From the NCBI GenBank assembly GCA_025603075.1, contig MU626292.1:1-64000 (forward strand): a stretch of 64,000 nt of DNA, given 5' to 3'. This document shows, one piece after another, positions 1-64,000 of this stretch. The DNA comes from Neoconidiobolus thromboides FSU 785. Its lineage: Eukaryota; Fungi; Entomophthoromycota. Each line of letters begins with the position of its first letter. Position 1 is the stretch's first letter. A model generated the notes under the pieces. The model did not search any database. It was not told the origin of the DNA and saw only the letters and a program-made list of their open reading frames with translations. A program made the position numbers and the translations under genes.

Positions 1-31
1 ATTTTCATATTTTTGATTATTTTTAAATAAG

Positions 32-492
32 TGTGAAATATCGCCTCGTCAGCTCCATGATTGATTATAACATAATAATCACTTAAGTTGTTGTGTTCTC
101 AAGTTCAGAGACAATCAACCCTATTCTCTTATTTTAATTTGTTATGAGAATTTCTAGCTGCATCCCAAAGAACGTTATCTTCTCATTTTGATATTTGTAC
201 TTATCAGAGTATAAAACAGATCTTAGAACATAGTAGCTCCAGGCTTTTTAATTCAATTATTTCTTGATATCTTGTACATTTAATAAAGCCACTAATTTTT
301 CTCAATAGTACTTTACGTAGATTTTACATTGGTATTATCTATTCTATTTATCTTACATAGTCTATAACTTATTACGTGCTATTCTTAATCCAAGTCTATC
401 TTAGTTACATAAACTAAGACCTTTCAACTTATAATATAGTCAACTAGGCAATAGCTGCTATTGGCTGCAATCATTAAGTACCAGATTTCATA
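32..492. mobile_element. Solo-LTR-like element, diverged copy (reverse complement of 12802-13267)
   Basis: Co-linear reverse-complement similarity to 12802-13267 over its whole length, e.g. gaaaggtcttagtttatgt, agaatagcacgtaata, aatatcaaaatgagaagataa, gctagaaattctcataacaaat. Starts TGTGAAATA and ends TTTCATA (one terminal change). No clean TSD. Confidence 0.75.
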
Positions 493-501
493 TAGTTATA
501 T

Positions 502-571
502 GAGGATGTTTTTAAGCGCTGTTTGAGTGGAAAGATTGTTGATAAAATTCTTAAACAAATAATACATCTCC
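502..571 (+). mobile_element. MITE family copy, internally deleted
   Basis: GAGGATGTTTTTAAGCGCTGTTTGAGTGGAAAG...ATTCTTAAAC...CATCTCC matches the ~95 bp MITE consensus with ~25 bp deleted between two T-runs. Confidence 0.75.
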
Positions 572-1939
572 ATAGTGATTTCTACTTACATTAAATCCAA
601 AAACTTTATATTTACTAAGAGGACACAATGAAACTATAGTTGATAATAATACTATTTGTTAATTTCTATTTCCTGTTTCCTTCAAAACACTAATTTTATA
701 CATTGCTTAATTAAATTTATTATTAATAATAATGAACTTCAATGAATTTTTTTATTTTATCATAAAATTGTTTTAAAATTTAGTTATAAAAGCTTAAATT
801 TTATTTTTATTTTGACAAAAAGTAAAGTCAAACAACTGTATACTTATATACTATATATCTATTAAATATTTAAAAAATACAAAACAATTAAAATAAGTCT
901 TAAGCTGTATTTTTCTCAATTTTAAGCTTTTTAAATTTAACTAATTATATATTAAGGATTTACAAACTTAAAAACTTAAAATTTAGCTTAAGTAAATTCT
1001 GAAACTAATTTGAATATCCCTTATATTACAAGTCAAGGAATCTCTTATAGTAAATATCTAGAAAGTTATACTATATTTGTAAAAGGAATCAGTAAATTAA
1101 AGAACAATAGCAAATATTTTGTTAAGACGTTATCAACTTAATTTATAAATATGTTTATATGAATTTATTATAAAAATTCACTATTTTTGCTAAGTTAATT
1201 TGATAATAAATAAATCTTCAACAGAGTTTTGAGGAACAGAAGAGTGGTTAGCGGTAGTAAAATTCTAGCTTTGGATAGTAATTTAAGTAATATCTCGGTA
1301 TTTGATGTGGTTTTATTATTGAAATTTCTATTTTAAAATTGATAATTCAGTTATTATCATTCTATTATGAATATTTTATTATAAAAACTTCATTTTTCTA
1401 CTTATCTATTAAGAAATATGGCAACTAACTTGTAATGTTACTAACAATTAGTCATCTAGTGAATAGATAAGATAAGTTCTTATCTTTGAGACAAAACACT
1501 TCATATATTTAAGTTTATCTATTTGTAAAATAAACCAAGTACTTCTAGGCTATGTAGTCTGGAACGTATTATTTAAAAAAATTTATGTTTGAAAAAGTCA
1601 ACTACTAAATATAGGAAATAAATAAATCAAAATTAACTTGAAATTGTTCATTCAAAGACAAGATTACAAAATTTGTATTTTGTGTATTCAGGGATATTAT
1701 TGGATCATTAGTTTAGGCTTCCCTGAAATTATTTTGATGGATTCTTCTTTAACAACCAATTGTTTCTTAGATTACTATCAATCTTAAAACATTACTAATC
1801 AAGAGTCAACTTTTATTTAGCGTGGGAATTAGTTAGAATAAAAATTTCATAAAAAATGTCGAAGAAAAATTAAGGACAAAATCACCAAATATAAAAGAAA
1901 AATGTCAGTATTTAGTAACTTCTCTGTTTAAACTTTAAA

Positions 1940-3322
<1,383 letters not shown>

Positions 3323-3629
3323 TTTTTTCGTTAGAAAGTATAATTTCTTTTAATGTGGCATTGTTAAGTCGGTATATAAATAAATTATGATTAGATTGTT
3401 TTAATAAATTAAAACTTAAATTTTATTGAATAAAAGTTTATAAATTAAATTTGTTTTATTAGATTTGAATATCTGTTTGATGTATTTTTTTAAATTTTGT
3501 AATTTTAAGATATTAAAATATTTATTAAAACTGGTATTCTACTGCTATTAAATTATTAAACTATTGAATAATAGAGCAACTTTTAGAGCTCGAAAAAATA
3601 AACATCAAAAATCACTTTTTAATTTTGTG

Positions 3630-5480
3630 ATGTCCAGAAAGAAAGAGCCAGAAATTGAAGTACTTCCACCAAGCAATAAAGGAATGAAAATTTTAAACAA
3701 AGATGCTTTTAAAAAGGTAATAAAAGTATTAGCCGTTAAAATTCCACCAAGAACTATTAATATATTTTTAAAAGAAGCTGCCAAGTAAGTTGATTTGGTT
3801 TTATTTTTACTTTTTTTTCTAACAGTTTAAGAGATCTATTTAACCAACCAAGATTTCGAAATGTGCTTGATTTGCCTCAAGATAAACCCAATAAACTTAT
3901 CTTATTTAAAATTGGGACTGGTTTAAATGGTAAATAGTCCATTTGGTTTTTTAAAATTTATTTAGATAAATTAGATTTGGAATGTCTTAGCGAAAAAACA
4001 CGAAGTTTAATTAAAGAGCATGGGATCGAATCGTGTGAAAAAGAAGTCGAATTTACATATGAGCATTGGAGTGCAGGTAACCTTTCATAACATTTATAAG
4101 CCCTTAGTTTAATTTGGAAATAGATAGTGTACTTCGTTCAATTTTACCGGATGATTTACAAGTTCCTAGCTCATTTTCAACTATTGGACATATAGGTAAT
4201 TTATGTTAAATTATGTATTAGCTAGAAAGTATCATTGGGCATTTACTCATTGCTCCTTTTATAGCACATTTTAATTTGAGAGAAGAGTTTTATCCATATA
4301 AAAAGCTTTTAGGTCAAGTAATCCTCGAAGTAAATCTATTTTAATTATTTTATTGAATATTTGTTAAACACTTCTAAATAGAAAAACCCAAATATTCGTA
4401 CAGTAATTAATAAAACGGATATAATTGATGCCCAGTTCCGTAATTTTCAGTTAGAGCTTCTTGCTGGCGAACCGAATTACGAAGCCTTAGTGGTAAGGGT
4501 TTTTATTTGAGTTTAGGCGGAGCGTTTTCACATGCCCTATGTTAATATTAAGTTATTATTATTAATAGTTAAACTAACTATTTATTCTTAGAAAGAATGT
4601 GATTGTAAATTCGAATTAGATTTTTCCAAAGTGTATTGGAATCCAAGATTACAAACAGAGCATGAGAGAATTATAAGTCAGTTTAAAGAAGGAGATATTA
4701 TTTGTAAGTTTTTAAATTAATTAAGATATAATAATATTAATCTCAATTAAAGGTGATGTAATGGCAGGAATTGGACCCTTTGCGATACCTGCTTGCAAAA
4801 AAGGGCAGATAGTTTACTGTAACGATCTTAACCCTGTATCCTACGAATACCTTATAAAAAATATCAAACATAATAAGTTAAAAATAGACGAGAATATATT
4901 CCCATTCAACTTAGATGGTCGCGATTTTATTAAAAAAGCATTTCAGTTACTTTATCAAAAACATGAAAGTAAATCAAGTGGTGAGGAAAAGATTAAAATA
5001 TTCGATCATGCAGTAATGAATTTACCAGCAACCGCAATAGAGTTTATAGGTATTATTTTTTAAAACTAAGCTTGATTTTAATTAATTTTTAAAGATGGGT
5101 TTAGGGGTATATTTACTACGGAGCAAGGAAAACGATTAGCTAATTTACCTATAGCACATGTACATTGCTTTTCTAAATCCCTTGATGATCCACTTTCAGA
5201 TCTTTTGAATAGAGCATCAAACGCCTTGGGGAGAATTATTTTAAAGGATGAAGTTTTACTTCATCATGTTAGAAAAGTTGCACCAAACAAAGATATGTAT
5301 TGTTTGTCCATAAATTTAACTCTGGATGATCTCTGGTATAATCTTTAAAATTATCGATTACAATGATTTTAATATATTTTTAGTACATCAAAAGCAGAAT
5401 CTGTTAATGAAGGCAAAATAGAGGGATCAAGTTTAGTAGATGAAGAGCATGAAAATCCTGTAAAAAAAGTTAAAGTTTAA
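3630..5480 (+). CDS. TRM5: tRNA (guanine37-N1)-methyltransferase, multi-exon
   Basis: Exons encode SSFSTIGHIAHFNLREE, KNPNIRTVINKTD, DFSKVYWNPRLQTEH, DVMAGIGPFAIP, CNDLNP, VMNLPATAIEF, HVRKVAPNK. Confidence 0.92.
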
Positions 5481-5788
5481 AATCTATTCAATAGAAGATA
5501 TTAGATAAATTTGAGAAATAAAAGAGAGTTTTTATAGAATAATGAATATTGAACAGTGGTTCTTTTATTAATCACTTTGTGCTCATATTGAAGCCATGAT
5601 AAAATGGTCGAAACTTTTATGTGATCTTAGCTTATATAGTGCTTTTTATAAATCACTATTACCACTAAGGAACAAACATGTTTTCATATTTTTGATAGTA
5701 ATTAAAAAATAAGTCAAATATTAAACTAATATTTATTAAATGTCTATTATTAAGTGAATTAAAATTAATTTTTGTCTAATTATCAAAA

Positions 5789-7209
5789 TTAGTTTTGATA
5801 TGCGTGTTGGAAAGACCTTATCAAAGATTTGACAGAATCAATAGCACCAAGGATTAAACAAACGATACCAATGATGATAGTAATAGTTGCAATAACATAT
5901 TCCCAAATAGGGCGATTCCTAATGCCAAATAGTTTAAAGTTACATGCAATTGGAATAAGGAAAACAATTAAACAGTTGAAGATAGCACCAATAATTGACA
6001 TAAAATCTTGGAAGAAGGGAACATACATAGAGATCAATACTAAACATACAATAGTAACTAATCGAGTAGAAACCCTTAAAACTAAGGCTTTTACTGGGCC
6101 CATACGCTCTGGTGTAATACTAAGAATCTCTTCAAGTTCAAGACCAAATGAGCATAAGATAATAGGAGCAGCCATTAAAACATGGATAATGATTAAAATT
6201 TTAGCACTTAAGTTAGCTGCGTCTAAAAAGAAAGTTAGTTGAATAGAATCATTTTGTAAAGAAATACATACTGTCAGGTAAATTTCCAAAGATTGGGGAT
6301 TGAGATCCAGTTCCATAGGCATAATAACCAAATACAGCCATACATAAATAAAAGATAGTTACAGTGCCTAAACCAGCAGCAAGAGCAACAGGCCATTTTT
6401 TGGGGTTTTGCATAGAACCTTCGAGATGTGGATATACTACATTACCAGCATAAGATATAGAGAAAGTAGTTAAGGCTAACGGTATTCCGCTCCATACAAC
6501 AGGATCTCTATTGGGGGCAATAGGTAACTTTGTAACATCGATGATGGACTGTACCATAACAATAATTAAAACCACAAGAGTGGTTGCAAAACCAAAGATA
6601 GCCATCCATACAAACTCTTTCATTTTCCTTAAAATACAATAAGGTATAGCTACAACTACTCCTGCGATAAGAATCCTAAATAAAAGTTAATATAAAAATA
6701 CAACTTTTTTAACTAATAACATACCATAGTTTTAAGCCAATATCTACACCATTAGCTGCTGCAATAGATTCAGCGTTGATACCAGTTAACATAATACACA
6801 AACATCCAGATCCAAGAATAATAGTATAGTGGCATATTTGAACTATGAGCTTTCCAGGCCAACCAAATGCTTCTCTACCTATTTGAGAATATGTTTCGAG
6901 TTTATAATCACTATTAAACTTGTTAATATAACAAATAATACTAACCATAAAATCCTACCTTCTACAGTACAAGCATTTAATAACAAGAGTTCCGGTATAA
7001 GTCGATATTAAGCCTGCTAAAAAGATAAAAACAATGGATACCCAACCACCAGCAGCAACAGCTGATGGAAGACCTAAAATACCAATACCAGCAGTTACGC
7101 ACACAATATTATAATAAGTTCCAAGTACGCTGGTACCGCTTCCGTGACTATTCATTGATCCTACTTCTGGAGAACCTATCTCCATTGAATCCATTTTAGC
7201 TTTATTCAT
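5789..7209 (-). CDS. Amino-acid transporter, Aa_trans/AAAP family (vacuolar Avt1-like); 4 exons
   Basis: YYNIVCVTAGIGILGLPSA, YSQIGREAFG, FSISYAGNVVYPHLEGSM and multiple TM helices across four minus-strand ORFs joined by short introns. The true ATG is at 7209. Confidence 0.88.
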
Positions 7210-8471
7210 GGTCAATAAGTTAAAACGGTAATTTTTAGATAAAATGAGAATTTGAGTTTTTTTTTTAGCAATTCAAGAGAGTAGCCAATTAAACCTCGAG
7301 GTTAAGAATAATTAGATTAGTAGAGAGACCCTGAGTGGTTATGAAATCCAGATTTTCTTGTAAATTAAAAGCATTTTTTGTTACTTATATATTTTTGTCT
7401 GAAGTATTAAGAATAAATGAGTCATTCTAAGTATTATGATAGTTCCTCAATTTTATAGAATTCTATAGGTTATATAATATTATTATTTATATTATTGAAG
7501 TTATTTAATATATAAAAGTAACAAAATTAAATAAAATTATCTATTTTATAGTCGGATAGTTTACTAGAGTAAATTTAACATTATGCGAATTGTATAAGCT
7601 ATTATTTTGACACCAAAACTTATTTAGCTATTTTTATAAATAGATTTTTAAAGTTTCAAAAGTTTTCAAATAAAAAAAATAAAAAAACATTACTATCTTA
7701 TGATTTTGACAGCTATTCTTCAACGTGACTCTTGTTAACTCGGGATATTAATATTACAGTTATTATATTCTCATTAACTCATGACCAGTATGTATCTTTT
7801 ATATTTATTTAAAGTCATTACTAAAGCAATTAAATTAAAATTTAAATAAAGCAAATCAAGTTTTATTGTAGTGTAAGTGGTGTGAAATTTACAGCTATCC
7901 AAACGAATAACTATTAAAGATTTCAATACATTCAACTTCGATAGCAAAGATACTATCATTAACTATATTGTATGTTTTTGAGCCTTATATTTTAAAATTT
8001 ATAGTAAAACCTTTAAACTTTAAAGAATAAATTATATATTTTCTAACCACTTTTCGAATTTACTGTTTCTTCATCAAAACAGTTTGAAAACTTTAGATAA
8101 GACAATACTTGGAGAATCCCAGATTAAACGATAAAACAAAGATTCTTTAGTTTTTATTAACACTAAACACACGTAATACAATATATAGTCATGAAATATA
8201 AATCATACAACTTGTATCATGTTATATCGTAGTTTAGACTTGTCAGATGTTTAGAAGGTCTGTATATTTTAGGCTTATTATTTATGCACTTTTCAAATTT
8301 TACAGTAATAAATATTGTGAAAATTAATATCAAATAAGCTTTTATTCTAAAAATCAGAATTTAAATAGATTGTTTACTTGAGGCTATCATTTAAAACAAA
8401 GTCAAATTAAAGTTGAATTTGTTTAAAAGTCAGATTAAAATTTAGATCACTTTTTTCAACAGAAAAAATAT

Positions 8472-8568
8472 GAAGATGTACTTTTGTGTTTAAGAATTTT
8501 ATTAACAATTTTTCCACTCGAGTAGTGTTAAAAGAATGGGAAAAGTGATGAAGCCAAAAAACACCCTT
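8472..8568 (-). mobile_element. MITE family copy
   Basis: Full-length diverged copy with ATAT on both flanks (8468-8471, 8569-8572). Confidence 0.75.
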
Positions 8569-9344
8569 ATATCCCTTTATCATCTTGGTCTTTATAGTTT
8601 ATATTTTGTGGTAAATTAAAATCGGGAAATGGTTGAACCTTGCATCTAGATTAGCTCATTCATAAAATGATACAGCATTCGTCTAACAAAAAGCTCTGTA
8701 AAATGCCTTGTGAAAGGACACCCTTTTTAAAATAATTCGGAACTAAAAAAGCCTGTAATTTTTTAGTACACTTGTATCTACTATCAATGGTAATGGAAGC
8801 AAATAATTAATATTTTACACTTATGAGCTATCATTTGAACAATTAGTATTTAGCTTAGTCTCTATAATTATATGCTACTAGTTCGATGATGTATATTCCA
8901 TCATTTTAAGCAATCTATATATATTAATTTAATCAATGTGAGATCTTATGTACGAATAATATTTTTGGTAAGTTGTTTTTGCTTAATTTTGAAATTTAAA
9001 AAAATAAAAAAATACTGCACATAAATTTTATACATGAAATCCACACCAATAGTTTTTATTTTAATAAAGCCTAAGTACGAAAATAGCCTATTTTATACGT
9101 AAGCTAAACAATCCTTGAAGGCAAAGTTTTCTGCTCTAAGGTAATTTCTAACTAAGATTGCTGATTAACTTGGGCATAAATATTTCTTTTCCTTAAATAT
9201 CTTTTTAGTGCCAAGGTTCAGCGTAATTAAAATTGATAAGCCCCAAAGCTAAAAATCATTTACAAAACCGGCTTTCATAAAATATCAAAAAATGTATTTA
9301 AAGGAGAAGAATCCTTTAAGTCCGCAATAATATTTTTATTAAAA

Positions 9345-10898
9345 ATGGATGTGACTAAGCTATTGGCTTCAATCTTATTTCTTTTTAGCTCTTCAATCAT
9401 CACATTTAATGTCAATAGCAACAATAACTTAGTACTTTATTGGGGACAAAATTCATATGGTGTAAAGCATGGAAATAACCCAAATGCCCAAAAACCATTA
9501 AAGTACTACTGTGAACAGCCTGGAGTATCACTTATTAATATCTCATTTATGCATATCTTTGATGGGAAAAACTCGCCTCTGATTACACTTAGCAGTGCAT
9601 GTGGAACTACATTCCCGGGTTCTAAATTATTAAATTGTCCTGATGTTGGTGCTGATATTAAATATTGTCAATCGAAAGGTATAGCCATTTTAATGTCATT
9701 GGGTGGAGCTGAAGGAGCTTATGGTTTCGCAAGTGATGCTGATGGTAAAAGCTTCGCTCATCAAATCTGGGATTTATTGTTTAAAGGAAAAGCTACAAAT
9801 AGACCATTTGGTGATGCAGTGTTAGATGGTATAGATTTGGATATCGAAGTCGGATCTCCGATCGGATATGCTGCATTTATTAGCGAATTACGTACATTGT
9901 ATTCGAGCGATCCCTCTAAGAAATATTATATCGCTGGTGCTCCACAATGTCCATTTCCGGATAAGTACCTTGGTCCTTCTTTAAATAGTGCATGGTTTGA
10001 TATGGTATTTATTCAGTTTTATAATAACTACTGTGGCTTAAGTGGTCAATTCAACTATGCTGATTGGGATAAGTGGGTAAAAATTACCGCAGTCAATAAA
10101 AACGTGAAATTATATGTAGGATTACCAGGTGCTCAAGCTGGTGCTGGTAGTGGCTATGTTGATGCTAGTGCTATTTCTTCAAAATTAGTACAAGTGCGTT
10201 CGCAGTTTTTAAACTTTGGGGGCTTAATGCTTTGGGATGCTTCTCAAGTTTATAATAATGGAAATTTTGGACAAAGTGTAGCTAATTTCTTAGCTCAAGG
10301 AGGCAATGGAGGAGTTATCTCAGCTCCTATACCTACTGCCGACTATAGTTCTTTAGCAAACCCCAATGGTACTAGTATTGCTCCAGCTCCCGAAACTTAT
10401 TCAACAAATGGGAATCCTTACAGCAGCTATGGAGGAAATACCCTAAGTTACATGTATACAACTAGTGGTAACCCTATAGTGACTAGTAGCGGCGACCCGA
10501 TAATGACTACTACTGTTGCTAATACAGCACCTGGTTATGGAGCTTACTCAACTGACTGGAGCCCTTACAAAGATGAAGAAATGGTCCCAACTTTTGCATC
10601 CGCTACTAATATACCTCTATTGACTACTACTGCGTCTTCCTTAACTAATACCATATCTCCCTTGACTACCCCTATTCCAACTCCTACTCCTAGTTATGGA
10701 ACCTACTTAACTACATGGGGACCTTATAACAATGAAGGAAGTAATCGTAATGCTAATATGCAGGGAAATATCCCAGCTCCTATATCTACTACTAACCCTA
10801 CACTTGCGATAGCTACTACTGTCGTTACTCCTCCTATTTACGTAGCTCCCTCAATTGGACAGAATCCTTACGCCAGAAAAAGGAACAACCATTATTAG
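9345..10898 (+). CDS. Secreted GH18 class III chitinase with Ser/Thr/Pro-rich C-terminal tail, intronless
   Basis: Signal peptide, LVLYWGQN, MSLGGA, catalytic LDGIDLDIE (DxxDxDxE), APQCPFPD, FIQFYNNYC, GGLMLWDAS; followed by ~190 aa low-complexity tail. Confidence 0.95.
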   Translation: MDVTKLLASILFLFSSSIITFNVNSNNNLVLYWGQNSYGVKHGNNPNAQKPLKYYCEQPGVSLINISFMHIFDGKNSPLITLSSACGTTFPGSKLLNCPDVGADIKYCQSKGIAILMSLGGAEGAYGFASDADGKSFAHQIWDLLFKGKATNRPFGDAVLDGIDLDIEVGSPIGYAAFISELRTLYSSDPSKKYYIAGAPQCPFPDKYLGPSLNSAWFDMVFIQFYNNYCGLSGQFNYADWDKWVKITAVNKNVKLYVGLPGAQAGAGSGYVDASAISSKLVQVRSQFLNFGGLMLWDASQVYNNGNFGQSVANFLAQGGNGGVISAPIPTADYSSLANPNGTSIAPAPETYSTNGNPYSSYGGNTLSYMYTTSGNPIVTSSGDPIMTTTVANTAPGYGAYSTDWSPYKDEEMVPTFASATNIPLLTTTASSLTNTISPLTTPIPTPTPSYGTYLTTWGPYNNEGSNRNANMQGNIPAPISTTNPTLAIATTVVTPPIYVAPSIGQNPYARKRNNHY

Positions 10899-11227
10899 TA
10901 AAATAGTTATGCTAGAAAATCTATAGTTAGCATTACACCAAAAAACAGAAACATAGTTAAAATTCTTTGTAATCACTTGTAAATATAATGATGCAAACTG
11001 AATTTGGTATGATTTCCTCAATGGCAGTTTCTATTATTAGCAGAGATATTTCTATAATCTCATATGATTATCTTGTAAGTTATACCCAACTTTATCCCTT
11101 TATTATTGTTACTTTTTATCTAAGAAATAAAAAAATTAATTAATTGTGTATTGTAAAAACAAGCATTTTTAAGCGAAAGGCTCTTTTGAAAAATTGTTTA
11201 TTAGCTAACGATTTTAGTTATACATAT

Positions 11228-11322
11228 GGGGATGTTTTTGATTTCATTATTTTTCCATTTTTTAAGCGCTATTTGAGTAGAAAGGTTGTCAGTAAAATTC
11301 TTAAACACAAAAAAACACCCCC
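11228..11322 (+). mobile_element. MITE family copy
   Basis: ATAT|GGGGATGTTTTT...AAAAACACCCCC|ATAT. Confidence 0.85.
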
Positions 11323-11943
11323 ATATATTTAATTTCTTGAAAGGGCTGAAGTCTTCAGGTGATTTATTCATGAAAACAGAAACAAAGTAGCGTAGATACA
11401 TGAGACTAAGATAGTAAGGTTTGTTTCCTACGCCTGCTTCAAGCAAGGCAAGGTAAGGTCTGTCAAAATTAGAATCACCGAACCATGCAACACTTCATTC
11501 AAAGAAGATGGAGCTCAAAGAGAATAGGTTTTAATTATATTTTAAAAAAGTATACCTATATATTTTCATTTATTAAATCTTATAACATTAAATTTTTTAA
11601 AGTTATTTATCAATTAAGAATTAAACTAGGATTTAATAAAAGAGCTGTTTTAATAAAATTAAGAGCAAAAAGAGTGAGTGCTAACTATTCTTATGTGAAT
11701 TCACGCCTTAGATTACATAAGGAGCACCCATTATTTGATTTTCTATTACCTTAATAATACAATCAACTTGAATTTAAATCACAAATCCTAAAAGATTATT
11801 GACTTTTAAAAAGCAATGAGAATAAATATTTTAATAAAAAGGGGATAAAGAAAAATCAATAGTTAGAAATATATAAAGGTGTAAAAACAACTTTTTTTAA
11901 CAATAGCAAATATCGAATAACTGAGTTGATTCAAAATAACATA

Positions 11944-12036
11944 GGAGGACTTATTTTTTTGCTTAAAATTTTACTGATTTTTCCATTTTTAAATAGGGCT
12001 TAAAAAATAGAAAAAATGAAACTAAAAAAACACATT
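11944..12036 (-). mobile_element. MITE family copy, strongly degenerate
   Basis: gcttaaaattttact...aaatagggcttaaaaaatagaaaaaatgaaactaaaaaaacac is co-linear with the consensus; termini eroded. Confidence 0.5.
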
Positions 12037-12247
12037 TATAATTTGGAAAAAAGAGCAAAAACAGCTATAAAACTTATGAAAATAATTAAAATAATTAAAA
12101 TAGATTATAATTTATTGCTTTTAAACCTTATATTAACAGCACTATAAAAAAGCAATATTATCAACTTTTTGTATTTTTTTGATTACTAAAAAAACTAATA
12201 TTTAGGTGTTTTAATATTAATATTTAATTAGAAAAACATCAATATAT

Positions 12248-12345
12248 GGGGATGTGCTTTTGTATTTAAGAATTTTACCAGGAATTTTTCCACTCAAATA
12301 GTACTTAAAAGATGAAAAAGTAATGAAGCCAAAAAAAACATCCTC
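12248..12345 (-). mobile_element. MITE family copy inserted in transposase 5' region
   Basis: ATAT|GGGGATGTG...AAAACATCCTC|ATAT; roughly 90% identical to the reverse complement of 12586-12684. Confidence 0.88.
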
Positions 12346-12585
12346 ATATCCTTTTGATAAATGTAAAAGTTCTGGGTATAATATAAATAGAAATCAATAT
12401 GATTATTCAAAAATAAGTAATAGTAATAATGAAATATCAACATTACAACCTGTTATTAAAAATATAAGAAAAATTAAAGATGAAAAAATTGGAATTATTA
12501 TACAATATTTACTAAATGATTCAACTATTCCATCAAGATTTAATAAAAAAATAATGATAGTAAATATTCATCAGATAATACATAT

Positions 12586-12684
12586 GGGGATGTTTTTTTT
12601 GGCTTCATTACTTTTTCCACCTTTTAAGCGCTATTTGAGTGGAAAAATTGCTAGTAAAATTCTTAAATACAAAAACACATCCCC
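12586..12684 (+). mobile_element. MITE family copy inserted in transposase ORF
   Basis: ATAT|GGGGATGTTTTT...AAAAACACATCCCC|ATAT. Removing it plus one TSD restores the frame (HQIIH-ILNKSRRII). Confidence 0.9.
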
Positions 12685-12801
12685 ATATATTAAATAAAAG
12701 TAGAAGAATAATATACAGTAAATATTTTAATGATCTAAGAGATAAAGCAGTAGGTAGGTCAACATTTCTTAAATATATACCAAGTAATTTCAAAAATCCA
12801 G

Positions 12802-13267
12802 TGTGAAATCTGGTACTCAGGGTTTGGAGTCAAGGACAGCTATTGCTGGGTTGACTACACTATAAGTCGAAAGGTCTTAGTTTATGTGACTAAGATAGAC
12901 TTGGGTTATGAAGAATAGCACGTAATAGGTTACAAGCTATATAAGACAAATATAATAGACAATACTAATGTAAAACCTATGTAAAATACTATTAAGAAAA
13001 TTTAGTGGCTTTATTAAATGTTCGAGATATCAGGTAATAATTCAGTTAAAAAAGCCTCGAACTATTATACTCTGTAAACTCTTTTATACTCTGAAAAGTA
13101 TAAATATCAAAATGAGAAGATAATATTCTTTTTGGATGGAGCTAGAAATTCTCATAACAAATCAAAGTAAGAACATGGGATTGATTTCCTCTGAGCTCGA
13201 GAACACAACAGCTTAGGCGATTGTTATGTTATAATTAACCATGGGACTGACAAAGCGATATTTCACA
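12802..13267. mobile_element. Solo-LTR-like element, 466 bp, TG...CA with 4 bp TSD
   Basis: CCAG|TGTGAAAT...ATTTCACA|CCAG. It has an 8 bp terminal inverted repeat and a second copy at 32-492. Excision restores NFKNP-ARKTGLC. Confidence 0.85.
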
Positions 13268-14949
13268 CCAGCAAGAAAAACAGGTTTATGTAATATATGT
13301 ACCCAGTATACAGCTAGAAAAAAGTTATTTGAAAATAAAATAAACACAGTAACAAACAAAGCAGAGATAGAAGAAATTTTCAATGAAGAAGAAAAGTTAT
13401 ACAAATTACATAAATTCTGTGTTGATACTCAAAAAAACACATTTAATGAAACTATTAAAAAATTAAATAATAAAAGTTGTATAATAATTTTAGATTTTAA
13501 ACAAAACATAGAAATAAGAACAAGATCAGATTCAATAAATCTAGATCATTATAATAAATAAGCTATATTAGTATTAGGTTTTGGTGTTTTATATTTAAAA
13601 GATGATAAAACAGTAGGCAAAGTTTACTTTGATTATTTATCTGAAATATCAAATCATGATTCAGCATATGCAGGAGATTGTTCAATTGATTTGATCTCTA
13701 CAAAGCTTTTATTTAAAAAGTTTACAAAAATCAATATATGAGCAGATACAGGAAATCATTTTAGATTCCAAGAGTTCCTACATTGTATGTTTAAAAAAGA
13801 AATTCATAAAATAAATAGTGGTTTAAATACTGATCTTGATTTTTTTGCTGAGCATCATGGAAAAAGTATAGTTGATAGTCATTTTGGAAATCTTTCAAAA
13901 TGGAAAAGTAGTTTCGAAGTATTAGGTAAAATAGGAGACATTAATCAATTAATTTCAAGATTCGAGACTTTTGTTTACGAGCATAATAAAATTAATAACT
14001 CGACTGTTAATAATGGGAAAACAGATATAGTTTTTAAAAAGTATGAAAAAAACAGAAATACAAAAAGAATAATAGAGATGCGAGGCATTAAGAAGTGTTT
14101 ACACTTTATTAAGCATAATAATAAACTACACTGTTATCCAGTATCTGATACATAAAAAAAAGCGATATAGTTTCAATTAAAGTTATAGAGTCTATAGAAA
14201 ATAGAAAATTAAAAGATCAGTTCCAGCTTACCTTACGAAAATAACAGAGAATTTAAAAATTTCAATATTTACTAAGTAGTTTGTTAAATATAGAAATAGA
14301 TTGTTAAATGTTAAGATCACTTAAGTCATTAATAGCTAAGTCAATAAATAGTCAAAGAACAAGTAATTGTAATAATATGTAAAAACTATTATTACTTGTA
14401 CTATGTAGGGATGGTTAATTATAACTTTGGGTCCAACCACTCCCTCCCATGGAGCTATTTATTAACTTGGAAATATATTAATAATGTAATTATAACATTA
14501 AAATAGTTTATTTATTTGGTAACAAATCTACAATGTTGGTCATAAAGCAGTTAATAATAAATATTTCATAACAAAGTTTTATGAGAATATGTATTCAAGA
14601 TCTAGTAGAAATTCAATTAACTTACAGTACAAACTATAATAGAATGATTTAGAACTGTGTCCGGGTACTTTTTTTAATAAAAAAATTGCTTTTATAGAAT
14701 TTTAAGCGAAGTTTTTAAAATACAAAATATTTAAAAATTGGATAAAATAATGAAACTAATTTAGACAACCTCATATATTAAAGCATTTAAAAAATTATAG
14801 AAAAAGCTACTAGGCATCTGAAAGGGTTAGTAAAAAAAATTTCACTGCTATTTATAATAATTAAATTTTCAATTTTATAGTATAAATATAAAAGTTCATA
14901 AAAGTGCTTCAATAAACAGTCTGAAGTCAATAAGCTTTAAATGATATAA

Positions 14950-15770
14950 ATCACTTGATAAGCTTTATTTGAGTGAGTTGTATAAAAAAAGCTACATTAG
15001 GCCTAAGGGTATATTAAATAAGAAAGCAATAACAGTGCATTATATAGCCAAATAAGTTATGCTTTGTCATTATTAGTTATAATGGGAAAGGCAGAGTAAT
15101 CAAAATGCTTAGAGAATACTACTATGAAAACAATGAAATGAAAATACTAGTGGGGTAATGATTTAAGGCTATTTTTGGGCTAACAGTTTCAGACTAATTT
15201 CAATAATTAGGGAGCTGCAAATCAAGAGAAATAGATTAATATTCTAGTTCAATTCTTCCATCTTTGATTTTTAAACTTGGCTGCCAAGTCATAAAAGAGC
15301 TCTATCTTCCAAAAAAAAGTAGTTCTACCTGGTATATGGGTGCTTATGCTAAGTGGTGGAAGGAGACCTACCAAATTTGTAGTTTTAGGTATTAGCCTAC
15401 TCAAAACCCAGATTTAGATCCTATTGAGCACATATGGTAGGCTCTTAAGCATTAACTTGAGCATCAAAGGGGGTTAAAAATCAATATTGAAACCAACATT
15501 GAACAACTCAAGGTCATCTTGGAGCAAGAGTGGGATCTAGTGATCATTGAGCTTGTAGAGCATTTAGTAGCTAGTATGCGGTTTTGATGCCAAGCAGTAG
15601 TTTAAGCTGGTGGCGATCCCACCAAATATTAAAGCTTTCTTTAGCAATATTTTAATAAAATTTATATGATATAAGTTATTTTTATGCTTTCAAGTAATTT
15701 TTTATATATAACATTTTAACTACAAAGTTTCAAAATAAATTTTGTACAAAACTGGTTTAGTATGCTACTG
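14950..15770 (+). mobile_element. Decayed Tc1/mariner transposon (transposase C-terminal half plus right end)
   Basis: Reads YAKWWKETYQICSFRY*PTQNPDLDPIEHIW*ALK...EQEW...LVASMRF*CQAVV*AGGDPTKY* (stop 15630-15632), matching the Tc1 WPxxSPDLNPIExxW and RCxAVxxAxGxxTKY motifs. Right end ...TACTG|TA at 15770. The left boundary is approximate; a weak left-TIR candidate lies at ~14625. Confidence 0.85.
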
Positions 15771-16159
15771 TATTTTATATCAATTGGATTAACACTTTTT
15801 TGAAATTCAACATTCAAGGATTAATTTGATTTAAACCATGCAAGCAGAGCTTGTGGTTTTATTTTGATACAATATCATATGTAAACAGAGTTTTTCATAG
15901 CTGAATTTTAATTAACGACAATTCAATGAGCTTTGGTCACTCATGGTAGTTAAGTGGTCAAGTTATTGAAATTATAAATAAAGATTAATTTAACAAAATT
16001 TTACACGATCTCTGATTTTATATATGAAAAAACTCATTCCAATCAAAAAACTCTTCGAAATAAATTTCATGACATCAACTTTTAATTTTTTTTATCTAGA
16101 TCACCAATTTTTAAAAAAATTCAATCTTTCTGTTTTTATTTCATCAAAAAGTGAAAAAA

Positions 16160-17387
16160 ATGATATCCCAACTTTTCCGTCGCACTGTTCTTCCAACCGT
16201 TTTACAAAAACCATTAGCACGTACCTTTGTTACTACTCGCTCCCATTTCATTCCCAAAGTACAAGCTTTAGCCCCAAGTTTTCAAGGTGTTGCTGTTCAA
16301 GATAAAGAGTTTAAAACGATTAAATTGACCGATTATAAAGGTAAATTCGTAGTCTTGGTATTCTATGTAAGTTTTTTATGTTAGATTTTTATGATATGTG
16401 CCAATAATATTGATTTTTAAAAATTTAGCCTTTGGACTTTACTTTTGGTAAGTTGAATTCGAAGACTTGAAATTTGGAATTAAGATTGATGTTATTTTTT
16501 TTCTAGTTTGTCCTACTGAATTATTGGCTTTTAGGTAAGCTGATTGCTTGGACTTTAAGTGTAATAGAACTAATTTTTTATAGTGATAACATTGAGAAAT
16601 TTAAAAATTTAAATTGTGAAGTTATTGGTGTATCTACTGACTCTCATTTCTCTCATTTAGCTTGGTGGTAATATTTAGTTTACTTTTTTATTTTTTTTAT
16701 AACTAATTTATATTATTTAGTAATCAACCACGGTAATTAATGCTATATTATATGTTTTTACAAAATAGAAATATTAATACTGATTTGTTATAATTAGTAA
16801 TGAAGGTGGATTAGGGGATATTAAGTAAGTTGATTAAGCAATTAGTTTTAAAAGTAGTTGATTTTAATGATTTTTTATTTAGAATTCCATTGTGTGAGTA
16901 TCTATAAATTTAAATTTAAAACAGTTTATATTAATATTATAAAGTATCCGATAAAACAATGGAAATTAGCAAAAATTACAATGTATTAATTGAAGATCAA
17001 GGAATTTCATTAAGGTAAATTATTATCCCCCATACTCCTTATAACTTATATACTAATAAATCAACATTTATATATTTTATTTTTACTATTAGAGGTTTAT
17101 TTATTATTGATAATGAATCCAAGATTCGAGTAATCCAAGTCAATGATTTACCTATTGGTAGAAATGTCAATGAAACTTTAAGATTAATTGAAGCTATTCA
17201 ATTTACTGATAAACATGGAGAAGGTAATTTAAAAAGAATTTAATGTTACAGCAGAATATAAAATACAAATGTTAATATTAATTATAATTTAATTATAGTT
17301 TGTCCAGCTAATTGGAATAAAGGAGAAGATACTATTAAACCAAATGTCAATGAAAGTAAAGAATATTTTTCTAAACAAAAACAATAA
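16160..17387 (+). CDS. Typical 2-Cys peroxiredoxin with mitochondrial presequence (AhpC/TSA); about 10 exons
   Basis: [14 protein letters not shown]|PLDFTF|[43 protein letters not shown]|VCPANW; both catalytic VCP motifs intact. Confidence 0.93.
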
Positions 17388-17463
17388 AGTAATGAAATAA
17401 ACAAAATGAAACACATAGTTATTATTTTATTATAATTATTGTATATCTTCTCTCTCTTAATTT

Positions 17464-19584
17464 TTATTTTCTACAATATAAGATTACTTTTCCATTTCTT
17501 CGATGATCATCATGCCATAAAGAATTAAAAGTAGAATAACATAAATGATAATCTTTTTTTAATATTAGTTCTTTAACCTTTGGATTTTCTATTAATAAAG
17601 CCTCAAATAAGACTAAGTGAGAGGGCCAAAAGTAAGTAAATTCTTGAGTAGAATTTGTTTTAGGATAACTTTTAGTTTGTATTAAATCGATTTCATCTTG
17701 AAAATTGTTAATTATAAATTTATACGGATCTTGATAAAATACATCACTAATATCTTCATGTATTCCTGTTAAATGGTAGTTAATTAATTCCGATTTACTA
17801 AAACAAAAAATAAATAAATAAATTTAATATTGTTATAATAAGTAAATAAAATAAGTAAATAAAATAAGTAAATAAAAACTTACGTTAATGGTGGATTACA
17901 AGTAATAAACCACATTGGAATAGTTGCCATTAAAGTAGAATAATAAGGAGTAGAATGACAAGGCATTAAAAAACCAATGGAGTTAATAGTAGTAATATTG
18001 TTTCTTAAATAAGTCATAATGTTAATTACACCTACTTGATGATACAAATTTAAATAAACAACAATTAGAAAATTTGTTATTGTCAATAAAATAATTAATT
18101 GTTTCTTATTATTTATACTTGTAATAATCTCAGTTGTATCTCTCATAAAATTCATTATCCCTTTAATTAAAAATATTAACATTATATAGTGAATTTGATA
18201 AATAAAGCGTAATTCTTTATGTGAAACCAAACTATATTGTATTATCACTAATAGTATACAACTTAATAACAATTTCTCATTGAAATTAAATAGACTCTTT
18301 CTTAAATAATATAAAAAATAAATAAACGGTCCACATAACCCGGGTAATCCTAACAATAAATAAAAATACCATTGATTAACACCATAATGATTGGCTATCT
18401 TATGTTCAATATTGAACTTGTAAAAATTATAAGGAATAAATGTAAGTTGTTGATAATAACAGTAATCGATTAATAGCATAACTATTATATAAAACAATCT
18501 ACGTGTTAAATTTGGTTATTATGTACTATTATAATAGCATAATGAAACTTACACAATAACTATTGTTGATATCGAAATTCTCTTAAAACTCAAATAATTC
18601 GGTCTATTAAATAATAAATGGCATCCTAAACACAACCAAAGTATTACAGAAGTTGGACGAATTAAACAAGTTAATCCAGCTAATGATAAAGACAATTCAT
18701 ATGTACTAGAATAATATTAAATAACTTTGGTATGAATTATGCAAATATTCTATTATTACTATTTCTTCTTCTCATTAAAACTTAACATTGGCCAATAATA
18801 TAGAGCAATAATAGTCAATATACCTTCAATATTATTAGGAATTAATCGACAACTTAAGTAAAGATTAAACCAATTTGTTAAAGTAATGAGTAACTAAAAA
18901 AACGGTAGAATATTCTTATTAAACGAATTAAAGCAAAATAATAAAAAATATAACTTACAGCCCATAAACTTGAATTGATACCAAATAATTTAATTGAAAG
19001 TAATATAACATAATAATCTCCCATGGCTGCTAATAAGCTTTGAGTTACTTTTGGTAAGACCAACTAAAGTATAAAATAATAATGTCTTGAATAAAAAAGT
19101 AGTTAAAAAGAATTAAAGAATTTATTACCAACCATTGTTGATTCCAGTTGAGTAGATTTATGAGTTTAAATTGAATGACTAATAACCATGGATAAAAAAA
19201 AGAACGTAATTGATAAGCCCATTCCCAAGTTAAATAGCCATAAGTAAAAGATTAAATAAAGTTAAAGATAAAATAGAATGATATATAAAATAAATAGTAA
19301 TAATTTTAAATTATTCTATCTATTTATATTTACAATAAATCAATAATAAAAAAAGGATATCCATATGTATATTCAAAAGCTATTTCATAGCTTTGCCAAT
19401 ATTCATCCGCTATAAAATACGATTTTGTTAAATAAGAGTTGAGTAATCGATAGATAAATATTCCTAAAAATAGGAAGACTTTAACATTTCTTGTTAATTT
19501 TCGTTTATTAAGTTTATTGCTTTGAGTTGAAGTTGAGTGTTGAACTTTAAATAATTTGGATTTGGCTATTTTCCTATTTTTCAT
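17464..19584 (-). CDS. GPI10: GPI mannosyltransferase 3 (PIG-B), multi-exon
   Basis: TKSYFIADEYWQSYEIA, YGYLTWEW, HYGVNQWYFY, SHKELRFI, FLMPCHSTPYYS, FITCNPP. Confidence 0.9.
17838..17876. repeat. 13 bp tandem repeat x3 (ATAAGTAAATAAA) inside a GPI10 intron
   Basis: Read directly. Confidence 0.8.
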
Positions 19585-19811
19585 ATTATTAGAATACTCA
19601 AATTTAAAAAAAAATAAGAGTGACGAGAAAAGAGTTCAATTCAAAATTGTAAAAAAGTCAAAAATTTCAAAAATTTCAAAAAAACTCAAAAATTAATATT
19701 CAAATGTATTGCTTGTTTTTTTAATTTTCCAATAATACTTCATATGAAAGCTTAAAAAGAAACGGGTTCTCTATTGAAAATAAACCTCAAGTAAGCTTAA
19801 TTTTCAATTAT

Positions 19812-22800
19812 TTAAACTAAGCTCTCCGGAAATCCAGAAAACTCCACAACTTCCATTATATTTTCACCATTGATATTAAATCCAATACGAAGTCGAAGAC
19901 GAATAGGCACCTAATTTATATAAAATATAAATTATAAAATATAAAAATAATATAAAAGCATGTTAATAATCTCCTTACCTTTGATGGATTAGCCACTCTA
20001 AATAATTGAGTTACATTACCATTTGGAGTTATTTCACTAGAACTTGGTGGTTGTAATTGTACTCTTTGAGACTAATAAAAAATGAATTAAATTAAATGAA
20101 CGTATTAATCCTATCTTTCCTTCATATTAAACAAACAATCTACTTACCTTAGGTACTGCCACTTGAAATTGTAATTGATTAATTGAACTTCCACTTTGAT
20201 TTTGAAATTTCGTTAATATATTCATCACATTGGGGTTACTATTATCTTTTTCGGGTGATAAAGTAATTATCAACCCTTTTTTATTATAAGCTAAATAACC
20301 AGTATCTGTTTTGTATTATTATAATATTAATTATGCTATTTCTGTTAATTGAATAAAATAAAAATTTACCTTTTGGACTTGTGTTATTTGATTGAGATTG
20401 ATTGGATGAATTTAATAAATCCATTACATTATTAGTTGATGATGATGTCATAGTTGATTGAGTATTAGTATTTAAAGAAACATCACCTAATAAATCCACT
20501 AATGAATTGGTGTTTGTATTACTTGAAGATTGTATTGGAGATGAGGTTGGGTTTGAATCACCCAAAAGATCTAATAATAACTAAAAGATAAAATTAAGTA
20601 TTATTGAGTTGATTTTTAACTTGTTAATAATAAACAAACTTACATTAGCTTCTGAATTTGTATTTGTTCTACTATTTCCATTTTGTTGTTGAGATCTTTT
20701 TCTTTGGGATCCTATAGTCTTCTTTTTATTAGCTCTATAAGCTAATCTAGATTGATCGATCATTTGAGCTGGCATAGGTTCAAATACAGCAACTCCAATA
20801 TCTCCAGTTTTTAATATATTAAGATATTCCAAAGCTCTTTGTTGAACTTCTACATCCGAAGACCTAGTAAAAGATCTTAAAAGAGAAGCGATACGTTGAT
20901 TTAATTCATTTGAATTCATTTGATTTGAAAATCGAGATGTCAATTTCATTAATGAAGTTACTAAATATTGTTGAATATTCGAATTTCGATAAGCTAATTC
21001 ACTTTTACTGATCGTTTCTAAGCTAAAAATTACTTGTTCTGGTGTTGGCTATTAATTTTTATTAACACTCTATTTTCTATTTTCTCATTTTAATAATAAT
21101 AAACTTACAATTTTTCCATTCTCTTCATTATTCATATCGGATCCTTGAATTAAATCTTTAGCGAATTCACCAACGGTCCAAACAGCTACTAAAACCAAGG
21201 ATTCCTAAATAAACTATTAAAATTCATTTATCCTTTTAATAAAAAATCACTTACTTGAGTTGAATCCTGTTCAAGTGCATTAAATAATTTCTTGGCACTA
21301 TACTCATGTAAATCTCCAGATTGAGAAATCAATCTTGTTAAACTAGCAACAATATCTTCGTTAACAAAATTTCCTGCCAATTTAAGAACTCGAACAATTG
21401 TATCAATATGCCATCTTCTATTTGGTGCAAATCTTTCTGCAGCTACACAAATTTGTATAGCTGTATCTTGTTTTAGTTCATTATCTGCTGATTCTAAAAA
21501 TACTAAGATTTCTCTCGTTAATACCCGTATATTATTTTCATCAATCAATGCAAATGCTAAATCTAAGGCTCGTCGACGAATAGAAATATCCGGATCAGAT
21601 AAGCATTCCAAAATAGTATTAAGGTGGCGTTGGACAGCTGAAATATCCATAGCTACTGCTTTTTGTAATGTGGTTAAAGCAACATATCTATAAAAGTAGG
21701 GTTATAAGCGGTTAGTGAAAGAGAGTTGATACTATAAATTACCTAGTGTTGTTGTCTTTATTAGCTAAAAATTTACCAAGGATATTGATAGCCATTAAAC
21801 GTAAATCTGAATCCGATTCAATATCCATAATAGTAACCACCGTTTCGTAAAGAATTGAATTACCAGCATTTTTAGAACTATCAGTATTAGTAGCTACCTA
21901 GTTGTTAATTATTAGTTTATTTATTAATTCTATTTTATTTTATTAACTGTTTTGTTAAAAATTAAACTTACTTGAGCTAAAACATCATTCATAGACTCAC
22001 TTGCATTCACATCATTTTCACCAAGTATTTTTAATAATTTTAATATTTTAACTTGAAGGAAAGGATCGGTAACCCCATTAACATCTAATTCAGGTAAAAA
22101 AGAAGAAGTAGTTGCTAATGCTTTTAACCGACGTACTAATACTGGAATAGCCTAAAAAATAAATTATTATTATTATCATTATTATTATCATTATTAGCTA
22201 TTATTAAAAACATACTTGTTTGAATTTTCCAATAATATCTTCATTAATTTGACACATTTCTTCAATTAAAGTAACTCCAGTTAACATAACTCCATGACTT
22301 TTATCTTGAATTAAAGCTAAACTTTTTTCAATATATTGTTCATAAAGATCAGGTACTTTATTAATCACTCGAATAGCACATAAAGCTGCCTATTGTAAAA
22401 AATTGAAAATTGTATTGATATTTATCAAATATTAAAAATAAGTTACCTTTTTCCTGATATATGAATTTGAACTCTCCAATAACTTTTCAATTTCATCCGT
22501 TAAATCTTGAGCCACTTCTTTCGATGCAATATTACCTAATGTCGATAATGCCAACCCAACAATATACATATTGGCATGATTCATATCACTAAAAAATAGC
22601 ATTAATCCAAACTTAAGCCCTATCTAGTTCATTCTAACTTACTTTTTCAAAGAATTGGTCACCAACGTCAATGTCTCTTGATTCTCATCAATTAATAACG
22701 AAATCCCTAAATATCCAAGTCTTTTATCCGCATATCGACCAGATGCTACCAATTTTAAACATTCAATTTGACCAAAATGAGCTGGGTAACCAAGCATATG

Positions 22801-23025
22801 AATGTAGAGTAATTTAGATACATTAGCTAGTCGTATATCGACATGTTCTTCTTTAAATGCTGTTCGGAGATAGGCACTCTCTTTTTGGATCACACTACGT
22901 TCTTCAGCCGCTGTTTTACAGCTACGGATGGCGCGGATGAGTTCTATTGAAAAATGGACGAATTAGTGGGATAAAAGGCAGAGAATGGATTGATAGGGAT
23001 TACCTTTTAAACTTCCATAACCCAT
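19812..23025 (-). CDS. APL4: AP-1 adaptor complex gamma subunit, multi-exon
   Basis: [64 protein letters not shown], and a C-terminal gamma-ear domain (FQVAVPK...[10 protein letters not shown]). Confidence 0.93.
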
Positions 23026-24005
23026 TTTTTTAAGTCAGTTTATTTTTTCAAATTAAGAATTGAAATTTAGAAGCTTTTTGTATTATATTTTTAGTTATTA
23101 CATAGTTCTATTATTTTCAATGGAACCAATCATCTATTGAAATTTAAGAGATGGATATTAAATAAGCCATTTTTTAACACGCAATTGAATTGCTAGTTAT
23201 TTTTATATATAATAATCAAAACATTCAATTGATTTTAATAATTGAAAAAAGTAAAAAATAAAATTCAAAATTCAAAACTAAAGCAATTCGATTTGTAAAC
23301 TCTTTAGACCAAACTATACCACAACTCTTCAATACTCTAATTTTCAGAAGTACATATTTAAATGTCCATATCTAACGATACTAATAGTCTTCTCTACCTT
23401 GAATAAAAATAAATTGCTTATTAGCCAAATAGCTCTAATATTCAAGCAGCCTATTGTTATTGTAATCAATATTGAATAATTGTCACAAAGATGGGATTTA
23501 ATAAGTCCAATTATCAAGTTCATTAAGTCTAGACAACTCCGTTTTCAATTGATGAAAAATTAGGCTTATAAGATTTGAAATTGAGTGAAGAGCTAGACAT
23601 TAGTTTTAGTTTTATAACCAAATATAGTTTCTTTGAATTTTTTACTGTCTTCAATGATATCTTCTATTTATGATAATCATGGTAGTTATCAATATTAGTT
23701 TTTCATTTAATGAACTATTCATTGTTTAATTTAACTTGATTACTATTTTTTAAAAAAATAACTATATTAAGTAACTAATTAATAGTGGTCATATTAATTT
23801 GGTTTACCAACTCATTCTAAATAAACAAAATAAGAAATAAAAAACAAATAATAGAAAAGATCAATTGTACGAATCTAATTTTTAGTGACACTATATTCAA
23901 TCTTATAGCTTTATTATTTTGATCTCAAGCATGCCTATTTCTATTAACTGTATCAACTCTATTTATATAAACTATTCCAACCTATTATACCAATCTCCTA
24001 CTCTC

Positions 24006-24767
24006 CTATTTCCCCTTCTTTAATTTATAAATCTCACACGGTGCATCATTTACATTATAAGGTGGAGGTAATTTACTTTTATTAATCTTTGTTACACTAA
24101 ACCCAGTTTCTTTCGCTCTTTTGACAAAAGTTTCAACTACAAAAGGATCTCTTGGTTCCAAAGAAATTAAAATTATAGTTTTTGAATCAATAACAATCTT
24201 ATCCAAAGTTTCTAAAAAGAATTCTAATATATTAATATCATAGATACAGTCAGCTGCCAAGATATATTTAAAAGGATATGTTAAACTTAACTTTTGGTAT
24301 CTTTCCATGTCTTTTTGATCTCCCCATACTAGACGATCAACTATCAATAATGGATTCAAATCCAATTGAGAAGTTTGAAAATAATCACAATTCCTTTTAA
24401 TTACCATCTCCACCTCTTTCTCCTTCTCCTCAATCTTGGGTATTAAACTAATATTTAATTTTGCATTCAATTTTAATAAAGAAACAATATGTTCTTGATC
24501 TGTAATAATTGTACTTAAGCCTAAACTACTGGTTAATATACCACTTAAACCTGTACCTGCTCCAAGTTCAAGCACATAATCAGTTGGCTTTATTTTACTA
24601 TTTTTCTTCAATTGATAGAAATATAAAGCTAAAACTTTAGATGAATCCCACAAGGTGGTACCATGATCTAGACTATCATTATGTTGATGAATCATATACT
24701 GTTGTCCGCCTATCCAGTATTCTACTGTAGTGAGGTGCTTTGTGCAAGTGAGGGTTGGGGTGGTCAT
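24006..24767 (-). CDS. Protein-lysine methyltransferase, METTL21/Efm (Methyltransf_16) family, intronless
   Basis: HGTTLWDSSKVLA, VLELGAGTGLSG, ITDQ, LVWG, ILAADCIY. Confidence 0.88.
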   Translation of the reverse strand: MTTPTLTCTKHLTTVEYWIGGQQYMIHQHNDSLDHGTTLWDSSKVLALYFYQLKKNSKIKPTDYVLELGAGTGLSGILTSSLGLSTIITDQEHIVSLLKLNAKLNISLIPKIEEKEKEVEMVIKRNCDYFQTSQLDLNPLLIVDRLVWGDQKDMERYQKLSLTYPFKYILAADCIYDINILEFFLETLDKIVIDSKTIILISLEPRDPFVVETFVKRAKETGFSVTKINKSKLPPPYNVNDAPCEIYKLKKGK

Positions 24768-25717
24768 TCTTTTGAAAAATAAAGTTGAAGTTGGAATGAA
24801 TTATTTTCGAAATTTCAAAATGAAAAGCAAAATGAATTTTCAATCAAACTGTTGAGCTTTGAAGTTTTTGAAAAATTTATTTTGATTTCGTTTTTAAATT
24901 TTTATTAAAAATTCAACATGGCTTTAATGCTTATTTTGTTCATAAAGTTTTAATATGATTTTTCCAATTTAATCTAGCAAAAACTGATCATTTAAAAAAT
25001 TACTCAACATGATTGATCAGAATAAGTAATTTTATGAATACTAATAATCCCTTATTTGACAAGTTTTAACTCAGAATTTCTTTAAATAACTCTACTAATA
25101 AATGTTAATTTCTAATAAGTCTAATATAACTCAAAGAGTATGAAGGAATAATTAAAATTTGATATAATTGCTTAAATTTTATTATAAAGAATAAAGAGAT
25201 CAAAGGCTTATAATCCTTTACAAATTTAATGTATAATAGATAAATATAAAAATTTCATTAATGAAAAGGTAGAGTAGAATCTCATTAATTATAATAGTAT
25301 TATTGAGATAAATAGCACAATTAGATAATCAACTGGTAGTATTAAATAACTATTGATCAATTTTTAAGATCAAAAAACAAAAAATTAGGACTAAATAAAG
25401 ATATTTAATAGAACACTATAATTTAAAGTGAATAACATTATATTAAATAAAATCTGATCTTTAAATTCCAAATTGTATGATATTAATAATTTTATAAATA
25501 ATAGCTATTTTTACCTTTATTAAAAATAATAACATAATTGATGGTAATATTGAAAATTTTACTAACTCAATATTAGACTATAAAAATTTCAACTAAATCG
25601 AATTGATTACATCTCAAAAGTTGACTGGGAATTTCATCATAAAGAAATTTAAAAATTCCCAAGTCAAAAGTGTTTATTTTTTTATAACTTTTGACATTCT
25701 ATAAATATTTAAAAAAA

Positions 25718-28700
25718 ATGGCTCATTTAACACGCTATTCACGAATACAATGGTCCTATCATGATAGTAACACTTTTATAGTATCTGGTTCGGATATTAG
25801 ACTATATAAATTAAATATGGAGGTACAGTGATTTAATATATCATTAAGTAGAATTTAAATACCAAACAATTTAGAATAAAATACAAAAACCAAGTTTTAA
25901 TTTAATAGCTATCAACACGGAAATACCTCAGATAAGAGTAATTTTCAATCTTAAAATTAAATACAACTATATTAATATTTTTTACAGTGTTATGATCAAA
26001 ATCGAGATCCATTGTATTCAGATTTATTAGCCATAGGACAAAGTAGTGGACGTATTAATCTCATCAAATTACAAAATATATATAGTATGGAAATGGAAGA
26101 GAATTGGCTTGGATATCAAAAAGAAAGTATAGTAAAAGGGTATCAAATTCGTAGTCCAAGAGCATGTAATGGGATTCAATTTAATCCTTATCAAAGTAAT
26201 TTATTAGCTTGTGGTTTGGACAAAATTAGAAACGATCATTCTTTATTGATTTATGATATTAATAAAGGAGGGAATACAAATGGAAATGGAAATGGAAATG
26301 GAAATGGAAATCAATCTGCTTATATATCACCAAAGGTAAGTTTTTTTTATTTATAAATTTATTTTCAATTTAAAATCTATCTTTTATTTTGACTTTTAGT
26401 TTAATCAACCTCAACCTAATCTACCTGAAGTAATGAGTGATTTAGCTACAATAAGATCTTTTTCGAATCATCGATTAAAAAATCAATATCAAAATGATAA
26501 TGATTTACCTTTGTATCAATTAGCTTCTTCAGAAGCAGTTCATTCTCTTGTTTGGAGTTTTAATAATAGTTTTGAATTAATTGCTGGCCTGGGTTTAAAA
26601 AGATTAAGGTTATACGATTTAAGAGGTAAATTTTATATAATAGTATCAATATTAATATATTAACATTATATAGAAAACAATAGTATTAATAATTCAGGAT
26701 CTATATTTAATACCAAATGTACTTATAATTTACAAATTGATCCGTTTAATTTTAATAATATATTAAGTCATAGTGATGATGGAAGTATCACAATCTATGA
26801 TTTAAGAAAAAACGATAAGCCAGTATTATTACAAGAAATGGAAGTTAAAAGTAAAACAATTCAATTAAATTATAATATTAATAAAAAAAATCAATTAAGT
26901 TTATTAAATTCAGATGAAAAATATATAAGATTAACAGATATATTAAATCAAGAAAACAATGAGTTAAGTATTTATCGTTGGAGAAGATCACCAAAACTGA
27001 GTAATAATCTATCTTGTTATTCTTGGTTACCTAAAGAATTAAATATAAATTGTAAATATGGAAATCAATTCTTAACTATAAACAAAGAGGGAGAATTCAA
27101 TTTAAATACAATTTATGACCCTATTATGTTTAGTTTAAGTCCATTTAATGACATCACTTTACAATTGGAACCGATTAAATTATCAACTCAAAATTCATTT
27201 AATAATAATAATAATAATAATAATAATATAAAGTTAAGTGATATAAATAATAATAGAAAAGAAATCAAGTTTAAAAGAATACTTCCATCACCTCATCCTA
27301 ATCAACTGAATGAAAAATCGAGTTTTAATTTTCAATTAATTAAAAATGAACCAGACATTACAATGACTATGTATGAAAGAATTAAATTAGGTTATGGATT
27401 GAATATCGAAAAAAATATTAATATTGTTAAAGAGCAGGATTTGAAGTATTTATGGAAATTTATACAAAGTAAGTTATGGTTATTATGAATATATTAACAA
27501 TATTGATAATGAACTTTTTGTTTTATTTTTAGAATTTTTAAGCTTTTATAAAAAAGGCAGCACTAAAATAGAAAATCAAGAATATTTATTTCATTCTTTA
27601 AGTAAAATATTATTATTAAATCAACAAAGTAAAATTCATTTATTAGTATTTATCTGATATTATTAATAATTTATTTTAGCTAATCATAATAAAAAAAATT
27701 CATCAAGTTCTATAAATTCAAGGACACAAAGTAACGAACGAGTGATGAAATCTCCGCCATCAAAAAAAGAAAATTTGAGCTTAAATTATCGTCAAGCTTT
27801 ATGTTTAGAATTATTTAATCCATATGATTTACCTTTTTTTCAAGATTTATTTCAAGGGGTTAAATTAAATTTAGAAAATATTAATACTATTATTAATAAG
27901 TAAGTTGAATATTTTTATTGTAATAATAATAGTTTATTTATTTGTTATTTTAGTTTGGAAAAAAACCTGGAATATGGAAAAGCAGCAATATTAAGTTTTA
28001 TTATGATAGGAATTGAAAAAACAATACAAGTATTAAAAGATTCTAATATTGATAATTATCAATGGTTAGCATTAACATTATCTAATAATATAGGCAATAA
28101 TAATAATTGGAAAGAATCATTAGTCATATTATTAAATAAGATAACTGATAAAAAAATTCAAGTGTTATTAAATTATTTTATAAATCGAGACTATAAATTA
28201 ATAGTGGAGCATCCAGGTTTAGATTTTTACGAAAAAATGTTACTAGCTATTAAAGTATTATCGGATGAAGATTTAAAAGCATTTTTAGATAAGTATTCTA
28301 AACAATTAATTAAACTTGGGGATTTAAAAGGGTTATATTTATTAGGATTTTATACAAATAATACTTTGTTATTATATAATAATTATTTAGATTTAACTCA
28401 TGATATACAAACCGTGGCATTGCTATCTAGTTATACTCAACTATCACCTTCAGCAAATCAAAAGTTGATATCTCAATCCTCAATATGGTATAATAATTAT
28501 AAGTCAATATTACAAAATTGGAAATTTTATACTCAAAAATGTCAATTAGATGTACTAAAATCCAGATTAATTTCTAATAAAACAAATAATCCTCAAATAT
28601 TAGTAAGATGTAATTTCTGTAATTTAAGTATCTCTGGTCAAGGCTTATTAACAGGAAATAATGCAAACAAACATCGGAGTAATCGATCATTACCTATATC

Positions 28701-29048
28701 TTCAGGCACTAATACACCACCATTGACAAATCCAAGCAATGTTAGTAATTTATCTTTGGGAAATAAAGTAAGTTTTTGTGTTTTTGTATATTTTGATAAT
28801 ATCTAAGTTAATAATTTATTTAATAACTTTAATAAAAGTCGATTGCATGTCCAAATTGTAAAAAAGCATTACCACGTTGTTCATTATGTCGATTATATTT
28901 AGGTTCAGCACCAGATTCTTTATCTTCTCCCTTTTTTTCAACTGTACCACAAACAAATACACCATTATTAAATCAAGGTAATATCTAATTAATTTTAATA
29001 TATATTTATAATTTGAATTATTAAATTCAATCTCTTAATTTTTACATA

Positions 29049-29079
<31 letters not shown>

Positions 29080-29258
29080 TAGATAATGATAACAATAATG
29101 ATAATAATAGTAGTACTCAATTACATAATTATTATTATTCCTTTTCTTGGTGTATGTCTTGTCGTCATGGAGGACATACAATTCATTTACAATCTTGGTT
29201 TTCTTCTCATGATTTGTGTCCAGTGTCTGATTGTAATTGTCTGTGTAATTCGATTTAA
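25718..29258 (+). CDS. SEA4: GATOR2/SEA complex subunit MIOS/Sea4 (WD40 plus C-terminal zinc/RING), multi-exon
   Basis: [105 protein letters not shown]. Confidence 0.88.
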
Positions 29259-29701
29259 AATTGAAGTAAAATTAACGTTAAAAGTTATTTTTAAAGAGTT
29301 GAGGTATTAATTTAAGATTTGGATTCTAAGATTTTTAGTGAGTCGATAGTGAAGAGACTATTGTTGCAGTTTACAATGATATTGTGAGCACTTTTTTCAT
29401 GTGGTTAATAAAAGAGAGATTGATATTTTTGTAAATATAATAATGAATTTCGTATTTTTATTAATTATAAATAGTATGTTTTTATTTTGTATAAATTATC
29501 GATTCTAGAAATAGTAGAATAATAGAAATAGAATCTGTTCTCAATTTACTTTGAAAAATATTTGATATTGGGATTGTCTATTAAATTTTGTTAGCTTAAA
29601 TATTGCAAATGATCAAAAACATGAACTTAAATCTTTAAAAAAATCAAAATAAAATTTTGATTTCATTTTTGTTTAATCTTCTCTCAACTTTATAATTATT
29701 C

Positions 29702-30595
29702 AATGGTAAAACCAACACAATAATAAAAATAATCTCCCAATAGCTAATCCTTTATTCAGTCTTATTTTTTACCTCATTTAACCAATGGTAAATTTAGATT
29801 ATTAATTGATTTTTTAATAATAAATTAATCTTCCATTAAAGGTTGGCAAGTAGATCAAGCTATATTATCCGAAGAAGAACGAGTGGTGGTTATACGATTT
29901 GGACATGATTGGGTAAGTATTGATAATGTTATTATTCATTCTTTTATTTCAAATTTTTTATTAACTAACATTTCAAATTTAAAACAAATAATTTATTAAT
30001 TTAATTTAATTTTGTTAATATTAGGATCCAACATGTATGAAAATGGATGAAGTGTTATATTCCGCTGCTGAAAAGTTAAAGAATTTCTGTGTCATGTATT
30101 TGGTGAGTGAGTTTTTCTAAAATAATAATAATAATAAATTAATAATGAACTTTTTATAAACTTAATGATTCACTTAATCAATATTAATATTAAATTAATT
30201 TTATAGGTGGATATAACTGAAGTGCCTGATTTTAATCGAGTAAGTTTTATTTTAAAACAAAATGAAACAAATTCATATTTTATCATATATACTAATTCCT
30301 TCTCTTTTAGATGTATGAGTTGTATGATCCTTGTACTGTCATGTTTTTTTATCGAAATAAACATATAATGATTGATTTGGGTACTGGAAATAATAATAAA
30401 ATTAATTGGGCTTTAGATAATAAACAAGAGTTAATTGATTTAGTGGAAACCGTTTATAGAGGAGCCAGGAAGGGTAAGATTTGTTTTTATTATTGTTTTT
30501 TTATAAATGGAATACTAATAAACAAATATTGATTTTTATCAGGCCGTGGTTTAGTTGTATCACCAAAAGATTATTCAACAAAGTATAAATATTAA
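29702..30595 (+). CDS. DIB1: Spliceosomal U5 snRNP protein Dim1/TXNL4A; 7 exons, first exon ATG only
   Basis: M|SYFLPHLTN|GWQVDQAILSEEERVVVIRFGHDW|DPTCMKMDE...MYELYDPCTVMFFYRNKHIMIDLGTGNNNKINWA...GRGLVVSPKDYSTKYKY. Confidence 0.95.
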
Positions 30596-30731
30596 GCAAG
30601 TTGATTATAATAAAAGTTTATATATCTATTTTATTTAAACCATTTATTAATAATTAAATAAGTTAAATTAAAAAAATACTCATTTTTAAATCAAATATTT
30701 TATTTTATGTTAAAAAACTGAAGTTTTTAAT

Positions 30732-32072
30732 TTATTCCATTGAACTAGGTCTTTGATGAGGATAAGAACCCAACACTTTAATATCCACACAATATTTGCT
30801 CAATTCGTTTAAAGCATCCTTAACTTTAGGATTATTACAATGACCTACAAATTCCACGAAGAAAATATAATTCCAAGGAGCTAATTTTTGTGGTGCTGGA
30901 CGAGTATCAATTTTAGTTAAATTAAGTTCATAATCTTTAAATACTTTTAAGCCATCACATAAAGCACCTGGAATTCGATGATCTACAGTAAAGGATACAA
31001 AGGTACGATCATCACCTGTTTCATCAACTATAGATTTACCAATGACAACGAATTTAGTGAAGTTATCTATTTAAATTTATTAATATTGAATGAAATGATA
31101 TTTTGTTATTAGTAAAATACTTACATTTATTATCAGCAACATTCTCATTTAATATAGGTAAATCATAAATTTTAGAACATAATGGTGAACAAATAGCAGC
31201 TGAATACATTTCTGTAGAGGCCAATTCAGCTGCTCTAGCTGTGGATTCCACATTCACTCTTTCCACATGTGGGTAATGGAGATCCAACCAATTACTACAT
31301 TGTGAAAAGGCCACTCTATGAGAATAAATTCTTTTGATACCGCTTTTTTGAAAGTGAGATAATAAAGCTTGATTAATCTAAAATAATATAGAAAAATAAT
31401 TTGTTATTAAGAACAAATAAAACATATTATCTAAAAAGCTTACTGGTAGATAAACTTCCGCTCGAATTTGAGCTAATCGAAACTCTACAAATGGATCTAA
31501 GTTTTCAATCACGGTACCAGTAGTTGAGTTTTCAAATGGTATAACACCATAAGTAATACTTCCCTCTTCAACCGCCGAAAAAATAGCTCTTATATTTTTA
31601 ATTGGTGTATAACCAACAGAATCACCAAAACGCTCTTTAGCAGCTTGATGGGTAAAAGTGCCACTTGGACCTAAGAAACCAATAGTAACTTCTTTTTGTA
31701 ATGAAATAGAAGCAGACATGATTTCTCTGTAAATACTACGTAAGGCTTCTTCATTCAAAGGACCGTTGTTGAGGGACTCTATCTAAAATGGAAGTTAGAG
31801 GGAAAAGTAAAATATTTGAAAAATTCAATTACCCTTTCAAATACTTTTTTTTCTTGACCTGGAAAATAAATTTCAGTAGATTGGGCATCACTAATGGATT
31901 TATTTTTAAATCAAATAAACTAAATACAATCTTCAAATGAAATTTACCTATTATTAGCTTTTTTAGCTTCACCAATAGCTTGAGAAATTGAAGCCCTTTC
32001 ATTTAATAAAGCAACAAGCTGACTGTCAACTGCACTCACCTTATGACGCAAATTATTTAAATCTTCACTCAT
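30732..32072 (-). CDS. PHA2: Bifunctional chorismate mutase (AroQ) / prephenate dehydratase with ACT domain (P-protein, PheA-like), multi-exon
   Basis: N-terminus MSEDLNNLRHKVSAVDSQLVALLNERASISQAIGEAKK (AroQ); then IYREIMSASISLQ, FLGPSGTFTHQAA, GVIPFENST, AFSQCSNWL, NKCRFVVIG (intron-split), LTKIDTRP, LGSYP. Confidence 0.88.
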
Positions 32073-32686
32073 GTTTTATTTTGTTTAGTTAGCTATTTTA
32101 TTGATAAAAGATTACTAACTTGAATACTTTTCTACGATTTTTATACATTTGAAATTTCAATGATTACTCATCCTTAGTCTTCTATTTCTAGGGATAAAAT
32201 GAACTATTTTTAGTAATATGACGAGAACTTCAGTGAATTAATGAGATAAATTGATCCTGAAATATCTTAAAATTAATGCAAGTTTTAGAAAAAATAATAA
32301 AACTTGATAATTTAATAATAAAGTTTGAATATTAGAATTCCAAGTATCCTTCTTTGATAACTTAAAAGTATAATTTAGTTTTTGTTTGTTCTATAAAACC
32401 AAAGTTTGATGTAATGAAATTAAATCAAGAAAGAGTGTTTATTATTAGCAATTATTTTTGAAATCAAGAAATTAATTTATTAATAAGTCTAAAAACTCAT
32501 ATATAAAAGTAGAACGCAACTTAAATCTTTGTATTTTGATTATTAAATTAATAGATAATTCATAGTCTATGAATCTAAAATGTCTATTCTACTAATTCAA
32601 ATCCTGTTTATAAAGAATTTTATTTTTGTTTACTTTTTACATAATATAAAACTTTAAACTTTTAAAAACAATAAAATGTCTTCTTT

Positions 32687-32777
32687 AAGGATGTTTTTTG
32701 TTTCATTTATTTTTCCTATTTTTAACTGCTATTAAGTGGAAAAGTAGTTATTAGAATTTATAAACAAAAGATATGTT
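32687..32777 (+). mobile_element. MITE family copy, degenerate
   Basis: ggatgttttttgtttcatt...tttttaactgctattaagtggaaaag...agaatt is co-linear with the consensus. Confidence 0.6.
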
Positions 32778-32921
32778 TATACCTTGAAACTTTAATCTGC
32801 CTAAAAATTTGAAAAAATAAATTCAAAAAACTGTTTGTATATTTGATTATTTTTATTATTTTAAAATTAGAAAACAACAAACTTTTATTAGTATTTTTTA
32901 TTTTTATTAAAAACAGAATAT

Positions 32922-32980
32922 GGGATGTATTTTTGTACTTAAGAAATGGAAAAAATGATAAAACTAAAAAAAACATCTCT
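32922..32980 (-). mobile_element. MITE family copy, internally deleted
   Basis: ATAT|GGGATGTATTTTTGTACTTAAGAA-ATGGAAAAAATGATAAAAC...ACATCTCT|ATAT. Confidence 0.7.
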
Positions 32981-33117
32981 ATATACTTACTGTCAAAGAT
33001 GTATTATTATTTTACAACAATAAATAAAGAGCTTTTAAAAGTATGATAGAAATTGTTATTACCAATCATCACTTTTAAACCTAATAATAGAATTTAATAA
33101 TTTTAGGCATAACATTT

Positions 33118-33210
33118 GGGGGGTATTTTTTTTGGTTTCATCACTTTCTATTTTTAAACACTGTTTGAGTGGAAAGGCTGTTAGTAAAATTCTTAAAAAA
33201 ATACATCCCT
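33118..33210 (+). mobile_element. MITE family copy
   Basis: GGGGGGTATTTTT...GTTTGAGTGGAAAGGCTGTTAGTAAAATTCTTAAA...ACATCCCT. Confidence 0.8.
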
Positions 33211-34195
33211 ATATTAATTTTGACTTTTTTCATTTTTTATATTTGATATTCTATTATTAACTCAAAATGAATATAAACTAATAAAAGAATTCATAATATC
33301 ACATTTTTAATAAATAAAAGGGTTGAAACAACTTTGATATTAAAAAGCCCTATTTTAAATGAACTAATATTGCTTTATTGTTTTCATGATATATATAGTT
33401 CAATAAAATTTAAGATTTTGTTTTTTTCGATATTTGGTATGATTTGTTCTTATTATAAAACTAATACTGAAAATGAATTAAATAGCTTTATTTAATAAAG
33501 AAAATTATATATTGGAGTTATAGATAACCTAATTTATTTATATTATCAACATTAAATCGATTTTATATTACTCGATTTTTTATATTATAGTTTTAATTAT
33601 AAATAATAGCTACAATGAATACTACATATAAACCTGCAAAATTATTAAATGATATTATAACTGATTTTTTAGTGCCTTTTTTGAAAAATATCAATAAATA
33701 TTAAAGATATAAATGAAAACTCAATAATGGAAATAAACAATATAAAATAAACCAAATGGAGTTTATGGGCATAGTAGAGAATTACAAAGCTACTGAAGAT
33801 CAAAAATAAAAAACAAGCATAATAACTTTAATTTCAAACAAAGTATTGAAATTCAAATAACTTTATGAAAATAGGAGTAATAAAAATTATCTAATATTAA
33901 CTTTTATTTTAATAGTTGACTAAATAAAGTAATTTCCAGTAAGATTCAATTTGGATGTGTGGTTAAATTATTTTAAACCCCGCCAAAAACTGAAAATTTT
34001 AGTCCAATTTAATTTTAAACTCAACTGGATCAAACATTATGAAACCAGAAATGAATACAGCATAAAATTTCATCTCATTTAATATTCAATGTAAAACGTA
34101 GCACCATATAAATACATTTCTAACTTTTAACTTTAACTTTAACATTATATTCAATTACATTTTAGACTTTAGATTTTAATTATTCAATATACAAT

Positions 34196-34891
34196 ATGGC
34201 CGTGATAAGTTTATTAAAAATGGTAAAAAACCGAGTAGGTTTAAGTACCAAACGAGATACATTTTTAGATGGTATGACCTTAATGGACATTCATAAGAAA
34301 CCAGTGAAACTTAATTTATTATGGAAAAAGAACACGGTGATATTAAAAATATTACGACGATTAGGGTGTCCAATGACACGTTATGAATGTAAACTGTTAA
34401 CCTTATTAAAACCTCATTTTGATAAAATTGGGGTACGTTTGGTAGCTATTACATTCGAAGAAAAAGAATGTCAAAATTTTTTATTTGGTGGCTTTTGGCA
34501 AGGAGATTTATTGGTGGATAAAGATCGAGTTTCATATCGTGCATTGGGATTAAATAAACAATCCGCTTTAGTTGGTTTATCCGACCTTTTTACTTCCAGT
34601 GGTAGAACAGCAATGAAAGCAGCTAAAGAAGCTAATATTCAAGGTGATTTTAAAGGGGATGGATTTCAATTAGGAGGTACTTTTATTGTTAAAAAAGGGG
34701 GTGGGGTTGTCTACGAGTTTCGTCAAAATTCAAGCTCAGTATTCCCTTCAATTAAAGAAATTTATTCAATCGTTGGTGGTAACCCGGATGATGTGGAGGA
34801 AATTGCACCTTTAGAATGCGTGTTTCATCAAGGTTCTAAACAGAAAGTTAGTACCTCAAAGGACGACGAATGGTTATTTAATTTAGCTTGA
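34196..34891 (+). CDS. Peroxiredoxin-like 2 family (PRXL2/FAM213, AhpC-TSA_2) redoxin, intronless
   Basis: LRRLGCPMTRYE, GVRLVAI, SYRALGL, IQGDFKGDGFQLGGTFIV. Confidence 0.85.
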   Translation: MAVISLLKMVKNRVGLSTKRDTFLDGMTLMDIHKKPVKLNLLWKKNTVILKILRRLGCPMTRYECKLLTLLKPHFDKIGVRLVAITFEEKECQNFLFGGFWQGDLLVDKDRVSYRALGLNKQSALVGLSDLFTSSGRTAMKAAKEANIQGDFKGDGFQLGGTFIVKKGGGVVYEFRQNSSSVFPSIKEIYSIVGGNPDDVEEIAPLECVFHQGSKQKVSTSKDDEWLFNLA

Positions 34892-36196
34892 TTTTTTTTC
34901 TATTGTTCATAGAATGTATCCCTATTTTTTTTACTCATAAAGATATAAATTTAGACTATTTAAAATTGATTGCTTTTGATTTGAAATTTAAAGTGAATAA
35001 GTTTAGATATATTTTAATTATATTATTTGATTAATCATCTTACTCTGTAATATAATAAATATGTTGAAATCAAAAAAAATTACATTTCAAGTAAATTTAA
35101 ATAAATTGAATACAGATATTAATAAAGTAAATAGGATAAATGAATATAAATAAATAAAATGATCCGAAACTTAAAAATTCAAAATATACGAATAATTTCA
35201 TTATGCCTTCAATACAATTATTAATGTGTGAACACTAGATGAAATGTTTTAATTTGTATTTATTTATATGTAGAATGAATATAACTTGAATGAGCAATGA
35301 TCTTTATTTTCAACTGATTAGTTTAATAAACTTGATACTATTTTCATTAATCAAATTAATACAATGCAACTTAATCTTTATATTTCTAAATTATAATAAA
35401 CGTTAAAAAGTTCAATAATTCAAAACTTGTGCTTAAGACTATAACCAACCCCTGTTTAAAATTTTACTTAATAAATTTGATTTTTTATATAAGTTTATTA
35501 TTGTTAATAAATTATAGAGCAATTTAAACTTAGCAACTTATATAATAATATTCACTTAAATAAATCCCTCATTATAGCCATAGTAGAACTCATAATATCA
35601 ATTAGAATTAGAGTATAAAAGGTAAATGTTTGATATTACACTTCGCTTTTAAATGAACGGATAAAACTCAATATTTTTAAAAATCAAATTATCATCCAAG
35701 TAAACATGTACTTTTAAAAAGGGTCTAGGTTTTCAAATGATTAGAGAAGATAGATACTAATATAAGTAAAATAACAATCAACTAAAGTAAAATAAGATAT
35801 ATTTTAAAATAATGTTTAATAAGCTATCATATTAAATAGAGAAAACAGGCTAAACTTGAGTAATAAATCTTGGAAGAATAGTAATGGATGTTATGATGGC
35901 TATTAACCTATTCTTTGTCTTAAGAAGCCTTAATCGTAGAATTGAAAGTGAGGTATTTTAGCTAATCTTTGATTTTATTTTAAAATGTACTAATAAAGCC
36001 CATTCTTGATTAAACAATAACCAATGGCTTATTAATTATTTATGTAATTTTTTTAATACGCTTAAATTCAAATTATTTTATTATTATTAGTATCCATTCT
36101 ATAATATATATTATAAATAATGAATGAATGTAGGTATAAATACTCCTTCAAACCTCTTCATTTCATTATTAGATTTTATTTATTCTTATTTAGACT

Positions 36197-37936
36197 ATGA
36201 AACTTTTATCCTCTTTACTATTATTACCTTGTTTAGTCCTTAGTAGTATCGTTAAGCAAGAGTGGACCTTAACAGAAGCCAAAATTGCACCAGACAACTA
36301 TGTAGTTGATGGTGTTTTAATCAATGGTAACTTCCCTGGTCCACAGATCAATGCAGTTGCTGGAGACTCAATTGAAGTATTAGTACACAACAACTTACAT
36401 AAGAATGTGACCATCCATTGGCATGGAATCACCCAAAAAGGTAGTGTCAAAGCTGATGGAGTACCTTTCATTACTCAAGCACCAATTGCAGCAGGGGCAT
36501 CTTTTACTTATAAATTTAATTTGTATGACCAATCGGGTACTTATTGGTATCATGCTCACACCGACATGGACGCTGAACATATTTATGGGGCATTGATTAT
36601 TAAGGATAAACCAGAGATCTGGGCAGATGTAGTTAAATTTAACCCAAAATATCAATACGATGAAGAATTAACCATTTTATTATCTGAAAGATGGCATAAA
36701 ACTACTGAAGAATTGATTTATGGATTAAATAATCAACCTTTTAAATTTAGTAATCAATCTCAAAGTATATTAACAAATGGAAGAACTTATCAAAAATGGG
36801 ATAATAATTTGAATGGTGGCACTCAAGCCGATTTAAATCGATTCAATTATGGCTTCAGTGTTACTAATGTTAAGCCAAATAAAACGTATAGAATAAGATT
36901 GATTGCTGGAAATGGATATTCTTTATTTACTTTTAATGTTGACAAGCACAACTTAACAATCATTGAAGCTGAAGGTACCATTGTTGACCCAATAGATGTA
37001 GACAGAATGGAATTAAGCAGTGGTCAACGATATTCGGTATTATTAAAAACAAATCAAAACGTTGATAACTATTATATGTATACTCAAGTAAGTGATGAAT
37101 TACGTCCTGAAGCTCGTAAACCAGTAGCCAAAAATGGGGTTGCTATTTTACATTATGATGGTGCTAGCCCTGTTGATCCTTTAATTCGAGCCGACAAACA
37201 AGTACCCGGATTACAATATGAATACTCTCATTGGGTAGAATCTCAACTTTTTACTTCTCAATGGTATAATAAAGGCTTATCAAGTCATTATTACCCAGTC
37301 CCTAAGAAAGTGAATAAGGAAATTAACCTTATTGTTACCTTAAGAAAGCCAGGAAATTTATCTAGATGGTTTGTTAATGACGTTGAAAATACCCCAAGAT
37401 CTACTGTTTTGATTGATGATATGGAAGCTGGAAGATATCAACCAACTCAGGGTATTTATGAAATCAATGAGGGCGATGATGTCCAACTCATTGTTCAACA
37501 TACTATGCCAACCGGCAAAGCATGTGAAGTTCATCCATGGCATTTACATGGCCATTCATTTTATGTAGTTGGTCATGGTAACGGTTTTTATAATCCATCA
37601 GTTGATGGACAAAAGATTGATGACTATTTAGCAACAACTAAAAATCTACCAGTTTTAAGAGATACTTATAGTCAATTTATTACTGATATTCCTGAAGTTG
37701 GAAAAAAATTGAATCAAACAAATTCAAGACTTGGCCCACTTAATATCCATGAAGATATGTTTTCTGGGTTAAAAGAATTAAAGGATAAATCCCTTAATGC
37801 AGATGATTTACCCTGTGGTTGGTATGCTATTCGTTTTAAGGCTAACAATCCAGGCTCTTGGTATATGCATTGCCATATGTCCCCACATATCATTATGGGC
37901 AAGGTGGTTGTCATCAACTATGTACCTAAGAAATAA
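36197..37936 (+). CDS. Secreted three-domain multicopper oxidase (laccase/ascorbate-oxidase-like, AA1), intronless
   Basis: Signal peptide, INGNFPGP, HWHG, GTYWYHAH, HPWHLHGH, NPGSWYMHCHMSPH. There is no C-terminal TM helix, so it is not Fet3. Confidence 0.95.
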   Translation: MKLLSSLLLLPCLVLSSIVKQEWTLTEAKIAPDNYVVDGVLINGNFPGPQINAVAGDSIEVLVHNNLHKNVTIHWHGITQKGSVKADGVPFITQAPIAAGASFTYKFNLYDQSGTYWYHAHTDMDAEHIYGALIIKDKPEIWADVVKFNPKYQYDEELTILLSERWHKTTEELIYGLNNQPFKFSNQSQSILTNGRTYQKWDNNLNGGTQADLNRFNYGFSVTNVKPNKTYRIRLIAGNGYSLFTFNVDKHNLTIIEAEGTIVDPIDVDRMELSSGQRYSVLLKTNQNVDNYYMYTQVSDELRPEARKPVAKNGVAILHYDGASPVDPLIRADKQVPGLQYEYSHWVESQLFTSQWYNKGLSSHYYPVPKKVNKEINLIVTLRKPGNLSRWFVNDVENTPRSTVLIDDMEAGRYQPTQGIYEINEGDDVQLIVQHTMPTGKACEVHPWHLHGHSFYVVGHGNGFYNPSVDGQKIDDYLATTKNLPVLRDTYSQFITDIPEVGKKLNQTNSRLGPLNIHEDMFSGLKELKDKSLNADDLPCGWYAIRFKANNPGSWYMHCHMSPHIIMGKVVVINYVPKK

Positions 37937-39363
37937 GCAAAGAGTTATTATATAATAAATCATTTAATTTCTAAATTTTTATATAGTCTATAAATGAGTG
38001 AATTTTATTAAATTGTGTTGAATATATGAAAACAAAATAATAGTGTCAAATATTCTAAAAATAAGGTTGGCTTTTGATATCTTATTAAATTTTATGTCGT
38101 ACATATTAATTAATTATTTTGTTTCATAATTGTACTTTATCTTTAGATGTAAATAATAATTAGATATCCCCTATGTTAACAAATAATCAAGTGTAAATAA
38201 GTTTATGTTAATATATTTTTGTTTTACCATTTTGTTCATTTTTTATGCAGTATATTTTTAAAAAACATAATCGTCAAATACTTACATTGCAAACAATAGT
38301 TCCTTAACTATAGAAAGCAAACCTACGTAATTTTCATAATTACAGATCCTTAAATTCAATCATAAAAAATACAATTGAAATTACAAATCATAACTAAGCT
38401 ATAAGGTTGAATTTTAAAAAGAAATCGAAGTTATTATAAACAGCTGAAAAAATTTAGCAAATAGACATTATTATCACCCTCATTATTAATACATTGAAGT
38501 GAAATTTTAAAAATAGCTTTAAAATTATCAATCACATACTTAAAATAACTCACCTAATGCTATGTTAGACTGATAAGCTTTACTTTTAAATATTAGTTCA
38601 ATATATTTTATTTCTCGGGTTATTTCCAATGTTTGTATGTAATTTCATTATATAAAATAACGTCCTTGTATTGAATGTTATCTTATATAGCTTAAAGTTT
38701 CCAAAATCAGGACTTTTGTTTTGTTTTTTTTGAATAAAACGGTGAGTTTATGTGAAACTTTGACTAATAGGTAGGTTACAAAAAACCATACTGATAATGT
38801 TTTTTTACTAAATCTATAAATAAAATACATGGTTTTAATAAAAGTTTAAAATTAAACGTTATAAGCATCTGATAAATTAATTTAAAATATACTAATAATA
38901 GAAAGTTAATATAATGAATATCGGTATTCCTTATAAATCAAAAATGAAAAGTATTTTATAAATAATATTTCAGCGTTTTTATAAAAGAAGTTTACCTTAG
39001 ATTTACAATAATTGAGAACTTGTAATTACTAAACGGTTAACTTTAAAAATAGCAGTAAAAAATATTCAAAAATGATAACATTTTATAATATCCCTTAAAT
39101 AGATATTATCGTGACTAGCTTTATTTCTAGATTTCAATACAAAAGTTCTAAAAATAAAATTCTTATTATCCTAACATTTATTTTTAGTTAAAAAATTGCT
39201 TACATGTCATAAATATATAATTTATCATACTTATTTTCCCGGCTTATGGCTTGTCACCATGATTTGAAAGTTCTCGTATGTTATGTAATATTAATGTGTA
39301 AAGTTTGCAAAATACTATATAAACCTATCTAAATAGATTAATATTAAAACAAATTATTTCAAA

Positions 39364-40800
39364 ATGAAAATTATAAACGTAGTTACTTTATTGACTATTT
39401 TAGACATAACCTATTCCTTGTCTTTGGAAAACCTTCAACCAAGGGCTTACTTAGGAGTAAACAATGTGTCTCATTTAAAGAGAAGAGGATATGGCCCCAT
39501 TGCCGCTGCATGTAATTTCCAATCAAGATTAACAGCAGCCACTACTGAACCTGGATTTGATGCCATTATGAATGATTGTAATAATGCTTACACTACTCTT
39601 TTGGTCAAAGATCCATCCCAACAAAATGCTATTGCTCTCCAAAATGAAATTGTATATATCAAAGAGCAGTTTAGTGTGTATAAGAATAATTACTTTTTGA
39701 CCCATCCTACAAGTCCCTCCTCTAGCTCAACTCCCAGCTCTTCTTCAACTGCTACATCTTCTTCAAGCACTTCAACATCAACTTCTGCACCTGGGAGCTC
39801 AACAACTGCAAGCTCCACAACAACCTCTAGCAGCAATCCGAATCCAACCGAATTTCCACCAGGCCAAACCATATTCCAACGCTGTGATTTAGAAAACAAG
39901 ATCAAAAATGCTCAGAAAAGAGATGAATTAAATACCATCTACAGCTCATGTGGTTTAGCTTACAATCAATTATTAAACCATGACCCCAGTAAAGTTAATG
40001 AGCTGAATACAGAATGGCTTAAGGTTCAGGAAAGAATCAAGAGAGCTTATGAAGAATTCAAGGATCCTACTACTACCAATCCTCCTGTTACTAGTACTAC
40101 TACCGGTACTACTACTGTCACCACTACAACTAACACAACTACCCCTCCTGTTACTACTACCACTACTACCACTACATCTTCTGGCCCCACCCCTACTGGG
40201 GTTCCAAGCGGTCAAACCATTACTCAACGCTGCGATCTTGAAAGCAATATCAATAAAGTATCTAAGATGGAGCAATTTGACCTGCTTGTTAACTTATGTA
40301 GCAAATCATATAGTGATATCTTAACTGCTTATCCAAGTAGAATCAACGATTTGAACAGTGAATGGCAAACTGTTGTAAATAGGATCCAAGCTGCTAAGAT
40401 TCAATTTGCTGCTGGAAATAAACCAACTTCTAGTACTGCTACTGCTACAACTACCCCACCTGTAACTACAACTACTGCTACTGCTACTACCGGCTCTACT
40501 ACCACTACCACTACTCCAAGCACTACTGTCACTACCACTACTACATCCTCTGGCCCTACTCCTACTGGAGTTCCAAGTGGGCAAACTGTCACCCAACGTT
40601 GTGACCTTGAGAATAATATCAGCAAGGTAAAGAAAATGGTTGAATTTGATACCATCGTTAACTTATGTAGTAAGGCTTACAGTGATATCTTAACTGCTTA
40701 TCCAGGTAGAATCAATGATTTGAACAGTGAATGGCAAACTGTTGTAAATAGGATCCAAGCTGCTAAGATCGCCTTTGGTACTAAAAATCCAGGTAGCTAA
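39364..40800 (+). CDS. Secreted Thr/Ser-rich protein with four repeats of an unrecognised ~60 aa Cys-containing domain, intronless
   Basis: Signal peptide, Kex2-like KRR at aa 40-42, four C-x21-C modules separated by Thr/Ser/Pro linkers. Confidence 0.9.
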   Translation: MKIINVVTLLTILDITYSLSLENLQPRAYLGVNNVSHLKRRGYGPIAAACNFQSRLTAATTEPGFDAIMNDCNNAYTTLLVKDPSQQNAIALQNEIVYIKEQFSVYKNNYFLTHPTSPSSSSTPSSSSTATSSSSTSTSTSAPGSSTTASSTTTSSSNPNPTEFPPGQTIFQRCDLENKIKNAQKRDELNTIYSSCGLAYNQLLNHDPSKVNELNTEWLKVQERIKRAYEEFKDPTTTNPPVTSTTTGTTTVTTTTNTTTPPVTTTTTTTTSSGPTPTGVPSGQTITQRCDLESNINKVSKMEQFDLLVNLCSKSYSDILTAYPSRINDLNSEWQTVVNRIQAAKIQFAAGNKPTSSTATATTTPPVTTTTATATTGSTTTTTTPSTTVTTTTTSSGPTPTGVPSGQTVTQRCDLENNISKVKKMVEFDTIVNLCSKAYSDILTAYPGRINDLNSEWQTVVNRIQAAKIAFGTKNPGS

Positions 40801-41254
40801 AGGATTAATGTGAAATTGTGATTAATATTATTAGCATTTATTAATAATATTAGTTTTTTTGATGTATAGTATTTTATTCAATTATGTTCATATTATTTAG
40901 TAAATAAATACGAATTTACAGAAAACGTTTTAATCAAACAATTTAATTTACTAATTTGATATATCTTCACAACTTAATACAATCAATTAAAATGAAAGCC
41001 AATAATACTAGTATTCATTAGTAATGCTAGGGCTATTTTTTGTATTATTTTATCCAAGTCTGATTATTTTACATGTAGTAAATATATTAAATGCTAAGAA
41101 AACTATTGCCTCAAATCAATTATTAATAAATTTGATTTTTATACAAAAATAACACCTTAATAATAACACAAATAATTCTTTAATTAAAACTCTAAAGTTT
41201 ACTTAAAAAGCCTAAACTACGATAAATCAACTTAACTTTAATAGTATATTTAAT

Positions 41255-42696
41255 TTAATGGTTACTTTGGAAACCTAATTTAGATAAGGAGCTATTCAAA
41301 ACCTCAAAAACTTTATCTACATGTCCACGAGAGGCATCTAGAGCACTTAGTCCCATATGTCTATTTCATTGTTATTATTAATTTTAGAAAATAAAAGTAA
41401 GCCTTACCCAATACGGAAATACTTAGTAGAAATAGCAGGGTGTAAACCGCCAGCTAATACTACACCATCAGATGAGATTGCTTTGAGCAATTCTTGACCT
41501 TGAATACCCTCTGGATAATAAATGGTGGTCATTGTATTCGCTGCACAATCTTCGCTTTGGGTGACCTTTAAACTGTGTTAATACCTGAACATTATTAGCA
41601 TGAATAAAACCTACGGTTTTTAACCCTAAAGCTTTAATTTTGCTACGAAACTCTTTAGCTACCTTGCGGTGAGTTTCAAATACCTTTTCCATACCATGAC
41701 TCAATATTTGAGTTAAGGACACATTGAGAGCATTAATCAATTGTACTGCTGGAGTACCAAAATAGCTGGGCTTACGTGCTTCATAAGCATTCATAACTTC
41801 ACAAATTAAATAAATTAAAGTACACAAAAAAGCTAATAAAAATTACTTGGAATCCAACTCTTTAAATTACAATAATAATTTGGTACTGGGGTTTTACGAG
41901 ATTCAAATCTTTTCTATAAAATATTAACAAAACTAGAAAAACAATCAAATTTGAACTTACAATTCCTTTTTTTGAAATCATGAAGATACATAAACCTGGT
42001 GGGACACCAATTGCTTTTTGTGATGCGGTATGAATTACATCGATACCCCATTCATCAAACCTTAATTCTTCAGCTGCTGCAGAACAAACACCATCAACAA
42101 CAATTAAGGCTTCTGGCAAGATAGAGCGTACTAAACTAGAAATCTCTTTTACATCTGATAACACACCAGTAGAAGTATCTACTTGAGTAATGGTGACCAT
42201 TTTGTAGTCTTGTTTTTTCAACTCATTTTCAATGTCACTAAGCTGATGCTTATCGCCTAATTTTGAGCTTAGTTTAGTAGCTTTGGCACCATAAGTTTCT
42301 AAACTAAATTTATAATTAATTAATTTTAAACTTATTCATAGCTTTTTACCATTCTGCAAATCTATCACCAAAAACTCCGGTGGATAAAACTAATACTCTA
42401 TCATCTTTTTCTAGTAAGTTACTTGCAACTGTATCCCAGCCTAAAACTCCAGATCCTGATAAGATAAATGGCTGAGCATCAGAGCTTAAGAATACCTTTC
42501 TCAACTTTTCTAAAGAATCCCCAAAGATTTCAATAAAATCTGGAGCTACATGAGAAGTTGATTTCACACTCATGGCACTCAATACGTCTTCATGGAACTC
42601 AATAGGCCCTATAGATTGTTTTATTCACTTATAATATTTAATAACTTGAATTCAATTACCTGGAATCATACATAATTTGTGTTGTTGGCTGTTCAT
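41255..42696 (-). CDS. AGX1: Alanine-glyoxylate / serine-pyruvate aminotransferase (class V PLP), multi-exon
   Basis: LCMIP|GPIEFHEDVLSAM, GSGVLGWD, STGVFGDRF, TQVDTSTGV, VDGVCS, TASQKAIGVPPG (PLP lysine), YFGTPAVQL, AGGLH..KYFRIG|HMG. Confidence 0.92.
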
Positions 42697-43423
42697 TTTT
42701 TTTATTTCTTATAAAATAATGTTAAGATTAACAGTTTTTATTAGTTTACTTTTGATACGTCATTTCAAGTGTTATTAAACCCGAGTTATTATAAAAAATA
42801 GACACTTTCAATGTGATTATCAGTAGTTGGCCAATCAGTTTCATTTTGTATATGGCATTTCATTTTCATACTTTTACTTTTATTCTTCACTGAAAATTCA
42901 TTCTAAAACAACTTTTTAAAGTAAATCTATTTAGAACTTTGACATATTTTTATAAAATTATAAATGGATGATTTTATAAATAAAGATAATGTAACTTTTG
43001 TAGGCTATAGTTGAAGCTCTATAATAGCTGAATAACTCTAATGTGTTATTAGTCGTCAAAAATGATCCTTTAGATGTTAACAATAGCAATAAACTTCAAT
43101 ATATAGAAAGAAGGAAGTTCTATGGCGGGTTTTAGATAACTATAGCTACAATATAAAAAAATATAAAGTTTAGCACTTGCTTACAAAATATTCAACTTTA
43201 ATCTATTGACATTGTACTTATATTTGTTATTAATAGTAATAGATAAAAATCCTTTCTATTAAATGAACTAATATCCGTGAAATAAAAATTATAGCAATTA
43301 ACGATAATCACCAATAAAATTATCCTATCACCTTTTTTTATAACTTCAATTTTATTAGAGTTGTGATATGTCATTTTTTCCTTACCATTGTTATCATTAT
43401 TTTATCATTATTGTTTTACTATT

Positions 43424-43518
43424 GGGGATGTATTTTCTTAAGAACTTTACTAACAATTTTTCCGCTCAAATAGTGCTTGAAAAATGGAGAAAGTAATGAA
43501 ACCAAAAAAAACATCCCC
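43424..43518 (-). mobile_element. MITE family copy
   Basis: GGGGATGTATTTT...AAAAAAACATCCCC with intact TIRs; flanks mismatched. Confidence 0.85.
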
Positions 43519-44013
43519 ATCATTAAAATTGGGTTTTTTAGTAATTGCTTTTATTAATTTCAATATATAACATAATTTTTAGCTTTAAAAGCAATTAGTA
43601 TTCAATAACCAAAATTTATATAAACAATTTAAAGATTATGCATAACATTAGATAAAATCATGGTTTTTTTTGTACAAAGTCTCTAATAAACATGGTCTGA
43701 AACTTATAGTTTAAAAATTAAATCAATCTGGGATATTATTATATTATCTTTTTGAAAATTTACTACCTTTAAAGCTTTATACTTATTATTTGTGAAACGG
43801 TGATTTCATCTTACTTAATTAGTATATACTACTTATTACCTTTATATATAATCCTTTTCGATTATAATTTAATCTATCATCCATTTAATGTGTAAATAGT
43901 TTTAAGCTGCTTAAAAATTAAATAAATGTAGAATAAGACTTATCATACATAACAAAAATAATTCAAAGTCCATAATAAAACCATCCTATTTAATAATAAA
44001 ATTAACTTGTATT

Positions 44014-45156
44014 TTAAACTAAACCGCAGATGGTAAGATCCCTCATTTGCAAAAGAATATCCTCAATATCGGCATCTAATTGATTGGGTGCTTTATTAGC
44101 CCCAGGTAAAAATGCATGAATGTTATCAAAAGTCTCTGAAGCTTGGGCAGCATATTGTAACTGAGATTTAACCAAAGCTTCAAATGAGGGATCTAACAAG
44201 TCCAATCTAGAATCCACTAAACGAGGTATTTCAGTGATTAATTGATTATTAATGGCCTCATAAACTTCCTGTGCTTCCTTAGCGGCCATTTCTGCCTATT
44301 TTTTTAATAGATAATAGAATTTTAATTTTATCGTTTGATTCTATAAATTTAAGTTTACCTTTGAAACCTTGATCGGATCTTCACTGGGTTTTTGCAATAA
44401 TTTGTGAGCTTTCGTACGAGCAGCATCAAAATCCAATAATTTGTTTTGTCTTCTTTTAATTGTATCATTAATCATTGGAAAGTGAGCTATCATTCTTCCT
44501 AATGGATCTAAGTTTGTGCTTTTTACATTTGTCTCCTATTTGAAAAAAATTAAGTTATTGATTTTGATTAGTTTTTTGGTAATTACTAATTCTGCTAACG
44601 CCTCATTCTCTAAATTTTGTATCACTTGATTATACTTCTCTGCACTTTGTTGTTGCTGTGGTTGATCTACCATTGCAATACTGATTAACTCCGCTATACG
44701 ACGTTGTGAGTTTGTTAATGCTATTAACTTGTTAACCATTTTGAATATTTAATTGAGTTTTTGGATTACCAGTAATTGAATCAAGATAGCCTCTAGTTTC
44801 AGTATGTAACTTATCTAAGTTGGATTCCAAACTATAAATTATAATTATTTCATTTCATTTTCATTTTTTCTCTAATTGCTAGCTACCTTTTAAACCTCCT
44901 TTTTTCTTCTTCAAACTCTTCATCAACCTAATTTTCATTTAGTATCCCATTTATCTACTTCGTTATCTATGACATTACCGTTTTTTCAACCGCTCCAGCT
45001 TTTTGCATTAACTAAGTTTCCAATTAGTATCCTTTTTTACATATTTATTAATTTACTTACAGTGGTACCAGCACGATTGATGCTTTTTACGAAACCTGAC
45101 CTAGTCAAATATTAGTTATATACATATTGTCATATTTACTTATTTTACCAACTCAT
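44014..45156 (-). CDS. RVS161: BAR-domain amphiphysin without SH3, multi-exon
   Basis: MSW|SGFVKSINRAGTT, IKRRQNKLLDFDAARTK, YEAINNQLITEIPRLVDSRLDLLDPSFEALVKSQL; ends LTICGLV*. Confidence 0.88.
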
Positions 45157-45698
45157 TTTAAATTATTATAAAAAGACTAAAAAAAACAATAAATGCTAAG
45201 TTTATAATTAGAACTATTTTTAGTCCCTATTAACGACTAAGTCAAAATTATCGAAATTAATTGGTGAAGATTGTTTCCTTAACTTTTCAAATTTAATTGG
45301 GAAAATTTGTATTTATTTTTACTTCATTTATCAAAAAATTGAGTTTTTTTACAAACCTTGAAAGTACAAAGCATCTTGTTTATTTGTAGTTAGTAACGAA
45401 GTTAATAGTATAATGAAGAATCCATTGTAGCAATTCGGGGCACAACCTTAGTAGCTAAGTATAAAAGCAACAGTTTGTGAAATTTTATCTAAATAACAAA
45501 ACAGGATTTTAAAAAAACCAAGCCTACGCTTTAAGAAACAATACAGCTATTACAGCTCTATTCCAACCTAACTATTCCATTCAATAGTAAACATAGTAAA
45601 TCAAATCAAAGAATCAAATTTTAAAAATTAGTCAAAAAAAATAATCAGTTTTAAAAATTACCTCAAATCAGATTATAAGTCACAATAGTCATGTAAAT

Positions 45699-45794
45699 GG
45701 GAATGTATTTTTGTTTAAGAATTTCACTAATAGTCTTTTCAGTTGAATAGTGCTTAAAAAATAGAAAAAGTGATGAAACCAAAAAAACATCTCT
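45699..45794 (-). mobile_element. MITE family copy
   Basis: AAAT|GGGAATGTATTTTTGTTTAAGAAT...GAAACCAAAAAAACATCTCT|AACT. Confidence 0.78.
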
Positions 45795-46054
45795 AACTGT
45801 TATATTTAAAATTTACATAATAAACTAATAAAGTTTGCAAAGCATGTAAAATTACATTATTTAAGTTAAAAATTTTATAAAATATAATGTAAAATATAAT
45901 ATCAAATACATGTTATGATAGTTTTTACAAATACCTTCATTTTGTTTTATTTTATTATCTTACACCAATAAAATAAATTTATATAAAAATATATTAATTT
46001 ATTAGATAATTATTTCAACTTTACTTTTTTAGCTCAATAATTAAAAAAACATAT

Positions 46055-46150
46055 GGGGATGTATTTTTTATTTAAGGATTTTACTAGCAATCTTTTCACT
46101 CAGATAGCGCTTAAAAATAGAAAAGCAATGAAACCAGAAAAAACACCTCC
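46055..46150 (-). mobile_element. MITE family copy
   Basis: ATAT|GGGGATGTATTTTT...AAAAAACACCTCC|ATAT. Confidence 0.87.
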
Positions 46151-46556
46151 ATATTTATATTATATTGCTAAATTAATATTTTAACTCTAAAAATTATATG
46201 TATGCTAAATTGATAATATTTAGCTGCTATATTGATGCTTGTTTCAGCTTAATAGCGCTATTTTTAAAAATCATATATATAAAAACCTACATTATTTAAA
46301 TTATCACTTATTACTAAAGGCTTGCTATATTAGTCTTAGTTTAGCAATATTTTTTTTGTTGTAGTGTAGTGCTATAATGAGAAACTTAGAAAAAGTAGGA
46401 AAGCCTGTATGTAAGAAACATTCTAATAAAGTTAAAGGCAAAGAATTATACTTGAAAAGGTATTTGACTAAAATCTTTATTAATAGCTTAACTAAGATAG
46501 ATAAAGAAGAGCACCAATTGAACTAAATAAACTATAGCAAGAGAAATTGCTATTTT

Positions 46557-46678
46557 GTTTATTTTTATTTTGTTTATTTTTATTTTGTTTATTTTTATTT
46601 TGTTTATTTTTATTTTGTTTATTTTTGTTTATTTTTATTTTGTTTATTTTTGTTTATTTTTATTTTGTTTTGTTTTTA
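46557..46678. repeat. Minisatellite of 15 bp GTTTATTTTTATTTT units interspersed with 9 bp GTTTATTTT(T) units
   Basis: Read directly; about 9 units. Confidence 0.85.
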
Positions 46679-46997
46679 AATAGTGTTTTATGTAAAGTAC
46701 AACTAATACCAAACTAAATACTTGCTTCTTGTCTCCAATTTAAAGTATAAAAAAGGTAGCGTCGTAGCTTTAAAATAATTAAATAATTTGTACTATAGTT
46801 TGAATAATCATGTCGTTAATAAGCATATATGTATACTAATAACTAGTTTACTTTGTAAATAATTGATACTTACTATTGCTATTATGTTCATGTTAGAAGA
46901 TTAAAACAAATCAAAAATGAAAATAAAAGCACTTTTTTTTATAGCTAATAAACATATTTTATTTAAATTTTATAGAGTTTAAAACATCAAATGCAGC

Positions 46998-48341
46998 TTA
47001 ATTATTTTCTGGTCTAAGAGATCTTACAGTTTTACCAGCTTTCCACATTTCATGTTCACGAATTTGATCCAATTCTTCTTCGAGTTTTTCACGATAATCC
47101 GATTGTGAATTTTTATCTAAAGATCTCCTAGTCTCATTGCCATTTTCGACTTCATTATATAATTCTTGAAATACTGGTTTCAATGCTTTATGAAATTTAG
47201 GATACCAATCTAAAGCTCCTCTTTGGGCAGTAGTAGAACAATTTCCAAACATCCAATCCATACCTTTAGCTCCAATAAGTGGGTAAAGTGATTGTGTAGC
47301 TTCTTCAACAGTTTCATTGAAAGCTTCGGATGGTGAATGACCCTTTTCTCTTAATACCTCATATTGAGCAAGGAAAGCTCCATAAATACCACCCATAAGG
47401 ATACCACGTTCACCAGTCAAGTCAGAATAAACTTCCTTCTTGAAATCAGTTTCATATAAATAACCACTACCAACGCCAACAGCTAAGGCTAAGGTACGCT
47501 CCTTTGCATTTCCGGAATGATCTTGCCAAACAGCAACGGAAGAATTAATACCTCGACCTTCTAAGAATAAATTACGTACAGTTAAGCCAGAACTAAATAT
47601 TGATATTAATATTTTAATAAAACTATAAATATAGATAAATTACCCTTTAGGTGCTACTAAAATAACATCAATATCTTTTGGTGGAATAACATTGGTATCC
47701 TCTTTATAAACAACGGAAAAGCCATGACTAAAGCATAAAGTCTTACCTTTAGTAAGATGTTTTTTCATTGTTGGCCATAAATCTTTTTGAGAAGCATCGG
47801 AAAGTAAATTTAAGATAACAGTGCCCTTTGAGCAAGCTTCTTCAATAGGGAACAAATTTTTACCTTCAACCTTAAATTAATATTAGACTATAATTCTGTT
47901 TTATAATTAATTGGTCTTACCCATCCATCTTCTACAGCTTTCTTCCAACTTCTACCATCTTTTCTTACACCAACAATCACATTCAATTGGTTATCTTTTA
48001 AATTTAAACCTTGGCCACGACCTTGTGGTCCATATCCGATAACTGCAATTGTATCATCTTTAAATATTTGCTTTAATTTTTCAGCTGGATAATCACTTCT
48101 TTCCCAAACATTTTCTTTTGATCCACCAAAATCTAAAGTTTTAAACCCACGTTTTACGTTCTATAATAAAATTGGTCATTAACATTTGATAAATTATATA
48201 AAAGCTACTTACCAAAGTGGAAGAAACGAGATAAGATGTAGATAATAAATTTTTTTTGGCCATAACATTAAGCCCATTGATTTTGCAATGAGATCCAAGG
48301 TTGGAGAAGGTACGTACATTATTTAAAAGGCTGCGTCTCAT
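46998..48341 (-). CDS. ILV5: Ketol-acid reductoisomerase, mitochondrial, multi-exon
   Basis: VKTLDFGG, VIGYGPQGRGQGLNLKD, NLLSDASQ, FSHGFS, ILVAPKG|SGLTVR, LTGERGILMG, FNETVEEATQSLYP, CSTTAQRGALDW. Confidence 0.95.
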
Positions 48342-50198
48342 TTTATATATATTCAACTATAAAGTTTAAATAATAAAGAGTTATATTATTTTTGATATAA
48401 AAAACATTTTCTCATCAACATTGAGTCCTTTATATACTATTTTTCTACTTGTTAACTTTGACTCATATGTCGTTTATGTCATCTTAGACATCCAATTCCA
48501 TTTCAATCCAATCAAATACATTTATTCGTATTTGTTTTATGCTCTTATTTTCAGGTATATCCATCAGCTGGATAACTTTTTTAATGACTCATTATCTTTA
48601 ATTTGAAATTAGCCAATCAAATTCAAGCTTTGATTATCTATTATATTTTTCAGCAGTCACTTTATTGATTTTATTCTTAATGTTTTTTTGATTAGATAAA
48701 ACTTATTATTTATCAGAAATCAATGGGTAACAATAGGTTGTTAGTTTATATTCTTTAAAATTATCTTCTTGATGTTTATGTGAGTCAACAAGTTTAATAA
48801 AACTCTTAAGTTTTATTTCATTTTAAATTACTATTTTGTGAGTGTTAAATGTGAATTTTTCAATAGTAAAAAATACAATCCCTCTTCAGCTTCAAACCAT
48901 ATTTTAACTTTCTTTTATAGGCAGTAAAACTTGAAACCCTCAATTTATTATTTCAAGGCTCTTTAAAAAATAATAAATGATATAATACTAAAAAAGCAGT
49001 ATGCTATTAAATACAGGGTTGTCCATTTGAATCTTGCATTTAGTTAAATATAAAATAGAAAAAAATGCTGAATTAAATTTAGTAAATAGAAAAGTTAAAC
49101 GTTCAGTTCGACATTTAATAAACTTTCTGTAATAGCTTGATTCTAGTTTTGTCTATCTATCATTATTTATGATCTAGTCAAAGTATCTTAAGATAATAGT
49201 AGAATCACTGATCTTAACAATACTATAGAAAAAGCATTTTAATAACTTATAATATTTTGACTATCAATTATTAATATTTCTATTGCCTAATATCAATAAA
49301 TGATAAGAATGATAAAAAATAGAAGAATAGAGATTAAGTTTTTTATCATATTCTTAAATTAATAATACAATATCAACATAAGTTGCAATTTACCCAACTA
49401 TTTAAACTCATTTGTAGAAATAAATTAGCCGAAGTAGATAATGTTTTACTTACATTCTCACATCGCAATTTTGGGCAAGAAGTCAAGAATCTCGATCTAT
49501 ATTGCCCAATTCTTAAGCCAATAATTCTTCACTTAAGCCACTGCTTTAGGCCAAATAGAATGTTTAAAAAAAAATGAACCAATTATAGTCTAAGTTGCAG
49601 ATATGTTTCTCCTCCAAAGTAACTGAACTTAAATAAAAAATGAAACCAAAAAATAATCGTATCAAATCATGTGAACTTCGAACTAAAATATCTAAAAATA
49701 TATTTTATTCTTCGAATTTTCTTTATTTTAATATTCTTTAACATAATCTCTATTATTTTAATATGATAATGTTAAAAGCTAAACTATATTTAGTATAATA
49801 AAGGACTATTTCTTTATTTTAAAACATTATTAGCTCGAAATATAAATCAAGGTCTATTAATAAATAAAATATAGATCATAAAACTAGAATGCAATTATGT
49901 TATTTCATTAGCCTGTTAACTATCAAATTAACTATTTTTGTAATCGATGAGAACCAATAATGTACATTTGAACTCTATTATGGTTAAGTAATTTGAACCA
50001 AAAAACAAGTTTCAATGTACTACCAATAAAACCCCCATCAGCTCATTAATCATTGGTTTTAATGTTAACAAAAATCAGGGATAAGTTCAGTAAATAATCA
50101 AAATTAGGGGGTTTCAAAAGCACATGTTCTAACGAGATCCATAAATTCAATAATAAAACAGAATTGAAAGCTTTGTTTTTGATTATAAAATTTAAGAA

Positions 50199-50861
50199 AT
50201 GAAGCAATGGAGCGAGCAAGTTGACGAACAATTATCTGGTAAAATAAGAATTAAGAATGGTCGTTTTAATGTATTAATTCATGTGTCATTACTATTGATT
50301 ATGAATTATTGCATGTTTAAATATGCTTTATTTAAAACGGAATATTTTTTATCTTCTAGTTATTTACTTGCTAATATCTTTTACTCTCTTTATTTTTTAT
50401 TTTTGATCTTCAATTTTAAATCTTTATTGATTTCTCTTATTATTTATATTCAACCTATCGTTAACGCAAGTATATTTCTCAAATTTTGGTCACATTTGTT
50501 ATTGAAACCCAGCTTATATCATTCCACATTAAGCGTTTATTTACCTATTTTATCTTGGTATATCTTCCAGTTGGTATATAGAAACATTAACTCCATTGTT
50601 ATCTGGGAAAAAAATAAGATAAGTAAATATTATACTTTTTATCAGTTATTATTTCCAATTGTATTTATACCGCTTCTTAAATTAAACACAATTATGTTAG
50701 TGTTTTCTGTTATTATGATACCATTGATTAATTTAGCATTGAAGCTGTGGTATAATTTTCTATCGTTTCAATATAAGGCTATTTTTTGGTCTGATTTTAT
50801 GAGCTTAGGATATGTGGTTATCTTGGAGGAAGCTAACTATAAGCTCTATAAAATTTATTAA
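50199..50861 (+). CDS. Hypothetical polytopic membrane protein, 220 aa
   Basis: Long uninterrupted ORF with about 5-6 hydrophobic segments. No family recognised; start uncertain. Confidence 0.5.
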   Translation: MKQWSEQVDEQLSGKIRIKNGRFNVLIHVSLLLIMNYCMFKYALFKTEYFLSSSYLLANIFYSLYFLFLIFNFKSLLISLIIYIQPIVNASIFLKFWSHLLLKPSLYHSTLSVYLPILSWYIFQLVYRNINSIVIWEKNKISKYYTFYQLLFPIVFIPLLKLNTIMLVFSVIMIPLINLALKLWYNFLSFQYKAIFWSDFMSLGYVVILEEANYKLYKIY

Positions 50862-51938
50862 TCCCCAATCCAGTTTATCTATTTCCGATTTTGTTAAATC
50901 CATCTTCTTTTTTTATTAAATAAAAATGTATTATTATGTTCTCAACTCTCCTTTTATTTTTGACCCTTTTTATATTATATTAACAATTTATTAGTTGTTT
51001 AGTAGTTTATCGATAAATATACATTGAACAATCAGCTTATAGAAATAAAACACATATTGAACAATTTTATTAAATAGATTAATAAAATAGATTTATTGCA
51101 CCATTGTATTAGTCTTATTGTCTTATTAAGTCAATACTTCACAAAAAAGAATAATATCAAGACATTAGAAATGAAACTAATTTAATACAATAAAGGATGT
51201 ATCAAGTATAAATATAAAAAACAAGTAACTATAATAATTTAACACAGGATTCATTCTAATAACGATACGTGTAATATATCGATAAAGAATTCTTTTGTAT
51301 TAAATAATTTATTAACAAATTGCCACTTTTTTTGAAAATATTGAAATGTAATTTCTAAATTTAGTAAGTTCACTTATCCTTCTTAAAAAGCCATTAACAT
51401 TATTGACATTCCTATTTTGCTAACATTATTTCAATGCTTTTATTATCTTTATTTAATAGCTATACCATTTTCCCATACTTCCAGCTATCATTCATGATCA
51501 ATTTTCCTATTAATCTTAATAAACTCATTGTTATGTATTTTCTTTTAAAATATAAAAATAGATTCTTGATCAAAAAATACAAACAATAATATTACTGCTG
51601 TTATATTTTACCCTTGCCGATATAGTTATTGATAGTAATGAGAATGCGAAATCAATTAGAAATAAGATCCAATTAGAATTACTTTATATAATTTAAGATA
51701 GGACTATTTAAGCATATATCAATATAATTCGTTTACTTTCTAATATACATAAAACTAATCTTATTAAGTATGAGGATTCAATTTATATTGTTTTTATATT
51801 TAAAAAAGAACTTCCAGTTAATTTAAAATGTCCAATAACCACTTAATCCTTAGTTTTTCGAACTAAAAAACCGTGATTAAATTCAATTTTAAATTTCAAA
51901 TTTTTTTCTATCAAAAAGAAAGAAGAAAGGAAGAAAGA

Positions 51939-52867
51939 ATGAAGTATTTTTATTTTATATTATGGAGCTTGATGAAATGGATCTATTTGATAAATCAAAC
52001 AATCAAGTTAACTACATTCAAATTATATATCCTAATGAAGGATTACTTTTACTCTCAGTCAACCGATCAATTATTGCAATTAACAAAGAAACCATCACAT
52101 ATATCCATTCTATTAGATATTAAAGAAGAAAATATATTAATTAAAGAAATTATTAAGGTGATTAAATGGAGTATTCAATATCAACTAAATTATTGTAGCT
52201 TCTTTATTCAGGATTTAAGTTGGTTAAAAGTTTACAAATTATTAAAAATAAAGTTTGGAGATAAATGTGAATTAAAAGAAGATAAATGGATGAAAATTAA
52301 TTTAAAAGATGGGGAAATAAGTAATATTTATAATGATAATATTCATAATGAAATGAGGATTTATATTGATTAATTTTTTATTGTAGATTTAATATTGTTT
52401 GATAAATATGATTCAGTTAAAGATATTCAATTAATAACAAAGAGTTTAAAAGTTAATATAAATCAAAATGATAAAGAGAAACTATATAATGTAATAACAG
52501 AAAAAATAATAAGTAAGTATTTAATTATTTATCGAATTATTTATTTATTTATATATTATATAAAACAAATTAAATCAAAATATTTCTATAATAGATATCA
52601 ACACTCCCGAAGTAAACCTAATAATAAGTAGTTATAATCCCATACAGCTAATTGGTTATCCACCATTAAGATTAAGGATGGCAGAGATAACGTAAGTATT
52701 AATTAATTAATATATAGTAATAATAATATTGTTAATAATAATAATAATCATTTTATTAATCACTTTATTTATATAGTCATAATCCCTTTAAAGGACAAAT
52801 TTATTACGTTACCTTTTTAAATGCATTACATACATATTCTATTTCTACTCAACGATGTGGTAAATAA
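51939..52867 (+). CDS. NUS1: cis-prenyltransferase (dehydrodolichyl-PP synthase) subunit Nus1/NgBR, multi-exon
   Basis: N-terminal hydrophobic stretch, KKPSHISILL, P..QLIGYPPLRLRMAEI, FLNALHTYS, C-terminal TQRCGK* (RxG tail). Confidence 0.8.
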
Positions 52868-53063
52868 AATTTAACTTATAGATAAAATATTGATAAAAAT
52901 AATGAGCGTATTTTTTTAAATTAACCAATGATTGAATTTTAAATTGATCAACCTATCATTAAACACAGCGTAATATCGAATATTTCAAATATAAATTATC
53001 AAAAATTTAACTTTAAACTTAATATATTAAAAGATTCAACTAAATAATCTCAATTTCCAAATA

Positions 53064-54696
53064 ATGATGTTCTCTTCAACAATAATACAAAATAGCTTTT
53101 TAATAATATTAAGCTATATCACTTATAGTATAGGCTATCAACCCACCTTAAATATCATTATGTTGCTAAGTTTAATAGGCTATTTAATATTATATTATAT
53201 GATACCCAAATGTGTTGATAGTTTTAAAAAATTTAATTTATCTGGAACAGACATATTAAAGAAAGAAAAGCCTGTATTGTAAGCTAATTTCATTTCCTAT
53301 TTAAACAGAATATAAAATTAGCATTGAATGATGATAGTAATGACATTGCTAATTTATGGATATTGATTTCCATTTTTAGGGCCGAAAGCATGGGTTTATT
53401 AGCTGCTGTAATTTATTTGATTATCATTTACTTATTTATGCCCATTCCATTTGCGCATACCTTTTCTTATCCATCTATCGAACAACAACATCCTACCAGT
53501 CTTAAATCCGAACCTTTTCCACATATTGAAGTAAGATTTGAATCTTATTTAAATCAATTTAAAAAAAGTAACATAAATTATTTCAATAAAACTAATTCAT
53601 CATGTTTTAGTTCAATCAATTTCTTTCTGGATTATTATCCATCCAAGCCATGACATTATTAGGTTTTGCTGATGACGTTTTTGACATCCGTTGGCGTCAT
53701 AAAGTATTATTACCTTTGATAGCAGCTATTCCATTATTAATGGTTTATTATATCTCTATGGGAGCAACTTATGTAGCAATACCTTATCCTATTCATTTTT
53801 TACTAGGAAACTCAATGGATTTGGGTAAGTAAACCAACTATTATAATATACAATTAGTAGAATCAATAAGATATAACTTAATAAATAACTTTATTAGGTA
53901 TTATTTATTATTTGTATATGGCTATGGTACCCATATTTTGTACTAATGCTATTAATATACTTGCTGGTATTAATGGAGTAGAAGTTGGCCAAACTATTAT
54001 CCTATGTCTAAGTCTTATTCTATTTAACATAACCCAACTTAATGACCCCTTTCCTGCTATTGTAGCAAAAAATCTTTTTTCTTTATACATGCTTTTCCCC
54101 TTATTATTTGTTTCCATAGCATTATACCAATATAATTCTTATCCAGCAAAAGTTTTTGTGGGCGATACCTATTGCTATTTTTCTGGTATGGTGTTTGCAG
54201 TGGTAGGTATACTTGGTCACTTTTCAAAGACGTTGTTACTCTTTTTTGTACCTCAGATTGCCAATTTTATCCTCTCTTTGCCCCAATTGTTTCATATTTT
54301 ACCTTGTCCAAGGCATAGAATGCCAAGGTAAATTTCTTTTTATTGTGAATGATGAGAGTGCTTTTTAATATGAATGTTTTTTTTAGATATAATGAAAGCA
54401 CTAATTTATTACAAAATAGTCATACTATACTATCCGATATACCCTTAAAAAATCATCAAATAGCAATCATTTTAATATTAGAAAAAATAAGATTAATTAA
54501 AGTAGAAAGGGATGATAAATCAAAATTGCATCCATATAAGAGTATGACAAACTTAACACTTTTAAATAGTTTATTAGTCAATCTAGGCCCTTTAAGAGAA
54601 GATCAATTGACGAAGAGTGTAATGCTATTACAAGTTGGATGGTCAATCATTACTTTTATGATTAGATATCAATTGGCAAAATTATTCTATAATTAA
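53064..54696 (+). CDS. ALG7: UDP-GlcNAc:dolichyl-phosphate GlcNAc-1-P transferase (DPAGT1); 5 exons
   Basis: [80 protein letters not shown]. Confidence 0.95.
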
Positions 54697-54800
54697 AAAT
54701 AACAAACAGATAATTATTATTAGTTGATGTTATGTTAATAGAATTTATCATCTTTATTATTTATGTATATGAAATTAACTTTTATTTTATAATAATTCTT

Positions 54801-56002
54801 TTACCATGTTAATGATTTAAATGATATAGAAGATCGATTACGTGTATGTTGCTTTTTAACTGAGGATTTGGTACATTGTTCTGGAGATGAGGTGATCGTT
54901 TTTAGATTAATGGACTTGCACAGGATTTCATAATCCGCTTTTTTGCTTTGGAAAGTTGAGGAATGAAAATTAGGTGAAGAGATATCGGTTTCAAATCTAA
55001 CAATAATTGATAAATATCAATGTCAATGTTTATTATATTCTTTTTTTAAAAACTTACCCTAATCTTTTATAAAATAAAGTCGCTTTTTGATTATCTAGAT
55101 AGAAAAATAAATAAGCAATAAATACAAAATTGCATTGCTATATGTTAATTACTTGTAAAAACAGTCAATAGTACATAAGGTATTCTCCAAAATTTGGCAA
55201 TTTTAAATAAATTTAGCATCATAAATTCGCCCACTCCTTGATTCCTATATAATCTTTCAACTTGCATTTCATAACTAAAAAGTCAAAATAAGGATTAATA
55301 CACATCTTCAAAAAAACTCATCTCCTCTTATTTCTTACTCTATTTTACTTACCAATAAACAACCTCTCTATAATCTTCTAAATCCTGTGAAATAAACGAA
55401 ATATCATCTCTTTCATTATAACTATCTTCTGAATCATTTAATTCCAATTCCATTTCTTTTTCAAATTCATAATCAAACTGAAACGATATAAAAGCTATAG
55501 GTGCTTCATTAACAATAGAGCGAGCAATAATAAATCGGGTTTTAGGCTCTTTCATTTCTTTTAATTTAAATTTTTTGTTCCAACCATCACAAGAATTGAG
55601 ATACCTAGATAGGAAAAAATGAATTAATAAAATGAAATAAAAGGATTAATATTGATAAAAGTTTACAATCGAACTACAAGGATAATAAAAATACACTTAC
55701 ATTTGTCTCATATTTTTTTCCATCAGATGAAAACAAAACAAAAATAAAGCTTGGGGTATGGTTTCTATGGAATAATATTCAAGATATAATTTGGTACTTG
55801 GACTAAATTTTTTATCAATACTACTACTTTTATTGAATTTTTACGGACTTACTTTTCCAAAGATGTAAAATACCGTTCTTTTTCGATAATACATTGAGCG
55901 AAATGTTCTTTACTCTAATAAAGGTGTCAGCGGTTAAACAAATTATTCTATATTACATGAGATTACTTTAATGGCTGATTGTACCCCTTTATCTTCATTC
56001 AT
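54801..56002 (-). CDS. NAT4: N-alpha-acetyltransferase 40 (histone H4/H2A NatD), multi-exon
   Basis: LMEKNMRQMY..DGWNKKFKLKEMKEPKTRFII, AFISFQF, VVYC|YEMQVERLYRNQGVGEFMM; GNAT acetyl-CoA motif. Confidence 0.8.
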
Positions 56003-57773
56003 TTTTGGATTCTTCGATTATTATTCCCAGTATTAAATATATTAAATAAAGATGAACAATTCAATTTTTAATCTTTGACAATTTTTTTAAGTGATTTCAT
56101 TCCAGAACAAATCCCCTTTTACTTTCAAGGTAAAAATTAGTTGGAATTTTGATATTATGTTTTAATGTTTAAAGGAGTGGAAAAGTAATATGTAAATTGG
56201 AATTAATCAATATTACATTTAACATAGAAAGTATATTTCAAATTTTTTTATTAATAACCAACGACCAGGCCAAATAATTCTAAATCCTCAATATTTTTTC
56301 AAAGTATTTTTAGTTATATTCCTCTCTATCAATAAATTACTTATTCTAAAATAAATTTGATGATTTTTATCTATAAACAGACGGAGGAAAAGTGGGCAAT
56401 AACAGTTTAGATCCAATTAATTAGAAGTAAATACTAGTTAAATGTGCATTTTTTCCTATAAAGAAAAGTAAATAACTTATTATCAATATAAAATTCTTTT
56501 AGTTTCTTATTAAAACAAACTTCATTTATTTGAAAGTAGCTTCATTGAATCGGAGCCTTTTTTTAATAAGGAAAGAACAATCACATAGAAAACTATTCAG
56601 TTTAAAAAAATTATTCAAGTCAAATGACTCCTTTGCATTTAAACGAAGTCAGCTTTAAGTGAAATAAATTAGGGGATAGAATAGTTATTTATTGTCTTAA
56701 AAAGAAGTACAAAACCCCAGTATTCTATGTCTTCTAATTCATTTATCTAATTTTATTTTTTATTCAATTTTCTATTACCAAGCTCTTCAATTTTGTTTTG
56801 TTCAATATTAAATAGGGGCTGTCTTGGCATTCTATTGTATTTTTAAATCGATTGAATAATTGTATGTTTTTATATTATAATAGCCCATTATTTTATTAAA
56901 TAAGTCTCCTATTCATATAGTGATTTTAATCTTATGTTCCAATGTAAAAGAAAATTACAACTACCTAACAAATACTGAATATTTTTTTGCTTAATTAATG
57001 TAAAACTTATTTAATCTTTTATAAACGGATTTTTTAATATTAAAATTAAATTTTGAAAATTAAAGAACAAGCCCTTGTGTTAATTATTGAAACAAAAGTT
57101 ACAAAAAATAAGAATTAATAAACCGTGTATTAAAAAAACGGATATCCTTAACTAACTACAAAACATTTATAACATTTGAAGGAAAATAAAATAACTGAAA
57201 ACAAAAAAGAAATTGATGTTAAATTTTGTTACATTGTAACAAAATTTAATTTTTTAATTTCATCTTTTTAATATGATTAAACTTATTACTTTAAATAGCA
57301 AATTATGTAATTCTATAAAAAAAATTAGTGGTTGAGTCCAAAAAGAAGTTAAATGATTTTAAGGGTGAATAAAATTTAGGACTAGTTTTGAAATTCAAAG
57401 TAAGAGGATAACTATAATTTTATTATAATTATATTATAATGTTTTATTATTGCTATTGTTATTATATTTTATGTTTTATATTTTTATATGCCATTTTAAA
57501 GTATTAATAAATTAGAAACGGGATAAAAGCGGACTAAAAATTTACAAATTAAAGTTGAGCCATGTGCAAAGCTTTAAGCAAATTAGTTAAAAAGGTGTTC
57601 CCGAAGCAAAACTAATTAATGCAGAATTAAAAAGCATAATTTGAGATTAAGTTGATAAAGGGTTTCTTACTATTTTTTTATTTTTATCTTTTTTATCTTT
57701 TTTATCTTTTTTATCTTTCTTGTCTTTCTTATTTTTTTTGATTGCTTCAATATTTATAATAAATATTACAAAA

Positions 57774-59376
57774 ATGACGGAATTTAAAGAAGAAACTGCA
57801 AGTACTGAATGTTTAACTTTTGATGATAAAGATGCTAGTGAAACTGGGAAATTTAGATTTTTAGTTTCTTTATTAAAAAAGTTAATTGGTGTTGCTGATA
57901 TTATTAATCTGTAAGTTTAACTTTGTATTAGAATAAAATAACCTTTATTAAAGCTTGAACTCTTTTTTTGTATAGTCGTATCTCTTTACCTTCTCAAGTT
58001 TTAGACCCAATACCAAATTTAGAACACTTTCATTGGATTGACCGTCCAGATTATTTTGCTAGGTAAAATAATATACGAATAAGATCAATATGGTTTTAAA
58101 ATTAGCTGTTTAGTATTGATAGCAGTGACGATCCAGTGGAAAGAATGTTAAATGTAGCACGATATTGTTTTTCAAAAGATGTACATAAGGCAGTAAGTAT
58201 TTAATTAAAAGAATAGATTAAAAAGGTATACTAAAATGAAATATTTTTAATAGAAAAATCGGGTCAAAAAACCATATAATTCCATCCTTGGAGAATATTT
58301 CTTATGCTCTTGGGATGTTAATTTAGTAGATAATAAAGATAAAAAAGTGAAAGTGACTATGATAAATGAACAAACTTCACATCATCCACCAGTCTCTGCT
58401 TTTTGGTATGAATGTAAAGAAACTGGAGTTATTGCTAGAGGTTGTGATCATTTGAGTGCTAAGTTTACAGGCACTGGTAAGTCATTCTTCCTTGTTCTTT
58501 TAAAATGTTTTTTTAAAAGGTTGGACTCTTTTAGCTATTAAAATTGTTCCTGGAGAACTAGGAAAAGGAATTTACATTACCCTTAAAAATCGAGATAATG
58601 AAGAATATCATATAACTCATTGCGATGCTTATCTCTCTGGTTGGTTAACTGGCTCTTTTTATCTTTCACTTGCTGGTAGAGTAGTTATTTCATGTCCAAA
58701 AACTAAGCTAAGAATTGTTTATGATTATAAACCAGAAGTAATTAATAATAATATCATAATAATTGTTTTACTTAATTTTATTTTAGCGTTGGATTGGTAA
58801 ATCAAAATATGCTATTGAAGGCAAATTATTTGAATATGAACCAACGTTTAATACTTATCAAACACATTCTGATGTTCCTAATGATAATTTTAAACTTAGT
58901 GAAGTAGATAATAGTAAAGTATTTGCTACTTTATCTGGCTCTTGGAAGGAAAAAATATTTGTTGATAGAAATAATAAGGTAATAATAATAATATAAATAT
59001 AACAAATTATTAAGTATTTTAATTAGGAACAACACCTATTAATTGATGTTAGTGAATTAGAACAAATTAATAAACAAGTCAAACCAATGGATGAAATGGA
59101 CGATTTAGAATCAAGAAAGTAAGACTATTATATAGTTAAGTTATAATAACAAACATCTAATAAATTTAAAATAGAGTGTGGAATGAAGTAACAAAAAATA
59201 TATTAAATAAGAATTATTCCATAGCAACAAAAGCTAAGATAGAGATAGAAGATCGTCAACGAAAATTAGCCAAAGAAAGAAAGGGGACAGTTTGGTTACC
59301 TAAATATTTTAAAAAAGTAAATAAGGAAACAGAACATTATCCACAGTTAAATACTGACGCTGATATTCCCTATTAG
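57774..59376 (+). CDS. Oxysterol-binding protein (ORD-only Osh/ORP family), multi-exon
   Basis: LKKLIGVADIINLRISLPSQV, KKPYNSILGEYF, EQTSHHPPVSAF signature, GSWK, ATKAKIEIEDRQR. Confidence 0.9.
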
Positions 59377-59642
59377 CCTTCCTATATATGTTTATGGTTT
59401 AGGTGAACTAATCGTTTGGTTGACTTTTTTTTGTGCTTTTACTTTAAAAATTATTTAGCTAATATTCCCACACTTCTTTCTACTGATTTTTTGAGTTCTT
59501 CTCTTATTATTCAACTTTTTAGAGCTTCTCCCTCTTCCCTTCTTATAACACCTCTTTTTGACTTTCTATCACCATCACCCACTCTTTATCATATTAAACT
59601 ATGTCATATTGTTAGTTTTTGTTATATTGTTATTATATATAT

Positions 59643-59736
59643 GTGGATGTTTTTGGTTTCATTACTTTTTCCATTTTTTAGGCCCTATTCGAGCGGAAAA
59701 ATCGTTAGTGAAATTCTTAAACAAAAATACGTCCCT
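59643..59736 (+). mobile_element. MITE family copy
   Basis: ATAT|GTGGATGTTTTTGGTTTCATT...AAAAATACGTCCCT|ATAT. Confidence 0.82.
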
Positions 59737-60190
59737 ATATGGTGTGTTTTTTTCAATTAAAAGTGATATTCTGTTTTGTTTGAAAATCTACATTTTGATT
59801 AAATTTACTTTATTTTTGAATCAAATTCTATTGTGACTATTTATGAAACAATACTTCAAATTAACTAAGAATTGGAGAAATCGAACCTAGAAAGCTCCTT
59901 AAAAAGGGGGGGATAAAAATAAGATGTAGAAAATTGTTACTAATAACTAAATCATTTACAAGATTATAGGTGCTATCAGATTGCTATTACTTTAATACGT
60001 AAATACCAATTTTTAATTTATTATAATCTATAGAATTTTAAATAATGATAAGAAATTTTTGATTAAGTTAATTATATTAAGAATTTTGAAATTTTGAAAG
60101 CCAAGAACAAATAATATATTATTAAATTTATTCAATAATTCACTAAATTGGAGAGGGTAAGGATCGAGGATGATTAAAAGAAGATGATAC

Positions 60191-60853
60191 TTAATAACTG
60201 TAGCAAAGCATTCCAATATCTTCAAAGAAATCTTTAGGGTCAACGATGGAAGTCAAATAAGCAGAAGGAATAGAATTGGGTTCTTTGTGATATTTGTCAT
60301 AAATTTGTTTAACACATTTTTTACAAACTTTAGCCTTATCCTTTTGAGTAATAACCCAAGAATCATCATTTGATTTTGCTCGAGTATTAGCAATAATAAC
60401 ATAAGCTTCCGATATTTCATCGCTACAAGTACCAGAAGATGAACTATATGGATCATCATTGCTTTTTTGACAAACTAAATTTACCCCTTCTTCATCCTTC
60501 CATTGATAATAAGTATAATAATGATGGTCCGCAATTTGAATATCATTTGGGGGCTTCTTAATGTTACATTGATCCACGATATATTTGGATGCTTTAATAG
60601 TAACATCTTTACATTTACCACAAATAGTATCTTTATCACTTAAATATAAAGAAAAAGATGAGAAACAAGATTTCAATTGGGGGAATTTATCATCAATAGA
60701 ATAATTTAAATCTTTTATAGAATCACAAAATCCAGCCGGTGCTCCCTTTAAATCATTGGCAAATTCACTACTTTTACCACCATAACTAACACTTGCTTCA
60801 AGCATTGTGCTAACACTTAACACTAAAACCGCCAGGGTATTTTTAGCTAACAT
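60191..60853 (-). CDS. Secreted cysteine-rich hypothetical protein (220 aa, 10 Cys), intronless
   Basis: Signal-peptide-like N-terminus, ten Cys including two CxxC pairs, natural codon usage. Confidence 0.8.
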   Translation of the reverse strand: MLAKNTLAVLVLSVSTMLEASVSYGGKSSEFANDLKGAPAGFCDSIKDLNYSIDDKFPQLKSCFSSFSLYLSDKDTICGKCKDVTIKASKYIVDQCNIKKPPNDIQIADHHYYTYYQWKDEEGVNLVCQKSNDDPYSSSSGTCSDEISEAYVIIANTRAKSNDDSWVITQKDKAKVCKKCVKQIYDKYHKEPNSIPSAYLTSIVDPKDFFEDIGMLCYSY

Positions 60854-61768
60854 ATTGTTTTGAATAGTAGATATATATATAAAATTGGAGAAATTTATAA
60901 AACTTTTGATTATGAAAGTGAAACGTGAGCTATTTATACTTTTTTATTCATTTGTCTAATTAGATAAATAAAAGGTGATAGAAGTTCTAAGAGCTACTAT
61001 AAAAAGAGTGATTTATTTTATTAAAGTTGAAAGGATTTGCCAATATTCTACTAGCTTATTTAACAAATTGGTTTATTACATTATTACTTTGGCTATTACA
61101 TTTAACACAAAACTTAGCTAATATAACTCATTTAAAGCACTTTAGTTCATATCTAAAGAAATTCAATTAATTAATATTTTCAAATGTTTGAAATGTAACC
61201 CATAACTTCCCTAATTTAGTAACTCCAATATTAATTTTACATCTATTAATATATCAAAATTTTATAGAACATTCCTACTTTTTATTAAATTAGTAATACA
61301 ACAGTATTATTTGAACAAATTTTATTTATTAGTTAATATTTTGTATTATCTTATTTGCTTTGAAAGGACATAAAATAAATCAATAGTTTGTTTAGCTTTG
61401 CTATTTTTTTTAATTAATCTTAATTTCTCTAAATTCTTTCAATTACTATTTATTAAAGCTTCTTTCTGTAACCTACATGCTTTGCCTTATCCATTAGATA
61501 TATACAAATAATATATTGATTTGATTCTAATAAAACAAGCTATTTTTCAAAAAAAAACTGTTTAATTCTTTGAATGTTAGTCAATAAAAGTAAAAAGTCA
61601 AATTTTATTAAATAGAAAATATAATAATTAAAATAAACTAAAATAAATGCTACTAAAATCATAAATTTAGTGCTAAAAAAAACTATTAGAAAACACGAAT
61701 AGTATGTTGTAAATTGTTGAAATATTAGCTTTAGATATATCACTAATATTAAAGGTATATTTGAATTT

Positions 61769-61865
61769 GGGGATGTTTTTTTATTTCATTACTTTCTCCA
61801 TTTTTTAAGCGCTATTTGAATGGAAGGGTTGTTAGTAAAATTCTTAAATAAAAAAATATATCCCC
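61769..61865 (+). mobile_element. MITE family copy with ATTT target duplication
   Basis: ATTT|GGGGATGTTTTTTT...AAAAAATATATCCCC|ATTT. Confidence 0.88.
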
Positions 61866-63212
61866 ATTTAAATTATTATTTAAATATTTTTACACTGCTT
61901 ATTGTATATTCAGCACTTATAGTTTTTATTAAGTTGTAAATTGTTTACTTTTTAATAAATTATTTTTTAATATCACATCTCTTTATTTGATTACAATATT
62001 TGGTTGTTTTTGATTTATGTAGTTTTAATAAATTATTAAAATCGAAAATATGATGTTTTAAATGATTTTTTTATCGTCTTTGTTCTATTTTCATTTGTTA
62101 TTTTTTTAACTTTTCTTTTGCAAAACTGGCACCTCAGATGGTCTATTAGCTATAAAAAACTGAATATTAAAGCCAGTAAACTTTAAAGGTTAAGTTGCTG
62201 CAATGGCATCCCGGAGATAAAAGATTGATTTGAGTTGGTTCTTTCAAAAAAAGGAAACAAAGAACCAACGCAAAGTTCATCTCAATTTGTTCTCCAGAGC
62301 GTTGGTACCAGATAGTCTATTTTCATTAAAAAATAAACTTTGTACAGTTAGTTTTTAAGGTATTATTCATGAATTTAGATTTTAATTAATGTGTTAAGTT
62401 TTATTTTTTTAAATTCTAAGAAATCAAAGGCTTGTAAGTGTTTTATTAATAGATGTAGAATAAATGTAGCCATGACGTAAAGTGGTGGGTAGGGAGCGAA
62501 AAAGCAAGGAGAAGAAGTAGATTATCTTTATCAGGTGTTTTGTTTAAAAATTTAATATGAATTAATATTTAAATTTAAAAAACTCTATCTCAGACTTTAA
62601 CTCAACTTACTTGTAGAATAATTTGAATAAGCCTTTGTTGAAATTTACTCAATTATAACATAAAGACAACCCAGTATTCTATCAAATACTGGCTTTAAAA
62701 TCGATTTATTTTAACAAAAATGACAAAATAAATAAAGCTCATTAACCTTTAAAGATACTATCCCAGTGAATTAACATCAAAAATCGTGCGTTATTATTTC
62801 GATAGTAGTAAATATCAAATGGCTTCTACAATTCAAATCTACCTTTTAACTTTTATTTGGAAATGTAAGGTAACATTTCAGTTTTATTTATCTTCGGATC
62901 AAATAACAGATTATTGATTAATTATGCTAAATATCATTGTTGAATATCATCTCAAAAATATCCTTTAATAACCTAAAAATATTAGAAAAATTACGGTAAA
63001 AAGCGAAGAAGATTCATTCCTATATGATATTTTAAATAAAACTTACTTCGTAGGTATTCTTTAACAAAAAGATATATATTTTTTATCTCAATAAATAACT
63101 TTATCTATTAGTAATAATCCAAAATATGTTCTATATTCCATAGGAAAAGATATTTTTGATTCCCAAATTACTCTTGGTTTATTAATATATATCCTTAGTT
63201 TAAACGAATTTT

Positions 63213-63863
63213 TTAGTTCTTGTAACCACGAGAAGCACGACGACCACGAGCCTTTTCGAACTTACGGCCCTTAGAACGGACAAATGGTCTAAAAATATTA
63301 ATAAAAATTACAGTATATAATGAAATGTTCTTACTTAGCATGAGATTTAGGTACACCAGCAGCTCCGAAATGACGGACAGCTTCACGGGCGTTTTTACGA
63401 CCACGTAAGAGTAAGCAGTTGTTTCCTTTTGGAGCTCTAAGAGCGAGTTGGTCAAAAGTAAGACATTCACCACCAGCCTTTAAGATACGGGCACGAGCAG
63501 TTTTGGTGAAGTTAAGAGCACAGACGGTCATCTTTGGAACTTCTGGAAGACGTTCGTCATTGGTGATGGTACCAACAACAGTGATGATCTTGTTATCAAC
63601 TTTTTTGGTGTGTTTAACAATACGAGAGATTGAAACTGGTGGACGATTGACACGGGACATAAAAAGACGTCTCAATACAACTTTGTTGAAACGAGAGTCA
63701 GTACGACGAGCTAAGAAAGAGTAAAGCTATTGATTTGCTTAATTTTGTAATGTTTTAATTTTAGTTTGTAAATTACCTTGACAATAAGTCTGAGATATAC
63801 ATTCTTGCTCTTTGGGGCAGAACGGTGGTTTTTCTTAACGTGATGCTTCTTGATGTCAATACC
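63213..63863 (-). CDS. RPL18: 60S ribosomal protein L18 (eL18); start codon exon lies beyond the window end
   Basis: [29 protein letters not shown]|[27 protein letters not shown]...[11 protein letters not shown]...[24 protein letters not shown]. Confidence 0.97.
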
Positions 63864-64000
63864 CTAATTATCATAATTTAATTTTCATCCTAACTAAAAT
63901 TCTATTTTTTTTTTGAGATTTCTGTTTTATTTGTTTTTTCAATGATATGCATCCATTAAAATTTCTGTCACATGAGCGTTGTGTTTGTTTATACTCCTTC

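Follow-up and report, generated by a model that had tools for sequence, protein, structure and literature searches.

The fungus Neoconidiobolus thromboides belongs to the Entomophthorales and is pathogenic to insects. We analyzed one stretch of its genome, the first 64,000 nucleotides of contig MU626292.1 from strain FSU 785 (hereafter the window), and focused on positions 39364-40800 of its forward strand, on which all features described below are located. This interval consists of a single unbroken open reading frame (ORF) of 478 codons with zero internal stops, set in DNA of ~26% GC that contains few long ORFs. A TATA-like motif, TATATAAA (39316..39323, + strand), was read from the sequence 41 nt 5′ of the ATG and may serve as a promoter element. 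The neighboring ORFs are fungal in type and include a GH18 chitinase, a multicopper oxidase, and an ALG9-type mannosyltransferase. Compared with these (GC3 of 0.19-0.29), the gene has a slightly higher GC3 (0.30-0.32), which would fit weakly with high expression. A protein atlas holds the encoded protein letter for letter, and thus a public gene model exists for it; the same atlas contains a paralog from contig C241. The exact sequences of these two proteins and of a three-module paralog from contig C114 were absent from a collection of 15 billion proteins. We conclude that 39364-40800 is an intact, intronless gene for a secreted modular protein, which is probably glycosylated.

The chain begins with the start codon and a predicted signal peptide (39364..39423, + strand; approximately residues 1 to 18/20). 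This leader is the sole strongly hydrophobic 15-residue window of the 478-aa chain, and paralogs carry canonical signal peptides in the same position. A short polar pro-region follows (39424..39486, + strand), containing an NVS sequon and ending in K39-R40-R41. The remainder is composed of four modules of ~65-70 aa and three linkers: module 1 (39487..39708; Cys50/Cys72), linker 1 (39709..39858; 50 aa, 84% T+S+P, Ser-rich), module 2 (39859..40059; Cys174/Cys196), linker 2 (40060..40206; 49 aa, 78% T+S+P, Thr-rich with runs of ACT/ACC codons), module 3 (40207..40419; Cys290/Cys312), linker 3 (40420..40575; 52 aa, 79% T+S+P), and module 4 together with the stop codon (40576..40800; Cys413/Cys435). 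The eight Cys residues of the protein therefore form four C-x21-C pairs; in 20,000 shuffles of its sequence this arrangement never arose. The motif C-xx-(A/S)-Y-xx-(L/I)-L-xxx-P is present in all four modules and is followed in each by a long amphipathic stretch.

An earlier note on this DNA, made from the sequence alone, had described a signal peptide, a pro-region ending in KRR, and four C-x21-C modules on Thr/Ser/Pro linkers, and the ORF, the Cys count, the linker composition, and the hydropathy profile all agree with that description. Its approximate module starts (~39490, 39862, 40210, and 40579) correspond to 39487, 39859, 40207, and 40576 in our analysis. The absence of a membrane anchor, also part of the note, held as well: hydropathy across the whole chain revealed neither a TM helix nor a C-terminal GPI-attachment signal, and the C-terminus is polar. 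Because the protein lacks a GPI signal and we found no Pir repeat or other known wall-linkage motif in it, wall attachment is not indicated.

Dibasic residues occur only at positions 39-41, 185, 226, and 423, and linkers 1-3 are devoid of them. The site ahead of module 1 recurs in the family, 8-9 residues before the first Cys, as RR in paralogs from contigs C114, C241, and C179 and as KR in a homologue from Massospora cicadina. Judged from this pattern, Kex2-type cleavage would be expected after the KRR of the four-module protein.

Paralogs and module types

In the N. thromboides FSU 785 assembly (24.6 Mb; 799 contigs), searches with module 4 and subsequently with a profile of the module yielded ~25 matching stretches that resolve to at least nine or ten genes. 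Three of these genes are located on contig C114 and encode proteins of 137, 208, and 308 aa with one, one, and three modules, respectively. Contig C241 contains a 271-aa gene with three modules, and a 332-aa gene on contig C45 has one module on either side of a long Ser/Thr region. On contig C102 we found a tandem array with a spacing of 1.5-1.8 kb, comprising one intact 189-aa gene and several stop-containing copies. One paralog is split across the ends of contigs C102 and C101, and partial paralogs are present at the ends of contigs C179 and C648. Paralogs from elsewhere in this assembly agree exactly, letter by letter, with NCBI entries for N. thromboides FSU 785 proteins. The four-module protein belongs to this family by its profile match (its modules score 92-113 bits against the family profile A2, which was built including them), by the same helix pattern, and by its secretory leader; comparisons between the profiles of the module types (97-98.5%) back this independently. 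It has the highest module count and the longest linkers of the family.

Three types of module can be distinguished. Type 1 modules always come first, immediately after the dibasic site. Type 2 modules have the form "GQTIxQRC...LNSEW", and type 3 modules are the last in their chain and are frequently without one or both Cys. In the four-module protein, a type 1 module is followed by three of type 2, and type 3 is absent. In a maximum-likelihood tree, modules clustered by type and not by gene: module 1 fell inside the type-1 clade, module 2 inside the type-2 clade (support 98/95), and modules 3 and 4, which are 77% identical in protein sequence, were sisters (support 100/99).

Profile-profile comparisons with hhalign identified all three types as mutually homologous (probabilities of 97.3%, 97.0%, and 98.5%). 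The first of these values, type 1 against type 2 (E = 1.6e-11), bears on the proposal in the earlier note that module 1 represents this domain in diverged form, and upholds it. As a type, module 1 is well conserved, sharing 69-79% identity with the first modules of the paralogs. The three types are of ancient divergence and, judged from the tree, split before Neoconidiobolus parted from Massospora.

The hypothetical protein from Massospora cicadina (KAI0244039.1; P0004) is a true homologue (profile E = 1.6e-12; hhalign 98.2%). In common with the N. thromboides family, it places a type-1-like module before one of type 3 and carries KR ahead of the first. It differs in having just two modules, in the replacement of both Cys positions in each of them, and in the lack of Thr-rich stalks.

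Predicted fold and relation to known families

Module 4 was folded in AlphaFold2 with an 18-row alignment of family modules. The resulting model (mean pLDDT 92.8; pTM 0.79) has helices at module residues 6-9, 12-17, 23-42, and 44-71 and confidently predicts a small bundle of the three-helix type, in which two short N-terminal helices are packed on a long helical hairpin. The hydrophobic residues of the module follow a heptad-like core pattern in the sequence. Core hydrophobics are also its most conserved residues; the conserved polar residues, E53 and R60 in module numbering, occupy helix-interface positions and may be purely structural.

A full-length model of a three-module paralog showed the same helix pattern three times, with linkers at pLDDT <50 and a pTM of 0.35. 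On these two values the modules are best described as beads that do not pack against one another, in keeping with the beads-on-a-string picture of the earlier note; they are small helical units that fold independently on flexible spacers. The same values led us to reject the idea that the modules of this short-linker paralog form one compact bundle.

The module 4 model places the first Cys between its two short N-terminal helices and the second halfway along the first long helix. A C-x21-C disulfide that pins the N-terminal helices to the first helix of the hairpin is thus a plausible feature of the module. We infer it from the 21-residue spacing, from which no two-Cys module of the family departs, from the secretory route, and from the joint loss of the Cys residues in some modules, since the Massospora homologue and two type-3 modules have other residues at both positions. 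Against the bond, a single Cys is retained in some type-3 modules and in the 208-aa protein from contig C114. The bond appears to be dispensable for the family, as the Massospora homologue has neither Cys.

The putative disulfide loop has a further feature in some modules. KR next to acidic residues, in the form KR(E/D), is found there in the type-2 modules of several paralogs and in module 2 of the four-module protein; modules 3 and 4 do not have it. If Kex2 cut at this loop KR, the module would consist of two chains joined by the disulfide.

Searches of Pfam with the whole protein, with each module, and with seven relatives returned only sub-threshold or compositional matches. The GA module (PF01468) matched 22 residues of module 2 (E = 0.012) at 16.3 bits, below the cut-off of 24, and gave no match to modules 1, 3, and 4. 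CRASP-2 (PF22487) scored 13.6-14 bits against a cut-off of 27, and a profile search of PDB sequences, considered also for the solved Borrelia CRASP-2 chains, gave a best E of 0.05. New_glue (PF21827; 27 bits against 31) and Mucin (PF01456; 14.7 against 34.7) also remained below their cut-offs; both cover only the Ser/Thr linkers and are evidently compositional. HsbA (PF12296) gave no match at E ≤ 10, whether the protein, single modules, or paralogs were scanned, nor did it appear among the top structural matches.

At the structural level, Foldseek with the module model gave no match in the PDB at E ≤ 1, and hence the confident single-module model, whose prediction and comparison the earlier note had put forward as a check, found no specific counterpart. 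VIA-align against 48,161 chains reached a best Z of 8.7, below the level that the tool deems meaningful for helical bundles, and its top matches were unrelated helical segments, among them ribosome recycling factor, phytochrome helices, and spectrin repeats. The protein atlas offered no feature-based neighbor for the protein, and its structural neighbors were generic.

Large protein collections were surveyed for further members of the family. A word-indexed protein search scored on module 3 returned nothing, and the same type of search with a full-length paralog alignment recovered only P0001, P0003, and P0004. When 1.84 billion cluster representatives were searched exhaustively with a HMMER profile, six matches were obtained, comprising three proteins of the same genome, the Massospora protein, an ankyrin-repeat protein (P0005), and a protein from a Logan assembly (P0006). 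The ankyrin-repeat protein was set aside as a spurious match. The Logan protein has a methyltransferase-like N-terminal half, three C-x12-C-P-xx-Y-x-D-L-(L/I) repeats, and a hydrophobic C-terminal tail; its similarity to the module profile (hhalign probability 88%) may stem either from distant common ancestry or from the convergent evolution of a helical motif.

Literature searches retrieved no description of a C-x21-C module family. On present data, this family appears to be real, new to the catalogues searched, and so far restricted to the Entomophthorales, and the initial impression of an unrecognised domain has thus withstood the searches of Pfam, the PDB, and the cluster representatives.

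Selection and a near-identical tract in modules 3 and 4

Comparisons between paralogous modules gave a pN of 0.14-0.27 and a pS of 0.63-0.87. A pN this far below pS marks purifying selection on the modules.

Modules 3 and 4 share a near-identical tract of 89 nt (40312..40400 and 40681..40769, both + strand) with 2 differences. The earlier note had delimited this tract slightly more narrowly, to ~77 nt; its count of about two differences in 40324-40400 was correct. Identity between the two modules falls to 70.6% in the 102 nt directly 5′ of the tract (Fisher p = 1.7e-5). At the codon level, codons 1-36 are synonymously saturated and codons 37-66 differ at just three positions, with a pS of 0.11 within the tract. 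A third copy of the 89-nt tract was not found elsewhere in the N. thromboides assembly.

The note had left it open whether the array was recently duplicated or homogenized. Recent duplication of the whole units 3 and 4 is rejected, because the complete 369-nt repeat unit is only 78% identical and the synonymous sites of its 5′ half are saturated; on the same grounds, homogenization concerns only the 3′ part. The tract carries the signature of a short intragenic gene conversion, or else of unusually strong constraint on this segment. Read as conversion, it would be a clear example of such an event acting on part of a repeat.

Possible functions and comparison with known systems

In our tentative reading, the four-module protein acts outside the cell, either in multivalent binding or as matrix material, and might belong to a surface coat, be associated with the wall, or form part of an adhesive secretion. 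Following general fungal cell biology, the signal peptide would be removed, and Kex2-type cleavage in the Golgi at KRR would then release the mature four-module chain. Its Thr/Ser/Pro stalks of ~50 aa would be densely O-mannosylated and form stiff, extended spacers, and oxidation of each Cys pair would pin the N-terminal helices to the hairpin. The helical modules would then act as the binding units and present four similar surfaces, spaced along an extended, hydrated chain, a layout shared with multivalent binders outside the cell and with glycoproteins of the matrix or adhesive type. The mucin-like linkers, the missing anchor, the multivalency, and the slightly raised GC3 are in line with an abundant protein outside the cell that is structural or adhesive in role. 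Against this reading, the fold is a generic helical bundle and the fold searches gave no functional signal; moreover, tandem arrays with decayed copies would suit fast-evolving effectors equally well.

Such a host-directed secreted effector would use its modules to bind proteins of the insect, for instance immune or cuticle factors, and gain avidity from their number; in our view this is possible but rather unlikely. The restriction of the family to a lineage of insect-pathogenic Entomophthorales, the divergence of its modules to ~20% identity, and the birth-and-death pattern seen in the stop-containing copies of the C102 array all agree with this idea, as does the fact that the modules are small, Cys-containing, and secreted. 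In bacterial surface proteins, tandem three-helix modules are known to bind host proteins. The comparisons made here, however, revealed purifying and not diversifying selection, long mucin-like stalks are unusual among small diffusible effectors, and N. thromboides also grows as a saprobe. We consider it improbable that the modules bind hydrophobic surfaces or lipids in the manner of HsbA or Mp1p and thereby attach the fungus or its enzymes to waxy cuticle. The argument for this is one of analogy: the fungus invades cuticle, and the helical module sits on a secreted protein rich in Ser and Thr. Neither the profile searches nor the top fold matches, however, pointed to HsbA; the hydrophobic residues follow a heptad core pattern, and a bundle of ~70 aa would have little space for a lipid cavity.

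A polyprotein precursor that Kex2 processes into singly acting peptides appears very improbable: the dibasic site ahead of module 1 is conserved and the loop KR(E/D) of module 2 and several paralogs could provide further sites, yet linkers 1-3 have none, the loops of modules 3 and 4 are without KR, and the linkers resemble glycosylation-type stalks and not spacer peptides. That the ORF is non-functional, either a chance frame or a decaying repeat, can be dismissed almost entirely. Its exact protein is missing from the 15-billion-protein collection, but an open frame of 478 codons is very unlikely to arise by chance in DNA of 26% GC. In addition, pN is far below pS relative to the paralogs, the signal peptide and the module order are conserved in them, the fold is predicted with confidence, and a public gene model is present in the protein atlas.

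Entomophthorales are important natural killers of insects, and to our knowledge the molecular biology of their surfaces has hardly been explored. According to a review, the nature of entomophthoralean adhesive secretions is undetermined (PMC8588673). As the identity of this sticky material is stated there to be unknown, we treat the C-x21-C family as a candidate for it and nothing more. A broader proposal, which we offer as speculation of doubtful standing, is that the module is a new extracellular binding domain specific to the Entomophthorales and that the family supplies a proteinaceous conidial or secreted glue or coat, or else a new class of multivalent binders of insect proteins. In practical terms, the module should be easy to express, being a confidently folded unit of ~70 aa with one putative disulfide, and it is a concrete candidate for binding to surfaces, matrix, or host. 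As a domain, it deserves an entry in family databases. Overall we rate the finding as of moderate interest, as the kind of protein is familiar and its function is inferred only.

Secreted, modular, mucin-linked proteins are well represented in fungi, lineage-restricted secreted repeat proteins are common among them, and helical arrangements like that of the module are widespread. Nothing in the analysis suggested an unusual mechanism. Metarhizium MAD1 is a mucin-like adhesin that combines a folded N-terminal part with a stalk and has a presumed role at the interface between fungus and surface. Like MAD1-type adhesins, the four-module protein is a secreted protein of an insect pathogen with Thr/Pro-rich, presumably O-glycosylated stalk regions; unlike them, it has no GPI signal, shares no sequence relation with them, and repeats small three-helix units along the chain. 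With HsbA and the Mp1p mannoproteins (PF12296) it shares an all-helical secreted domain on a Ser/Thr-rich region, although the C-x21-C module is about half the size of theirs and has no profile or top fold match to them. The bacterial GA module and protein A domains offer a parallel in multivalent design, being exported tandem helical bundles of ~50-70 aa. They lack a disulfide and glycosylated stalks and belong to another kingdom, which makes the resemblance one of analogy and not of homology. Finally, the combination of a signal peptide, a dibasic site, and repeated units recalls Kex2-processed fungal repeat proteins such as Rep1 of Ustilago maydis. In contrast to these, the dibasic sites of the four-module protein do not separate its modules, and release of single modules is therefore not expected.

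A KR(E/D) motif inside the module loop

Within the repeat protein, a KR(E/D) motif lies in the Cys-to-Cys loop of module 2 (window 39916-39924) and is absent from modules 3 and 4, which belong to the same type (type 2). The same Cys-enclosed loop carries KR(E/D) in type-2 modules of several paralogs (L003, L004). The motif is a possible internal Kex2 site; cleavage there, if it occurs, would yield a two-chain module held together by the putative disulfide.

Arrays and divergent copies of the family

On contig C102 of the N. thromboides assembly (G000), family copies are arranged in tandem on one strand at 56.4-63.3 kb (L041, L008-L010 and L029), with a spacing of about 1.5-1.8 kb. Only one copy is intact (P0003, 189 aa), and because the remaining copies contain stop codons or have lost Cys, the array indicates birth-and-death evolution. 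The open frames at the ends of C102 (L031) and of a second contig, C101 (L035), overlap in sequence, the common stretch reading ...QKISQVTKREQFDTILNT... A single family gene appears to be divided between the two contig ends, by which C102 and C101 could be joined.

A 208-aa family member is encoded on the minus strand of contig C114 (L040, 5785-6411). It has an additional Cys-containing segment at its N-terminus and Ser in place of the module's first Cys. Its leader and C-terminal part closely resemble those of the adjacent 137-aa gene.

Relatives in other datasets

The Massospora cicadina homologue P0004 (KAI0244039.1) has a basic tail at its C-terminus and no obvious signal peptide at its annotated N-terminus; the gene model in public databases possibly lacks part of its 5' end. 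An exhaustive profile search of 1.84 billion representatives matched the module profile to P0006, a Logan-assembly protein (E 2.1e-6), and hhalign aligned the two at 88% probability. In P0006, a methyltransferase-like N-terminal half is followed by three C-x12-C-P-xx-Y-x-D-L-(L/I) repeats and a hydrophobic C-terminal tail, and its likeness to the module may reflect either homology or convergence.

Neighboring genes in the window

Just upstream of the repeat protein gene, and co-oriented with it, lie two intronless genes. One encodes a redoxin of the AhpC/TSA_2 type (34196-34891), the other a multicopper oxidase with three domains (36197-37936). No functional link between this pair (34196-37936) and the repeat protein was seen. 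Elsewhere in the window, a long intronless ORF encodes a GH18 chitinase domain (9345-10898; Pfam E 1.4e-18).
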